Counted from the stretch's first letter, positions 1 to 64,000 are shown. The stretch is DNA of 64,000 bases from Candidatus Poribacteria bacterium (GCA_963665845.2 OY762492.1:2720001-2784000); one strand, 5' to 3'. Made by a program: numbers and translations. The notes: generated by a model not told the origin, from the letters alone.

Positions 1-135
1 GGCGGACAATGGGAAATGCTGCAATCCAGCCACGAATATGAACAGGAAGACGCCAGCTCCATTCTCTACACGATCGAGATCAAGCCTGGCGAAACGCAGG
101 TCGTTCAATACCGCTTCAGGCGGCTCGGCAGATAG
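1..135 (+). CDS. 3' end of a DUF4139-like protein (partial)
   Basis: Frame 1 reads GGQWEMLQSSHEYEQEDASSILYTIEIKPGETQVVQYRFRRLGR*, resembling the C-terminus of the next gene (YWEMKEHSEPFERKDAGTIEFETTVPPRSEKEITFRV). Confidence 0.65.
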   Translation, partial: GGQWEMLQSSHEYEQEDASSILYTIEIKPGETQVVQYRFRRLGR

Positions 136-145
136 GAGATTCATC

Positions 146-1279
146 ATGCGAAAGATATTGGTATGGACGCTGGCGGCGGCGTTTGTTTTAGCGGCGGGAT
201 TGGCAATAGAACGCGCCGCGGCGCGCATCGGCCTCGTCACGATACCCGCCCGGCAGGACATACGCATCAAGATCGACCGCAGCAACAACGCGCTCGTCCA
301 AGAACGGCGCGGCATCACCCTCAAAAAAGGCATGAACCGCATCGAGTTCAGCTGGCCGAACATGAAGATCGATTTCAACACGGCGCAGCTCCTCCCTCTA
401 GAGCAGCAGGACGCGATCTCCATCTTGTCGGTCTCCGTGCCGCCGAACGCCGCCAACACGCTCATTTTGGAGGTGGAGAGCCAGAAGCCGAACCTTGTGC
501 CGTTCCGCATCACCTATCTGACGAGCGGCATCTCATGGAAAGCGTCCTACACCTCCATCGCCGACATGGACGAAAAGACGATTCATCTGGAAGCGAGCGT
601 CGCCATCTCGAACAACACGGTGGAAGATTACCATGACGCCGCCTTTGCGCTGCCGGTCGGCAAGCCGTTTCGTCAGTTTATTCAGAGCGGCGAGACGAAA
701 AAGATCGTTCTGTTTACGGCGCCGGCGATTCCCGTAACGAAAACCTATCTGTCCGATCCGCGCGAATATCCGGACGCGGCGGCGATGCATTATGTGTTCA
801 AAAACGAGGACGCGAGCGGCTTGAAGGAGGGCATGCTCCTGCCGGGGCGCGTCCGCCAATTCAAAAAAGACGCGACCGGAAGCGTCGCCTTTGTCGGCGA
901 GGACATCCTCCGCTTTGTGCCGGTCGGGGACGAGATACGTTTATACCAGGGTCCGGCGCGCGACATTGAGGTGGAGCGGCGCATCATGAAGCGGGAGCGC
1001 ACATCGATCAAGCGGAACAAAAAGGGGCAGATCGTCTCCTACGACACGGACGAAACCTACCGCATCGCGATACAGAACCGCAAGCTGTCAGACGCGCCGC
1101 TGATTGTGCGGGCGCATCTGTCGAACTACTGGGAGATGAAGGAGCATTCGGAGCCGTTTGAGCGGAAAGACGCCGGGACGATTGAGTTTGAAACGACCGT
1201 TCCGCCCCGCTCCGAAAAGGAGATCACGTTCAGAGTGGAAGGCAAAAATCTCCAGAACGGGTATGTGCTGAACGAATAG
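146..1279 (+). CDS. DUF4139/DUF4140-domain secreted protein
   Basis: ATG at 146 after AGGAG; signal peptide MRKILVWTLAAAFVLAAG; motifs ALVQERR, YLTSGISWKASY, LLPGRVR, FVGED. Confidence 0.75.
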   Translation: MRKILVWTLAAAFVLAAGLAIERAAARIGLVTIPARQDIRIKIDRSNNALVQERRGITLKKGMNRIEFSWPNMKIDFNTAQLLPLEQQDAISILSVSVPPNAANTLILEVESQKPNLVPFRITYLTSGISWKASYTSIADMDEKTIHLEASVAISNNTVEDYHDAAFALPVGKPFRQFIQSGETKKIVLFTAPAIPVTKTYLSDPREYPDAAAMHYVFKNEDASGLKEGMLLPGRVRQFKKDATGSVAFVGEDILRFVPVGDEIRLYQGPARDIEVERRIMKRERTSIKRNKKGQIVSYDTDETYRIAIQNRKLSDAPLIVRAHLSNYWEMKEHSEPFERKDAGTIEFETTVPPRSEKEITFRVEGKNLQNGYVLNE

Positions 1280-1293
1280 AGGAGGAGGCGTCC

Positions 1294-2187
1294 ATGTCGA
1301 ACGAGCCGGTTTATCCGAGCGTCAAGCAGGGCGTGTTGATGTGCCTTGTCTGCATCTCTGCGATTTTCGTCATCGGATGCGGCATCGGCATTGCCGTTCT
1401 CGCTTACTACTTTGTCTCAGGCGGGGACGTCTCCGCTTCTTCAGAGGAACTCGGCGGCGATTTTATTTTAGCAACCATTCTTGTCAGCAACATTTTGACG
1501 CTGGGCGGCGTCTTCTTTTACGGATACAAGAAATCGAAGGCGCCGCTCCGTTCGATTCTGCCCATGAAGCGTATTCGTCCGCTGCTCTATGTACCGATGG
1601 CGGCGATGCTGGTCGGCATGGGGATTCTATTCTCGCAGTTGGACAACTTTTATTTATGGTTTCTCGAATGGATTACGCCTGAGTGGTTGTTCAATCTCAT
1701 GAAAGAGGCGTTTCTAGCCGATCCCGAAGCCAGTCTATGGCTTGTCGTTCTTCTGTTCGTCATCGTCGCTCCCGTCACGGAGGAGCCGTTGTTCCGCGGT
1801 CTGCTGTTGCGCGGCTTTTTGACGCATCGGAGCCGTTGGAGGGCGGTTTGGATCTCGGCGCTGCTCTTCGGAGCGATTCATATGAATATACGTCAATTTA
1901 TGCCGGCGGTTGCGCTCGGCATCGCGTTCGCGTGGTGGCGCATTGAGACAGGGTCCATTTTGCCGGCGCTCCTCGGACATGCGCTCTACAACGCATGCGC
2001 GGTCTTATACTGGATTCTTGACAATGCCGGCGTGGAGTTTGAAACATTGCAGCCGCTTTGGTTGAACGCGGCGGGCGCGCTTCTTTTCTTATACGGCTTA
2101 CGGAGCCTGCGCCGGCTTTTTCAAAACCAGCCCAAAGATGCGGACAACAGCGGCGATCCGCCCCTTGAAAACGGACCTGATGGATGA
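1294..2187 (+). CDS. CPBP-family (CAAX/Abi-type) intramembrane glutamic protease
   Basis: Multi-TM; EEPLFRG, LFGAIH and GHALYN motifs; RBS GGAGG. Confidence 0.9.
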   Translation: MSNEPVYPSVKQGVLMCLVCISAIFVIGCGIGIAVLAYYFVSGGDVSASSEELGGDFILATILVSNILTLGGVFFYGYKKSKAPLRSILPMKRIRPLLYVPMAAMLVGMGILFSQLDNFYLWFLEWITPEWLFNLMKEAFLADPEASLWLVVLLFVIVAPVTEEPLFRGLLLRGFLTHRSRWRAVWISALLFGAIHMNIRQFMPAVALGIAFAWWRIETGSILPALLGHALYNACAVLYWILDNAGVEFETLQPLWLNAAGALLFLYGLRSLRRLFQNQPKDADNSGDPPLENGPDG

Positions 2188-2204
2188 GCCGCTAAGGAGA
2201 CCCC

Positions 2205-3002
2205 ATGTCGAACGAGCCGGTTTATCCGAGCGTCAAGCAGGGCGTCTTGCTGGTGTTGGCCGCCTTCGCGCTGCTGTACAGCGTTAGCTACGGCTTGAGC
2301 CGTCTAACCGCAAACGTTGGCATATCATACGATGCGGTCTTCACCGTTGCGTATATCCTATCTTTCGGCGGCGTATTTGTTTACGGCTGCAAGCGGGCAA
2401 AGGCTCCGCTCCGTTCGATTCTTCCGATAAAGCCTGTCTCTCCGCGCCTCTACCTGTCGATAGCGGCAATGACCGCCGGGCTATTTCTTCTGGAGTTGGT
2501 GTTCATCAGCCTTTGCGCCTTTCTCCTAGAGCAAATCAGTCCTGACTTGGTTTCAGACGACATGCCCTATGGAGATCTATGGAACTTTGCGGTTGCGGTT
2601 CTTCTCCTCGCGCCTTTACTGGAAGAAGCGCTGTTTCGAGGTCTGATCCTGCGTGGTTTTTTGACGCATTGCAGCCGCTGGAAAGCGATCTGGATCTCGT
2701 CGATTCTCTTTGGGCTCATGCATATCGTCGATCCTTTCCAAGTTTTGCCAGTGGGCGCTCTCGGCGTCGCATTCGCGTGGTGGCGAGTCGAAACAGGTTC
2801 GATCTTGCCCTCCGCGATCGGACACTCTTTTTGCAACTTAATGGCGGTCTCTGTATATCTGTCTGCCGAGATTCTCTATACATCCCTGATGATCGCGGGA
2901 GGGGTTGCGCTGCTTCTGCTGGGCATATGGAGCCTGCGCCGCCTTTTTCAAAACCCGCCCGACAGGGAACCGAACGGCGCCGAAATCCCGCCGCCCAAAT
3001 AG
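2205..3002 (+). CDS. CPBP-family intramembrane protease, tandem paralog
   Basis: EEALFRG, LFGLMH, GHSFCN; identical N-terminus MSNEPVYPSVKQGVL to previous gene. Confidence 0.9.
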   Translation: MSNEPVYPSVKQGVLLVLAAFALLYSVSYGLSRLTANVGISYDAVFTVAYILSFGGVFVYGCKRAKAPLRSILPIKPVSPRLYLSIAAMTAGLFLLELVFISLCAFLLEQISPDLVSDDMPYGDLWNFAVAVLLLAPLLEEALFRGLILRGFLTHCSRWKAIWISSILFGLMHIVDPFQVLPVGALGVAFAWWRVETGSILPSAIGHSFCNLMAVSVYLSAEILYTSLMIAGGVALLLLGIWSLRRLFQNPPDREPNGAEIPPPK

Positions 3003-3028
3003 ATTCCGCTTTAAGCCGCAAATTAGGC

Positions 3029-3059
3029 TAAACTAAATTAGAGCGCGCGCGTCTAACAT
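3029..3059 (+). promoter_or_regulatory. Putative ECF-sigma promoter upstream of gspE
   Basis: TAAACT-N15-CGTCTAACAT; similar motif upstream of gspD. Confidence 0.4.
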
Positions 3060-3094
3060 ACGAACGCGGCAATTTCTTATAGGGAGAACAGCGA

Positions 3095-4831
3095 GTGTAC
3101 GAAGCGGTTGACCGGTCGTTGGTTGACATCTTAGAAGAAGGCGGCATGCTTTCACAGGAGCATTCCGCGCAGGCGAGAGAGCGGCTGGCGGAAGCGGACG
3201 GAACCGACGAAGCCTCCGTTTTGGAGGAGTTTGTCTCCGCCGCCGACCTGGAGCTGGCGGTGAAAAGCCGAGAATTCGGCGTCCCATGCGTCCGACTCAA
3301 CGGACAAGGCGACAACCAAGAGGTCGTCAGCAAAATACGCGCCAATTACGCCTACAAGTACAAGGTGGCGCCCGTCAGTATGGACGACGGAAAACTGGTC
3401 GTGGCGATGGCGGACCCGCTCGATATTGAGCTGATCGATGAACTGCGGGTGGTGACGGGGCATGACGTCGTCCCGCTCCTCGGCGACCAGTCCGACATCG
3501 AAGACGCCATCCGGCGCTACTACGGGCAATCGACCGAGCAGCTGATTAGCGGACAGCTGGCAGGTCCCAGCGGTTCGGTCACCATCGAAACGGTCGAAGA
3601 GATCCATGACTACGGCATGAACGCCGATGTCCTGGCGCGCGACCCGACCGTCAAAGAGGCGGTGAACCAGATCATCATCGACGCGGTGAGCGAAGGCGCG
3701 ACCGACATCCATGTGGAGCCGTTTGAGGACAGGCTGCAGATACGGTTCCGTCTGGACGGCATGCTGGAAGCGCGCACCTCGCCGCCGAAGCATCTCCAAG
3801 CGGCGATCTCCTCCTATATCAAGCTGCAGTCGGAGATGAACATCGCCGAGACGCGCCGCCCCCAAGACGGGCGCATCCAGGTGCGCATCGCGACTCTCGG
3901 ACAGCGCGAGATCGACATCCGCGTGTCCACCGTCCCAACGATCTGGGGCGAAAGCATCGCCATGCGTATCCTTGACAAAAACATGGTGCGCCTCGGTTTG
4001 CGCGAACTGGGACTTCTAGAACGCGATTTTGAACTTTTCCAGAAAATGATCCACAAGCCCTGGGGCATCATCCTCGCCACAGGACCGACAGGGAGCGGAA
4101 AAACCACCTCCCTGAACGCGATTTTGAACGAGATCAAAGATGTCGGAACGAAGATCATCACGGTGGAAGACCCCGTTGAATACGACATGGACGGCATCAA
4201 CCAGATCGGCGTCAACGCCGAGATCGATGTTACCTTCGCCCGCGCGCTGCGGCATATTCTGCGGCAAGACCCCGACAAGGTGATGGTCGGCGAAATCCGC
4301 GACCTTGAAACGGCTGAAATGGCGATCCACACCTCGCTGACGGGGCATCTTGTTCTCTCGTCGCTGCATACGAACGACGCGCCGCAGGCGATCACCCGTA
4401 TGATCTCGATGGGCGTCGACCCGTATCTGGTCTCGTCAACTTTGGAGGGGGTCATCGCGCAGCGTCTGCCTCGGCGCGTTTGCCGAGCCTGCGCCCGGAT
4501 GGAACCGCCGACCCATGAGGAGCTGCTGGCGGTTGGCGTGGATCCTGACCAAGCCGACCCTGACTGGTTGGTTCCGCAGCCTGTCGGCTGCGCGCAATGC
4601 CGCGGGACAGGCTACCGCGGGCGCATCGGCATTTTTGAAATCATGCAGATGACCGAACCGCTGCGCGAGCTGGCGCTCCAGAACGCGTCCGCGTACCAGA
4701 TACGCCAGCATGCGGTCAAGGAAGGCATGCGCTCCCTGCGCGACGACGGATGGGAAAAGGCGCTGAACGGAATCACCACTGTCGAAGAGGTGCTGCGCCT
4801 CACGCCGTCCGCCGGAACGGTAGGCGCCTGA
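3095..4831 (+). CDS. gspE: T2SS/T4P assembly ATPase GspE/PilB
   Basis: Walker A GPTGSGKTT, TVEDPVEY, LRQDPDKVMVGEIRD, LHTND, CxxC...CxxC zinc motif. Confidence 0.95.
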   Translation: MYEAVDRSLVDILEEGGMLSQEHSAQARERLAEADGTDEASVLEEFVSAADLELAVKSREFGVPCVRLNGQGDNQEVVSKIRANYAYKYKVAPVSMDDGKLVVAMADPLDIELIDELRVVTGHDVVPLLGDQSDIEDAIRRYYGQSTEQLISGQLAGPSGSVTIETVEEIHDYGMNADVLARDPTVKEAVNQIIIDAVSEGATDIHVEPFEDRLQIRFRLDGMLEARTSPPKHLQAAISSYIKLQSEMNIAETRRPQDGRIQVRIATLGQREIDIRVSTVPTIWGESIAMRILDKNMVRLGLRELGLLERDFELFQKMIHKPWGIILATGPTGSGKTTSLNAILNEIKDVGTKIITVEDPVEYDMDGINQIGVNAEIDVTFARALRHILRQDPDKVMVGEIRDLETAEMAIHTSLTGHLVLSSLHTNDAPQAITRMISMGVDPYLVSSTLEGVIAQRLPRRVCRACARMEPPTHEELLAVGVDPDQADPDWLVPQPVGCAQCRGTGYRGRIGIFEIMQMTEPLRELALQNASAYQIRQHAVKEGMRSLRDDGWEKALNGITTVEEVLRLTPSAGTVGA

Positions 4832-6090
4832 TGCCGAGATACGCCTATGTAGCCGTCACCACCTCCGGTTCCAAAACAAAAGGCTCCATGGACGCGGCGT
4901 CGCGCAACGAGCTGGTCGCCCGCCTTCGAGAGATGGGGTACTTTCCGACGCATGTTGAAGAGGCGGTCGGAGAAGAAGATAGCGGCCTCTTTAGCGGATT
5001 TCGCGTCGGCAAGAAGGTGAAACCGAAGCAGGTGGAGTTTTTCACCTTTCAGCTGGCGACGCTGGTCAAGGCGGGCATTCCGCTTGACAGGGCGTTGGTC
5101 ACCTGCTCCGAGCAGGCGGAAAGCAACGAGCTGCGCCGCCTCATCGAAGACATCCGCGCGGACGTCGAACAAGGCGCCAGCCTCTCCGAGGCGATGGGAA
5201 AGCATCCAAAGCATTTTGACGATCTGTACACGAACATGGTTCGCTCCGGGCAAGAAGGCGGGGTGCTGGGTCTTGTGCTGGGGCGCCTTTCCGAGTTCAG
5301 CCGACAGCAGCGCGAGCTGCGCGACTCGGTCGTCTCGGCGCTCATTTATCCGATCATCCTGCTGTTCATTGCGGTCATCATCGTCGCGGTGATGATGCTT
5401 CTGGTGATTCCGCGCTTCACCGAAATGTTTATGGAGGTCGGGATGGACCTGCCGGCGTCCACCCGTATGTTGATTGCGGTCGTCGCCTATGTGAAGTCGG
5501 CGTGGGGGTTTGCGTGGATGTATGGAAGCATACCGCTTCCGGGCGCGACGCTGACAGGGATGATTTTGATCTGGTTCGCTTCGCGTCAGTACCGCAAAAC
5601 GGAGTCGGGCGAGGTGTTTTTTGACAAGGCGCGCATGCGCGTCCCGCTGGTCGGTCCCGTCGTCCGAAACTTCGCCATTGTCCGCATGACGCAGACGATG
5701 AGTACGCTGTTGGAAAACGGCGTCATGCTGTTGACGGCGCTGCGCGTCGGAAAGGCGACCACCGGCAGCGTCGTCTATGAAAGCGCGCTGGAGCATGCGG
5801 AGCAGGAGGTGCAAACCGGCTCCAGCCTGTCCGGCCCGCTCGAAGAAAGCGGCCTGTTTCCGCCCATCGTTACGAACATGCTGGCGATTGGCGAAGAATC
5901 AGGGCGCCCGGAGACGATGCTCGGCCACCTCGCCGACTATTACGACATGGAAATCAAACGCTCTCTGGAACGGCTGGTGGCGGCGTTGGGACCGATGCTC
6001 ATTCTGTTTATGGCGGGCATCGTCGTCGTCATCGCCATCTCCATCATCACGCCTATGGTCAACCTGTCCAACATCAGCGCAAGCCCATGA
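4831..6090 (+). CDS. gspF: T2SS inner-membrane platform protein GspF/PilC
   Basis: TGATG coupling to gspE; MPRYAYVA, QLATLVKAGIPL, SALIYP, IGEESG. Confidence 0.93.
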   Translation: MPRYAYVAVTTSGSKTKGSMDAASRNELVARLREMGYFPTHVEEAVGEEDSGLFSGFRVGKKVKPKQVEFFTFQLATLVKAGIPLDRALVTCSEQAESNELRRLIEDIRADVEQGASLSEAMGKHPKHFDDLYTNMVRSGQEGGVLGLVLGRLSEFSRQQRELRDSVVSALIYPIILLFIAVIIVAVMMLLVIPRFTEMFMEVGMDLPASTRMLIAVVAYVKSAWGFAWMYGSIPLPGATLTGMILIWFASRQYRKTESGEVFFDKARMRVPLVGPVVRNFAIVRMTQTMSTLLENGVMLLTALRVGKATTGSVVYESALEHAEQEVQTGSSLSGPLEESGLFPPIVTNMLAIGEESGRPETMLGHLADYYDMEIKRSLERLVAALGPMLILFMAGIVVVIAISIITPMVNLSNISASP

Positions 6091-6117
6091 ACATGCGTAA
6101 AGAAAAAGGAGCGCAGA

Positions 6118-6621
6118 ATGGCACGAAAACTGCTCAATAAACTCCGACGGCGGAGCAACGGCGACGAGGGTTTCACACTGGTGGAAGTTCTGGTCGTTTT
6201 GACGATCATCGGAATTCTTGCGGCGGCGATCTCGCCCGCTGTCCTCAAAGAAATCGGCAAAGCAAAACAGCAAAAAGCGCAGCAGCAGATCTCCATCTTC
6301 GCAGGCGCCCTGAAACGGTACAGCCGCGATGTCGGCGACTACCCGACAACAGAAGAGGGGTTGATGGGGCTGATCCAAGCGCCCAGCGGCGTGACCGGAT
6401 GGGACGGACCCTATCTGGAAGAGGCGCTGCTCCCTGACGGAACCATGAAGCCCGACCCCTGGGGGAACCAGCTGGAGTACGTCTATCCAGGCGCGCACCA
6501 AGCCCTGACCTACGCCTTCGACCTGACCAGCTACGGCAGAGACGGACAAGAAGGCGGTACCGGCGTCGACTCCGACATCTCCAACTGGGCGGGCGTCATG
6601 GACGAAAGCCAGGAAGAGTAA
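6118..6621 (+). CDS. gspG: Major pseudopilin GspG
   Basis: G|FTLVEVL prepilin site; YPTTEEGL, WDGPYL, DPWGN, YGRDGQEGG. Confidence 0.95.
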   Translation: MARKLLNKLRRRSNGDEGFTLVEVLVVLTIIGILAAAISPAVLKEIGKAKQQKAQQQISIFAGALKRYSRDVGDYPTTEEGLMGLIQAPSGVTGWDGPYLEEALLPDGTMKPDPWGNQLEYVYPGAHQALTYAFDLTSYGRDGQEGGTGVDSDISNWAGVMDESQEE

Positions 6622-6635
6622 GCAGGCGGCGAACG

Positions 6636-7265
6636 ATGAACGCAATGCGCATGAACCCAGAACGCTCTCAAAGAGGCTTCACGCTGGTCGAAATGCTGGT
6701 CGTGCTGGCGATCATTTCGCTCATGCTGGCGGTCGCGGCGCCCTCGTTCAAAAACTTTTCGGACAAGCAAAAGTTGGAGACCGCAGGCGACGCGGTACGC
6801 AGCCTAGCGCATTACGCGCGCGACACCGCCATGGCGGACGGAGAGCCGTATATGATCGTGTTCGACTTCGTGCAGCAGACCTTCTGGCTTTCAAAAGCCT
6901 CCGCCCTGGAATACGGCGACCTGTCGATGAGCGCCTATCTCGGATCCTACGGACCCGAAGCGGAAGGCATGTCGCCTGAAGAGATGATCGCCGAACGCGC
7001 CCACGGCATACTGGGCGATATGCGCGAAATGGACGCCGTCGTCTCAATAGACCGAGTCGATGTGGAGCGCGAAGGCGCCATCGTGAGCGGCGCGCCCGAT
7101 TATGAATATGTCCAGTTCAATGCGGACGGCACCGCCGAGCCGGCAAGCGTCTATCTGTTGAATAACCGGAACCAAGCGGCGGTTGTGGATGTATGGCTCC
7201 GCGCTTCCCGCATTGATGTTCGGATGTTGAACGATAATGAGGCGTCCGAACTGGTTGAACGGTAA
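6636..7265 (+). CDS. gspH: Minor pseudopilin GspH/FimT-like
   Basis: RG|FTLVEML; ARDTAM; FNADG; gene order. Confidence 0.85.
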   Translation: MNAMRMNPERSQRGFTLVEMLVVLAIISLMLAVAAPSFKNFSDKQKLETAGDAVRSLAHYARDTAMADGEPYMIVFDFVQQTFWLSKASALEYGDLSMSAYLGSYGPEAEGMSPEEMIAERAHGILGDMREMDAVVSIDRVDVEREGAIVSGAPDYEYVQFNADGTAEPASVYLLNNRNQAAVVDVWLRASRIDVRMLNDNEASELVER

Positions 7266-7290
7266 CGCTGTGAAGAGAAACCGCGCCGCC

Positions 7291-7701
7291 ATGAACAAAT
7301 CTTCTGGGTTCACTTTGCTAGAGGTGCTGGTCGCGCTGGCGATTATCGGCGGAACGCTGCCGTTTTTGGCGCTGGCGCTGGCGAACACCTCGCGCATGAG
7401 CGCCGAGTCGAGAGACCTGATCACCGCGTCGCATCTGCTGCGCGATAAAATGAGCGAACTGGAATCGGTCGAATCGCTTCCGTCGGGGCAATCGCAGGGC
7501 GAGTTCCTTGAAGGCGCCCGCTTTCAATGGCAGGTACAGATCTCTCCAACAACCTACAACTCCCTCTACGACGTCTCGGTGATGGTTACATGGCTTTCAG
7601 GCGGAATACCGAAACGGCTCGGCGCCCGAACCTACATCATGGGCGAAGCGCAGGAGGCGGAAGAAGAGGGCGGACAGCAAGGCGGACAAGGAGCCAGATG
7701 A
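7291..7701 (+). CDS. gspI: Minor pseudopilin GspI
   Basis: SG|FTLLEVLVALAI; short; FQWQVQI and VSVMVTW. Confidence 0.85.
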   Translation: MNKSSGFTLLEVLVALAIIGGTLPFLALALANTSRMSAESRDLITASHLLRDKMSELESVESLPSGQSQGEFLEGARFQWQVQISPTTYNSLYDVSVMVTWLSGGIPKRLGARTYIMGEAQEAEEEGGQQGGQGAR

Positions 7702-8534
7702 TGCAAAGACGCGCTCAAAGACGCAAAGACGCGGGCTTCACGCTGGTCGAACTGCTCGTCACTATGGCGATGGTGACGATCGTCAGCGGCATCGTCTACT
7801 CCTCCTTCAGTAACGCGCTCAGCTCCTATAGCAAGGATTCGTCCAAGATGAATGAGGCGCGCGCCATACGCGCCGGACTGCAGGGGCTGGCGGACGATAT
7901 GTCGAACGCTGTCGGCGACGCTGCGAACCTTGATTTCATGTTTCTGTTTCAGGACATGGAGGGGCTTGAAGGCTACGGGCAGGACATCGTCAGCTTCGTC
8001 ACCTCCACCGAGCCGAACACGGCGGAAACGGAAAGCCTCAACAACGGCGCGCCGCCAAGCCGCGCCGGTACGCTCCAAAGCTCCATCATTGAGGACGAGG
8101 AGGAAGACGCCCCGCAAGCGGCGTCCGATCTGATTCGTATCGCGTATATGGTCGGCGCCAGCCAGGACAACCCCCCAGACGAAAACGCCGAGATTCAACC
8201 GCAGGCGCTTCTCAAAGTGATCTCGCCGACGCTGGACATTGAGGAGCTGCTGGGAGATTCGGGGCTGTCGCAGGATGTCGAATCGATGCTTGCCGCGCTC
8301 ATGGAGCAGGGGGCGGAGGTGGAAACGGTCGTTGACTCGGTTCTGGGGCTAGATTTTGAGTTTTTTGACGGCGAACAGTGGACGCCGATGTGGAACACGG
8401 AGGAGCAGGGGGTTCCGCTGGCGGCGCGCGCCAAGCTGACCGTCGGCAACGCGGCAAATCTAGAAACCGCGCTCACCCGCTCCACCACCGCGCGCATCGC
8501 CGTCACAAGCGTCCCAGGAGGAGCGGGAAATTGA
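7698..8534 (+). CDS. gspJ: Minor pseudopilin GspJ
   Basis: ATGA overlap; AG|FTLVELL; LDFEFFDGEQWTPMW...PLA. Confidence 0.85.
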   Translation: MMQRRAQRRKDAGFTLVELLVTMAMVTIVSGIVYSSFSNALSSYSKDSSKMNEARAIRAGLQGLADDMSNAVGDAANLDFMFLFQDMEGLEGYGQDIVSFVTSTEPNTAETESLNNGAPPSRAGTLQSSIIEDEEEDAPQAASDLIRIAYMVGASQDNPPDENAEIQPQALLKVISPTLDIEELLGDSGLSQDVESMLAALMEQGAEVETVVDSVLGLDFEFFDGEQWTPMWNTEEQGVPLAARAKLTVGNAANLETALTRSTTARIAVTSVPGGAGN

Positions 8535-9949
8535 AACGCCCCAACGACGCCGGCCTCGCCCTCATCACAACGCTCTGGGTCATCGCCATCCTGTCCATAC
8601 TCGTTACAGCGTATCTGTACGACGCCCATCTGGACTGGCGAATCAGCCGCCGCGCCGTTGAAAAAACGCAGGCGGAATACGCCGCCAAAGCCGGCATCTC
8701 CCAATTCCAAGCGGTACTGGAAGACGACGACGAATCGTACGACGACGCCCAAGAGGACTGGGGGCAGGGCGTCAGCGGGCAGATGGAAGACCCCGCCGGG
8801 ACAGGCAAGGCGTTCAGCTACTCTGTCAGCGCGACCGATCTGAACGCGCTTATCGACATCAACTCGGCGGATGAAACGGTCGTCAGCTCGCTGCTGCAAA
8901 GCGCGGGCGTCCCGGAAGAATCGCGCACAACGCTGGCGCAAAACATTGTCTCGGCGCGGGATCAACGCCCCTTCCTAACGCCAGGCGACCTCGCCCGCGT
9001 GGAAGGCATGACGAACGCGATTCTATACGGCGGTCAAGCCGCGCCCGCAGAAGGCGAAGAAGCGCAGCAAACGACTCCGCTTATCAACCTTATCAGCGTC
9101 TATTCCGTCGATAAGAATGAGCAGTCGAACGGAACCAGCCGGACGAACATAACCAGCGCGGACGCCAACACGCTCCGCCAAAATTTAACGAACTCGAGCG
9201 GCGAGGAGCTGCTGTCTCAAAATGAAGCGGACGCATTGGTCAGCTACCGAGACGACAACGAACTGGAATCGATCGGCGATCTGTTCGACGCGACGGCAAT
9301 CACCCAAGAGACGCTGAACGACATCCGCGGCGATCTTAGCACAGACGATTCGGACGACGACGACGAGGACGAAACGACCAACATCAACACGGCAGACGCC
9401 GACCAGCTCGCCAATGTAGACGGGCTGGATCAAGGCACGGCGGAAGCGATCGTTCGTTACAGGGACGAAAACGGGAACTACGACAACGTGGACGATATAC
9501 AGAACGCGCTCATCTTCACCCGCGATGAGATACGGCAGATCGCCGACAAAGTCACGGTGACAGACGACGACACTTTAACCGGCGTCTTGAACCTCAACAC
9601 AGCGGGCGCGAGCGCACTGGGGCTGCTGCCGAACATGAACAACCAGAAGGCGCAGGCGATTGTGAACCAGCGGCAAGCGCAGCAGGCGTCCAACGAACAG
9701 CAAGGCTCCGGCGCCGAGGAGGCCTCCGCCTCCTCCAACCCGTTCCGATCCATCGGCGATCTGCTCAACATCGACAGCATCGACGCGGAGACCTTTAAAG
9801 GAATCGCCAACCTTGTGACCTATAGAACGCAGGCGTTTCAGCTGACCGCAAACGGGATGGACCCCGCAGGGGCGCAAGCGGCGACCGTCACCGCGATCAT
9901 CGACCGCAGCGGCGAGGAGATCAGCATTCGTTTCTGGCGCATTGAATGA
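8531..9949 (+). CDS. gspK: Minor pseudopilin GspK with four HhH (ComEA-like) modules
   Basis: TTG start overlapping gspJ stop; AG|LALITTLWVIAIL; QAEYAAKAGI; repeated (L/I)N(I/L)N(T/S)A modules; C-terminal IRFWRIE. Confidence 0.85.
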   Translation: MKRPNDAGLALITTLWVIAILSILVTAYLYDAHLDWRISRRAVEKTQAEYAAKAGISQFQAVLEDDDESYDDAQEDWGQGVSGQMEDPAGTGKAFSYSVSATDLNALIDINSADETVVSSLLQSAGVPEESRTTLAQNIVSARDQRPFLTPGDLARVEGMTNAILYGGQAAPAEGEEAQQTTPLINLISVYSVDKNEQSNGTSRTNITSADANTLRQNLTNSSGEELLSQNEADALVSYRDDNELESIGDLFDATAITQETLNDIRGDLSTDDSDDDDEDETTNINTADADQLANVDGLDQGTAEAIVRYRDENGNYDNVDDIQNALIFTRDEIRQIADKVTVTDDDTLTGVLNLNTAGASALGLLPNMNNQKAQAIVNQRQAQQASNEQQGSGAEEASASSNPFRSIGDLLNIDSIDAETFKGIANLVTYRTQAFQLTANGMDPAGAQAATVTAIIDRSGEEISIRFWRIE

Positions 9950-9997
9950 AAAACATAACGCATCGTATGAACTTGGACAGATCGGCGGAGAAACAAC

Positions 9998-11932
9998 GTG
10001 GCTAGCAAAACGATCATCGGCATCGATATCGGCGCCCACTGCGTCAAAGCGGCGCGCGTCGAAGACAAAGGCGGGTTCACGGTTCTGGGCATCGGCGAGG
10101 AGCCAATGCCCCCAAACGCTTCGATTGAGCAGCAAAAAGAAGCGATCCAAAAAGCGCTCAACCAAGCGGGCGGACGGCGCAGCCGGTGCGTCATCGGCGT
10201 GCCGCGCGACCAGGTCGTCCTGCGGCGAATCGACAAGCTGCCGAAAGACCTGGACGAAGCGAGCATGCGGGAAGTGGTGCGCCTCCAGGCGGACAGCGAG
10301 CTGCCGTTTGATCATGGCGAGGCGGTGTACGATTATCTGAATGTGCGCGAGAGCGAGGAATCCGCTTCGGTGGAGATCGTCGCGGCGCGGCTCAGCGAAG
10401 TGGAGCGTCTCGTCAACAGCGCGCGCGAAGCGGGCGGCAAGCCGGTCGCCATCGCGCCGTCGGTGTTTGCGATCCCGGCGCTCGCGCGGCTGCACGCCGG
10501 CAACGAGACGGACCATCGCCATCTGCTCATTGTGGATATCGGGCATTCGGCGACCGAGGTCGGCGTCATTTGCGACGGCGCCATCGAAACGACGCGCAGT
10601 TTCCCCATCGGCGCCGACCAGCTGCGCAACGGCGACGCGCGCATCCCTTCCCTCTTTATCGGCGAATTGACGCGCACCGTTCAGGCGCACAAGCGGCAGT
10701 TTGAAGACGACAAGCCGTTCGACGACATCTGGCTCTGGGGCGGCGGCGCCTCCATGCGCTTCGACAACCTGACCGAAGACGGCGCGTCGGTCTCGCTGGC
10801 GCAGCTGATCGAAGCGCAGCTGGGCGCGCCCGTTCATACGAACATCGAAATCGGCGGGTTCAAGGACGCCTCCAAGGTGAGCGCGGAGCCTGCAGGCTGG
10901 CATCGATACGGCGTCGCGCTGGGGCTGGCGGTCGGCGAGCTGTCCGGGACGCTGGAAGCGAACCTGATACCGAAAATGGACAAGGAAAAGCATGAACAGG
11001 CGGACCGCAACAGGCAAGCGCTCGTTTGCGTCATCGCGGCGGCGGCTTTGACCGCGGCTATCGCCCTGCTCAGCGCCCAGATCAAGCGCAGCCAGGCGGA
11101 GGATGTGCGCAGCCTCAACAACGAAATCAAAACCTATAGAGCGGACAAGGCGATCTCCGACCAAGAAGCGTCCAAAATCCGCCGTATGAACGCCTACATG
11201 GAGCCGAAATACTCGGTTCTGGATGTGCTGCGGGAGCTGACCGCTCTTCTGCCGGACCGCCCCTCGGTCGCGGCGACCGCGATACAGTTTTCCGATTCGG
11301 GCGAGGTGCAGATCGAACTGCAGGGAAGCTCGCATGACATCGTCAAGGAGACGGCGCGCAAGATCGCCCGATCGCCATGGTTCGACTCGAACGAAATCTC
11401 CCTCAGCCAAGTAACAACGTTCGAGGAAAACAGGCGCCAGATCCATCAGTTCAGGGTCACCGCTCAAGTGTCGGTCAACGCCCCGGTTCTAGCCGTCCGA
11501 AAGATCGGAACCGGCAACGAACCGACCGCTGAAGCGGAACCGCAGGGTCAACGCGGCGGAGGCAGACAAACCGCCCAAAGCGGCGGAAATCAGCAGCGGG
11601 GAGGAGGCGGCAGCCGCCAGGTCTCTTCGCGTCAAGGCGGCGGACGCGGCGGCGAAGCGCGAGGAAGCGGCTTCCAGCAAAGCGGCCAAGTCTCCATTCA
11701 GAACGTAAAGGCGGCGGCGGAGTTTGAAGCTATCGAAGGCTCCGAGAAAATAGAGGCGGCGTTGAAAGAGGCGCTGGGGAAAGAAGGCGTCAGCATTGAG
11801 CTGGACGCGGAAGCGCTTGAAAAGCTGAAGTCGGAGGGAATCGCAGTGATAAAGAGCGACGCCTCCATCGACAGCGGAACGATTGAAACCATCAAGATCG
11901 ATGTGTCAACAAGCGAAGAAAAGGACGAATAG
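9998..11932 (+). CDS. GspL-like PilM-PilN fusion (actin-like domain, TM helix, periplasmic domain)
   Basis: IIGIDIG and LIVDIG actin-fold motifs, ALGLA..ANLIP, TM helix, PilN-like domain, G/Q-rich tail. Confidence 0.8.
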   Translation: MASKTIIGIDIGAHCVKAARVEDKGGFTVLGIGEEPMPPNASIEQQKEAIQKALNQAGGRRSRCVIGVPRDQVVLRRIDKLPKDLDEASMREVVRLQADSELPFDHGEAVYDYLNVRESEESASVEIVAARLSEVERLVNSAREAGGKPVAIAPSVFAIPALARLHAGNETDHRHLLIVDIGHSATEVGVICDGAIETTRSFPIGADQLRNGDARIPSLFIGELTRTVQAHKRQFEDDKPFDDIWLWGGGASMRFDNLTEDGASVSLAQLIEAQLGAPVHTNIEIGGFKDASKVSAEPAGWHRYGVALGLAVGELSGTLEANLIPKMDKEKHEQADRNRQALVCVIAAAALTAAIALLSAQIKRSQAEDVRSLNNEIKTYRADKAISDQEASKIRRMNAYMEPKYSVLDVLRELTALLPDRPSVAATAIQFSDSGEVQIELQGSSHDIVKETARKIARSPWFDSNEISLSQVTTFEENRRQIHQFRVTAQVSVNAPVLAVRKIGTGNEPTAEAEPQGQRGGGRQTAQSGGNQQRGGGGSRQVSSRQGGGRGGEARGSGFQQSGQVSIQNVKAAAEFEAIEGSEKIEAALKEALGKEGVSIELDAEALEKLKSEGIAVIKSDASIDSGTIETIKIDVSTSEEKDE

Positions 11933-11935
11933 ACG

Positions 11936-14032
11936 GTGAAATTTGAACTGGGCGGAGCCGTTTCGGATCGCAGCGTCAAGCTGCTACTCATCGTCGCGGT
12001 CGTTGGGGTCGCGCTCTTTACGGCGTTTCAGCTGATCGGAATTCTCAGCGGACAAGAAAATGTGGACGCTAAAAAACAGGAGCTGGCGGAAGCGTCGCTC
12101 ATGTCGCGCCTGCAAGAGCCGCTCAAAACGGCGGCGCGTTCCATTCAGGACGCCTCGAAGACGTCGGGAGAAACGCTGCCCCAGCCGGTCATCGACAAAA
12201 TGAAAGAGGTGTACGCTGTCAAGCCGACGCCTGAAAACGGAAAACGCTCTATCCTGACAGCGAGCGCAAACGACCTGATGGCGCGCCTGGGCGTCAACCC
12301 TCGGCAGGCGCAGTTCATCCTTGAAAACAGGGCGGGCGTTGAATCGGTCGACGATTTCTCGGACCGGCGGCGCAACCTGTTTGACGCGAACGCGGACACC
12401 ATTGAGCCGATGATCCTGCAAAAAATCGCGCAAATCGCCGGCAGAAGCGGCATTCAAAAACTGGATTTTGTGAAGGTTGAACAGCAAACCAAAGTCGATA
12501 AAACGCAAGCCGTCCTCGTCAAACCAAGCCCGATCTCCATCCAAGACCTGGCGGAGCGCAGAGCCGCCATCCGAGAGGCGCTGGAGTCGGAGCATTCCGC
12601 CCCGCTGCAGGAAGCGGCGCAGCGGCTGATTCAGCTGACGCGCGACGACCCTTCCATTCGAAACAGCGCGGAGGACAACCTCGAATCGATGATGGACAAC
12701 CCCAACCTTTCTGCGGACAAGGTCGCCCAGCTGCGCCTCGCCCATCTCGCCTCGCAGCCCTCCAAGATGCGTATACTGGACAGCCTGCTGCGAACGCATA
12801 TGCAGGATGGATTGAGCCGAATTCCGCCGGAACCAGCGCCAGAACCGGAGCCGCAAACAAACGGCGAAAACGAAGCCGAAAACGCCGCTGAAAACGAGGC
12901 AGAGAACGGAAACGAAACCGAAGAAGAAAACGGCTCCGAAAATGCTGAAAATAACGAGGAAGGCGGAAACGAAAACGCAAACGGCGAGGAAGGCGGAAAC
13001 GAAAACGCAAACGGCGAAAATGAAACGAAAACAGAAGCCGATGACGCCGAAGCGGACAATGTCAAGGAACCGTCTAAACCGCCGGCGCATCCCGCCCCCA
13101 TCAAATTTGGAGCGTACCCCTATCCGCGCATCCCCCAAATAGAACCGGCGGCGCAGAAGCGGTTGATGGAAACGCTCCGCGACAACCAAGCCGCCTGGCT
13201 CAGCGACGACCAGCTGCGTTACATTCTGGATGTGAAAGAGGAGGAGCCGAAGCCCGACAATACAGACACAGAAGAGGGCGCGACCGAAAACGAAGATGAG
13301 GGCGGCGGCGAGAATGCCGAAAACGAAGATGAGGGCGGCGGCGAGAATGCCGAAAACGAAGATGAGGGCGGCGGCGAGAATGCCGAAAACGAAGATGAGG
13401 GCGGCGGCGAGAATGCCGAGACTGAAAACGAAGAAGAAAACGGCGCGCAAGAAACTACAGACGCCGATCCGAACGAATCTGAAGAGGCGGCAAACGAAGA
13501 AAACGGCGGCGGCGCGAATCAAAACGAAGGCGACAACGCCAACGGCGGCGACGCGAATCAAAATGAAAACGAGAGCGACAACGGAAACGGCGACGGCGCT
13601 GACCAAGATGAAAACGCCAACGGCGACAACGGAAACGGCGAAGCGAAAGACGAAGAGAACGGAGACAGCGAAGCGAACGGCGACGAGAGCGGGGACGATC
13701 AAAACGACGGCGAAGACGCCCAAGACGAGAGCGAGAGCGGACCGCCGCCGTTCACCCATCCCGACCTCGAAGAGATACGCGCCTACCATGTCAAGCTGAT
13801 CGATACGTTGTGGCGCATATCGGAGGCGGTGGATAAACCGTCCCCCTCCAAGCCGATCATCTACACGGCGGCGACCGAATTTCGGGCGCGGCTCGAAAAC
13901 CTCACCCGATTCGTGTACCAGCTGGAAGGGGAAGCGCCGTGGATGCGCATCTCCGAACTCAACCTGACAAAGCACAACGAAGACGGTCCAACGCTTCTCG
14001 TCCGAGTGACCGTCAAAGCGACCATCTTTTGA
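11936..14032 (+). CDS. GspM/PilO-like membrane protein with long acidic low-complexity insertions
   Basis: N-terminal TM; C-terminal FRARLENLTRFVYQLE..WMRISELNL PilO/GspM-like; position after GspL. Confidence 0.6.
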   Translation: MKFELGGAVSDRSVKLLLIVAVVGVALFTAFQLIGILSGQENVDAKKQELAEASLMSRLQEPLKTAARSIQDASKTSGETLPQPVIDKMKEVYAVKPTPENGKRSILTASANDLMARLGVNPRQAQFILENRAGVESVDDFSDRRRNLFDANADTIEPMILQKIAQIAGRSGIQKLDFVKVEQQTKVDKTQAVLVKPSPISIQDLAERRAAIREALESEHSAPLQEAAQRLIQLTRDDPSIRNSAEDNLESMMDNPNLSADKVAQLRLAHLASQPSKMRILDSLLRTHMQDGLSRIPPEPAPEPEPQTNGENEAENAAENEAENGNETEEENGSENAENNEEGGNENANGEEGGNENANGENETKTEADDAEADNVKEPSKPPAHPAPIKFGAYPYPRIPQIEPAAQKRLMETLRDNQAAWLSDDQLRYILDVKEEEPKPDNTDTEEGATENEDEGGGENAENEDEGGGENAENEDEGGGENAENEDEGGGENAETENEEENGAQETTDADPNESEEAANEENGGGANQNEGDNANGGDANQNENESDNGNGDGADQDENANGDNGNGEAKDEENGDSEANGDESGDDQNDGEDAQDESESGPPPFTHPDLEEIRAYHVKLIDTLWRISEAVDKPSPSKPIIYTAATEFRARLENLTRFVYQLEGEAPWMRISELNLTKHNEDGPTLLVRVTVKATIF
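13286..13417 (+). repeat. Perfect 33-bp coding tandem repeat x4 (ENEDEGGGENA)
   Basis: GAAAACGAAGATGAGGGCGGCGGCGAGAATGCC repeated four times; a 30-bp duplication also lies at about 12956-13015. Confidence 0.95.
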
Positions 14033-14055
14033 AGACGACAACGAAGGAGCGACTC

Positions 14056-14748
14056 ATGATACGAAGAACAGCGGTTGCGTTGTTTGCGATGGCGGCGATG
14101 GCGGCTCCGCAGCTTTACGCGGACGAGCGCCCGCCGATGGACTACTACAAGATTCTCTCCGAGAAAAACCTGTTCCGAAAACTGGGCTGGAAACCGCCCG
14201 ACAACCGCCCGCGCTACAGCCTGCTCATGACCGTAGTGATCGAAGACGAGACCGAAGAGGAAGAAACGGTTGAATTGAGCGAGGAAGAGCAGTTTCTGCT
14301 GACGCTTTACGGGAATGAACTGGAAACGCCGGAAGAGTCGACCGCCGAGCTGGAAGCGGAGCCGCGCAAGAACTACGCCAGGATCCAGCGGCAAGGCGGC
14401 TCCACGTATACCGTGGACGAAGGGGACCAGTTTGAAGGCATGACGCTTGTCTCCGTCGGCTATGGGCGGGTCGCCATCGTCAACGGCGAGGGCGAAGAGA
14501 CGAACCTATCGCTTCCGACCGCCTCCGGCGCATCCGGCGGAAGCGCCAACCAGGGCGGCAGCTCGCGCAGCCGAGCGCAAGCCTCCTCCCGTTCCAGCGA
14601 GAGAGGCGGGCGCGGCGGATTCCCTGAAGGCATGCCGGCCGATATGCGCGAACGGATGGAGCGGCTGCGCAACGCCAGCCCCGAAGAGCGCGCCGAAATC
14701 ATGCGGGAATTCCGCGGACGAGGCGGCCGGCGAGGCGGCAGAGATTGA
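14056..14748 (+). CDS. GspC/PilP-like protein
   Basis: RBS AAGGAG; N-terminal signal/TM; HR-domain-like YTVDEGDQFEGMTLVSVGYGRVAI; directly upstream of secretin. Confidence 0.55.
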   Translation: MIRRTAVALFAMAAMAAPQLYADERPPMDYYKILSEKNLFRKLGWKPPDNRPRYSLLMTVVIEDETEEEETVELSEEEQFLLTLYGNELETPEESTAELEAEPRKNYARIQRQGGSTYTVDEGDQFEGMTLVSVGYGRVAIVNGEGEETNLSLPTASGASGGSANQGGSSRSRAQASSRSSERGGRGGFPEGMPADMRERMERLRNASPEERAEIMREFRGRGGRRGGRD

Positions 14749-14764
14749 AAAAACGCGGTTCCAT

Positions 14765-14796
14765 TAAACCTAAACGCCTGTTTTGGAATCTAACAT
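14765..14796 (+). promoter_or_regulatory. Putative ECF-type internal promoter for secretin
   Basis: TAAACCTAAA...AATCTAACAT resembles the motif upstream of gspE. Confidence 0.35.
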
Positions 14797-14847
14797 GCTG
14801 GAGCGCAACGCGCATGCTGCCAGCGGCGCCAGTAGAAAGTTGAAAAC

Positions 14848-17817
14848 GTGAAACCATTGAGGATGCCCATGTTCACCCGTAGTTACCGCCGCCTGATCGT
14901 CTTTGCCGCCGTCTGCTTGACGGCGCTGCCCGCCGTCTTGAACGCCCAGCAGGGCATGCAGGTCACCGAACGCGGCGACGACGATAAAGCGGCAAGACTC
15001 ACCCTAGACTTCGTCAACGTCGAACTGAAGGATCTGATCCAGTTTATTCAGCGCGAAACCGACCTGACCATCATCTCCACCGAACGGGACATACAGGGCA
15101 AAAAGCTGTCGCTCGTCAACCTAAAAAATGTGACCATCGACGAGGCGCTGGAAAAAATCAAAACGGGGCTGATGCAGTTCGATCTGACAACGATTCAGAC
15201 CGACTCAACGCTTCTCATCACGACCGTTCAGAAAGCGGTCAGGATGAAGGTTCCCGTCTCCTACGGCGCCGACCCTGAATCGATACCCGACTCGGATCAG
15301 GTCATTACGCATGTGATCCCGCTGAAGCATCTGAACGCGGACGAGATCGCCGGAAAGCTTGGATCGTTGAAGTCGGACGCCGGCGTTCTGTTTGGCGACC
15401 GTGAATCGAACACGATCGTCATCACCGGCATCGCCTCCAACATCCGGCGCATTGCGACCTTCCTAGCGCAGATCGATGTCGCCAGCATGGACATACAGCT
15501 GTTTGAAACCGAGGTGATTCAGATCAACAACACCGAAGTGGACGAGATTGAGGACGCGCTGGAGGACCTGTTCGGCAGATCAGGCGACACCGCGCGATGG
15601 TTTTACTCCGACTCCGGCGGCTCGGCGGCGTCGGCGGGGCTGGCGGTGTTCATCACCAGCAATGACGAAACGAACCAGCTGATTGTCCGCGCGACAAAAG
15701 AAAATATGGATTACGTTAAAGAGCTGGTCGCCAAGATGGATGTCGCCCCGTCGCTTCAAACCGATGTGCGCGTCTTCCCGCTGAAATACGCGAACGCCAG
15801 CAATGTGGTCGATATTTTGCAAGAGGTGCTGGAAGGCTCCTCCTCCTCAAGCAGCCGCAGCAGCCGATACTACTACTCCTCATGGTACGACCGAAGCCGA
15901 GGCAGCGATTCGCAAGGGGTCGCCGGCGAGATTCAATACGCCGCTGACGAACGGCTCAACGCGGTCGTCATCTCCTCCGACCCCAGCAACTGGACCATCA
16001 TTGAAACGCTGATCAATGAGCTGGACATACAGGACGACCCAGGGAATGAGATCGAAATCTTCGTCTTGAAAAACGCCAACGCCGAAGCGCTGGTCCAAAA
16101 CATTCAGGAGCTGATCGACGGACAGGACGACGACGACCGAGACCGCTACCGGTACTGGTGGTACGACGATTACGATCAGGGCGACGACGATTCAGACAGC
16201 GGCTTTGGGCTTCAAGGCGAAGTGAACCTGACGGCGGACACGCGCCTGAACGCGATCGTCGCGGCAACCTCCTCCAAGAACCTAGCGGTGCTGAAAGACC
16301 TGATCAACCGCATGGATGTGAGCATGCCCGAACAGGAATGGGGAACGCGCATCTTTCCGCTGCAGTACGCAGACGCGACGAAGATCGCCGAGGTGCTGAA
16401 CGCCGTCTATCAAGGCGGGGGTCAGCAAGGCGGAGGCGGCGGAGGCGGCTTTTTCTCTTTCTTAGAATCGGTGCGAAGCCGCAACCAGGGCAACACCGCC
16501 CAAGGCTCGCTCGCCGGCAATGTGGTCGCGGCGGCGTATCCGACGACAAATTCGATCATCATTTCAACGGGAACGGCGCGCAACTTTGAGCTGATCGAAG
16601 AGTTTATCAAGGAGCTGGACATTCCGACGCCTGAAGGGCAGCGCGAAATCACGCGCGTTTTCAACCTTGAATACTCGGACGCGACGCAGCTGGAGCCGCT
16701 CCTGTCCCAAATATGGAGCAGCAGCTCGCAAGACCAGGGCGGCGGTTTTCCGTTCTTCGGTCCATTTGGGCGCTTCTCGCAATCCGCGGCTGAACAGAAT
16801 ACGGACATCAACAGCCTCATCGACAAGGTGAGCCTGTTCGCCGACGAACAGACCAATTCGCTCGTCATCACAACCCGCTCCCGCTACATTGAGGATATTG
16901 AAAAGATCGTCCGCGCGCTGGACATCGTCCGCGGGCAGGTCTGGATCGACATCCATATCCTTGAGCTGACGCTGGACGACACAACGAAGATGGGCATTGA
17001 GATGGCGCTGATGGAGAAACGGCTCTTTGGAACAGACGCCTTCGGCAAAAACCGAGAGCCTGGCTCCAACCCGCTCACCGGCGAATTCAATTCGTCGCTC
17101 AATTTGGAGCAGCAGATCACCGGCTTTTCCGTTCAGGCGGCGACAAACGAGTACATGGGCTTTCTCCATACGCTCATGCGCAGCAACAAGGTCAGGACGC
17201 TCTCCTCGCCTAGTTTCATGGTGCGCGACAACCAGCCCGCCACCTTCGTAAGCGGGCGCGATATTCCGTATCTGCAGAGCGCCCGCACCTCCGACCTGCT
17301 GGAAGGGCAGATCTTCGACTTTGACTTCCTGCAGGACATCGGCATCAACATCAGCATCACGCCGCGCATCGCGCGCATGACCGCAGGCGACCGCGGCAAA
17401 CGCACCATCGGCTTGCAGATCGATCAGATCACGGCAAGCAATTTCATTGAGTTCACCAACTTCAACGCCCCGCTGACCGAAGAAAGCACCGTCTCCACCT
17501 TTATCGACGCGGAAGACGGGCAGCAGATTGTGATCGGCGGCTTGAAGAAGCGTAAACAGCAAGAGGTTGAAGAAAAGGTGCCGGTTCTGGGCGACCTGCC
17601 GCTTGTCGGGGCGCTCTTCCGCCGGACAGAGAATATCGCGCAGGACTCGGAGGTCGTCATCGTTATCACGCCGCGCATCGTCGACATCAACAACCCTGAA
17701 GACAGAGCGCGCATGCAGGACATACAGTATGATCAGTTCGGCTCTCATGACGATCTCCTGACGCCGTTAGAGGAGACAACGGGCGACGCCGAAGTCGAAG
17801 CGCCGATGAGCGAATAA
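14848..17817 (+). CDS. gspD: Secretin GspD with N0 plus six N domains
   Basis: LTLDFVNVEL N0; repeated (V/I)F.L.YA.A ... N.(L/I)(V/I) domains; QVWIDIHILE, DNQPA, KVPVLGDLPLVGALFR. Confidence 0.93.
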   Translation: MKPLRMPMFTRSYRRLIVFAAVCLTALPAVLNAQQGMQVTERGDDDKAARLTLDFVNVELKDLIQFIQRETDLTIISTERDIQGKKLSLVNLKNVTIDEALEKIKTGLMQFDLTTIQTDSTLLITTVQKAVRMKVPVSYGADPESIPDSDQVITHVIPLKHLNADEIAGKLGSLKSDAGVLFGDRESNTIVITGIASNIRRIATFLAQIDVASMDIQLFETEVIQINNTEVDEIEDALEDLFGRSGDTARWFYSDSGGSAASAGLAVFITSNDETNQLIVRATKENMDYVKELVAKMDVAPSLQTDVRVFPLKYANASNVVDILQEVLEGSSSSSSRSSRYYYSSWYDRSRGSDSQGVAGEIQYAADERLNAVVISSDPSNWTIIETLINELDIQDDPGNEIEIFVLKNANAEALVQNIQELIDGQDDDDRDRYRYWWYDDYDQGDDDSDSGFGLQGEVNLTADTRLNAIVAATSSKNLAVLKDLINRMDVSMPEQEWGTRIFPLQYADATKIAEVLNAVYQGGGQQGGGGGGGFFSFLESVRSRNQGNTAQGSLAGNVVAAAYPTTNSIIISTGTARNFELIEEFIKELDIPTPEGQREITRVFNLEYSDATQLEPLLSQIWSSSSQDQGGGFPFFGPFGRFSQSAAEQNTDINSLIDKVSLFADEQTNSLVITTRSRYIEDIEKIVRALDIVRGQVWIDIHILELTLDDTTKMGIEMALMEKRLFGTDAFGKNREPGSNPLTGEFNSSLNLEQQITGFSVQAATNEYMGFLHTLMRSNKVRTLSSPSFMVRDNQPATFVSGRDIPYLQSARTSDLLEGQIFDFDFLQDIGINISITPRIARMTAGDRGKRTIGLQIDQITASNFIEFTNFNAPLTEESTVSTFIDAEDGQQIVIGGLKKRKQQEVEEKVPVLGDLPLVGALFRRTENIAQDSEVVIVITPRIVDINNPEDRARMQDIQYDQFGSHDDLLTPLEETTGDAEVEAPMSE

Positions 17818-17819
17818 GC

Positions 17820-18977
17820 ATGCGTTTACCGTTGACCGGCAAACGGAGCGATCATCTGAAAATCGGCGTCGCCGCGGCAGGCAGGGGCGACCTAGAAACG
17901 GTCCGCGAAATCGCGCGCGTCAAGCCCGAATGGATTCGGCGCGTCGCGTCCCACGGGCGAACGATGCTCTGGGAAGCGGCTTGGCGCGGCAAGCTGGAGG
18001 TTGTGAAATTCTTGGCTGAAGTCGGCGCGGATGTGAACGCGCATGGCTGCCATTACACGCCCCATCGCATTGAGATCAGCCCCGTCTGCGCCGCCCGTTT
18101 AGCGCGGCGGACGGAGACAGCGGAGTGGCTGTTGAAAAACAGCGCCGTTTATGACGTCTACGCCGCGGCGTATCTGGGCGACCTGCCCGCGCTCAACAGG
18201 TTGCTGGATGAGGATCCGTCCCAAATAGAAGCGGGAAATCCGCAGGCGGAAATCGCCGCTGACGCCGTTGAAGAGGACGGCTCGCCGATGTTGGCGCCGG
18301 CGCCCGCGCCATGGGCGACTCCTTTAATGTACGCCGTTTGCGGTCAACAGCTGGAGGCGGTTCATTTGCTGATTGAGCGCGGGGCGGACGCCGTTCAACA
18401 CAGCAAGACGCTGATGGGCGATGTCCGAGAGCATGTGGACATCGCGCGCGCGTTGATAGAGGCGGGCGCAAATCCGCATGACGCGCCGACGCCGATTTCG
18501 GCGCAGGACGGGGTCGGCAAGCTGTTGGCGGAATACGGCGTTCAGCCCGACCCGAACAAGCCTGTTCATTGGGGCTGGCCGCCGATTGTGTATTACAGCC
18601 GAGGCGACAAGGGGGAAAATCCGCAGCGCATTTTAGAGCTGATTGCGGCGGGCGCGGATGTGAACGCGCGAAACCGCAAAGGCAAAACGGCGCTCCACGC
18701 GGCGGCGAAAGCGGGTTTCTCCAAAACGATGGCGGCGCTTCTGGAACATGGCGCCGACATCAACGCGCGGGACAACGCCGATGAAACGCCCCTGTTCGAC
18801 GCGGTTCGCTCCACGATACGCAAAACCGATAAAAAGATTGCCGCCGTTGAAACGCTGCTGGCGTCCGGCGCGGACGCCTCCGCCGTCAACAAGAGGGGCG
18901 AAACTCCGCTCGCTGTCGCGCAGCGCTCCCGCCGCGAAGGCGCCGACAAGATCGTCCGCCTTTTAAGAGAGGTCTGA
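17820..18977 (+). CDS. Ankyrin-repeat protein
   Basis: GRTMLWEAA, GADVNA, TPLMYA, GKTALHAAA, ETPLFDA, GETPLAVA. Confidence 0.92.
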   Translation: MRLPLTGKRSDHLKIGVAAAGRGDLETVREIARVKPEWIRRVASHGRTMLWEAAWRGKLEVVKFLAEVGADVNAHGCHYTPHRIEISPVCAARLARRTETAEWLLKNSAVYDVYAAAYLGDLPALNRLLDEDPSQIEAGNPQAEIAADAVEEDGSPMLAPAPAPWATPLMYAVCGQQLEAVHLLIERGADAVQHSKTLMGDVREHVDIARALIEAGANPHDAPTPISAQDGVGKLLAEYGVQPDPNKPVHWGWPPIVYYSRGDKGENPQRILELIAAGADVNARNRKGKTALHAAAKAGFSKTMAALLEHGADINARDNADETPLFDAVRSTIRKTDKKIAAVETLLASGADASAVNKRGETPLAVAQRSRREGADKIVRLLREV

Positions 18978-19012
18978 CAGCTCATCCCCACTTCATGCTC
19001 GCTTTCCTCTCC

Positions 19013-19395
19013 GTCATTCCCGCTCCTCTCTCTGTCATTCCCGCGTAAGCGGGAATCTTAAGGCGCTACAGCCGCCGCGCGCGGCTAAAACCCCCCCAGC
19101 CCCCCTTTTCAAGGGGGGAGTCCAGAAACCCCGCGCTATCCGCTGTCATTGGGCTGCTCGTCATTCCCGCGCCTCTCTCCCTGTCATTCCCGCGTAAGCG
19201 GGAATCTTAAGCGCCGCAGTTGTCGTCTGAACTAGGATTGCCAAGATTAAAAAGATTAACATGAGGATTGCGAATGCCGATACGCCGCTCTTGACATGCC
19301 GCATCCCCGGCCGTCCCCGCTTCCGAGAGGGCATGCATTCCCGCCCTTGCGGTAAAACGCGCGGGAATCCAGAGTCGATCTCTAAACCGTCCGCA
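19013..19395. repeat. Mosaic intergenic repeat block (REP-like GTCATTCCCGCGTAAGCGGGAATC x2, poly-C/G hairpin, TGAACTAGGAT half-element)
   Basis: Palindromes at 19034-19057 and 19183-19206; CCCCCCCAGCCCCCCTTTTCAAGGGGGG at about 19091-19118. Confidence 0.85.
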
Positions 19396-19426
19396 TCCGT
19401 CAATCGCGTCATCCCGTCTTAAAACA

Positions 19427-19466
19427 AAATCCCGCGCGCAAGGTTCAGACCTGCGCGCGGGGTTTT
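19427..19466. terminator. Intrinsic, probably bidirectional, terminator downstream of groEL
   Basis: AAAATCCCGCGCGCA-loop-TGCGCGCGGGGTTTT. Confidence 0.75.
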
Positions 19467-19495
19467 ATCAAAGCGTCTTAGGACGCCGACTTTGT

Positions 19496-21124
<1,629 letters not shown>

Positions 21125-21135
21125 CGCGAGTCTCC

Positions 21136-21426
21136 TTACTCAATGATTTTTGCGAGAATGTCGTCTTCGCGCAGGATCAGATAATCCTCGTCTTCAACGG
21201 TGATCTCCGTCCCGGCGTATTTGCCAAAAAGTACCGTGTCGCCCACCGCGACATCGGGCGCCTGACGCTCGCCGCTGTCAAGCGTCTTGCCCTCGCCGAC
21301 CGCGACCACCTTCCCCTGCTGCGGCTTCTCTTTAGCCGTGTCGGGAATGATGATGCCGCCGATCGTCTGCTCTTCCTCTTCAATCCTCTGAACGAGGATA
21401 CGGTCGTAAAGTGGCGTGATGGCCAT
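21136..21426 (-). CDS. groES: Co-chaperonin GroES
   Basis: [28 protein letters not shown]. Confidence 0.98.
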
Positions 21427-21486
21427 ATCCGCCCTTCCCATCGCCAATTGGCCTAAGTTGCGTGTTCCTTGAAGGACGGCTCTTGA

Positions 21487-21513
21487 TTAGCAAATAAGGC
21501 GCCAAAATGCTAA
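21487..21513. promoter_or_regulatory. Degenerate CIRCE (HrcA operator) upstream of groES
   Basis: TTAGCA-N15-TGCTAA with canonical CIRCE spacing; inner CTC/GAG not conserved. Confidence 0.65.
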
Positions 21514-21628
21514 AACGCAAAAACCCGCATGATAACAGGCTTTGAGGAACATTCCGAAACAAAGGCGCGTCAAAATGGCGCGTATGGCGGGTCAAAACGG
21601 CGCTGGCGTGTTATATTGGCGCGTATGT

Positions 21629-22612
21629 TCAGGGGGCAAGCAGACCCGGCGCAATCTGCGCGGCATGCCGACGGTACCAGCGCGCCGTCTCCAGCAGCGC
21701 CTCGTCCAGACCCGCCTTCGGCTCATATCCAAGAACGGCGCGGGCGCGCGAGATGTCCGGCGACCGAAGATGAACGTCTGAATGCTTAAACGGAACAAAC
21801 TCGATGCGCGAACTGGAATTGCACGCCTGAATGACGGCGCGGGCGAGCTGCAGCATGGTGACCGTGTTCGCCGGGTTGCCGATGTTGAACGCCTGACCGA
21901 CCGCTTCCTCCGCTGTCGCGGCGCGCAGCAGCCCGTCGATAAAGTCGTCAATATAGCACCAAGAGCGGATGGCGGAACCGTCGTTATGGACGGTGATCGG
22001 GTCATGGTTCAGCGCTTGAAAAATGAAACGCATGACCGCATGGTCGCCGATGCGCTTTGGACCGAACAGGTTGAACGGGCGCACAATGACAGCGGGCAGC
22101 CCGCGCTCCTGATAATGCCCCTGCGTCATATGCTCGCCGACAATCTTGCTGGCGGCGTAGCTCCAGCGCGGTTCGTCCGGCGGACCGGAGACCGCGTTGT
22201 CCGCCTCGCCCGCGTTGTAGGCGTCCGGACCGTAGATTTCGCTGCTGGAGATGTAGACAAACCGCTCCGTCGCGGCGGGGTTCAAGACCTCTAAGATGTT
22301 CTGGACGCCCTGTACGTTCACCTCCAGCGTCCGCAGCGCGTTCATGATGACCGTCTGAACGCCGACGACCGAAGCGAGATGAACGACGATATGCGCGCCC
22401 GCGCATGCCTCCTTGAGCCGCCGCTTGTCGAGAATGTCGCCCTGAATGAAGCGGATGTTCGGGCGGTCTTTCAGGTTGGCGTAGGCGGCGGAGTTCTGAT
22501 CGAAGCGGATGTCGTAGAGTAGAACCTCGTTGGATGGGTGGAGCGTTTCGGCTAAAGCAGCCCCGATAAAGCCTCCGCCTCCAGTGATGAGAACACGCCG
22601 TCCATGAATCAT
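21629..22612 (-). CDS. NAD-dependent nucleotide-sugar epimerase/dehydratase
   Basis: GGGGFIG, SSSEIYG, YAASK, RPFNLFGP. Confidence 0.9.
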   Translation of the reverse strand: MIHGRRVLITGGGGFIGAALAETLHPSNEVLLYDIRFDQNSAAYANLKDRPNIRFIQGDILDKRRLKEACAGAHIVVHLASVVGVQTVIMNALRTLEVNVQGVQNILEVLNPAATERFVYISSSEIYGPDAYNAGEADNAVSGPPDEPRWSYAASKIVGEHMTQGHYQERGLPAVIVRPFNLFGPKRIGDHAVMRFIFQALNHDPITVHNDGSAIRSWCYIDDFIDGLLRAATAEEAVGQAFNIGNPANTVTMLQLARAVIQACNSSSRIEFVPFKHSDVHLRSPDISRARAVLGYEPKAGLDEALLETARWYRRHAAQIAPGLLAP

Positions 22613-22739
22613 TGATCAACGCTCCAAAACAATCTACGGGCAAAAGTTTAGCGCAGGATGCGCCGCAGGTCAACGCCCATCGTTCGATGGCAGTACGCCC
22701 ATGCAGAGATTTTATTGACGACCCTAAAGCGTCCGCGCC

Positions 22740-22828
22740 GCGCGAGGACATGCATTCCCGCGCAAGCGGGAATCCAGAGGCGCCGCAGAAACCGTCCGCC
22801 CTTGCGGTAAGACGCGCGGAAATCTTAG
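22740..22828. repeat. Mosaic repeat block
   Basis: CGCGAGGACATGCATTCCCGCGCAAGCGGGAATCCAGAGGCGCCGCAGAAACCGTCCGC. Confidence 0.8.
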
Positions 22829-22969
22829 AGGTTTTGCGCTCAGAAAGTTACAGCGCGGTCAAAACTATGGTACAATGGCGATACGGCTTGGAGTGGGTTG
22901 AAGGGGAAAACGACGTTTGGGAAAACTGATGTGCAATGAGCCGCCCCTTCATCCTGAAAGGAGCATGGC

Positions 22970-24091
22970 ATGACCTTCTCCGCCTTCACAAAACCCGTGG
23001 CGGCGTTCGTGTCCGCTGTCTTCTCGCTTCTGTTGTGCGCGTCCGCGCCGGCAAGAGACTTTGTCCCAAAGGAAGATGTAACAAGACTGGAGAAGCCGAC
23101 CCTCTGCGTAAGGAGCGGAGACACGCTTAAACTCATCGACTGGGACGGTCAAAATGAAAGGGTCTGGATGACAGGCGAATTCAACGGCCCCGCTAGATTT
23201 AGCCGGGACGGCAAGCGCGCCGCCTTCATCGCCAGTACGGACGATTTCGGTTGGTACACGATGTTCATCCTGGAGCTGGAAACAGGGCGGCTCATCAACA
23301 TGACCGAGCGCCTCGACAACAAAGGATATGAACATATTTACATTCCATTTGTAGCGTGGTTTCCAGACGGGAGGCGTCTTGCATGCGCCGCAAAAGACAG
23401 AAACAACCCGTTCCCATCGTTTGGAGACATCTATGCGTTGGATTTCCGCGCCGCGGCGCTGGAGCAGCTCACCAAGACGCCGGATCAGGATGAATATTGG
23501 CCGTCCGTCTCTGGAGACGGCAAGAAGATCGTTTACAGTTCCACTCCCAGCGACAAGGAGAGAGCTGCGCTCGGTCTCACTGGAGATCACTGGCGCAAAC
23601 ATCTCTATACGATGAACGCTGACGGCTCCAACGTTGTCAACCTGACGTACAGCGCTGCAACCGAGAGATACCCCGAATGGTCGCCGGACGGCAAGAAGAT
23701 TGCGTTTGAGGCGTTCGACCGCAAAGATCAGGAAGGAGAGATTGGAGGACCTGACGTTTATATGATGGACCCGGACGGTTCCAATGTTGAGCGTCTCACA
23801 TCCCGCAAAGACGGATTGCGGGCAAGCCTCAGCGATTGGTCGGCGGACAGCAGATGGATTCTGTTCCATATAAAACTTGACGACAACCACAACCCGCTGA
23901 GCGGACTTTACCGCATTCATATAGAGACGCGGGAGATCGTGCGCATCGGCCGATTCGGCGCAACGACATGGGTTCATGCGGGCAAGAGCCGTTTCCTCTC
24001 CGTTGACCCTGCCGGTAAGAAAAAAGCGCCATGGGGAGCGTTGAAAGCGGCGGACCGTAGCGATAAACCAACTCCGCAAGACGGCGACTAA
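22970..24091 (+). CDS. Secreted TolB-like PD40 beta-propeller protein with C-terminal WGALK motif
   Basis: Signal peptide; FSRDGK, WFPDG, WSPDGKKIAF, MNADGSN; C-terminal SVDPAGKKKAPWGALK. Confidence 0.85.
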   Translation: MTFSAFTKPVAAFVSAVFSLLLCASAPARDFVPKEDVTRLEKPTLCVRSGDTLKLIDWDGQNERVWMTGEFNGPARFSRDGKRAAFIASTDDFGWYTMFILELETGRLINMTERLDNKGYEHIYIPFVAWFPDGRRLACAAKDRNNPFPSFGDIYALDFRAAALEQLTKTPDQDEYWPSVSGDGKKIVYSSTPSDKERAALGLTGDHWRKHLYTMNADGSNVVNLTYSAATERYPEWSPDGKKIAFEAFDRKDQEGEIGGPDVYMMDPDGSNVERLTSRKDGLRASLSDWSADSRWILFHIKLDDNHNPLSGLYRIHIETREIVRIGRFGATTWVHAGKSRFLSVDPAGKKKAPWGALKAADRSDKPTPQDGD

Positions 24092-24175
24092 CGCGCAGAA
24101 GGGCGCAGCGGGCGCTTGACATCTTCCCCCGTATGAGCGACGCTATAGCGACTTATCCAAAACGGAGTATGCCGC

Positions 24176-25435
24176 ATGGCAGCGCGCCCCCTCTCGCATG
24201 ATGAAATCAGCTCCGCCGTGGAGCGCGCCGTTCAAGCGCAGCGCGCCTTGGACATCCATACCCATCTGTTCTCGCCCGAATTCGGTGCGCATATGCTCTG
24301 GGGGATCGACGAGCTGCTGAACTACCATTACCTGATCGCCGAAACGCTGCGCCAATCGGACATCGGCGCGGACGCGTTCTGGAAAATGAGCCGCGCCGGT
24401 CAAGCCGACCATATCTGGCAAACCTTGTTCATCGACAACTCGCCTGTCAGCGAAGCGTGCAGGGGCGTCATTACGGCGCTCAAAACGCTCGGCGCCGACC
24501 CCGCCGAACGCAACCTGAATCGCATCCGCGAATTCTTTGCCGACTCCACCGCGGACGAAATGATCGACCGCGCCTTCAAAGCGGCGAACATCGGCGCCGT
24601 CGTCATGACGAACGACCCGTTCGATGAGGAAGAGGCGCGCGTCTGGTTCAAGGGGCGTCCGCCGAATGAGCGGTTTTTGCCGGCGCTCCGCATCGACCCG
24701 CTGCTCAACAACTACGAAGAAGAGGCGCTGCCGACGCTGCTCGCGCAAGGGTATAACGCGGACGCCGCGCTCTCCAAGGAGTGTCTCGGCGAGATACGCA
24801 AATTTCTAAACGACTGGATCGACCGCATGGACCCGCTCTATATGGCGGTGTCGCTGCCGCCCGACTTTGACTATCCAGAGGAGTCGGTACGCGGCGAGCT
24901 GATTCGGCAGTGCGTTCTCCCTGTTTCGTATTTCCGCGGCGTTCCGTTTGCGCTCATGATCGGCGTCAAGCGTCAGGTGAACCCGTCGCTGCGCATGGCG
25001 GGGGACGGGTGCGCGAAGGCGGACATGTCGGCGCTGGAGCGTCTCTGCGCTGAAAATCCTGACAACGCTTTTTTGACCACCTTTTTGTCGCGGGAGAATC
25101 AGCATGAGCTGTGCGTCGCGGCGCGGAAGTTTCCGAACCTGCTGGTTTTCGGCTGCTGGTGGTTCATGAACAACCCAAGCGTCGTGGAGGAGATCACGCG
25201 GGAGCGGGTGGAGCTGCTGGGGCTAAGTTTCATCCCCCAGCATTCCGACGCGCGCATCTTGGAGCAGCTGGCGTATAAATGGCCGCACGCGCGCGCGGCG
25301 ATCGGCGCCGTCCTCGCCGAGAAATACCGCGATCTTGCCGCCGCCGGCTGGAGCGTGTCCGCCGCCGAGCTGGAGCGCGACGTCCATAACCTGTTTGTCG
25401 GCAACTTTCAGCGGTTTCTGGAGCGCGCCTCATGA
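24176..25435 (+). CDS. uxaC: Glucuronate (uronate) isomerase, Bh0493-type
   Basis: DIHTHL, LLNYHYL, MTNDPFD, GCWWF, QHSDAR..EQL.YKW. Confidence 0.85.
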   Translation: MAARPLSHDEISSAVERAVQAQRALDIHTHLFSPEFGAHMLWGIDELLNYHYLIAETLRQSDIGADAFWKMSRAGQADHIWQTLFIDNSPVSEACRGVITALKTLGADPAERNLNRIREFFADSTADEMIDRAFKAANIGAVVMTNDPFDEEEARVWFKGRPPNERFLPALRIDPLLNNYEEEALPTLLAQGYNADAALSKECLGEIRKFLNDWIDRMDPLYMAVSLPPDFDYPEESVRGELIRQCVLPVSYFRGVPFALMIGVKRQVNPSLRMAGDGCAKADMSALERLCAENPDNAFLTTFLSRENQHELCVAARKFPNLLVFGCWWFMNNPSVVEEITRERVELLGLSFIPQHSDARILEQLAYKWPHARAAIGAVLAEKYRDLAAAGWSVSAAELERDVHNLFVGNFQRFLERAS

Positions 25436-25929
25436 GCGGACGCTTTCGCATACGCCCGGCGGTTGAGAGCGACGCCGCCCTCCTGTTGAGCCTGATACGC
25501 GAACTGGCGGAATACGAGCGGCTGCTGCATGAGGTGTCTGCCGACGAAGACGCGGTGCGCGACACTCTGTTTGGAGAGGACCCATGCGCCGAGGCGGTCA
25601 TCGGCGAGCTGGACGGAGAGCCGATCGCCTTCGCCCTCTTTTTTCAAACCTACTCAACATTCCTCGGCAAACCTGGTCTATGGCTCGAAGACCTGTATGT
25701 CCAGCCGCAGCATCGGCGTCAAGGCTACGGCGGACAGCTCCTTAAACATGTCGCGTTGACCGCCGAACAACGAGGCTGCGGCAGGTTCGAATGGACGGCG
25801 CTGGACTGGAACGAGCCGGCGGTCAACTTCTATCTCAAGATCGGAGCCGTTCCGATGAGCGACTGGACAACCTTTCGCCTCGCCGGCGACGCGCTGCGCG
25901 ACTTTACCCGCTCCCGTCCTCCTCAATAA
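25432..25929 (+). CDS. GNAT N-acetyltransferase (diamine acetyltransferase-like)
   Basis: ELAEYE, YSTFLGKPGLWLEDLYV, LDWNEPA..FY. Confidence 0.9.
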   Translation: MSGRFRIRPAVESDAALLLSLIRELAEYERLLHEVSADEDAVRDTLFGEDPCAEAVIGELDGEPIAFALFFQTYSTFLGKPGLWLEDLYVQPQHRRQGYGGQLLKHVALTAEQRGCGRFEWTALDWNEPAVNFYLKIGAVPMSDWTTFRLAGDALRDFTRSRPPQ

Positions 25930-25975
25930 TTGTATCCCGAAAGGGATTGACGCCTTTGGCTAGTAGGAGAGAGGC

Positions 25976-26479
25976 ATGGGCATCGTATTTGCGGTAAATT
26001 TAAAGATTTACGATGACGGCGAAAACTGGAGGCATCGATCTGATGATGGCAGCTTCCCGCTTTCAGCCAAAGTCGCCATGAAGGCGAGCCAATACGGGTA
26101 TGGAATGCAGTTCTGTAAACCGTACTGGTCGCCATGGTTCATCAATGAGATGCCGTTTGAAATAGGGGCGTCGCCGTTTTCAGACGCTTCAGGCATTTTC
26201 GCCGCCGAGTTTCAAGACCCGCTTGACTGGGAGAAGATTCAGTTCCCGACATTATTGCTGGAGCTGTGGCAATTGCCAAAAGTTGAAGCGGCAATGTTTA
26301 TGCGGATCACAGACGGTTCTAAACCCGTTGATCAGCTGATCTCGGTTCAAGGTTCTAAAGAAAAGCCGAAGCCTGTCTCCATCTACAAGGTGATGGACGA
26401 TCTCGTTGCGCTCAGAGCGCGCGCGGATGTTCCGAACCAGCGGTACTATCTGAACAAAAAAGCGAGCGTTCTTGACTAG
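25976..26479 (+). CDS. Hypothetical protein, tandem paralog A
   Basis: RBS AGGAG; shares PLDW.K.QFPT.LL.LWQLP..EAA.F and PVSIYK.M with next ORF. Confidence 0.7.
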   Translation: MGIVFAVNLKIYDDGENWRHRSDDGSFPLSAKVAMKASQYGYGMQFCKPYWSPWFINEMPFEIGASPFSDASGIFAAEFQDPLDWEKIQFPTLLLELWQLPKVEAAMFMRITDGSKPVDQLISVQGSKEKPKPVSIYKVMDDLVALRARADVPNQRYYLNKKASVLD

Positions 26480-26490
26480 GAGGGGCATGC

Positions 26491-26985
26491 ATGAGCATCG
26501 CGTTTGCCGGCGTTTTGAAACTTCGGAGCGGGACGGACCGAGACGCTTTTTCGCTCAAGATGACGGCGACAGCGCTCGAATTCGGTTACGGACTGGCGTT
26601 TGAACCTGGCCAAAGCAATGACCGATGGGCGTTCGAAGCGGTTGAAAAGTTGGGCGGCAGAGAGGCGGCGCTCTTTTTTAAACCAACCAGCGAGCCGTGG
26701 GACATCAACATTGACGACGCCTTTACGGAAGAGATGTGGTCGCCGCTGGACTGGTCAAAGGTACAGTTCCCGACCTTTCTGCTGAAACTGTGGCAGCTGC
26801 CGGAGATTGAGGCGGCGCTGTTTGTTCGTTACAACAGCGATATGCATGACCTGAAAAAAGAGAGCGGACTTCCTCAGCCCGTCTCCATCTACAAAGCGAT
26901 GGAGGCGGTCGTCTCGGATTACTACGGTCCAGCGCGCCAATGGTACCTAGACAAAAGCAGCGCGGAGCCTGTCTGGCGCGGTTGA
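26491..26985 (+). CDS. Hypothetical protein, tandem paralog B
   Basis: RBS AGGAGG; homologous to previous ORF. Confidence 0.7.
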   Translation: MSIAFAGVLKLRSGTDRDAFSLKMTATALEFGYGLAFEPGQSNDRWAFEAVEKLGGREAALFFKPTSEPWDINIDDAFTEEMWSPLDWSKVQFPTFLLKLWQLPEIEAALFVRYNSDMHDLKKESGLPQPVSIYKAMEAVVSDYYGPARQWYLDKSSAEPVWRG

Positions 26986-27039
26986 CGCTTTGCGGCTTCT
27001 CAACCCCGTCGGCGCGAGTTGAGAAGCCGTCAAAGCGTC
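26984..27039. terminator. Long hairpin between convergent genes
   Basis: GACGCTTTG-CGGCTTCTCAAC ... GTTGAGAAGCCG-T-CAAAGCGTC. Confidence 0.75.
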
Positions 27040-27046
27040 GGCATGT

Positions 27047-27892
27047 TCATTCGCGGTGAGGTCGCGCCACCCCGACCCCGTCATCCTCAATGAGAGGGCG
27101 GTTGTAGATGTAAGGCGGCTCTAAGGTTGCCTGCTGCGCCTCCGTCAGCTCATGTACCCACTCCGGCAGCTTCGTATGGTAATAGCCGCCCGCGAAGTGC
27201 AGATACTTCGGCGAATAGCGCACCAGCAGCGACCGCCGCTCCCCTTCCGACACCCACGGCAGCGTCCCATGCAGCGTCGCCTCGTTGAAGATCACCAGGT
27301 CGCCCGCCTTGCACGGCACATTATAGACGATGTGCTGATACTCTTCCCATTCCCGTATCTTTTTTGGCAGCGGGATGTTCGACTTGTGGCTCCCGGGTAT
27401 GACGCACAGCCCGCCGTCCCCCTCGTTCACATCGGTCAGCTGGTATTGCATGACGATCATGCCGCACCGCATGACGCCGTTGCTGAACGCGTAGTACTGC
27501 GATCCGTCAAACACGCGCGCCGTTGACCCGTGAAGAACCAGCCCCTCGGTTCCCTTCGTCGAGTAAAGCAGGAACGGCGAATGGTCAATCTTCCAGCCGC
27601 GCCCATGCATCGTGTTGAGGTACGGCACCGCCTTCGGATGCGCGAGCATGTCGCGCCACGGCTGGCAATGCGGCTGGGGCCAGGTGAGCATCCCGTTGAA
27701 CATGCCCCGCTTGCGTCCGGCAAGCGTTTTCGACTCGCCCGTGTGGGAATTGCCGTCCTCAACCATGCGATCCATGTTCGCATCGAGAGAGGCGTTCAAC
27801 GCGCTCACTTCCTCTTCGGTCAGGAAGTTCGGCACATGCAGAAAACCCTGCAGGTCGAAGAGAAACTTTTCGGTTTCGTTCATCTGTATCAT
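27047..27892 (-). CDS. Phytanoyl-CoA dioxygenase (PhyH) family protein
   Basis: FDLQGFL, LHG, GGLCVIPGSHK, AGDLVIF..ATLHG, RRSLL. Confidence 0.88.
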   Translation of the reverse strand: MIQMNETEKFLFDLQGFLHVPNFLTEEEVSALNASLDANMDRMVEDGNSHTGESKTLAGRKRGMFNGMLTWPQPHCQPWRDMLAHPKAVPYLNTMHGRGWKIDHSPFLLYSTKGTEGLVLHGSTARVFDGSQYYAFSNGVMRCGMIVMQYQLTDVNEGDGGLCVIPGSHKSNIPLPKKIREWEEYQHIVYNVPCKAGDLVIFNEATLHGTLPWVSEGERRSLLVRYSPKYLHFAGGYYHTKLPEWVHELTEAQQATLEPPYIYNRPLIEDDGVGVARPHRE

Positions 27893-27903
27893 GCGTTTTC
27901 TTT

Positions 27904-28542
27904 CTAGGCGCCTCCGCGCCTGTTTTCAGGTATGATGAGTATGCTGACGACGACGCCCTGTATGGTGGCGCCGTTCTCCGATTCGATTTCAATGTCGGGA
28001 TAATTCTTGCGGCTGTTTTCGGAGGCGAGCGCGCACCGCCCGCCCTCTTCTATGCGGAGCCGTTTGAGCGCGCTTTCGCCGTTGATGAGCGCCGCGACGA
28101 TGTCGCCGCTGCGCGCCTGCAGGTTCGGGTCGACGACGACGCGCGCTCCTTGCGGTATATGCGCGTCGATCATCGAGTCGCCCTTCACGGAAAGCACAAA
28201 ACGGCCTGGACGCCCGCCGAATTCCGACGGCCAAAGATGATGTCCGATCACATTCTGCGTCGCTTCATCCGGCGGTCCGGCGCGTATCCAGCCCAGTTCG
28301 GGCAGCAATGCGCCGTCGATCTCCTCAAACAGCGCGGACGGCGGCACCTCAAAATAGCGCGCCAGTTTCGGCAGCAGTTTCAACGGCGCCTGCTGATACG
28401 CGCCGCGCATGAGATTGGAAACGCGCTGCTGCGAGATGCCGAGCGCGTCCGCAATCTCGCGTTGAGGAATCGCCCGCCCCTCCTTCCGCCGCTTCCGCTC
28501 CACCAGTTCGCGTATGCGCATCTTCATCGTCCGCCTCTCCAT
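27904..28542 (-). CDS. XRE-HTH plus S24 peptidase (LexA/CI-like) repressor
   Basis: QREIADALGISQQRVS HTH; IRAG cleavage site; VKGDSM (Ser); ALKR (Lys). Confidence 0.88.
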   Translation of the reverse strand: MERRTMKMRIRELVERKRRKEGRAIPQREIADALGISQQRVSNLMRGAYQQAPLKLLPKLARYFEVPPSALFEEIDGALLPELGWIRAGPPDEATQNVIGHHLWPSEFGGRPGRFVLSVKGDSMIDAHIPQGARVVVDPNLQARSGDIVAALINGESALKRLRIEEGGRCALASENSRKNYPDIEIESENGATIQGVVVSILIIPENRRGGA

Positions 28543-28550
28543 ACCGCCTT

Positions 28551-28579
28551 ATCATAAAGGCGCCGGCGGAATTTGTAAA
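28551..28579 (-). promoter_or_regulatory. Sigma70-like promoter for the LexA/CI-like gene
   Basis: TTTACA-N17-TATGAT on minus strand. Confidence 0.55.
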
Positions 28580-28589
28580 GCGCAACCTG

Positions 28590-29140
28590 CGCCTAAAATC
28601 CCCAGCCGCCCTTTTCAAGGGGAATCGGATGCGGCTCCCTACCCGCCGTCATTCCCGCGCAAACGGGAATCTTAGCCGTTTTCTGAACTAGGATTGCCAA
28701 GATTGAAAAGATTGCTAAGAGGATTCCTGTATATCGCTATCTTGGCAATCTTAATCATCCTTCCATCCTAGTTCAAAACCAAACGCGCCCCGCGCCTAAA
28801 CCCCCCAGCCCCCTTTTTCAAGGCGGGAATCGGATGCGGCGCCGCCGGTCGTTCCCCGCTTCCGCGAGGACATGCATTCCCGTGAAAACGGGAATCTTAG
28901 GCGCCGCAGACGCCGTCCATATCAAATCTCCGATCCACATCATTGCATGGGAGTACTGCCGTCGGAGGTTGACTGACCTTACGTCTTTAGTTGGGACATG
29001 TCGGCAGGTGAAAGCGGGCGGCCTCTAAGGCGCCTCTAGATTCCCGCTTACGCGGGAATGACGCCTCGCGGAGCGGAGGCTTTTCTACTGACCATCGCGG
29101 TTCGTTCATGACGATGTCCGAACTTTAGGCGTCAGGTCAG
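28590..29140. repeat. Large mosaic repeat block between repressor and pspA
   Basis: REP-like copies near 28648, 28875 and 29039; TGAACTAGGAT...ATCCTAGTTCA palindrome 28684-28775; 26-bp inverted pair 28973-28998 / 29115-29140. Confidence 0.85.
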
Positions 29141-29150
29141 AGGTTGAAGG

Positions 29151-29179
29151 TTGACAGCGCTGCCGACTTCAGATAGCAT
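29151..29179 (+). promoter_or_regulatory. Sigma70-like promoter for pspA
   Basis: TTGACA-N17-TAGCAT. Confidence 0.6.
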
Positions 29180-29218
29180 ATATCCAGGTTGACGAGATTT
29201 GTTCAGAAGGAGAGGCGC

Positions 29219-30085
29219 ATGGCGAACATATTCGTTCGATTCTGGCGGTATATGACCGGCTGGATGCACGATGGCTTGTCGAAGGCGGAGGCGCAGCGGC
29301 CGGAAATTGTGTACAAGCAGGCGATCGAAGGACAGACGAAGCAGTATCAGCAGATGGAAGAAGCGGTAGCGGGTCTGGTGGCGAACCGAGCGCGGCTGGA
29401 CGACGACCTGAAAAAGGCGGAGGACAGCCTCATGGAGGTGCGTTCGGCGATAGATCATGCGATCGTCAGCGCGCAGGGCAGCGACAAAGAAGCCGCCGAA
29501 GAAGCGATCCTGGTCGGCTCCATGCTTCAAGAAGAAGAGGAAACGTTGGTACAGCGCATCCACCTGCTCACCGAAAGCAGAGATTCGGTGCGCGTCCAGG
29601 TGGACAACTACCAGGAGAAACTGGTCACGTTCCGGCACAGCATCAACAAGCTCCAGTCCGAAAGGGATGAGGCGGTTGCGCAAGCCCGCGTCGACAGGCA
29701 AACCGTCGAACTGAACCGGCAGCTGCAGGGCATGTCCACCGAAGGCGATATGCAGGCGCTGAACGAATTGCGCAACAACCTTGCGCGTCTTCGCGCCCAG
29801 GCGACCATGAGCGAGGAAATGCAAAGCGAATCGCTGGACTCGCGCATTAAAAAATACAAGAATGCGGTCAAATCTGACAGCGCAAAGGCGAAATTCCTGC
29901 AGCGGGTCGAAGAGTCCAAAGCGCTCGCTGCTGGAACCGCAAACGAGAGCGCAAGCGAAAGCAGCGGCGAAGGCGAAAGCGCCGGCGCAAGCGAATCCTC
30001 CGCATCGGAGGGGGCAAAAGAGCGCTTTCTCGAACGGGTCGAAGGCGCCTCTTCAGACGAGCCGAAGCCGCCCGCTACGGAGTAA
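29219..30085 (+). CDS. pspA: PspA/IM30 (Vipp1) family protein
   Basis: MANIFVRFWRYM..., RPEIVYKQAIE, long coiled coil. Confidence 0.75.
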   Translation: MANIFVRFWRYMTGWMHDGLSKAEAQRPEIVYKQAIEGQTKQYQQMEEAVAGLVANRARLDDDLKKAEDSLMEVRSAIDHAIVSAQGSDKEAAEEAILVGSMLQEEEETLVQRIHLLTESRDSVRVQVDNYQEKLVTFRHSINKLQSERDEAVAQARVDRQTVELNRQLQGMSTEGDMQALNELRNNLARLRAQATMSEEMQSESLDSRIKKYKNAVKSDSAKAKFLQRVEESKALAAGTANESASESSGEGESAGASESSASEGAKERFLERVEGASSDEPKPPATE

Positions 30086-31040
30086 AGCCCGCTGCCCGCA
30101 GTTTCGCCTCCGCCGCGCGCCAAACCCGCTCTGCCGTAAGCAGCTGCAGGCAGGCGTTGTTGCGGCAATGGTTGCGAAACTGCTTGCAGGGGCTGCATGC
30201 GATTGGTTCCCACAGGTTCGTATGCCTGTCGTTCAAGAGGCGGAACCGATCCCTGTTTCCAGGTCCGAAGAGCGCGATGGTCGGCGTTTGGACGGCGGCG
30301 GACAGGTGCATCGGTCCTGAATCGCATGTGATAAACAGGTCGCACTGCCGGATGACAGCGGCAAGCGTTCCAAGCGGCAGGTTTAGATATGCCCGCGCGC
30401 GCCCGTTCGTCAGCGCGGCGATGCGTTCGGTTCGCGCCCGTTCGTTCGTTCCGCCGACGACAATCGCGCCGCCGCCGAGCCTGTCCATGACGCGGTTGGC
30501 GATTTCGGCAAACCTGTCCGGCATCCACATGCGCATCTCCCAGCTGGCGCCGGGAAAAAAGCCTGTCAGCGGACGCGCGGCGCCTTCCAAGAGACGGCGC
30601 GCCTCCCGCTCCTGTTTTTCTGTTGTAAAAAATTCCATGTCGTCTTCTTCGCTCTCAACGCCGAGAGGAGCCAAAGCGTTCAGCGCTTCATGGGACGCAT
30701 GCGTCGTCTGCTCATGCGTTCGATCCCGCATGAGGCGGCGCGGTATGCCTGCCGCCCGCGCCAGCAAAACGGTCTTCCGCTTCCCATGCAGGTCGACCGA
30801 CAGATCAAACCGCTCCGCTCGAATCTGCTTCAAGGCGTTCATCGTTCCCTTCGCCCCTTTTTCAAGCGGGATGACCGCGTCCACGCGCGGGTTGTGCGCA
30901 TAAAGCGGCGCGTATCGGGCGTAGGTTAAAAAAACGATGCGCGCGTCCGGGAAGGCGCGCCGCGCGGCGCGCGCAGCGGGGGAGGTCAAAAGAACATCCC
31001 CCAGCGAACTGAGGCGCATGAAAAGAATGCGCTCCGCCAT
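30075..31040 (-). CDS. Glycosyltransferase family 9 (LPS heptosyltransferase-like)
   Basis: RLSSLGDVLL, VDLH, DSGPMHLSAA, ALFGP. Confidence 0.9.
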   Translation of the reverse strand: MAERILFMRLSSLGDVLLTSPAARAARRAFPDARIVFLTYARYAPLYAHNPRVDAVIPLEKGAKGTMNALKQIRAERFDLSVDLHGKRKTVLLARAAGIPRRLMRDRTHEQTTHASHEALNALAPLGVESEEDDMEFFTTEKQEREARRLLEGAARPLTGFFPGASWEMRMWMPDRFAEIANRVMDRLGGGAIVVGGTNERARTERIAALTNGRARAYLNLPLGTLAAVIRQCDLFITCDSGPMHLSAAVQTPTIALFGPGNRDRFRLLNDRHTNLWEPIACSPCKQFRNHCRNNACLQLLTAERVWRAAEAKLRAAGFTP

Positions 31041-31702
31041 CAGAACTGAAACGAAAGAACGGCGGACTCGCGCCTCAACACAACCCGCGCGGTCCACATA
31101 CCTAAAAGCGCGCCCCCAAGCGTGTCGCTCGGATAATGCCGCCCCAGATAGACGCGGGAAAACCCGACCCCCGCCGCCAGCCCGTAAAAAAGCGGCTTCC
31201 ATTGCGGATAAACATGCGACATCGCCGCCGCCGCCGCAAAAGCGTTTGTCGTATGTCCAGACGGCATGGAGCGCCTGTCTTCAGGGTTCAGGGGGCGCGG
31301 CCGCCCGATGATCCGTTTGAACGCCTCCGAGGCGAGTCCCGCCGCGGCGTAGCTTGTCAACACAAGCCGCCCGGCGCGCCGCCCTTTAGGCGTCCCCCAT
31401 TCCGCCGCCGCCAGCGATCCTACCAGCAGAACGCGCCCGTCCCCCAGCTCATTCACGACCGACACCGCCCCGTCCAGCAGCGGCGCGCGCATCCCTTCAT
31501 GGACGGCGATGAACATGCGCCTGTCGAGCGAGGGCGCCTCTGGGTTCATGTCGCGCAGAATGAGCGCGCGCGTCCCAAAACCGACGCCGAGCAGCGTTCC
31601 CGCAAAGAGAGCCTTCTCTTCGTTTTTGGAAAGCGCGTTTGCCGTCGGCGCGGCGCATGCCAGCGCCATTAAGACGGCAAACGCGCGCAAAGCCGCTCTC
31701 AT
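31040..31702 (-). CDS. PAP2-family phosphatase
   Basis: K..IGRPRP, SMPSGH, SRVYLGRHYPSD. Confidence 0.9.
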   Translation of the reverse strand: MRAALRAFAVLMALACAAPTANALSKNEEKALFAGTLLGVGFGTRALILRDMNPEAPSLDRRMFIAVHEGMRAPLLDGAVSVVNELGDGRVLLVGSLAAAEWGTPKGRRAGRLVLTSYAAAGLASEAFKRIIGRPRPLNPEDRRSMPSGHTTNAFAAAAAMSHVYPQWKPLFYGLAAGVGFSRVYLGRHYPSDTLGGALLGMWTARVVLRRESAVLSFQF

Positions 31703-31707
31703 GCGGT

Positions 31708-34700
31708 CTATTTCAGTATCAGCAGCCTGCGCAGGGGCGTTCGCCGGCTGCCGGCGGCAATCTCCACAAAGTAAAGCCCGCTCGCCGCGATTTCGCCGAG
31801 GTCGTTTTTGCCGTCCCAGCGCGCCGCCCGGCTCTTCGTTTTATAAACGCCCGCCGGCAGCCGCCCCAGATCCAGCGTCCGCGCCAGCTGTCCGCGCGAG
31901 TCGTAGATGCGGACGCTCAACTCGCTCTCCGCGCCCAGCGCAAACGGTATCCATGCCTCTGGGTTGGACGGGTTCGGGAAAATCGGGAAGCTCTCCAGCG
32001 CCTTCACCTTCCCCCATTGCGTCAGCAGGTCCTGATCGCCCGCCGGTTTCACCTCAACGATCTCGCTCATGGAGCTGCGGTTCATGGTGCCGAGGTTTTC
32101 CAGCCTGTAGTAGTACGTTTTTTGAGCCTCCGCCGTCTCGTCCGTCGTTTGATACGCGATCGGATCGTCGGAGTAGGGTCGGTAGGAGGCGCGCATCTTG
32201 TCGGGAACGGGCGCGAACGGTCCGTCCGGCGATTCTGAACGCAGGATCCGCCATCCGATATTGCCGCGCTCCTGCGTCGATGTCCACTCTATGATCAGAT
32301 CGCCGGCGAGCGTCCATTTCGCCCGCAGATCTTCGATGGCGCTGGGAGGCGGCATTTGAAACGGCGCGATGCCGCTTCGCCTCGAATCGCCGAGGCCGGT
32401 TGTCCAGTCGGCGCGGTGTATCGTGTACGGCGTGTCCCAAACAAAGAGCCGCCCCCCGATCTCAGGGAAGTTGATCGGATCGTCCGGGTCCGCCTCTTCG
32501 CGGAATGTGCCGGCAATCAGCTCGGCGGTTCCGTCGCCGTCCAGATCGGCAAGCGTCGGGCTTCCGAAAACGCCGACCGGCAGCGCGGCGAAGTCGAAGA
32601 TGGAGCCGTCTGCCTCGATGAAATAGACGACGCTGCCGTAGTTCCGTCCGTAATTTCCGACCGCGATGATTTCAGACGCGCCGTCGCCGTCCAGATCGGC
32701 AAGAAGCGGCGTCGACTGTCCATAGGAGGAGAGCGGTATCGGAAACGGCTCCATTTCGGTTCCGTCGGCGTTCCATACATAAAGGTAGCTGTCCCTGTCC
32801 ATCGCGGCAATTTCAGATTGTCCGTCTCCGTCGATGTCGCCGACGCTGACGGGGGAGTTGATGTTGTTGATAATCGGCGCGGGAAATCCGCTTTCGATAT
32901 TTGAAACCGCGCTGACTGCCGAAATTCCGCTAAAGGTTCCGTTGCTGAGAAAGGCGAAGAGAAGCGACATGTCCTTGTCGTCCAGCATGGCGAGCATGGG
33001 CGCCGCCTGCGAATTTGGGCCGGTTTCATATTCCAACGGGTATCCGTTGCGCAGCTCAAGGTTTTCATCCCAGCTCAAGACGGGACCGCCGTATGAGGTC
33101 TGGTAGATTTCAATTTTGCCGTCTAGGTTGATGTCGCCGGCAATCGGCGCTGTGTACACATTCACATCGCCCATCTCAATCGGGAAGCCTTGAATCATGT
33201 CTCCGTCCGCTTCAAAAGCGTACACGCCGGGCGCCTCGTCGGAGGCGGAAACAAGGATTTCCAGACCTGGATCCTCGTCAATGCTGGCGAGGGTCGGGTT
33301 GGATAGAATGACGCTGGCCGTTTCGGCGGGGAAGCCTGGTCGGAGAACTCCGTTGGACGACCAGACATAAACCCTCCGATCCGCAGTCGCAACAATTTCC
33401 ATCGTTCCGTCTCGATCCAGATCGCCGACCGCGACGGAGCCGATAATCGGCGCGCCGACCGTCTGCGGCCAACCCGGCAGCATCTCGCCGTTCGCATCGA
33501 ATCCGTAGACATTTCGGTCGTATCCGCCGACAAAGATTTCGAGCCTGCCGTCTCCGTCAATATCGACCGCGGCGGGCGATGTGATGATGTCGTCTTCAGT
33601 TTCAAACGGAAACCCTTCGCGCACAACAAGGCTGCTTTGAGGCATATTGGGCGTTGGACGCGGACGCGCAAGAACAGGGTCGGAATAGGAGCCGATCAAT
33701 CCGTCAAGGAGTATCGGAGCGACCGCAAAATAGTAGTCAACCCCGTTTTCCATCCCTTCAAGTATGATCCAGTTGTTTGGAGTCGCGAGGGGGTTCTCCA
33801 GATTTTCAGGGTCATTTCCCCATAGAATGCTGTACCCCGCCGTTCCTTCGATGGTGTCCCAGTTCAGCTCAACGCCCCCGTTCAGATTCGTCACCTCAAT
33901 GTCTCGTATCGGTCCTGCAACGGCTTCGCCTTCGACCAGGGTGATCGCCTGGGAGGGGGGGCTTGCTTGTCCGGCGCTGTTGACGGCGCGCACCCGATAG
34001 ACGCGCGCGTTGTCGTCCAGATCGGAGATCGGATACGGCGGCGCCGAAGCGTCCCCAACCGTCTCGCCGTCCGCCTCAATGCGGTAGGTCAATCCGCTCT
34101 CTTCGTTCGGCGTCCATGTCAGCGAAGCGGAGCTGCCGTCCACCTCCGCGGCGACGCCGGTCGGCGGACGCGGCACGTCTAGAAACTGGTAGGCGTCAAT
34201 GAGTCCATTGCCGTATTCAGGCGTCCATGCGGCGTCCCTTCCGGCGCCGCGCGCCCGTTCGAGAGCCTCCACCTGGGTTGTCCTCGGACTTTTTTGAAGC
34301 AGCATGGCGGCAAGTCCGCTCACATGCGCCGCGGCAAGGCTGGTTCCCGCGTTGATCGAGTTGCGTCCATCCGCCGTCTGCCGAAAGGGATGGAGTCGGT
34401 CAACTGCATGCTGCGAAAAAGGAGAGACGATGATTCTTCCCGGCGCCATGATGTCCGGCTTTTCTCCGCCGTCGGTTCGCGGCCCGATGCTGGAAAAGCC
34501 GGAGCGCGTTCCAAAATCCTCCGGAAACGAGGTGATCACATAAAAACCTTCCAGCGTCTGCCAGATGTTGCGGGTGGAGACGGAGCCGACCGCGATGATC
34601 TCATCAGCGTCGGCAGGCGCGGCGACCATGTAATTGCCGTCAGGGACAACCGACTGCGGATCGTTCGGAACATGGACGAATCTTGAGCGTATGGCGTATA

Positions 34701-36075
34701 GATGCATGACGCCGTCGCCCTGCAGCTCAATCACATACGGATTTTGGCTGATGTGAATGCCAAGGTTTCCGAATTGACGGTATGAGACGATCATGCGGTT
34801 GAGGTCCGAGTACAACGGGCTTGGGGCATCGTGACTGAAGTTGATCAGCAGGTTTTCTACAGGACCTTCAGGAACCCAGAAAATTTTATCGTCCCCTGGC
34901 TCCGCCAGCTCAAACCCGAAGGAATCATGCCCGCCGTCGTCGGTCGGGAAAAGCGCCTGGGCGGAGATGCTGCTGCTGGAGGGCGACCATCCTTCCACAA
35001 AGAAACTGTTCGAGCCGAAATACGGCTGCACATAAACACGTTTCGGCGGATCGCCGGCTTTCAGTTCGATGTACGCATGGGCGTTGTCGTCGCCGCCGTT
35101 GCCTGCCGCTGCGACCATGACTCGCCCAGGGCGCGCGCGCGCGAGCGTCTGGAGCGCTTCTTGCAGGGGACCGCGCCCGTCGAGAGGCACGAGGCCTCTG
35201 TATCCGAAACTGATATTGAGAACGCAAGGCATGTTGAGCTGCTGCGCTTTCCCCATGATGAAGTTGGCGGCGTCCAGAACGTCAGCGGTGAAATAGCTGG
35301 TTCGTACGGCGATGATGCCCGCCTTCGGAGCGACGCCGACATAACGCGGCGAGGAATTCCCCTCGGGCGTCTCTCCGTCGTCAACGCGCCCGTTGCCCGC
35401 GGCGGCGCCGGCGAGGGCGGTGCCATGCCCAGAACGGTCGATCAGATCGGCAACCCCGGCGTTGATGTCCGCCTGCGTCCACTCGGTGCCGTAGGTGAAC
35501 CCTTCGGGGATGCGCTCCGCCCGCGTGTTGATCTGATCCCATGCGGCAAGGACGCGCGTGGCGCCCGTTTCCGTTTTGAAACCTGGATGGTAAAGGTCAA
35601 GCCCTGTGTCGATAAATCCGATGACCGCATTCTCGCCGGTGATAGCGGGGTCGGCGAGATGAAGCTGGTCGGCGCCGATGGCGGGTACGCTGATGTCCAG
35701 CGACGGCGCCATCGGTTCCACTTTCCGCGGCCCTTCAAGATAAAGCAGCTCCGGGGCGGACGCCAGCGCGGAAAGACGATGCGGCTCTATCTCAAGCGTC
35801 GCAATGCTGCCGATGATCGAGTTGATGCGGACGCCGTACCGCTGGAGCGAACGCGGGTCGCCCGCCGTTTTCACAATCACAGGCATCCGCCCGTTCCGCG
35901 TCATACCTTTTAAAAGCTGCGCGCGGTCAAGGCGCGAATCGCGCTCCGCATGCAGAAGCGTATGCAGCATCGGATCGATTTTGCGCCGTTCGTCGATGGT
36001 CAGCGAAGCCGCGGCGGCGGTAAAGGCGAATACGCATAAGGTTGCAGTCAACAAAGCAGTCGATCGTGTTCGCAT
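31708..36075 (-). CDS. Secreted S8 subtilase with FN3-like, FG-GAP/VCBS repeats and FlgD/T9SS-like C-terminal domain
   Basis: Signal peptide; catalytic triad IDTG, GHGT, GTSLAA; DxDGDGxxEI repeats; FPNPSNPEAWIPF...WDGKNDLGE..ASGLYF. Confidence 0.9.
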   Translation of the reverse strand: MRTRSTALLTATLCVFAFTAAAASLTIDERRKIDPMLHTLLHAERDSRLDRAQLLKGMTRNGRMPVIVKTAGDPRSLQRYGVRINSIIGSIATLEIEPHRLSALASAPELLYLEGPRKVEPMAPSLDISVPAIGADQLHLADPAITGENAVIGFIDTGLDLYHPGFKTETGATRVLAAWDQINTRAERIPEGFTYGTEWTQADINAGVADLIDRSGHGTALAGAAAGNGRVDDGETPEGNSSPRYVGVAPKAGIIAVRTSYFTADVLDAANFIMGKAQQLNMPCVLNISFGYRGLVPLDGRGPLQEALQTLARARPGRVMVAAAGNGGDDNAHAYIELKAGDPPKRVYVQPYFGSNSFFVEGWSPSSSSISAQALFPTDDGGHDSFGFELAEPGDDKIFWVPEGPVENLLINFSHDAPSPLYSDLNRMIVSYRQFGNLGIHISQNPYVIELQGDGVMHLYAIRSRFVHVPNDPQSVVPDGNYMVAAPADADEIIAVGSVSTRNIWQTLEGFYVITSFPEDFGTRSGFSSIGPRTDGGEKPDIMAPGRIIVSPFSQHAVDRLHPFRQTADGRNSINAGTSLAAAHVSGLAAMLLQKSPRTTQVEALERARGAGRDAAWTPEYGNGLIDAYQFLDVPRPPTGVAAEVDGSSASLTWTPNEESGLTYRIEADGETVGDASAPPYPISDLDDNARVYRVRAVNSAGQASPPSQAITLVEGEAVAGPIRDIEVTNLNGGVELNWDTIEGTAGYSILWGNDPENLENPLATPNNWIILEGMENGVDYYFAVAPILLDGLIGSYSDPVLARPRPTPNMPQSSLVVREGFPFETEDDIITSPAAVDIDGDGRLEIFVGGYDRNVYGFDANGEMLPGWPQTVGAPIIGSVAVGDLDRDGTMEIVATADRRVYVWSSNGVLRPGFPAETASVILSNPTLASIDEDPGLEILVSASDEAPGVYAFEADGDMIQGFPIEMGDVNVYTAPIAGDINLDGKIEIYQTSYGGPVLSWDENLELRNGYPLEYETGPNSQAAPMLAMLDDKDMSLLFAFLSNGTFSGISAVSAVSNIESGFPAPIINNINSPVSVGDIDGDGQSEIAAMDRDSYLYVWNADGTEMEPFPIPLSSYGQSTPLLADLDGDGASEIIAVGNYGRNYGSVVYFIEADGSIFDFAALPVGVFGSPTLADLDGDGTAELIAGTFREEADPDDPINFPEIGGRLFVWDTPYTIHRADWTTGLGDSRRSGIAPFQMPPPSAIEDLRAKWTLAGDLIIEWTSTQERGNIGWRILRSESPDGPFAPVPDKMRASYRPYSDDPIAYQTTDETAEAQKTYYYRLENLGTMNRSSMSEIVEVKPAGDQDLLTQWGKVKALESFPIFPNPSNPEAWIPFALGAESELSVRIYDSRGQLARTLDLGRLPAGVYKTKSRAARWDGKNDLGEIAASGLYFVEIAAGSRRTPLRRLLILK

Positions 36076-36173
36076 GAGGTCTCTCAATCTTTTCGATGTT
36101 CAGAGCGGACGCGCTCCTACCCGTTAAAATACATCATACACGATTCTCTGTCGAATTGCGACATGAGCGGGTA

Positions 36174-36470
36174 GTACGCTCATACGGGAATATTCGCGGC
36201 GCCGCGTCCGATGCCCCCTTGAAAAGGGGGGCTAGGGGGTTTAAAGCGCGCGCCGCGTCCGATTCCCCCCTTGAAAAGGGGGGCTAGGGGGGTTTAAAGC
36301 GCGGGCGCGCCGCCTCTGGATTCCCGCTTGCGCGGGAATGACGCGACGTGCAGACGGACGTTTAGGGTGAACGCGGATGTTTTCTGCCGGGACTCTGGAT
36401 TCCCGCTTGCGCGGGAATGCATGCCCTCGCGGGCATGTCCCCGTGAAAACGGGGAAGCGGGGGACAGCCT
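36174..36470. repeat. Mosaic repeat block
   Basis: Two CCCCCTTGAAAAGGGGG(G)CTAGGGGG(G)TTTAAAGCGCG units, two REP-like palindromes, GTACGCTCATACGGG module also at 57978. Confidence 0.85.
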
Positions 36471-36536
36471 GGTTGTTGACGCCGTCTTCTCCAAAACCGG
36501 CAAGCGCCGCGCCGCGCGCGCTGTATAATAGAAACC

Positions 36537-37505
36537 ATGCGAGCAACAGAGATCGACGAGCAAACGGCGCGCGCCGCCCTCGCCTCCACGCGGGGCGTCA
36601 ACCTGCGCCTGTTCAACCGCCTCATGCGCCGTTTCGGAAGCGCGGCGGAGGTTCTGCGCGCCGACCCCGCCGACCTGCTTTACACAGACGGCGTATCCAA
36701 TCGGCTGGCGCCGCGCATTGCCGAACGCTTTCGACGGGCAGGCGCCGTCTCGGCGCGCGCCGCTTATCTTCAAAACCTCGGATTTCAACTGGTCACCGGC
36801 GCCGACCCCGCCTATCCTGACGCGCTGCGCGATACGCCGAACGCCCCCGCCATGCTCGCCGCAAGCGGACGACTGTATTTTCCGAACCGCTCGGTCGCCA
36901 TCGTCGGACAGCGGAATCCGTCCAAACGCGGGCGCGAAGCCGCCCGATTCGCCGCCGAAACCGCCCGGCAACTTGGATGGTGCGTCGTGAGCGGGCTGGC
37001 GCTCGGCATTGACACCGAGGCGCATCGAGCCGCGCTCCGCGTCGGCGCTGACGCCTCCCCCGAACCCGCCACCATCGCCGTTCTTCCGTCCGATCCGATC
37101 GCGATCTACCCGCCCCGGCGGAAGCCGTTAGCCGATAAAATCGCCGAAAAAGGGCTGCTCGTCTCCGAGCATTTATGGGGCGAACTTCAACGCTGGATGT
37201 TCGTTCAGCGCAACCGCATCATCAGCGGTCTGTGCCGCGGAACGCTCATCATCGAAGCGGGAGAGCGGGACGGCGCGCTTCACACCGCCCGTTTCGCCGC
37301 GAAGCAGCGGCGCTCCGTCGCGGTGTGGGACTGGTCAAAAGCGCCGAATCGTTCCTTCGGCACAGCCGCCCTTGAACATTCCGGCATTTCCGCCTATCAT
37401 AAAAAAACGCTGCATCGTTGGTTTACCCGCTTGGAGCAGGGAGGTCCGTATTCCGAGATGGCGCTGTTTGAAAACGAGGTTGCATTCGACATTCAGTTGC
37501 GGTAG
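36537..37505 (+). CDS. dprA: DNA-processing protein DprA
   Basis: VAIVGQR, VVSGLALGIDTEAHRAAL, LVSE, F.QRNRIISGL, IIEAG. Confidence 0.92.
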   Translation: MRATEIDEQTARAALASTRGVNLRLFNRLMRRFGSAAEVLRADPADLLYTDGVSNRLAPRIAERFRRAGAVSARAAYLQNLGFQLVTGADPAYPDALRDTPNAPAMLAASGRLYFPNRSVAIVGQRNPSKRGREAARFAAETARQLGWCVVSGLALGIDTEAHRAALRVGADASPEPATIAVLPSDPIAIYPPRRKPLADKIAEKGLLVSEHLWGELQRWMFVQRNRIISGLCRGTLIIEAGERDGALHTARFAAKQRRSVAVWDWSKAPNRSFGTAALEHSGISAYHKKTLHRWFTRLEQGGPYSEMALFENEVAFDIQLR

Positions 37506-37548
37506 GCTATGCTTGTTTACAACGCTGGGCGGAACGTGTAAAATGCGC

Positions 37549-37577
37549 TTTACACCGCCCGCCCGCTTTGGTATAGT
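37549..37577 (+). promoter_or_regulatory. Sigma70-like promoter overlapped by TGTAAA-N6-TTTACA inverted repeat
   Basis: TTTACA-N17-TATAGT with TG extension; inverted repeat 37537-37554. Confidence 0.5.
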
Positions 37578-37942
37578 GTCGGGGCGGTCGGCGCTGCGCG
37601 GCGTTGAAACGCCGCAGTTGCGTTTTGTTTTGAGTTTGTGTAAAGTAACGGCGCTGCGGTTCATAAGTTGACACGGCGCGAAAAGACAGGCAGGATATGG
37701 TTTGCGGGGCGCGGCGCCCCGCGCGGAAGATGGATAGATTTTATGAAAGTTGCTTTCTTTCAGCGTCAACGGAAGGAGGCTCATCTTTAGAATAAGGCGG
37801 CTTCGTTCGGCAGCCCGCGCGTCGGGCTTCTCGGCGAAGCGGACGCCTGTTGGATGACATCACCTGAAAGATTCGGTAGAATCGTCATGTTCAACCCATC
37901 AGTAGATGGAAACGGAAACAACCAAAGGAGTTGAGGATCATC

Positions 37943-38584
37943 ATGAACAAATCATTGCGTTGGCTCTTCCCGATTGCGGCGCCGATCTTGGCGATTTCCA
38001 TGACGGCTTTCATGGCAGCCTGCGGCGGCGACGACCCGCCCGACACCACGGCCGCCGTTCTCCAATCGCCGGCTGACGGCGCGACCTTCGCTCAAGGCGC
38101 AACGGTCACGCTCCAATTCGACAAAAATCCCGGCACGGTCACCGTCAACGGAAACGCCACGGAAGGCTCCGGCAGCCGCCGCACCTTTACGGTAACGGAG
38201 GCGACCAACAACATCCTCTGGGACAACGGAGGATCTGCGACGCTCACCTTCACGCTGACGGAGCCTGACACCACGCCGCCGTCGCTCACGTCATCCACGC
38301 CCGCCGACGGCGCCACCGGCGTGGACCCAACCGTCACCAGCACGAACGGCGTCGTGCTTGAGTTCGACGAAGCCATCTCCAAAGCGGAACTGACGCTTTC
38401 CAAGGACGGCGACGACCAGGGATGGAGAAGCTCGATTGAGGGTTCGACCGTAACGGTCGTCGCCACCGGGGGCGCCGGACTGGTGAACGAAACGACCTAC
38501 ACGGTTTCCGGCTCGGTGGAAGACGCCTCCGAAAACTCGACCGACGTGAGCATCTCCTTCACGACGAAGGCGAAAGACGACTAA
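37943..38584 (+). CDS. Ig-like domain lipoprotein
   Basis: Lipobox MAAC; DTTPPSLTSSTPADGATGV...LEFDE...YTV Big_5-like domain. Confidence 0.8.
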   Translation: MNKSLRWLFPIAAPILAISMTAFMAACGGDDPPDTTAAVLQSPADGATFAQGATVTLQFDKNPGTVTVNGNATEGSGSRRTFTVTEATNNILWDNGGSATLTFTLTEPDTTPPSLTSSTPADGATGVDPTVTSTNGVVLEFDEAISKAELTLSKDGDDQGWRSSIEGSTVTVVATGGAGLVNETTYTVSGSVEDASENSTDVSISFTTKAKDD

Positions 38585-38685
38585 GAATCGCGCGGCGTAG
38601 AGCGTCAGCTCCGCCGCCTATACAACTCAACTGCTCGGCGCGTTCATCGTCTCGGTGGACGCGCCTTTCTTCTTTAAAGAGACGC

Positions 38686-38838
38686 CCGATTCCCCCTTGA
38701 AAGGGGGCGGCATCCGATTCCCCCCTTGAAAAGCGGGCGGCGTCCGATTCCCCCCTTGAAAAGCGGGCGGCGTCCGATTCCCCCCTTGAAAAGCGGGCGG
38801 CGTCCGATTCCCCCTTGAAAAGGGGGCTAGGGGGGTTT
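38686..38838. repeat. About 30-bp tandem repeat x5 (CCGATTCCCCCCTTGAAAAGCGGGCGGCGT)
   Basis: Direct reading; ends in the poly-C/G hairpin module. Confidence 0.9.
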
Positions 38839-38867
38839 TGCGCGGCGACAGCGATGCCTTAGCGCGC

Positions 38868-40148
38868 TCAAAAGCGGTTCGCAAACCGAATGTCCAGCGC
38901 CGCAAACCGCCCCCGCGCCAGCCGCACATAGATTCCGTTCTCCAACGCAAACCCGTACCCGCCCGACAATTTCAACCCGACCCCCGAAGCGGCCGCCGCG
39001 TCCATAAAAAAGAGCGCGTAAAGGTTCAGCGGAAACCCCTCAAAAATGCGCAGCCGGTATTCGCCGTTGAATAAAAGGCCGCGGTCGGCGCGGAATTCAT
39101 GCAGCGCATACCCCAGCAGCGAACCGGAGCCGCCGAAGATGAAACGCCGCTGGACGGGAACCTCCCCAAACGCCGCCTCTCCTTTGAGCCGAAGCAGCAA
39201 TATGTCTCGGTCAAAATCGCGCCGAAGACGCGCCCCCGCCGCCGCCCGCGACACGGCAAAATCGGAACCGAGAAGAGGAAGAGCCTGCTCAAACTCAACA
39301 AAAGAAGCCCAGTCAGGATACAGATCGTAATCGTAACGCAGGCGAAAACCGACATAACGCCCCTCGTCTATCGGCGCAATCGGATATTTTCGGGAGCGCC
39401 ATCGAAAAAGGCTCCAGTCGGTCGTCTTCGGCAGGCTTAGATGCCGTTCCGCCGTGATGTTGAACCGCGCGGCGTGGATGCCGTCGTCTATCAGCATTTC
39501 CGCGCCGATGTTGGAGCCTGTGCGCTCATAAAAATCCCGAAACTCATGCCCGAACAGCAGCGCCATCGCCTCCTGCTCCATCGGGTTCGGCGCCTCTCCG
39601 CGGTCGCGCGGGTCGGCGATGCGGCGTTTCTCCGCGGTCGCGTTCAGTTCGACGCCGAGTCTCCGCAGCAGGTTGACGCGCCCGCCCCATCGGTGGAGCC
39701 AACGCTTGCTTGAGAAGCCGTATGCCGCTTCAACATAAAGCGCGCCGTACGGCTCTTCTCGATGCGACCGCCGGCGCGTCCATTCCAGCCGCGCGCCGAG
39801 ATGATAGCCATGCGCGCGGTTGAACCCGTTCGCCGGCAGCATGTCCAGCTTGTTGATCGGATATTCTTTCACGGTCACCACGGCGACGCGCCGCTCGTCC
39901 TCCTCGGTCTTGATCTCCCATTTCACCTCTTCAAACGGCAGAACCGATTCCATCACGGCGACAGCGGTCTCAAAATGGTCAGGTCCGAGGCCGATGGCGT
40001 TCCGTATCTCAAAGGCGGAGATGAGGCGGTTGCCCTCAATGCGTATTTCATCGATCGGGTTGCCCGCGTCGTCGACAAAGCGCGTTTGCGCCGACGCGCT
40101 CGTCAGCGTCAAAGCGAGCGCGGCAAACATGGCTGCCGTAAATCGCAT
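38868..40148 (-). CDS. Omp85 (BamA/TamA)-like outer-membrane protein with one POTRA domain
   Basis: Signal peptide; IDEIRIEGN POTRA; FGGSGSLLGY (YFGG..RGY-like); C-terminal Phe. Confidence 0.7.
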   Translation of the reverse strand: MRFTAAMFAALALTLTSASAQTRFVDDAGNPIDEIRIEGNRLISAFEIRNAIGLGPDHFETAVAVMESVLPFEEVKWEIKTEEDERRVAVVTVKEYPINKLDMLPANGFNRAHGYHLGARLEWTRRRSHREEPYGALYVEAAYGFSSKRWLHRWGGRVNLLRRLGVELNATAEKRRIADPRDRGEAPNPMEQEAMALLFGHEFRDFYERTGSNIGAEMLIDDGIHAARFNITAERHLSLPKTTDWSLFRWRSRKYPIAPIDEGRYVGFRLRYDYDLYPDWASFVEFEQALPLLGSDFAVSRAAAGARLRRDFDRDILLLRLKGEAAFGEVPVQRRFIFGGSGSLLGYALHEFRADRGLLFNGEYRLRIFEGFPLNLYALFFMDAAAASGVGLKLSGGYGFALENGIYVRLARGRFAALDIRFANRF

Positions 40149-40213
40149 GCAATTTCCAAAGAAGACGTTCTTATTTTGCGGTATGATATTCTAACACACG
40201 CAGGAGTTTGAAC

Positions 40214-41173
40214 ATGAGAGCGTTGGTTACGGGCGGGTCCGGCTTTATCGGCTCCGAGGTCGTGAAACTGCTGATAGAGCGCGGGGACGCCGAAGCGTCC
40301 ATCTTTCAACGCGGCGGACTGCCGCCCAAACTGGAGCCGTACGCCGACAAGATAACATGTTACCGCGGCTCGGTCGGCAACTACTCGCATGTGTTGAACG
40401 CCGTTCAGCAGAGCCGCGCCGACATTCTTTTTCATTTGGGCGCGATGCTCTCCGTCCCTTCCGAAGCCGACCACTCAACCTCCATTCAGACAAACGCGGT
40501 CGGCACGTTTTATGTGCTGGAGGCGGCGCGCCTGTTCAATGTGCAGAAGGTTATTTTCGCCAGCACCTTGGCGACCTTCGGGCTGGATATTCAGGAGCCG
40601 GTCATCGGGGACGCCTCCGTTCAGCGCCCGACGCTGATCTACGGCGCGACAAAAGTGTTCGGCGAACTGCTTGGACATTTCTACCGCCGGAAATTCGACA
40701 TGGATGTGCGCGGCTTGCGCTACCCGTCCGTTGTCGGACCTGGCGTTGCGAGCCCTGGGATCGTTCAGTACACCTCCTGGGTCATCGAAGAATCGGCGAA
40801 GGGGAACCCGTTTTCGATCTGGCTCAAACCGGAAACGCGCCAGCCGATCGTGTACTATAAGGACGCCGCGCTTGGAACGATCCAGCTCGCCGAGGCGCCG
40901 CGCGAGGCGATTCAGACCGTCTACTACCTGATCGACGGCGCGAAGCCGACCCCAAGCGCCCAGCAGATCGCCGACGCTGTACGCAAACGGCTGCCCAGCG
41001 CCGACATAAACTTTGACGTGGACGAAACGCTCCAAGCGACCATTGACCAGTTCCTGCGCCCCATCGACGACAGCCGAGCGCGCGCGGAATGGGGATGGAA
41101 CCCAAAATACGATCTGGACGGCATGGTGGACGACTTCATCGCCGAATGCAGACGCGCAGCGGAAACGGACTAA
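40214..41173 (+). CDS. NAD-dependent SDR epimerase family (L-threonine 3-dehydrogenase-like)
   Basis: GGSGFIG, HLGAMLS, YGATK, RGLRYP. Confidence 0.8.
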   Translation: MRALVTGGSGFIGSEVVKLLIERGDAEASIFQRGGLPPKLEPYADKITCYRGSVGNYSHVLNAVQQSRADILFHLGAMLSVPSEADHSTSIQTNAVGTFYVLEAARLFNVQKVIFASTLATFGLDIQEPVIGDASVQRPTLIYGATKVFGELLGHFYRRKFDMDVRGLRYPSVVGPGVASPGIVQYTSWVIEESAKGNPFSIWLKPETRQPIVYYKDAALGTIQLAEAPREAIQTVYYLIDGAKPTPSAQQIADAVRKRLPSADINFDVDETLQATIDQFLRPIDDSRARAEWGWNPKYDLDGMVDDFIAECRRAAETD

Positions 41174-41176
41174 CCC

Positions 41177-42991
41177 TTGGACCATCTCGACCAATACGAA
41201 GAGCATGAACTGACGAAGGTCTACGACCGCGAGATCGTCAAGCGGCTCATCGGCTACATGAAACCGTACACAGGATCGCTCATGCTGGCGCTGGCGTTGA
41301 TTCTGGTAGGCGAAGCGGCGCGCAACTCAACCCCTATCGTCGCCAAATACGCCATTGACCAGTTCATCAAGGGGGATCGGATGGAGGGGCTGGACCCCGC
41401 GGGCGTCTTTTTGGCGATGCGCTGGGTTTTGCTGCTTTATTTCGGCCTCTTGGCGGCGGACCTCTCATGCTCCTTTCTGCGCTCCTATGTGACCAAGATG
41501 ATGGGGCAGCGGATCATGCGCGACATGCGCCGTCAAATCTTCCGCCATATCCACCGCCTCCAGAACGCCTTTTTCGATAGAACGCCTGTCGGAAAACTGC
41601 TGACGCGGGTCATGAACGATGTGGCGGCGCTGGACGAGCTGTTCTCGGAGGGGCTGGTGGACGCCATCGGAAGCCTCGCCGGGCTGACCTTCATCGTCGC
41701 GGCGATGCTCATTGTGAACTGGAAGCTGGCGATTGCCGCTCTGTGCGTCCTTCCGATCATCGCGGTCGGGACGGCAGTCTATCAGATCTTGTCTAGAAAA
41801 GTGTTTCGGGAATGGCGCCGCCAACTCTCGCAGCTGAACGCTTTCATGAACGAGCGGATCGGCGGACTCACAACGGTTCAACTTTTCAACCGAGAAAAAG
41901 CGACCAACGAACGATTCCAAAATGTGAACAGCGGTTACCTCTCCGCCGCCTTGCGCGTCGTCACGGCGATGGCGATGTTCGGACCGATGATCGAACTGGC
42001 GGGCGGGCTTGCCACAACCGCCATCATCTGGCATGGCGGCGGACAGGCGCTTCAAGGCATCACAACGCCGGGGGAACTGTATGCGTTCCTGATCTGGGGG
42101 CAGCGGCTCTTTTGGCCCCTGCGCCGCCTCAGCGCTCAATACACAACGCTGCTGATTGCGATGGCGTCCTCCGAGCGCATCTTCACGATCCTGGACGCCG
42201 AGCCTGAAATCCAAACGCCGGCTGAAGCGGCGCCCGTCCCCGCGTTTCAACATGCGATTGAGTTCAAAAACGTCGGCTTTGCCTATGAAGAGGGCGTGGA
42301 CGTCTTAAAGAATGTGAACCTGACGATACGCAAGGGGGAGCGCATCGCGGTCGTCGGCGCGACAGGCTCCGGCAAGACGACGCTCATCAACCTCATGTGC
42401 CGCTTTTACGACATACAGCGGGGCGAAATTCGGTTTGACGGCAAAGAGATTCGGACGCTGAATCTGGAAGATTTGCGGCGGCGCATCGGCATCGTTCAGC
42501 AGGATGTGTTTCTGTTTTCAGGCAGCGTCAAGGAAAATATCCGCCTCGGCTCCAAAGAGATTTCGGACGAAGAGGTGGAGCGCGCCGCCGAGGTCGTTCA
42601 GGCGGATAGATTCATCCGCGCGCTGCCGGGCGGCTACGACGCGCAGGTGAACGAAGGCGGGCTTTCCTTTTCAAGCGGACAGAAGCAGCTGATCGCCTTC
42701 GCGCGCGCCCTCGCGTTCAACCCCGACATACTCATTCTAGACGAAGCCACCTCCTCCATCGACACCGAAACGGAGGCGCATATCCAGACAGGGCTGAAAC
42801 GGCTGCTGGAAGGGCGCACCTCCATCATCATCGCGCACCGCCTCTCGACGACGCAGGATGTGGACCGCATCGTCGTTCTCCACCGAGGCGAGATACGCGA
42901 AATCGGAACCCACTCGGAACTGATGCGCCAAAAAGGCATCTACTACCGCCTGACGCAGCTGCAATACGAAGATTGCCATGACTGGCATTGA
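41177..42991 (+). CDS. ABC exporter, fused permease/ATPase
   Basis: GATGSGKTT, FSSGQKQL, ILILDEATS, IAHRL. Confidence 0.95.
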   Translation: MDHLDQYEEHELTKVYDREIVKRLIGYMKPYTGSLMLALALILVGEAARNSTPIVAKYAIDQFIKGDRMEGLDPAGVFLAMRWVLLLYFGLLAADLSCSFLRSYVTKMMGQRIMRDMRRQIFRHIHRLQNAFFDRTPVGKLLTRVMNDVAALDELFSEGLVDAIGSLAGLTFIVAAMLIVNWKLAIAALCVLPIIAVGTAVYQILSRKVFREWRRQLSQLNAFMNERIGGLTTVQLFNREKATNERFQNVNSGYLSAALRVVTAMAMFGPMIELAGGLATTAIIWHGGGQALQGITTPGELYAFLIWGQRLFWPLRRLSAQYTTLLIAMASSERIFTILDAEPEIQTPAEAAPVPAFQHAIEFKNVGFAYEEGVDVLKNVNLTIRKGERIAVVGATGSGKTTLINLMCRFYDIQRGEIRFDGKEIRTLNLEDLRRRIGIVQQDVFLFSGSVKENIRLGSKEISDEEVERAAEVVQADRFIRALPGGYDAQVNEGGLSFSSGQKQLIAFARALAFNPDILILDEATSSIDTETEAHIQTGLKRLLEGRTSIIIAHRLSTTQDVDRIVVLHRGEIREIGTHSELMRQKGIYYRLTQLQYEDCHDWH

Positions 42992-43007
42992 CATTCCGCG
43001 CCGCTGG

Positions 43008-43302
43008 TCGTCCCCCGCTTCCCCGTTTTCACGAGGACATGCCCGCGAGGACATGCATTCCCGCGCCCTCATAGCCTGCCCCCGTGAAAACGGGGGTCAT
43101 TCCCGCGTAAGCGGGAATCTTAGGCGCCGCAGACGACGTCCGCATTTGCCGAAACCGTCATCCTACCATGCGTCATTCCCGCGCAAGCGGGAATCCAGAG
43201 GCGGCACCCTCCCTTTAAAACCCCCCTAGCCCCCCTTTTCAAGGGGGGAATCCAGAGGCGCCTCGCCCTTTAAAACCCCCCAGCCTCCTTTTCAAGGGGG
43301 GA
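43008..43302. repeat. Mosaic repeat block
   Basis: GGACATGCCCGCGAGGACATGC module, REP-like x2, poly-C/G hairpin x2. Confidence 0.85.
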
Positions 43303-43318
43303 GATTACAATGTCGGCA

Positions 43319-43347
43319 TTGACATTCTGCGCCGTCCGTTTCATGAT
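43319..43347 (+). promoter_or_regulatory. Sigma70-like promoter
   Basis: TTGACA-N17-CATGAT. Confidence 0.5.
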
Positions 43348-43374
43348 AGGCGAAGGTTTTAGAGAAAGGGACTT

Positions 43375-44196
43375 ATGGCGAACACAGCCCCGCTCGTTGA
43401 ACTCTTTAGCATCGGCACCGAGCTTGTTTACGGACAGATACATGACACGAACTCATTCTGGATGGCGAAGGAGATTGTGGCGCTCGGCGCGCGGGTGCGC
43501 CGCATCACGCAGCTGATCGACGACCCCGAGGAGATCAAGCAGGCGTTTCAAACGGCCGTCGACCGCGAAACGGACCTGGCAATCTGCTCCGGCGGCCTGG
43601 GACCGACGCCGGACGATCTCACCTCCGAAATACTGGCGGAGATCGCAGGCGTCAACTCCGTCCCGCATGAAAATGTGATCGAAGATTATATGACGCGGCG
43701 CGGCGTTCCCAGCCGGGAGGAGATGAACCCGAACCTGGTGCGCATGGCGACCGCGCCGACAACCGCCCGCTGTCTGCTGAATCCAGTCGGCTGGGCGCCA
43801 TGCATCGCGCTGGATGTCGGACAAACAACCTTTTTAGCGCTGCCGGGTCCGCCGCGCGAGATGGAGGCGGTCTTCAAGCGGCATGTGGCGCCGTATATCT
43901 CGGAACGGTACGAACGGCGTTCGGCGGCGCAGCGGGTGCTTATCAACACGCATGAGTCGTCTGTCGCGCCCTATTTTGAGGAGCTGAAGGCGCAATTCCC
44001 CGGCTCCTATATGAAAGGGTATATAGCAGATCAGTCGACCCCCGGCTGGCTTCCGGTCGACATCGTCGCGGTCGGGGAGACCTCGCAGGAGGCGCATGAA
44101 ACGCTGCAAGCGATCATCGACGCGCTGCGCAAAAAGGTGGAGCAGATCGGAAAGACGGTGACCGTCTCCCCCGGTTCCATAGAGGAGATGGAGTAG
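43375..44196 (+). CDS. CinA-like molybdopterin-binding-domain protein (no PncC domain)
   Basis: IGTELVYGQIHDTNS, SGGLGPTPDDLT, LPGPPREM. Confidence 0.85.
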   Translation: MANTAPLVELFSIGTELVYGQIHDTNSFWMAKEIVALGARVRRITQLIDDPEEIKQAFQTAVDRETDLAICSGGLGPTPDDLTSEILAEIAGVNSVPHENVIEDYMTRRGVPSREEMNPNLVRMATAPTTARCLLNPVGWAPCIALDVGQTTFLALPGPPREMEAVFKRHVAPYISERYERRSAAQRVLINTHESSVAPYFEELKAQFPGSYMKGYIADQSTPGWLPVDIVAVGETSQEAHETLQAIIDALRKKVEQIGKTVTVSPGSIEEME

Positions 44197-44208
44197 GGAA
44201 GGCTGGAT

Positions 44209-44228
44209 GGGGGAAGGCGCCTTCCCCC
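44209..44228. terminator. Perfect 20-bp palindrome between convergent genes
   Basis: GGGGGAAGGCGCCTTCCCCC. Confidence 0.55.
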
Positions 44229-44249
44229 AGCTCGCCGCTTCATGGCGTT

Positions 44250-45707
44250 TCATTCATCGCCGCTGTCGTCTTCCTCCTCGTCTTCGCCGTTTGGCGGCTG
44301 CCGTTTCAGACGCTCCTGTTCGTCGAAGCGGCGGAAGACCTGCTCAACCTCCTCGCGCGAATGGCGCTTGCGGACGGCGTTGTAAGCGTCCTGGGCGCGC
44401 TGGGCGTCGCCCGACTTGGCGAAGGCGCGCGCCATGCCCAACAAGGCGTTCATGTAGCCTTCGGGCGTCGCCTCGGAGAGACCGTACTCCATCTCAAACG
44501 CATCTTGGTACGCCTTGGCGAAGTCGGCGTATGCCGTCGCCATGTCCATTTCTGCGCCGGTTGGAGGCGCGCTTTCAGGGCGCGGGGCGTCTGGATGGTC
44601 AGGCGGCGGAGGAGCGCCATGCGGCTCGTCCAGGGCAGATCCATGGGGATGACCATGAGACGGCGCGCTCGGAGCGGTTGGCGTCTGCTTTGCCGCCGCG
44701 TCCGGCCCCCGTTCCTCCCAGATGGACGAGTAGTTCCGCTCTCCTATGAACATCAAATTCATATAACTGCCAACATTCCGTTCACGCGGACCATGCCCAT
44801 GCGGGTGTCTCAGCTCATTCGGCGGCCCTGAAAGCATCTTCCCAAAATGGCTCTCGTCATACCCGGCGCCGAGAAGATAATGCATCGCCGCGATGTCCTG
44901 CATATCCAGCCGCTCGTAGGAGACGGCAAGATTTTCATGCAGTTCCCAATTTGAATGCGGACCTTCATCCGGCAGTAAACGCTCCAGGGCGGCGATGACC
45001 TCCTCCGGATGATCTCGCGTCAAGGCCAAAGTTGCAATGCCCATTGTGTCCGGATCGTCCGAGTACAGCTCCATGAGTCTCCGAGAGATCTCAATCCTGT
45101 CAGTCTGCGATCCGGTCCCCGAGAAGAGCTTCACGAGCAGGGCTTCGCGCGAGGTCGGATCTTTTGCCAGGACGCGGTCGGCGTATTCCACAGCATATTT
45201 CTTCTCTGGAATCCAAGGCCAATCGGAGGAAAAAGAAAGCGGGGAGAAACCGTGGTATTGGAGCAGATGCTTCGCGGCGGTCAGGTCATCCATCCCTTCC
45301 ACCAGTATCTCGATCACTTCTGCCGGAGTTTCTTTATCAAACGTGACGGAAGTGGATCCGGTCAGCTCACGCAGCTTCTCCATCGCGCGCCTTTCTTTAT
45401 CCATAAAGTCGCGATTCATGGAGATTTCCGGGCTGAATCCCGAATCATGGACATGCGCCCCACTGTCGGGCGCGGCGCCTTCCGCCGGAGATGTCCCATC
45501 AGGATCGTCCGCGCCGCGTATTGTTGGATCGCCGGCGGAGACCCCGCCCTCGGTGGAATGTCCGCCCGACTCTACGCTTGGAGCCGAATCTGCCGGCGGC
45601 TCCGCCGCGCGGCGGGCGGCAAAAAACGCCAGCGCCGCCAGCAAAACGGCGCCGACCAACAGCGCGAGGCGCGCCCTGCGGCGTGATGAGCGTTGCGTCG
45701 TTTTCAT
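44250..45707 (-). CDS. Membrane-anchored hypothetical protein with TPR-like helices
   Basis: N-terminal TM; helical core; H/P-rich linker; acidic tail. Confidence 0.7.
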   Translation of the reverse strand: MKTTQRSSRRRARLALLVGAVLLAALAFFAARRAAEPPADSAPSVESGGHSTEGGVSAGDPTIRGADDPDGTSPAEGAAPDSGAHVHDSGFSPEISMNRDFMDKERRAMEKLRELTGSTSVTFDKETPAEVIEILVEGMDDLTAAKHLLQYHGFSPLSFSSDWPWIPEKKYAVEYADRVLAKDPTSREALLVKLFSGTGSQTDRIEISRRLMELYSDDPDTMGIATLALTRDHPEEVIAALERLLPDEGPHSNWELHENLAVSYERLDMQDIAAMHYLLGAGYDESHFGKMLSGPPNELRHPHGHGPRERNVGSYMNLMFIGERNYSSIWEERGPDAAAKQTPTAPSAPSHGHPHGSALDEPHGAPPPPDHPDAPRPESAPPTGAEMDMATAYADFAKAYQDAFEMEYGLSEATPEGYMNALLGMARAFAKSGDAQRAQDAYNAVRKRHSREEVEQVFRRFDEQERLKRQPPNGEDEEEDDSGDE

Positions 45708-45780
45708 CGCCTTGACCGACCCAAGTTGTTAAGCGCGTCTAGGAACAGCATAACGCCTCGGCGTTAGCGCCGCAAGCCGC

Positions 45781-45828
45781 TCACTCCTCCTCGCCGCTGT
45801 CGTCTTCCTCCTCGTCTTCGCTGTTTGG
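45781..45828 (-). pseudogene. Remnant 3' end of a paralog of 44250-45707
   Basis: Encodes PNSEDEEEDDSGEEE* versus PNGEDEEEDDSGDE*; 37/38 nt identity of 45791-45828 with 44257-44294. Confidence 0.7.
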
Positions 45829-46010
45829 GGAATCGGACGCCGCGATGGGAAAAGGCGTCGTCAACCAGGTCGTCCCCCGCTTCCCCGTTTTCACGAGGAC
45901 ATGCCCGCGAGGACATGCATTCCCGCGTAAGCGGGAATCTTAAGGCATCGCAACGGCTGCGCCTGTCCTCTAAACCCCCCCTGGTTCCCCCCTTTTCAAG
46001 GGGGAATCGA
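45827..46010. repeat. Mosaic repeat block overlapping the rdgB 3' end
   Basis: Same modules as 43008-43302. Confidence 0.8.
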
Positions 46011-46605
46011 ACGCCGCGCGGAGCGGTTTTTCTAGCCGCTTGAGCGCGTCGGCGCGGTGGCTGACGCGGTTTTTCTCCGCCTGCGGAATTTCCGCCATCG
46101 TCCGCCGGTACGTCGGCAGCCAGAACACAGGGTCGTATCCGAAGCCGCCGCTCCCTGCAGGCGCCTCGGCGATAATGCCTTCGCAGACGCCGCGCGCCTC
46201 CGCGAGTATCTCGCCGCCGCGCGCCAGAACCATGACGCACACAAAGCGCGCCGTCCGCTTCTCAAACGGGACGCCCATTGTCTCGCGCAGCAGTTTCTGG
46301 ACGCATTCTTCGGAGGAGGCGCCTTCGCCTGCATACCGCGCCGAATGGATGCCGGGGCGTCCGTTCAGCGCGTCCACTTCTAAGCCGGAGTCGTCCGCGA
46401 GAACGCATCCGTCCTCCGACGACGAGACGGCGAGCGCCTTGATACGCGCATTTTCAAAAAACGAATCCCCATCCTCCACCGGAGACGGAATATGCGGCAG
46501 GTCCCGCAAGGTTTGAATCTCAACGGGAGTAATCCCAAGAGCCGTCAGTATCGCCTCGATCTCATCCCGCTTATGCAGGTTGGAGGTCGCTAGAGTGAAC
46601 CGCAT
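45970..46605 (-). CDS. rdgB: Non-canonical purine NTP pyrophosphatase RdgB/HAM1
   Basis: ATSNLHK, ADDSGLEVDAL, HSARY, GFGYDPVF, KNRVSHR. Confidence 0.95.
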   Translation of the reverse strand: MRFTLATSNLHKRDEIEAILTALGITPVEIQTLRDLPHIPSPVEDGDSFFENARIKALAVSSSEDGCVLADDSGLEVDALNGRPGIHSARYAGEGASSEECVQKLLRETMGVPFEKRTARFVCVMVLARGGEILAEARGVCEGIIAEAPAGSGGFGYDPVFWLPTYRRTMAEIPQAEKNRVSHRADALKRLEKPLRAAFDSPLKRGEPGGV

Positions 46606-47368
46606 GGGCGTTTTCTAAAAACATCTTGCGCAGCATATCGATGAGCAGGCGGTTTCCCTTCACGGCGAGATTCAGCATTTCGTTCATCTGTCCCCGTGTG
46701 AAGGGCGCCGCCTCCGCCGAGCCTTGTATTTCAATGAACGCGCCGCCGCCGGTCATGACGACGTTCATGTCCACCTCGGCGGAGGAATCTTCTTCGTACG
46801 GCAGGTCGAGAACAGGGTTGCCGTTCACGATGCCGACGCTGACCGCCGCGGCGTAATCTTTGACCGGAAAGCCGTCTCGAAAGCCCCCTTGTTCGCGCAG
46901 CGTTTCGCATGCGTCCATGAACGCGGCGAACGCGCCGGTGATGGAGGCGCAGCGCGTGCCGCCGTCCGCCTGGAGAACGTCGCAGTCGAGCCAGAAGGTG
47001 CGCTCGCCGAGCAGCGATGTGTCAACGACCGCGCGGATCGATCTGCCGATGAGCCGCTGTATCTCCTGCGTTCGCCCTGATACGCTTCCTTGCCGTCCGT
47101 CGCGCGAAGTGCGGTCTGGCGTGGAGCCGGGCAGCATGGCGTATTCGGCGGTGATCCATCCCCCTCCCCCTTCGAACTGAACGAATCTGGGGACGCGCTC
47201 TTCGATGGAGACGGCGCATAAAACGCGCGTGTCGCCGACATCTATCAGGGCGGATCCTGCCGCGAATTTTGCATATCCGCGCTCAATCTTGACCGGACGC
47301 ATCGCGTCGTTTGCCCGTCCATCTTTGCGGTGAAATGCCGGGCGATGTTCATCAAGTTTGGCGGTCAT
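46571..47368 (-). CDS. rph: Ribonuclease PH
   Basis: GWITAEYAMLP, GRTQEIQRLIGRS, DVLQADGGTR, EDSSAEVDMNVV. Confidence 0.97.
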   Translation of the reverse strand: MTAKLDEHRPAFHRKDGRANDAMRPVKIERGYAKFAAGSALIDVGDTRVLCAVSIEERVPRFVQFEGGGGWITAEYAMLPGSTPDRTSRDGRQGSVSGRTQEIQRLIGRSIRAVVDTSLLGERTFWLDCDVLQADGGTRCASITGAFAAFMDACETLREQGGFRDGFPVKDYAAAVSVGIVNGNPVLDLPYEEDSSAEVDMNVVMTGGGAFIEIQGSAEAAPFTRGQMNEMLNLAVKGNRLLIDMLRKMFLENAHAVHSSDLQPA

Positions 47369-48819
47369 CTCCGTTTCTTATCGTCATCGTCGTCGCTGGA
47401 GCTGGACGAGGAAGCGGCGCCTCTCGACTTGCCGGAGCTAGACGAGGAGCTGGACGCGCTGGAACGCGGCTTAGAGGAGCTGGAGCTGGACGACCTGCTC
47501 GAAGACGAGGCTGCGGGTCGAGTCCTTTCCTCCTGCGGCGTGTAGGTACGCGACCGCGTATACGGCGAAGAGGTCCGAGAGTCATCGGAAGACCTGGACG
47601 AAGGCGCATAACGCGAATAGTCGATAGACCGGCGCGTCGGAGAGGTGGAGGATCGGCTGCCGGTGGACGCCGCGCCTCGGTTCTTGAGGCCGGTTGAGTA
47701 GCCGGACGTGAGCGAGCGGCGCTGCGTTGAAACAGACGAGCGGCGTTTCTCCGAGTAAGCGCCCGCAATCTGCGTCGACGGCGTCGGCGATGTCCGATAA
47801 GCGGAGAGCGCCTGCCGAACCGACCCGATGTCTCTTGAACGCACATCGGCGTTTCGCCCGCGCTCATAGGAGCCGCGGACCGAGTTCAGCTGCGTCGTCC
47901 ATCGGTTGACGGGGCGGTACCGGTTCGTTTGCGCCGGGCGGTACACATTGTATCGGTCGTATCGACCGTATCCGTATCGGCGGGATGAGTAGTAGTTGTT
48001 GTAGTAGCCCCTCCACCGCCGGTTGATTCCGATATAAACGGAGTCGCTGACGGGAAATTCCCAGTACAGATAGTATCCGTAGTCGGTCGGGAAGTAGAAG
48101 TTGGAGCCGTAAAGCGAGTGGTACCCGTAGGCGTTCCATGGGGCGTACCGGTAGCCTGGGACGTGTCGGCGGATCACATTCGGGCGCAGCTCGCGCGTGA
48201 AGGTTTCGACCTCGATATAATCGATGTCGATGCGGTTGGCGCCGTCGGCGACGATGTGAAGTTCCAGCAAGCCTTCAGGGTTGACGTACCGGTCGGCGGG
48301 TATTTCAAGTGTTTCGGACCGCCGGTCGGATCGGAGAAGGAACGTGTCGCCTTGGAGCGCTTCGTCGAGGTTGTCGCCGCCGCTTTCGTCGCTGCGGATC
48401 CATGCGCGTCCGGCGATGGCGTAGTCTCGGTTGAGATCGTGGGCGCGTCCATCGCCTTCATACCGTATTTTGATTTTGATCTGCCGCGTTCCATACGGAA
48501 TGTCGAACAGATAGACGGCGCTGGCGATGCCGTATTCGTAGTTGTCAGGCTCCATTCCGCCGGTCGCCCATGCGGCGACGCGGATGCCTCGATCAAAGGC
48601 GGGGCTGAGAGTGACGGTGGCGTTGCCGCGCTCAATCCAGTTGTCCAGTTCGGCGCCGGCTCGGCGCTCTCGGCTGAGTCGTTCGGGGGCGTACCGGTAA
48701 TCGTAGTCGTAGTAAGAGGATCCGTAGAGGTACGGGTTGGCGATGGCAGCGGCTCCCCATGCGGTCATGAGGGCGATGGCTGCGGCAAAGAGGGTTGCGC
48801 GCGTCGCGGTTGTTTTCAT
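47365..48819 (-). CDS. Secreted hypothetical protein with Tyr-rich and Ser/Arg-rich low-complexity regions
   Basis: RBS AGGAG; signal peptide MKTTATRATLFAAAIAL; stop overlaps rph start. Confidence 0.75.
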   Translation of the reverse strand: MKTTATRATLFAAAIALMTAWGAAAIANPYLYGSSYYDYDYRYAPERLSRERRAGAELDNWIERGNATVTLSPAFDRGIRVAAWATGGMEPDNYEYGIASAVYLFDIPYGTRQIKIKIRYEGDGRAHDLNRDYAIAGRAWIRSDESGGDNLDEALQGDTFLLRSDRRSETLEIPADRYVNPEGLLELHIVADGANRIDIDYIEVETFTRELRPNVIRRHVPGYRYAPWNAYGYHSLYGSNFYFPTDYGYYLYWEFPVSDSVYIGINRRWRGYYNNYYSSRRYGYGRYDRYNVYRPAQTNRYRPVNRWTTQLNSVRGSYERGRNADVRSRDIGSVRQALSAYRTSPTPSTQIAGAYSEKRRSSVSTQRRSLTSGYSTGLKNRGAASTGSRSSTSPTRRSIDYSRYAPSSRSSDDSRTSSPYTRSRTYTPQEERTRPAASSSSRSSSSSSSKPRSSASSSSSSSGKSRGAASSSSSSDDDDDKKRR

Positions 48820-49083
48820 GGTCGTTCTCCTAAGTGCGCTGTCTCTTCTTGAAACGACAGCGCGGCATGCAGGTTTACATACGGAAGATTCGCTTGAAGA
48901 AAAATTTCGCCGCTTTGGAGCCAACGCCGGCGAACAGATTGGCAACCGCCATGGTCGCAGCCAGCACGATGAACCGCAGTAAGGTCGGCATAAGTGATCC
49001 TCCATTTACGTTCTATAATAGTATGCCATGCGGATGGGGTCAAGCGCAAGCTCCTGACGGCAGTCTCTATATAGGGCGGCTCG

Positions 49084-50631
49084 TCATTCCCACTCGATTG
49101 TCGCGGGCGGCTTGGAGCTGACATCGTAACAGACGCGGTTGATGCCGACCGCCTCGTTGATGATGCGGTTGGAGACGCGGGCAAGCAGATCATACGGCAG
49201 CGGATGCCAGTCGGCGGTCATTCCGTCCAGGCTGACGACAGCGCGCAGAACGGCGGCGTTCTCATAGGTGCGCGCGTCGCCCATGACGCCGACGCTCCGC
49301 ACCGGCAGCAGCACCGTCAACGCCTGCCATATCTCGTCGTATAAACCCGCCGCGCGCAGCTCCTCAATAAAAATCGCGTCCGCCTTCCGCAAGACGGACA
49401 GCCGCTCCTTCGTCACCTCGCCCAAGATGCGCACCGCCAATCCTGGACCGGGAAACGGATGCCGCCCCAGCGCTTCTTCAGGCAGACCAAGCTCCCTGCC
49501 GACCGCGCGCGCTTCATCTTTAAACAGCTCCCGAAACGGCTCAATCAGTTGAAAACGCAAACTCTCCGGCAAACCGCCGACATTGTGATGCGTCTTGATG
49601 GTGGAGGAGGGACCGACCGCCGAGACGCTCTCGATCACGTCAGGATAAAGCGTCCCCTGCGCCAGATAATCGATCTTGCCGAGATTTTCCAGCTCCGACT
49701 CAAACGCTTCTATAAACGCGCGTCCAATGGCGCGCCGCTTTTCTTCAGGATCCACGACCCCTTTTAACGCGGACAAGAAACGCTCCCCGGCGTCCACAAC
49801 GCGCAGATCAATTCCGAGCTGGTCTCGGAACATAGAGGCGACGCGCGGCGTTTCGTTCAGCCGCATCAAGCCGTTGTCGACATACACGCAGACCGCCTTG
49901 TCCCCGACCGCCCGCCGCAGCAGCGCCGCCAGAACGGTCGAATCGATCCCGCCGCTGACAGCGCAGAGAATGCGCTTGCCGTCCGTTTCGGCGCGTATCT
50001 CTTCGATGCGCGACTGCACAAACGACTCCATCGTCCAGCGGGGCGGGCATTTGCAGATGTTGAGCGCGAAGTTGGACAGCAGCTGTTTGCCCTGTTTTGT
50101 GTGGACGACTTCAGGATGAAACTGAAGCCCGAACCGCCGCCCCTCTTCGTCCGCCATCGCCGCGACAGGCGAATTGTCGGAACGGGCGACGCCGCGAAAC
50201 CCGTTCGGCGGCGTCAAGATGCGGTCGCCATGGCTCATCCACACCTGCAGATCGGGTCCGGCGCCTTGTGTGAGCGGCGTTTGCGCCTCAACGCGCACCT
50301 CGGCATGTCCAAACTCGCGCGCCTGCGACGGCGCCACCTCTCCGCCGAGAAGATGCGTCATCAGCTGCATGCCGTAGCAGATGCCGAGGACAGGCGGTCC
50401 GTCGGTCAGCAGTTGGGTTGAGATGGAGGGCGCGCCGTTTTCATAAACGCTGGCGGGTCCTCCTGACAGGATGATGCCGCGCGGCTGTCGACTCAACAGC
50501 TGTTCAGCGTCCGCATGATGCGGCGCGATTTCGCAGTAAATGTTCAACTCGCGGATGCGCCGCGCAATCAGCTGCGTCGTCTGCGAACCGAAGTCAAGGA
50601 TGGCGATGCCGTCTTGAAGCAAGCCGCTCAA
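49084..50631 (-). CDS. guaA: GMP synthase (glutamine-hydrolysing)
   Basis: ILDFGSQ, LGICYGMQ, QFHPEV, SGGIDS, IKTHHNVGGLP, KPPATIEWE. Confidence 0.98.
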   Translation of the reverse strand: MSGLLQDGIAILDFGSQTTQLIARRIRELNIYCEIAPHHADAEQLLSRQPRGIILSGGPASVYENGAPSISTQLLTDGPPVLGICYGMQLMTHLLGGEVAPSQAREFGHAEVRVEAQTPLTQGAGPDLQVWMSHGDRILTPPNGFRGVARSDNSPVAAMADEEGRRFGLQFHPEVVHTKQGKQLLSNFALNICKCPPRWTMESFVQSRIEEIRAETDGKRILCAVSGGIDSTVLAALLRRAVGDKAVCVYVDNGLMRLNETPRVASMFRDQLGIDLRVVDAGERFLSALKGVVDPEEKRRAIGRAFIEAFESELENLGKIDYLAQGTLYPDVIESVSAVGPSSTIKTHHNVGGLPESLRFQLIEPFRELFKDEARAVGRELGLPEEALGRHPFPGPGLAVRILGEVTKERLSVLRKADAIFIEELRAAGLYDEIWQALTVLLPVRSVGVMGDARTYENAAVLRAVVSLDGMTADWHPLPYDLLARVSNRIINEAVGINRVCYDVSSKPPATIEWE

Positions 50632-50710
50632 CGCGCGCCTCCTCCCAGCGTCAGGCTGAATAAAAAAGAGATGATAGCGCCAATCCGCCGGCGCGTCTAG
50701 ACTTGCGCGC

Positions 50711-50885
50711 CTGACCTCACGTCTTAAGTTGGGACATTGAACTGACGACCGCTCTATTCATGGGAAAAAGGCGCCGCCAACCAGTTCGTCATTCCCGCGC
50801 AAGCGGGAATCTTAAGGCATCGCAGCCGCCGCGCCCATCCTTTAAACCCCCCTAGCCCCCCTTTTCAAGGGGGAATCGGACGCGC
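50711..50885. repeat. Mosaic repeat block (26-bp motif, REP-like, poly-C/G hairpin)
   Basis: CTGACCTCACGTCTTAAGTTGGGACA 50711-50736; REP-like about 50788-50811. Confidence 0.8.
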
Positions 50886-51746
50886 CTCCGCGCTCATCGA
50901 TAACCGTTCGGCGCGGTACTCTAGGTACCGTCGAATGCGCTCTTTCGTCTCCTCTTCCGCCTGCAAACCTTCGAGCAGCTGTTCAATCCAATCTAAAAGC
51001 CGCGCGCGCGCCGTTTCCAAACCCATCGCCTGAAGCTGCGCATGCGCTTCCTCTCCCGCCTCAAAATCGATGCCGGCGGCGGGATTCAGCGCGCCGTTCA
51101 TGAGCGCCTGATCAACCGCCTCATCCGCCTCCATGACGCGGCAAAGCGCCTCGCGCAGCCGACCCTGCGGAAACGCGCGGAATAGAAACGCCCGCGCCTC
51201 AAAGCAGAGCAGCGCCTCCAACGCAAAACGCGCGTCCGCCATCGAAGCGACAGGGCGCGGCGCGTCCAAAGGGCGCATATCGGGCGGAAGCGACCGATAC
51301 GCGATAAGCCCCTTCAGCAGCTGTCCCAACCGATGCTGTTCAACAGCGTTCAGATAGCTTCTGTCCTCGTTCGGCGGCGGCATTTGGAGCGACGTTTCCG
51401 TTTCTTCCGCCATCTGTTCGAGCCGCGTCAAAATTTCGGTTCCCGCGCGGGCAAGCTTCGCGGCTCCGATTTCAGCCGCCAGACGCGCCGCCCGCTCCAT
51501 CTCTCCTTCGGCGGCGCGTTCCAAGCCGAGGCTCGCCGCGCGCGCCGTATCGAACAGCGCTTGCGCCCGTCCGCTCGGCGAGGGGTCTTTCATGACGGTT
51601 CGGAAGAGGCGTTTGCTCGCCGCCTGCGTCAGTTGGCGCCAAAATGTTTCAGCCGCCGTCGGCTCCATTCGGCTGACCGCCTTAAACAGAAACAGCTCGG
51701 GTCCGCCGCGTTGGATCTGCGCGAGAGCGCCGCCGGTTTGCGTCAT
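50865..51746 (-). CDS. Hypothetical protein, resembles C-terminal half of DUF6178
   Basis: ASLGLERAAEGEMERAARL...KLARAG pattern; ATGA coupling to upstream ORF. Confidence 0.5.
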   Translation of the reverse strand: MTQTGGALAQIQRGGPELFLFKAVSRMEPTAAETFWRQLTQAASKRLFRTVMKDPSPSGRAQALFDTARAASLGLERAAEGEMERAARLAAEIGAAKLARAGTEILTRLEQMAEETETSLQMPPPNEDRSYLNAVEQHRLGQLLKGLIAYRSLPPDMRPLDAPRPVASMADARFALEALLCFEARAFLFRAFPQGRLREALCRVMEADEAVDQALMNGALNPAAGIDFEAGEEAHAQLQAMGLETARARLLDWIEQLLEGLQAEEETKERIRRYLEYRAERLSMSAEARPIPP

Positions 51747-52492
51747 TTCGATCTTTTCGGCGAATACAGCAGGTCGTTCAGCCGGTCCGCGTTTCGACGC
51801 GCTTTTTCGCGCCGCTGGGTTGCGTCCTCTTTTTCATATTCGTTCTCTTCGGCGTCCTCCTGCTCGTGGCTGAGAATGCGCATCACATCCAGAAAGATCT
51901 CCGGGTCGCTCATCCAGAGCATGTCGGCGATCATATACGCCTGCTCGTCGCCGCCGAAGTCGATATTTTCAAGGCTGATGAGGCCGACATCCAGCATGAG
52001 ACGCCCCCCGCCGCCGGGAAGCTCCACCCGCCCCCGCAGCAGCTCCGCCAGCAGGTCCGTGTCCAACCCGGACAGGATGCCGGACAGCTGATCCGGCTCC
52101 AGCTCTGTCAGCTCGGCGACCCACATTTCAGCCGTTTCGCGGTCGACCGCGCCGCCATGGACTGCCGTTCGCTCAAACATCTCCCCGAACTGTTCCGGGG
52201 TGACGGCGGAAAGGATGCCGCATGCCAGCCCTGTTCCGACGTACGGGCTGACGATTTCGACAAGGCTTTCGACGCGGCTGGAACGCACCAGGTCGGTTCC
52301 GTCCGGCACGAGATAGTACAGCTCCTCGCGGACGCGCGGATCGGAGGTCGATTCAATGACCGCGAGCTGTTCGGGCTGCGAGAGCTGTTGAAACGCCGCG
52401 GTCGCCTCGCCTGAATTGAGCGACAGAAGCTCCTGACCAGTAGGAAGCCGCTTGAGAGATTTGCTTCGGAAGAGATCTAGTCCGTCGCGCAC
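51743..52492 (-). CDS. Hypothetical helical protein, resembles N-terminal half of DUF6178
   Basis: RBS GGAGG; VTPEQF, WVAEL, LDTDLLAELL, DPEIF. Confidence 0.5.
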   Translation of the reverse strand: MRDGLDLFRSKSLKRLPTGQELLSLNSGEATAAFQQLSQPEQLAVIESTSDPRVREELYYLVPDGTDLVRSSRVESLVEIVSPYVGTGLACGILSAVTPEQFGEMFERTAVHGGAVDRETAEMWVAELTELEPDQLSGILSGLDTDLLAELLRGRVELPGGGGRLMLDVGLISLENIDFGGDEQAYMIADMLWMSDPEIFLDVMRILSHEQEDAEENEYEKEDATQRREKARRNADRLNDLLYSPKRSK

Positions 52493-52543
52493 CGCCCTCC
52501 CCTTTATCGAGTGATCAAAGGAATCTCGCTTCGTTTTTTAGAA

Positions 52544-52572
52544 AGGATACTCCGCGCGGCGCCGTATGTCAA
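52544..52572 (-). promoter_or_regulatory. Sigma70-like promoter
   Basis: TTGACA-N17-TATCCT on minus strand. Confidence 0.5.
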
Positions 52573-52654
52573 CGTTGGCTTCACCGAGGTAGTCTCTACA
52601 GGCGATGACGAAAATCCTGTTTGAGTTGTGCTCATCGCGATTCCGCGCACGGAA

Positions 52655-52876
52655 CTAAAACCCCCCCAACCCCCCTTTTCAAGGGGGAGTCCAGAAACCG
52701 CGCCCCAACCGCTGTTATTGGGCTATTCGTTCCCCGCTTCCGCGAGGACATGCATTCCCGCGTAAGCGGGAATCCAGAGTTTTCCAGACAGCCTCCGCAT
52801 TCCAGAAACGACTTTAAAATCAAGATCATCGCCTATAGAGACAGTATTCACCGACCTTACGCCTAAAGTTTGAACA
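52655..52876. repeat. Mosaic repeat block
   Basis: Poly-C/G hairpin, GGACATGC+REP-like module, 26-bp motif 52851-52876. Confidence 0.8.
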
Positions 52877-53027
52877 TCATGCCGTCTAAATTCCGTTGCC
52901 GCGCGATGCCGTCGTCTTCAGCCGCCGTTTGCCAAAATTTTCCATTGTAAAAACGCGGCGGACATGGAATAATATCTGTGTCGGCAACAGCGCGCTCACA
53001 GACTGGCGACGAATGAAAGGATCAAGC

Positions 53028-54185
53028 ATGGCGAACGTTATCTCGGGGCTGCAAGACGTCGCGCTCACCGAATCGAAAATATGCAGAATCGATGGCTCCG
53101 CCGGCCATCTTATCTACCGCGGATACGACATACGGGACCTGGCTCAAAACGCAACTTTTGAAGAGACGGCATATCTGCTCTGGTCGGGCGACCTGCCGAC
53201 GCGCCCGCAGCTGGACGCGCTGAACGCGCAGCTTGCCGCCGAGCGCGGCATTGACGAGAACACTTATCGGCTCATCGCCTCTTATCCCAAAACAGCCCCG
53301 CCGATGGACGCGCTGCGCACATGCGTCTCCCTGCTCGCCAGCGCCGATCCGGAGATGGAGGACAACTCCAACGAAGCGAACCTGCGCAAAGCGGTTCGGC
53401 TCACCGCCAAGTTTCCGACCATTCTCGCCGCTGTCTACCGCCGTTCAAACGACCAGGAGCCGGTTCCGCCGCTCAAAGACGGCAGCTCCGCCGCCAATTT
53501 CCTTTATATGCTCAGCGGCGAGGAGCCGGATCCGTTCGTCGCGCGAACGCTGGACGCCGCGCTGACGCTCCACGCCGAGCATGGAATGAACGCTTCCACC
53601 TTCTCGGCGCGGGTCACCTGCGCGACCCTGTCCGATATGTACGCCGCGGTCACATCGGCGCTTGGAACGCTCAAGGGACCGCTTCACGGCGGCGCGAACG
53701 CGATTGTGCGCGCGATGCTTGAGGAGATAGGGGCGCCTGAAAACGCCGGGCAGTATGTGAAGGAGACGCTTGCGGGCGACCGCGTCGTCCCAGGTCTCGC
53801 GCCGAAACGCATACCGGGCTTCGGCCACCGCGTCTATACATCGTATGATCCGCGCGCGGCGGTCTTGCATGGGATGTCGGAGACGCTCGGAAAACGCGCG
53901 GGCGAAACGGTCTGGGTGGACATCTCCGAGGCGGTTGTGGCGGCGTGCGAAAAGGCGGGTCTTTATGAAAAAGGCGTCTATCCGAACGTCGATTTCTTCT
54001 CGGCGTCCGCCTATACGACGATGGGCATCGATGTTCCGCTCTTCACGCCGGTGTTTGCGCTGGCGCGCATCACGGGCTGGACGGCGCACATCATTGAACA
54101 GCACAACGACAACCGACTCATACGCCCGAAAGCGGTCTATGTCGGCGAAGAAGGGCGGGTCGTTCAGCCGATTGAAAAGCGGTAA
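53028..54185 (+). CDS. gltA: Citrate synthase (or 2-methylcitrate synthase)
   Basis: LIYRGYDI, HAEHGMNASTF, GPLHGGAN, GFGHRVY, YPNVDF. Confidence 0.9.
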   Translation: MANVISGLQDVALTESKICRIDGSAGHLIYRGYDIRDLAQNATFEETAYLLWSGDLPTRPQLDALNAQLAAERGIDENTYRLIASYPKTAPPMDALRTCVSLLASADPEMEDNSNEANLRKAVRLTAKFPTILAAVYRRSNDQEPVPPLKDGSSAANFLYMLSGEEPDPFVARTLDAALTLHAEHGMNASTFSARVTCATLSDMYAAVTSALGTLKGPLHGGANAIVRAMLEEIGAPENAGQYVKETLAGDRVVPGLAPKRIPGFGHRVYTSYDPRAAVLHGMSETLGKRAGETVWVDISEAVVAACEKAGLYEKGVYPNVDFFSASAYTTMGIDVPLFTPVFALARITGWTAHIIEQHNDNRLIRPKAVYVGEEGRVVQPIEKR

Positions 54186-54234
54186 AGCCGACAGAAGACG
54201 CGGGGGATGACATGAGCAAATCGGGGAGGAAACG

Positions 54235-55044
54235 ATGCCGCATTTAACGGAACTGGGAGCCGGTTTGTTTTCATCGAATCTGGTTGAACAGGCGCCGATT
54301 GCATTGCTCAAGCCGCTCAACGCCTTGACGCCAAAGAGATATTCCTCGGAAGACGGCGCCGACCTATCAGAATTCGACTCCGAATTGAAAAGCGCGGCGG
54401 CGGCGCTTTGTCAGGCGGCGGCGGATATTTTGAGGGGAAAAGAAGCCGACGCCGTACCCGAATACAAAGCGGCGATTCAACATTCTAACGCGGCAATTCG
54501 GCTGGCGGAGCGGATCGATTTTGTAGAAAAGGCGGAGGCAGCGTCAGCAAGCCTTTACTATTTACGCGGGCTTGCTGCGTTGACGATGATCGCGATAGAG
54601 AACGGCTCCGCCGATCTGAATGCGGCGGTTGCAGACCTTGCCAAGTCGGCGGAGCTGAATCCCATTGCGGAAACCTATCTGCGCTTGGGCGAAGCGCATG
54701 CCTATGCGGGCAATCTGGACGCCGCGGTTGAATGCCTTGAAAAAGCGACCGATTTGGACATCTATTGCGCCGAAGCGTTTCTCCTAAAAGGACTTGTCCA
54801 CGAAGCGAGAGGCGACGAGGACGACTATCATGACGAAATCTACACGGCTCTTTGTCTAGACCCTGGTCTTTACAGGGAAGAGTTTGAGCCGGTCATGAAA
54901 GAAGCGCGGGAATGGGAAGAGAAATGGGACAAGACGCTGCAAAGCCCTGAATCGATTGCAATGCTGCAGGCATGGGCAGAAAAATCGAAGAGGAACGAGA
55001 GCAGATATGAAGAAACAGAGCCGTCCATTTCCAAGGACGGTTGA
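54235..55044 (+). CDS. TPR protein with putative C-terminal antitoxin segment
   Basis: TPR motifs YYLRGLA, YLRLGEAH, AFLLKGLV; C-terminal WEEKWDKTL..PES..ML..WAE; overlaps toxin-like gene. Confidence 0.7.
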   Translation: MPHLTELGAGLFSSNLVEQAPIALLKPLNALTPKRYSSEDGADLSEFDSELKSAAAALCQAAADILRGKEADAVPEYKAAIQHSNAAIRLAERIDFVEKAEAASASLYYLRGLAALTMIAIENGSADLNAAVADLAKSAELNPIAETYLRLGEAHAYAGNLDAAVECLEKATDLDIYCAEAFLLKGLVHEARGDEDDYHDEIYTALCLDPGLYREEFEPVMKEAREWEEKWDKTLQSPESIAMLQAWAEKSKRNESRYEETEPSISKDG

Positions 55045-55331
55045 TGCGATCTAGACAGAACTCGGATTACTGGAACGAATACAACCGCCTACCGAAGACG
55101 ATACAAAAGCGGGCTGAAAAAGTCCTACGCTTATTTGACGACAACCCGCAGTATTCCAGCCTTCATTTTAAGCAAGTCGCCCCCTACCTGTATTCTATAT
55201 GGATCAACCGAAAATACAGAATTCTCGGACATTTGGAAGAAACCGCCGATGGCGAAGGCATCGTGTGGTACTGGACAGGGCCGCATGATCCGTACGAAAA
55301 AGAAATACGGAAATGGAATCGATCGCTCTGA
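55041..55331 (+). CDS. RelE/ParE-like toxin
   Basis: LP..IQKRA....LF..NP..SSLHFK.V...YS....KYR......IVWYWTGPH..Y. Confidence 0.8.
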   Translation: MMRSRQNSDYWNEYNRLPKTIQKRAEKVLRLFDDNPQYSSLHFKQVAPYLYSIWINRKYRILGHLEETADGEGIVWYWTGPHDPYEKEIRKWNRSL

Positions 55332-55354
55332 ATCCTTTTGAGGAGCGGCTCGTT

Positions 55355-55520
55355 CCTCCTGAAAAGGGGCTAGGGAGGTTTAACAGACCTTATGTCTTTA
55401 GTTGGCACATTCCGTCTGGTGAACGCGGACGGTTTCAGCGGCGCCTCTGGATTCCCGCTTGCGCGGGAATGACGAGATGGGGCGCGCGGGAATGACGAGA
55501 TGGGGCGCGCGGGAATGGCG
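55355..55520. repeat. Mosaic repeat block
   Basis: 26-bp motif 55384-55409, REP-like about 55450-55473, short GCGCGGGAATGACGAGATGGG duplications. Confidence 0.8.
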
Positions 55521-55557
55521 GGCGCGCCGCTTGATCGCCGGCGCGCCCCCCCAGCCT

Positions 55558-56451
55558 CTATGAATTCGCCTGACACCGCCGAAGATGCACATTCTTGGGC
55601 GTCTCCTCAACGCCTTTCCACGCATACGGATCGATGCCCGCGACGGGGACGATGCATCGATGGTCGGCGGTGGCGGGGCGCTCTCCTTGACGAATGCTCC
55701 ACGGCAGCAGCGACCAGGCGTTGCAGTAATGGTTCACCAGGACGCGCCGATAGGTATCCCCGCGGTTCTTGCGCGAGCGATGCAGCAGATACCCGTTGAA
55801 AAAGACAAGCGTCCCTGCAGTCGCCTCCACCGGAACCTCCTGCGTCTCGTCAAACCCGTAGCTCTCCGGGGTGAAATCGAACTCGTCAGGGTTCTCATGC
55901 GCGCGCTGCGGATATAGATACCCTTGCCGATGCGATCCTGGGACGACCCACAGGCAGCCGTTTTGGATCGTCGCGTCGTCCAGCGCGATCCAGGCGCCGA
56001 TGAGCGAGCGGTCGCGCGTCGGGATGTAGATCTCGTCCTGATGCCACGCCTGACCCTGAAAGCCCGGCGGCTTCACAAACAGCATCGACTGCATGCATTT
56101 GACGCTGCCGTCCCAATACGGCACATGCGCCGCCGTCAGCTGGCTCAACGCGCCGCATATCTTTGGATGCTTCACATACTCCAGCATGACGGGGCTGACA
56201 AAATGCGGCTGATGGATGCATAAGATGTCCGCCAGCGCCTCCTCGTCGGTCGTTTCGTCGGGGAGCGGCGGCATGGCGTCGCATGGATAGCCGCCGCGCG
56301 CCAGGTATGCCGTGTCCGCGCGCAGCTCCTCCACCTCCGCCGCCGTCATGAGATTCGGCGCCGCATAATATCCGTTCTCAACAAAAAACTGCACATCCGC
56401 CTCTGACAGCGGCTTCGGCGTCTCGATCAAGGGGGTTTCCGCGATGGCCAT
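55558..56451 (-). CDS. PhyH-family dioxygenase
   Basis: FVENGY, WHQD, WIALDDA..NGCL.VVPGSH, LLHRS..N. Confidence 0.92.
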   Translation of the reverse strand: MAIAETPLIETPKPLSEADVQFFVENGYYAAPNLMTAAEVEELRADTAYLARGGYPCDAMPPLPDETTDEEALADILCIHQPHFVSPVMLEYVKHPKICGALSQLTAAHVPYWDGSVKCMQSMLFVKPPGFQGQAWHQDEIYIPTRDRSLIGAWIALDDATIQNGCLWVVPGSHRQGYLYPQRAHENPDEFDFTPESYGFDETQEVPVEATAGTLVFFNGYLLHRSRKNRGDTYRRVLVNHYCNAWSLLPWSIRQGERPATADHRCIVPVAGIDPYAWKGVEETPKNVHLRRCQANS

Positions 56452-56481
56452 CCGTCTCTCCTTAATATAAAACAACAGCGC

Positions 56482-56519
56482 GGGCGCGGAGAGGCTGCCG
56501 ATACAGCCCCTCCCGCGCC
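56482..56519 (-). terminator. Hairpin downstream of trxA
   Basis: GGCGCGGAGAGGCTG-loop-CAGCCCCTCCCGCGCC. Confidence 0.5.
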
Positions 56520-56532
56520 GAATGAAACGCGC

Positions 56533-56862
56533 CTAGCCTTCCAGCGCCGCGTCAATCTTTTCGGTCAAAACCTCCTTCGGAACGGCGCCGACCACCTGCT
56601 GCGCCACCTCGCCGTCTTTGAAAAGAAGCAAGGTTGGAATGCCGCGCACCTGATAACGCATGGCGACGCTCTGGTTGTCGTCGACGTTCACCTTCGCCAC
56701 CTTCAGCCGCCCGTCGTATTCCTCCGCCAAAGCGGACACGATCGGCGCGATCGCCTTGCAGGGTCCGCACCACGGCGCCCAGAAATCGACCAGCGCCGGG
56801 ATGTCGCTGTTCAGAACCTCCTCCTCAAACGCTTCGTCGGTCAGCTCAAGAACTTCCGCCAT
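56533..56862 (-). CDS. trxA: Thioredoxin
   Basis: VDFWAPWCGPCK, GIPTL. Confidence 0.97.
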   Translation of the reverse strand: MAEVLELTDEAFEEEVLNSDIPALVDFWAPWCGPCKAIAPIVSALAEEYDGRLKVAKVNVDDNQSVAMRYQVRGIPTLLLFKDGEVAQQVVGAVPKEVLTEKIDAALEG

Positions 56863-56888
56863 CTGTTTTTCCTTTCAAAAAATCGGCG

Positions 56889-57884
56889 TCAAGCCGACAC
56901 AAACTGATCGTTCTGAATGAACACCGCCTTGCCGCTCTCCATCGACCGCGTCGCGGCGACCATCAACTTCTGCGTCTTGACCGCGTCGGCGTACGGCGCG
57001 AGTATCTTGGAGTCGTCGCCGCTTTTGACCGCGTCGATGAAGATGCGGTCTTCTTGCTGGTACGGGTTCACCGTGCTTTTGATCTCCTCGCGGTTGCCGC
57101 CGCTGATGAGCGTCGCCTGCCCCTGCGTGATGTCCGCCGCCAGATTCTTGCCGAACACCTCAATCTTGACGCGCCCCCAGCCGGACAGACAGCAGGCGGA
57201 CTGAATGTTCGCAATCGTGCCGTTGTCGAAGGCGATGTTGACGAAGCTGATGTCTTCGACGTCGTAGTTGGGAACCTCGGTCATGCCGCCTCTTGCCGCG
57301 ACCGCATGAACGCTCACCGCTTCGCCGCGCAGCAGGAATCGGCATACGTCGAACACATGCGTTGTCTGCTCAACGTGCTGTCCGCCGGAGAGTTCCTTGA
57401 CGCGCCACCAGGGCGTCCCTGGCATGCCGCCCATCCATGCGCCGAGGGCGCCGAGGACTTTGAAGTCGGTCAAGCGTTCGCGCGCTTTTTGGATCGCGTC
57501 GCTGTACCGCCAGTTGTAGCCGACGCTGGTGAGAACGCCTGTTTCGGCGACCTTGTCGCGGACGGCGAGCGCGGAGGCGATGTCCGCGTCGATCGGTTTT
57601 TCGATGAAAAGCGGGATGCCGCGCTCAAGGGCTGCCAGTTCAGGCTCTCCATGCGCGAAGGGCGGGAGGCAGACATAGACCGCGTCCAGCTCCTCTTTTT
57701 CGAGCATTTCCTGAAAATCGGTGTACGGGTTTCCGCCGAAGTCGTTGGCGCGTCCTTCGGCGCGTTCCTTTGCCACGTCGCACATGGCGGCGAACTCAAC
57801 GTCGTCAAAATTGCGCAGGTTTCCGAGGTGGTTCCCGGCGATCCCGCCGGCGCCGATAAACCCAACGCGCACTTTGTCTGCCAT
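56889..57884 (-). CDS. Gfo/Idh/MocA oxidoreductase
   Basis: GFIGAGGIA, FIEKP, VGYNWRY; TTGACC-N17-TACGAT promoter at 57930-57958. Confidence 0.92.
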   Translation of the reverse strand: MADKVRVGFIGAGGIAGNHLGNLRNFDDVEFAAMCDVAKERAEGRANDFGGNPYTDFQEMLEKEELDAVYVCLPPFAHGEPELAALERGIPLFIEKPIDADIASALAVRDKVAETGVLTSVGYNWRYSDAIQKARERLTDFKVLGALGAWMGGMPGTPWWRVKELSGGQHVEQTTHVFDVCRFLLRGEAVSVHAVAARGGMTEVPNYDVEDISFVNIAFDNGTIANIQSACCLSGWGRVKIEVFGKNLAADITQGQATLISGGNREEIKSTVNPYQQEDRIFIDAVKSGDDSKILAPYADAVKTQKLMVAATRSMESGKAVFIQNDQFVSA

Positions 57885-58049
57885 CGAACATCTCCTCAAG
57901 GGAAAGGTTGCATTTTCATATGTAAGCGTATCGTATCAGGTTTTTGGGTTGAGGTCAAGCGGCATCGCCTGAAGGCAGTACGCTCATACGGGATATTCGC
58001 GGCGGCGCGTCCGATTTCCCCTTGAAAAGCGCCAGGGGGTCGCCTGCCG

Positions 58050-59471
58050 CTAAAACAGACCCTGCTGCATCCGCTTGCCCGTATAGGGGTTCGTCATGGG
58101 CGGGAGGGGGCAGGGGCGGTTGTTGAAATAGTCGTCCATCGACCAGAGAAGCAGCCGCTGATACGATTGACCGCGGACGACGATCGTACCCTGCTCCACA
58201 GCGCGCGACTTGGCGTCCGGCGACGCGACAGGATCCAATGTGATGAAACGTCCAATTGCCGCCTCATCGCTGTTGATGACGCCGATAAAGTCGCGCAGCG
58301 CGCCGGCGGTGAACTTTCCGCCCTTCACCTGCGCCAGCGCGAGACGCGAGTCCCAGTCGTCCGGCTCGTCATACAGCATGCCGCGACCGTCCACGCCGCC
58401 GTCCGCCACCTGCTTCGTGTTCGGCGCGAAGCCTGGGAGGCGCGTCACCGCCCATGACTCAAACTCAAACGGCTTCTCGCGCGCCAACTTGCGCGCCGAC
58501 TCCAGATCAGCGGGAATCCCCTTGACAGGAATCGACTCGTCCTGCAGCCGCTGCCGGACGAGATCGATGGCGAAGGAGCTGATGTCGACGCCAGCCCAGC
58601 GGCGGTTGAGACGGCGCGCCGCTTCCACCGCTGTGCCGCAGCCGCAAAACGGGTCCAGGACAATGCCGCCTTCGTTGGACGACGCCTCAATAATGCGGTT
58701 TAACAGCGCCAGCGGTTTCTGCGTCGGGTAGCCTAAACGCTCTTTGGACGCCGGCTGAAGACACGGCAGGCTCCAAACAGCGTCTATCTTTTTGTCAGTG
58801 GAGATTCTATACATCAGGTTGCCGTCGGCATCCCGTTTATTTTTCAATACCCCGTCCACATTGACCCGTTGAAGTTGCTTTACCGGCTTATCGCGCAATT
58901 CGCGCAGGGGCTGAAACGAATAATCGGCGCCCTTGGAATAGAACAGAATCTGATCGTAATTTCTGCCAAATATCCGTTTGCCCGCTGAATATTTGTTGTA
59001 GTAGTGCCAGACGATCTCGTTTCTGAAATTCTCCTTGCCGAAAATGGCGTCCATAAAGATTTTAAGATAGTGGCTGGCGGTCGGGTCGCAATGGAGGTAG
59101 ATGGAGCCTGTCGATTTCAGGATACGGCGCATTTCCTCTAGACGCTCCGCCATGTAGGTCAGGTACGCCAGCATTCCGCAGCGGCCGAGTATGCGGCGCA
59201 ACCCGAGAATCGCGTCATGCGCGAGGCGTCCGGGCGCGTTTTCAAACTCCGCATACCGCTTCGCTGCGGCGGCGTCCCAGCTCCATGTGTCGTTGAAGGC
59301 GCGGTATTGCGCTTTTCCGTCGCCTTTATCGCTGAAGAGGACGTTGTAATTCGCGTTGGAATTGAACGGCGGGTCGAGATAAATCAGGTTGACGCAGTCC
59401 GATTCCCACTCGCGCATCCAGTCTAGGCAGTCGCCGTAGTAGAGGGTGTCGGGGTTGAACTCTTGCGCCAT
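58050..59471 (-). CDS. N6-A/N4-C DNA methyltransferase fused to Mrr-like endonuclease domain
   Basis: YLDPPFNS, YPTQKP, LDPFCGCGT (beta-class order); C-terminal FE.W...DGGVDG...AQVK. Confidence 0.88.
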   Translation of the reverse strand: MAQEFNPDTLYYGDCLDWMREWESDCVNLIYLDPPFNSNANYNVLFSDKGDGKAQYRAFNDTWSWDAAAAKRYAEFENAPGRLAHDAILGLRRILGRCGMLAYLTYMAERLEEMRRILKSTGSIYLHCDPTASHYLKIFMDAIFGKENFRNEIVWHYYNKYSAGKRIFGRNYDQILFYSKGADYSFQPLRELRDKPVKQLQRVNVDGVLKNKRDADGNLMYRISTDKKIDAVWSLPCLQPASKERLGYPTQKPLALLNRIIEASSNEGGIVLDPFCGCGTAVEAARRLNRRWAGVDISSFAIDLVRQRLQDESIPVKGIPADLESARKLAREKPFEFESWAVTRLPGFAPNTKQVADGGVDGRGMLYDEPDDWDSRLALAQVKGGKFTAGALRDFIGVINSDEAAIGRFITLDPVASPDAKSRAVEQGTIVVRGQSYQRLLLWSMDDYFNNRPCPLPPMTNPYTGKRMQQGLF

Positions 59472-59579
59472 GGTCCGCCTTTCGCGCGATTCCTGTTTGC
59501 CGTTTTGAGCAGTATGGCAAAGGCGGGCTGTTTGCGCAACTGCTTGCCTTCCGGACGCCGGACGGACGCTTCGGGGTTT

Positions 59580-60887
59580 CTAAGATTCCCCTCTGCTAGC
59601 CCGCTCAAGTTCTTCCGCTTTTTCGCGGTCTTGTCTGGCTTTTTCATGCTCGCCTATTCTGCCGTAAGCTAAGCTGCGATTTTTATAGGCGTCAGTATAG
59701 TTTGGGAAGATTTCTATGGCTTTGCTCAAGTTCACTATCGCCGCATCAAAGATGTTCAGGGCGATAAAAACGCGGCCACGGTAGTAATAGGCTAGTGCGT
59801 TAACGGGTTGGAGCTCTATCGATTTTGTCAAATCCTCCAATGATTTGCTATATTCTTCTTTATTAAAGTGGGCGATTCCGCGATTGGTGTAAGTATTGGC
59901 ATTATTCGGATCAATTCCGATCGCTATATTTAGGTCAATGATTGCCTTGTCATATTCCTTTTGATTGGTGTAGGCAAGACCGCGATTGGTGTAAGTATTG
60001 GCATTATTCGGATCGATTTCGATCGATATGTTTAGATCAATGATTGCCTTATCATATTCACCTTTATAGTTGTAAGCGAGACCGCGATTGTTATAGGCTG
60101 CGGCGTCGCGCGGACTTAGTTTAATCGCACCATTATAGTATTCAATCGCCCCATCATAATTTCCTCGAGCGTAGCAAGCAAAACCTCTATAGAACTTTGT
60201 ATAGTAGTCTCCATGATGATCTTGATAGTAAATAAAGCCATGAAGATCATTATACATTGTTTCTTTAGTGATCCCATGATATTTTTCCAAGTATGTCAGT
60301 ATCGGCACTTTAAGGACAGCTGGGATAGTGACAATATCCTCAACCTTTGGCTCAATATAGCCTTTAGGCGGTCTCACGAATACGCTTTTCTGCGCAATGA
60401 CGCGACGCTGTGGATTCTGAGGGGTTGCGATCATGTTGATTATCGCGTCCCTTTTCTGCAGGATAATTCGACCTTCTTCGCTATAATCTCGATCGCATGC
60501 GAAGAAAAGCGCACTGCGGTAATCGGTCGTGAAGTCGATCAGATTCGTCTTGCCGCCGTAATGTTGGATCTGCGTCAGAATTTCAAAATCGTCCGGGTTT
60601 TCCATACCGTACATGCCAAATCTTCGTTGCGGACGCCCTATATGCCTTTTGGCTCCATCTAACATCTCTTTTTGGACTTGTTCTATATCAAAACCAGGGC
60701 CCTCCTCCTCCCTAAATTCGTAGTCGCGCCAAAGCCTCGACGAAACCTCTGTACGGTACTTACCTTTATGGTCTTTATATCTGGATTTCGTTTCGCCGCG
60801 GAAGATGTAGCCGCCGCCCGACGACCTGATCTCAATATCGGCGATGATGTCCTCAATGGTTTTCGGTTCAGTTTTCTGATCGCTCAT
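59580..60887 (-). CDS. FRG-domain protein with C-terminal TPR repeats
   Basis: YIFRGE, QHYGGKTNLIDFT, ALFFAC, RVIAQKSVF; several TPRs; AT-rich; TTGACA-N17-TACATT promoter at 60930-60958. Confidence 0.9.
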   Translation of the reverse strand: MSDQKTEPKTIEDIIADIEIRSSGGGYIFRGETKSRYKDHKGKYRTEVSSRLWRDYEFREEEGPGFDIEQVQKEMLDGAKRHIGRPQRRFGMYGMENPDDFEILTQIQHYGGKTNLIDFTTDYRSALFFACDRDYSEEGRIILQKRDAIINMIATPQNPQRRVIAQKSVFVRPPKGYIEPKVEDIVTIPAVLKVPILTYLEKYHGITKETMYNDLHGFIYYQDHHGDYYTKFYRGFACYARGNYDGAIEYYNGAIKLSPRDAAAYNNRGLAYNYKGEYDKAIIDLNISIEIDPNNANTYTNRGLAYTNQKEYDKAIIDLNIAIGIDPNNANTYTNRGIAHFNKEEYSKSLEDLTKSIELQPVNALAYYYRGRVFIALNIFDAAIVNLSKAIEIFPNYTDAYKNRSLAYGRIGEHEKARQDREKAEELERASRGES

Positions 60888-60969
60888 GTTCGTTCGCTCC
60901 CTGTTGGTTGAGTTTCTGCCACGCTGAATAATGTACCGCGTCCGTCGGCGAATGTCAACCTTAAATATG

Positions 60970-61212
60970 CGAACGCGGACGGTTTCTGCGGCGCCTCTGG
61001 ATTCCCGCTTACGCGGGAATGACGGCGAGAGGATGCGGACGGGATAGCCGAACGCGGACGGTTTCTGCGGCGCCTCTGGATTCCCGCTTACGCGGGAATG
61101 ACAAGGAAGGGGCGGGAATGACGACGAGGGGGCGCGGGAATGCATGCCCTCGCGGGCATGTCCTCGCGGAAGCGGGGAAGCGGGGGACGGCGGGAAGGGC
61201 GGGGCGGGAATG
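60970..61212. repeat. Mosaic repeat block with about 53-bp direct duplication
   Basis: GAACGCGGACGGTTTCTGCGGCGCCTCTGGATTCCCGCTTACGCGGGAATGAC at about 60971 and 61050. Confidence 0.85.
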
Positions 61213-61280
61213 GCGATTTTGCGCGCGGCATGCAAATCTCAACCGAAACGGGTATCATGGGGCGTCTATGGAGGAGCGGA

Positions 61281-63512
61281 ATGAAAGCGAATATCGAACT
61301 CAACGGCGGCAACCTTGCGCTGCAAATCGACCCGCAGGGCAGAATCACGCAGTTGACCTATCGACCGACGAACGAAAGTCTCTTGGCGGGGGAGGCGCCG
61401 ATGCTGCAAATCGGCGTCGGCGGCGAATTTCATGCGCCTGTCAGCGCCGAAGCGGCCGAGGACGGAACCGTCCATTTCGACTTTGGCGCGACGCTGATTG
61501 CCGTTCAGGCGGACAGCAGCGAGACCCATCTGCGCCTAGAAATGGTCGGTATTCAGGGCGCGACGCCTGAAGCGGCGCAATGGGGTCCCTTCAAAACGAA
61601 CGTCCAAGGCTCCATCGGCGAGACGGTCGGCGCCGCGCGGGGAGAGGCGGTCGCCGTCGGCATACAGGCGCTTTCCATGCAAACCGCCGGCGGACACATC
61701 GGCTGCGGAACTGGACATCATGAACACGCCGCCGCCGAAACGGAACAGGGCGCCGACCTGCAGGCGTATGCGCGCGAAGCGGACGGCGGGCTGATTGGTT
61801 CCAAGATCGCGCTGTTCGCATGCCCGCGCGGCGCGGCGCTGGAAACGATCGGACAGATTGAGCTGGCGGAGGGGCTGCCGCACCCCGTTTTAGACGGTGA
61901 ATGGACGAAAACGGCGCAGCATGCGCGCGAAGCGTACATGATCGCCGGTTTTAGCGAAGTGAATCTGGATGAGCTGATCGAATACGCGCAGAGGGCGGGG
62001 CTGCGGTATCTTTACCATGGGCATCCGTTTGCGACTTGGGGCAGGTTTCAGCTCGGCGCCGGCTCCTTTCCTGACGGCGACGAGAGCCTTATCCGCTGCA
62101 GCCGGCGCGCCGCCGAGAAAGGCTTTCGGCTGGGGCTTCACACGCTGACGAACTTTATCACGACGAACGATCCGTATGTGTCGCCGACGCCCGATCCGCG
62201 CTTGAGAAACCCTGAAGGCGCGCGTCTCGCGGCGGACATCGGCGCGGAGGCGGCGGAGATTCCGGTTGACGACGCGGAGCCGTTTAAAGAAAAAGGCGCT
62301 CTCTCCGCCGTTCTAATCGGCGAAGAGATTGTTCAGTATCAGGAAATCGACGAAAGCGGCGCGCCAAAACTGGTCGGATGTCAACGCGGGGCGTTCAACA
62401 CGCAGGCGGCGGCGCATGCGTCAGGCGGGCGGGTCGGCAAGCTGATTGACCATCCCTACCGCGTCTTCTTTCCCGACCTTGAGATGCAGGATGAGATGAT
62501 CGACCGCCTCGTGGAAATCTACAACAAGGCGGATATTCGGCAGATCTCTTTTGACGGCTTGGAAGGATGCGAGCGGACTGGGCATGGCGCCTACGCGCAT
62601 CATCGGTTCGTTCAGCGGTTTTATGACGGCTGCGAGGGCGAGATCGTGAACGACGCGAGCCGCCTGCTCCATTACAACTGGCATATCCACACGCGCATGA
62701 ACTGGGGCGAGCCGTGGGGCGCCGCCATGCGCGACGGGATGCCTGAATACCGTTTTAAAAATCAAGCGTATTTTGAGCGCAACCTGTTTCCGCCGATGCT
62801 GGGATGGTTTCAGTTGCGTCTGGCGGGCGGAAATGTGCCTGCCACCTCCCGCTCCGATATGGAGTGGGTGTTGGCGAAGGCGGCTGGCTACAACGCCGGC
62901 TTTTCCATTGCAACGGGGCTGGACGCGCTGCGCGGCAACGGACAGACCGACGCCATACTGGAAGCGGTCCAGCAGTGGGAGGCGGCGCGCCATCAACATG
63001 CGTTCACCGACGAGCAGCGCGAACGGCTGCGCGATCCGAGCGTCGAGTTTCAGCTGCGCGCCGAGGAGGGCGGATGGCTCCTGCGCCCCGTCATGATCAC
63101 GCCTGCGCATACATTTGAAAAGGAGGAGCGGCAGCCGGGCGAGCCTGACCATGCAGAATGGAATGTCGAGAACCCGTATGAAGCGCAGCCCGTTCAGGCG
63201 ATGTTTCGCGCGGCGGCAGGCTCCGTCCAAAACATACGGCTGGAGATCGGTTTTCAGTCGATACAGATTCCATGCGCGCTGGAAACGGGGCAGTATCTGA
63301 TCATAGACGAAGCGGACGGCGCGCGCCTCGCCGACGCGAACTGGAACGACCTGGGAACCGCCCCGTTGAACGGCTCCTTGCCGGCGCTTGCTTCTGGGAA
63401 CAATGCGGTCCGCCTCGCCTTTGAGGGCGCCGTCTCTTCCGCGGTGGAGGCGGTCTTTACGGCGGTCGGCGCGCCCGAATCGATTCCTCAACAAGAAAAG
63501 GACCTGCGATGA
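61281..63512 (+). CDS. Hypothetical protein, possible TIM-barrel glycoside hydrolase
   Basis: RBS GGAGG; LGLHTL, ISFDGLEG, NWGEPW; beta-rich flanking domains. Confidence 0.55.
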   Translation: MKANIELNGGNLALQIDPQGRITQLTYRPTNESLLAGEAPMLQIGVGGEFHAPVSAEAAEDGTVHFDFGATLIAVQADSSETHLRLEMVGIQGATPEAAQWGPFKTNVQGSIGETVGAARGEAVAVGIQALSMQTAGGHIGCGTGHHEHAAAETEQGADLQAYAREADGGLIGSKIALFACPRGAALETIGQIELAEGLPHPVLDGEWTKTAQHAREAYMIAGFSEVNLDELIEYAQRAGLRYLYHGHPFATWGRFQLGAGSFPDGDESLIRCSRRAAEKGFRLGLHTLTNFITTNDPYVSPTPDPRLRNPEGARLAADIGAEAAEIPVDDAEPFKEKGALSAVLIGEEIVQYQEIDESGAPKLVGCQRGAFNTQAAAHASGGRVGKLIDHPYRVFFPDLEMQDEMIDRLVEIYNKADIRQISFDGLEGCERTGHGAYAHHRFVQRFYDGCEGEIVNDASRLLHYNWHIHTRMNWGEPWGAAMRDGMPEYRFKNQAYFERNLFPPMLGWFQLRLAGGNVPATSRSDMEWVLAKAAGYNAGFSIATGLDALRGNGQTDAILEAVQQWEAARHQHAFTDEQRERLRDPSVEFQLRAEEGGWLLRPVMITPAHTFEKEERQPGEPDHAEWNVENPYEAQPVQAMFRAAAGSVQNIRLEIGFQSIQIPCALETGQYLIIDEADGARLADANWNDLGTAPLNGSLPALASGNNAVRLAFEGAVSSAVEAVFTAVGAPESIPQQEKDLR

Positions 63513-64000
63513 TCGTCGAAACGTTGTTGACCGTTATGATGTCGGCGTCGGACGAGATCGAAAACCATACCGCCGAGCTGCTGGAGCGGGTTGAAACGAT
63601 AGAGATACCGTCGGGCGCGCTGCCCGGCCCGTTTGTGTTGACGAGCGAGCGCGCCTTTGCGGTAGCGGCGGCGCAGATCTCCGCGAATCTGTGGGAGCCG
63701 GCAGCGGCGGCCGTCTTGGCGGAAAAGGGCAGAGCCGCCGCCTTCGGACACGGCGCCTATCTGAACCCTGCTGGCGGACAGCTGTTGCTGAACGCTGTCC
63801 GATGGACGTCCAACGGACGCGGGGGGAAGGTCGCCGTCGTTCAACGGGCGCGTCGACAGGGAACGACCCCGCTCGTCCAATACTTAAAAGAGAACGGCGT
63901 TGAAACGGCGCATGCGGCGCGCGTCTCGGCGCTGAATCGCCTCAACAACTATGCGGCGCTGATTGTGGACGCGCATGAGCTGAACGACAGAGAGATCGGC
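63509..64000 (+). CDS. Partial CDS, N-terminus resembling M60-like (TCAF/enhancin-related) metallopeptidases
   Basis: ATGA overlap; open frame MIVETLL...GRAAAFGHGAYL...LLLNAVRW runs off the window. Confidence 0.45.
   Translation, partial: MIVETLLTVMMSASDEIENHTAELLERVETIEIPSGALPGPFVLTSERAFAVAAAQISANLWEPAAAAVLAEKGRAAAFGHGAYLNPAGGQLLLNAVRWTSNGRGGKVAVVQRARRQGTTPLVQYLKENGVETAHAARVSALNRLNNYAALIVDAHELNDREIG

Follow-up and report, generated by a model that had tools for sequence, protein, structure and literature searches.

The secretins of type II secretion systems (T2SS), GspD, PulD, XcpQ and ExeD (5wq7, 5zdh, 6hcg, 5wln, 6i1x), consist of an N0 domain, KH-like N domains (three in canonical GspD) and a barrel, and in their last N domain a disordered loop joins helix 1 to strand 2. 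In the part of PMC6882859 available to us, residues 288-303 of PulD are unmodelled in the cryo-EM structure; our comparison places PulD 287-305 in this same loop. The variable N3 insertion of the type III secretin InvG (residues 217-267) also lies between helix 1 and strand 2 and was proposed as a periplasmic constriction that is displaced by the contents of the lumen; once the needle fills the lumen, the loop threads out between rings and stabilizes the N-domain interfaces of the open state (PMC6155069, available sections). The disordered N3 loop of f1 pIV is directed to the pore centre, without residue numbers in the accessible text (PMC8563730). Long stacks and loop gates are already known from Thermus PilQ, Deinococcus GspD and BfpB. 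As described in excerpts of PMC5745081, PilQ of Thermus thermophilus has six rings (N0-N5) measuring 350 Å and a second gate of long Gly-containing loops, modelled as the N1 beta1-alpha1 and beta2-beta3 loops. A second gate is also present in Deinococcus GspD, whose N3 has a gap of 59 residues (PMC10828601, in part), and the N3 hairpin loop of BfpB is Ser-rich (PMC12114550, in part). Our literature search (full texts, few subscription journals, no supplements) yielded no publication that deals with the secretins of Poribacteria or with secretin loops of an aromatic or FG-like kind, and the accessible portions of PMC6532946, PMC10550240, PMC9239104, PMC5646249 and bioRxiv 10.64898/2026.05.07.723501 held nothing decisive on the loop.

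We analysed a stretch of 64,000 nucleotides (the window) from a Candidatus Poribacteria bacterium (GCA_963665845.2 OY762492.1:2720001-2784000), in which a secretin gene lies last in an operon of the order E, F, G, H, I, J, K, L-like, M-like, C-like (Table 1). These neighbours are the T2SS set E, F, G, H-K, L, M and C, of which only G and K scored over cut-off (68.6 bits with TIGR00426 for the gspK-like protein, cut-off 53.1). The best matches of the three minor pseudopilins were GspH, GspI and GspJ, every one below cut-off. The gspM-like protein had no Pfam or NCBIfam family match; the gspC-like protein had no PDZ match in the family scan, and its C-terminus runs through a Met/Arg/Glu-rich stretch into an RGG tail. 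No pilotin was found among the scanned genes of the operon. An ATG at residue 8 of the secretin frame (position 14869) is a possible true start, since the database protein has 982 aa and M8 is nearly invariant. An assembly artefact was ruled out, as a contig of run X3, perhaps the source sample, is identical over 13390-19054 and the homologues are concordant. RNA run X1 (share 0.06) contained low-depth contigs from a close relative (29/30 bins), possibly by DNA carry-over.

Table 1. Features of the T2SS operon and of its secretin, in window positions counted from the first letter; residue numbers refer to the 989-codon frame.
Feature	Position	Strand	Remarks
gspE-type ATPase	3095..4831	+	Walker A motif
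gspF	4750..6090	+	PF00482; TIGR02120 364 bits, below cut-off 424
gspG, major pseudopilin	6118..6621	+	TIGR01710 124 bits, above cut-off 88.9
gspH-like, minor pseudopilin	6636..7265	+	N-methyl motif
gspI-like, minor pseudopilin	7237..7701	+	N-methyl motif
gspJ-like, minor pseudopilin	7698..8534	+	N-methyl motif
gspK-like	8378..9949	+	three helix-hairpin-helix stretches; PF03934, PF12836 x3
gspL-like, PilM-PilN fusion	9998..11932	+	PF11104, PF05137
gspM-like	11936..14032	+	698 aa, long acidic spacers; assigned from gene order alone
gspC-like	13939..14748	+	NF041515 E 6e-4, below cut-off
gspD secretin gene	14848..17817	+	989 codons, stop-free ORF
Sec signal peptide (predicted)	14848..14946	+	cleavage after Ala33; read from sequence
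N0 domain	14992..15252	+	residues about 49-135
N1 domain	15301..15483	+	short loop; clusters with canonical N1, support 97/96
N2 domain	15505..15744	+	loop 243-265 (15574-15642), lineage-specific WFY patch
N3 domain (extra)	15763..16029	+	loop 329-360 (15832-15927), Tyr-rich here, Trp/Arg type across family
N4 domain (extra)	16048..16320	+	loop 424-457 (16117-16218), family core PWW
N5 domain (extra)	16342..16623	+	loop 522-557 (16411-16518), core GGFFxF
N6 domain	16645..16926	+	loop 624-659 (16717-16824), family core GGFxFxRFF
Secretin double-barrel domain	16933..17685	+	PF00263 E 7e-35

All tests that yielded a result place the protein in the GspD family. The GspD model TIGR02517 (NCBIfam) gave 440 bits, above its cut-off of 351.35, and Pfam analysis detected six copies of PF03958 (Secretin_N) and one PF00263 (120 bits vs. 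a cut-off of 27.5). The marks of a type IVa pilus PilQ were not found: the PilQ model TIGR02515 scored 232 against a cut-off of 284, and TIGR01420, for the retraction ATPase PilT, had no match over cut-off in this 90% complete genome, the gspE-type ATPase being its single PilT-family match. The AlphaFold2 monomer, built from 75 aligned homologues (mean pLDDT 68, pTM 0.36), shows N0, then six beta-alpha-beta-beta-alpha domains, then the barrel. Together with the six PF03958 hits, the model bears out an earlier sequence-only reading of this DNA, which had claimed six KH-like N domains after N0 against three in the canonical protein. In Foldseek searches with the model, T2SS secretins were the best fold matches, with 5zdh and 5wq7 on top; its N0 aligned with that of ETEC GspD 4jtm (VIA, Z 9.5, rmsd 2.6, 79 aligned). 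Residues 597-981 aligned with InvG 175-550 (VIA, Z 11.4, rmsd 8.7, 267 aligned), which makes N6 the equivalent of the canonical N3.

The Poribacteria protein thus shares N0, the KH-like domains, the barrel and the operon with the described T2SS secretins. It differs from canonical GspD in the number of KH-like domains, in its long loops, which number five where the canonical protein has one or two, in its conserved aromatic clusters, and at both termini. A33 and Q34 are nearly invariant in the homologue alignment and residues 12-31 are helical in the model; no lipobox was seen in the signal peptide region. The model has only one short C-terminal helix (950-964), followed by an acidic tail.

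Five regions of the model fall below pLDDT 50 (245-264, 331-356, 427-452, 523-556 and 626-654), all between helix 1 and strand 2. The five aromatic motifs that the sequence-only reading had assigned to these loops are all present. To follow them across the phylum, 83 secretin ORFs were extracted from 80 of 185 confirmed species-level Poribacteria-type loci, and a second set was drawn from 120 of 380 homologue matches, dereplicated to 24 at <80% identity. Named homologues and loci were all Ca. Poribacteria. A secretin match was obtained in 121/121 phylum genomes searched; most were near full length and a few were partial or weak (e.g., G052, E 2.6e-21). In one genus many genomes have two copies in tandem, and in G029 there are three. 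Six N domains were found in 83/83 ORFs of the loci listed. At least two aromatics occur in each of the N3-N6 loops in all 83 listed ORFs, in the N2 loop in 3 and in the N1 loop in none; at least three are held by 34 (N3), 79 (N4), 81 (N5) and 82 (N6). Among the matches listed, the 24 dereplicated homologues gave 24, 24, 24 and 23 for at least two aromatics in N3, N4, N5 and N6, and 3 for N2. In most relatives the N2 loop is a Met/Lys/Glu-rich helix-like insert, its aromatic patch being confined to close relatives. The expected conservation among homologues therefore holds for N3-N6 and fails for N2, leaving four aromatic tiers rather than five.

The nearly invariant residues are W437 and W438 (N4), F536 and F538 (N5), and F634; aromatic columns reached a conservation of 0.83-0.92, compared with 0.54-0.68 for other loop columns. 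Within the clusters F, W and Y interchange, and spacer and loop length vary. The aromatic class is kept while residue identity changes, which would be expected of stickers rather than of a fitted pocket. The same pattern was observed in the second class of the phylum (L102-L104). Distant copies (L159, L161) have Tyr runs in place of Phe or Trp, and a few divergent members are devoid of one cluster, e.g., N4 of P0248.

The N3 and N4 loops are mainly Trp with Arg-rich flanks; those of N5 and N6 are mainly Phe with flanks of Gly, Ser and Gln. In the 83 ORFs listed the N3 loops contain 152 W, 44 Y and 23 F with a net charge of +2, and the N4 and N6 loops are net acidic. No amphipathic-helix signal was detected in N3-N5, and a weak one in N2 and N6 (N6 mean z 1.19). 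The loops measure 28-36 residues, or 28-41 aa where FG dipeptides were counted; each has a single aromatic cluster and is closed by a conserved, probably ordered motif of the type xxG[ILV]xG. FG-nucleoporin and PEX13 YG meshes consist of disordered polar spacers and aromatic stickers tethered around a pore, with tens of repeats over hundreds of residues. The Poribacteria loops resemble them in being disordered (pLDDT<50), in carrying aromatic stickers between polar spacers by composition and, on the orientation we infer, in surrounding a pore. They differ in that every short loop has a single cluster and that the pore also contains a folded central gate and a piston, and they are not known to be homologous to the meshes. 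The six-domain secretin has no long disordered region rich in FG, GLFG or FxFG repeats; its loops average 0 to 0.8 FG dipeptides, and the earlier description of them as FG-like was overstated.

In a background control, at least three aromatics within six residues occurred in 79 of 1009 other low-complexity segments of the genome (from crude gene calls), vs. all four N3-N6 loops, while the aromatic fraction rose modestly, from 0.068 in these segments to about 0.075-0.13 in the loops. As a canonical control, 16 GspDs were hand-picked from 60 listed of 975 plasmid records, nearly all of them from Pseudomonadota. Their 22 loops of at least 15 residues had an aromatic fraction of 0.029; 0/22 had two aromatics within five residues and 3/22 held at least three spaced aromatics. 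Long N3 loops with 4-6 spaced aromatics do occur in some canonical GspDs (L114, L115). For the six-domain family, N2 included, the fraction was 0.085, with a pair within five residues in 417/600 loops. A further 1804 parsed loops (at least 20 residues) from 235 giant secretins gave 0.023 and such a pair in 175, in an incomplete parse where the profile missed many of their domains.

In a tree with loops removed, N3, N4 and N5 group together (96/92) over 60 columns, in a clade that also takes in a single long-branch control sequence as a stray; this grouping suggests that one module was duplicated between N2 and the last domain. The barrel-region tree unites the four-, five- and six-domain secretins in one group (98/96) separate from canonical GspDs. 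The giant secretins of Planctomycetota/Verrucomicrobiota (about 2000-5500 aa), in which N domains are likewise multiplied and bear loops at this position, form their own clade outside this group (100/99); they differ further in their tens of domains and mostly non-aromatic loops. Clusters of Trp and Phe are seen in the five-domain form as well (P0361, L119). True FG repeats are found in a four-domain paralogue, whose loops of 45-55 aa average 1.6-2.7 FG each (102/120 proteins parsed). It is present in 16/61 genomes, absent from this one, and is paired with a gspC-like gene outside the full operon in the loci inspected. At two four-domain metagenome loci the neighbours bear a Poribacteria-type tail. 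As to the range beyond Poribacteria, a profile search of representatives was dominated by giant secretins, and an Atlas search returned generic Secretin_N clusters only.

By homology to the N3 loop of InvG, PulD and pIV, the N3-N6 loops likely face the lumen; the inward direction is documented solely for the N3-equivalent ring, and the InvG loop may even thread outward. We estimated their geometry assuming 15 subunits, a lumen of 75-90 Å and a rise of 27 Å per ring. Between the aromatic centre and the nearer anchor lie 12-17 residues, which span 24-30 Å as a coil and 40-58 Å when fully extended, so that loop tips can meet at the axis. On these values the loops would take up 30-44% of the space in the N1-N6 lumen, a very high density at which some tiers may come to lie outside it and outward threading is plausible.

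The explanation that we prefer, and regard as a good though tentative possibility, is that the aromatic tiers of N3-N6 act as a stack of cohesive seals that can be displaced, within a tube that has been lengthened. About 15 subunits would build a tube of stacked N0-N6 rings, some 28-39 nm long, across a wide periplasm, which the long M-like and L-like proteins appear to fit. The helix 1-strand 2 loops would point into the closed lumen, as proposed for the InvG N3 loop, and some 45-60 aromatics per ring would cohere at the axis, with cation-pi contacts between Trp and Arg holding the inner tiers and Phe contacts acting beneath the central gate. Cargo driven by the pseudopilus would peel the tiers open in sequence; with tiers peeled one by one, the long tube would never be open end to end. 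The extra rings would lengthen the tube, every added ring bringing a sticky diaphragm, and the whole would likely work like an N3 constriction repeated four times. The sequence-only reading had offered a nucleoporin-like selectivity mesh or stacked gates. Stacked gates fit better; the mesh is disfavoured by the single cluster per loop, the absence of repeats and the lack of an identified carrier or receptor. The division of tiers into W/R and F/G chemistry is phylum-wide, which is beyond the need of a plain seal and may point to cargo or partner binding. Low-complexity segments with aromatics are also fairly common elsewhere in the genome, and this, like the spaced aromatics in the N3 loops of some canonical GspDs, weighs against the seals.

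It is rather unlikely that lumen-facing loops select or carry cargo, as a nucleoporin-like aromatic phase that lets in proteins whose aromatic/Arg patches match or that shields lipid anchors on their way through. The graded and conserved tier chemistry and the real FG repeats of the sister four-domain secretin argue for it, the stand-alone pair of gspC-like gene and four-domain gspD would suit a swappable specificity module, and the shielding of acyl chains in T2SS has been called open (PMC12802150). More doubtful still is a specific version in which folded or lipid-anchored cargo is sorted, much as with FG nucleoporins, by how it partitions into a graded phase with Trp/Arg on the inside and Phe/Gly on the outside; the cargo range would then change whenever the FG-repeat paralogue, or a tandem GspD copy whose loops differ, is swapped in. 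The 30-residue loops of the six-domain protein have one cluster each, and a receptor for transport was not identified. For the most evident tagged cargo there is also another possible exit. A C-terminal W-G-x-L-K tail is carried by 98 ORFs, vs. 0 in reversed controls; the genome in addition has 53 T9SS-tail matches, a SprA-like ORF below cut-off and PorV-like genes, which offer another route and leave this tail untied to GspD as a cargo signal. Poribacteria single-cell genomes were reported to contain no Por structural genes, as far as the available part of PMC3909097 shows. The dense fill that crowds the lumen if every loop lies inside speaks instead for some or all loops threading outward, to dock or brace the stack or to bind GspC/L/M, peptidoglycan or the membrane. 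The InvG loop behaves in this way when it steadies the open state, the loop ends are conserved and probably ordered, and the GspC-like protein has an Arg-rich tail. Outward docking is nevertheless unlikely, given pLDDT<50, interchanging F/W/Y, variable loop length and the absent (N3-N5) or weak (N6) amphipathic-helix signal.

We consider it improbable that the aromatic/Arg tiers form a polymer slide, for exopolysaccharide export or for DNA or glycan uptake, rather than a protein seal. Aromatic slides are known in sugar porins, and the Trp/Arg-rich, net positive N3 loops would be in keeping with one. This GspD is the sole secretin found in the genome, which also has a ComEC gene, and the GspK stretches are ComEA-like; HhH domains are, however, normal in GspK. 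Slime secretion in Myxococcus requires GspD (PMC12475490, in part), and secretins serve DNA uptake in Thermus and Deinococcus (available sections of PMC5745081 and PMC10828601). Against a slide stand the missing PilT match, the acidic N4 and N6 loops, and the plain T2SS operon with no polysaccharide genes among those scanned. We give almost no credence to the patches being neutral low-complexity filler in a tolerant loop. The lineage-specific N2 patch and the aromatic fraction of the genomic low-complexity background would agree with filler, but the conservation of the N3-N6 loops disfavours it: all four are kept in 83/83 ORFs (loci listed) among proteins about 43-60% identical, and five of their aromatics are nearly invariant.

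Compared with the described gates, the stacked seals we favour would resemble those of Thermus PilQ in an extended stack across a wide periplasm and an extra N-domain loop gate. PilQ differs in serving a type IV pilus and DNA uptake, in having one ring fewer and one extra gate, and in that aromatic tiers are undescribed in the sections of PMC5745081 available. InvG has the same loop in a single tier of a type III system, as opposed to four aromatic tiers here. Four short tiers with graded chemistry, kept phylum-wide, are apparently an undescribed GspD variant.

The finding bears on how a type II secretin stays sealed yet admits folded periplasmic cargo, and on the role of the unresolved N3 loop. 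As the N3-equivalent loop occurs here in four tiers whose aromatic cores are strongly conserved, there are clear residues for mutation, and the natural four-, five- and six-domain variants supply material for loop swaps. As mere seals, the loops would be an elegant variation on the N-domain constrictions already known; as a means of sorting cargo, they would be a bacterial counterpart of the nuclear-pore mesh. Phase-based selectivity in a bacterial pore would, if true, bear on substrate recognition by the T2SS.

The six-domain gspD occurs in two or three tandem copies at locus L106 and in many genomes of genus g6, and the aromatic type of the N3 and N5 loops varies between these copies. Genuine FG/GF repeats were found in the loops of a four-domain Poribacteria secretin paralogue (loci L100, L101, and L121-L144). 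This paralogue is present in 16 of the 61 genomes and, at the loci inspected, is encoded apart from a T2SS operon, accompanied by a gspC-like gene and often also by a small Gln/Arg-rich exported protein. The five-domain secretin P0361 belongs to a full T2SS operon at L119. Among the giant secretins, which form a separate clade, P0125 and P0146 carry Ser/Arg/Tyr loops closely resembling the N3 loop of the window gspD; P0122 has no such loops.

Features discussed in the text, with locations and strands
Feature	Location	Strand	Remark
GspK-like protein	window 8378-9949	+	three HhH stretches
GspM-like ORF	window 11936-14032	+	698 aa
GspC-like protein	window 13939-14748	+	
Ankyrin-repeat gene	window 17820-18977	+	two bases 3' of gspD
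Short element	window about 19025-19095		
ORF with shared C-terminal tail	window 22970-24091	+	plus 97 other ORFs of the genome
SprA-like ORF	G000:C1 about 935000-941800, outside the window	-	2225 codons; TIGR04189 below cut-off
Tandem six-domain gspD	L106 (G029:C1:3369000-3382000)		
Four-domain secretin paralogue	L100:1269-3677 (G031:C1)	-	also L101, L121-L144
Five-domain secretin P0361	L119:6001-8661		same group as four- and six-domain forms

Tandem repeats occur in the window GspM-like ORF, as do two acidic spacers of considerable length made up of Glu, Asn and Gly; its L151 counterpart has 340 aa. In the GspK-like protein, all three HhH stretches exceeded the ComEA HhH cut-off; ComEC is encoded elsewhere in the same genome. 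At its C-terminus the GspC-like protein has, in place of a PDZ domain, a stretch rich in Met, Arg and Glu plus an RGG tail; the gspD N2 insert of most relatives is similar in composition (Met/Arg/Lys/Glu). No ankyrin-repeat gene was seen downstream of gspD in loci L107 and L151. The short element beyond this gene in the window showed very high read depth in sequencing run X3 and is probably a multicopy intergenic repeat.

Many unrelated proteins of the genome share a C-terminal tail, V-[DE]-P-x-G-K...W-G-x-L-K, which was counted in 98 ORFs vs. 0 in reversed controls. The SprA-like ORF of the same genome (G000) has YG/FG-rich loops, and thus both of its large export pores have aromatic low-complexity inserts.
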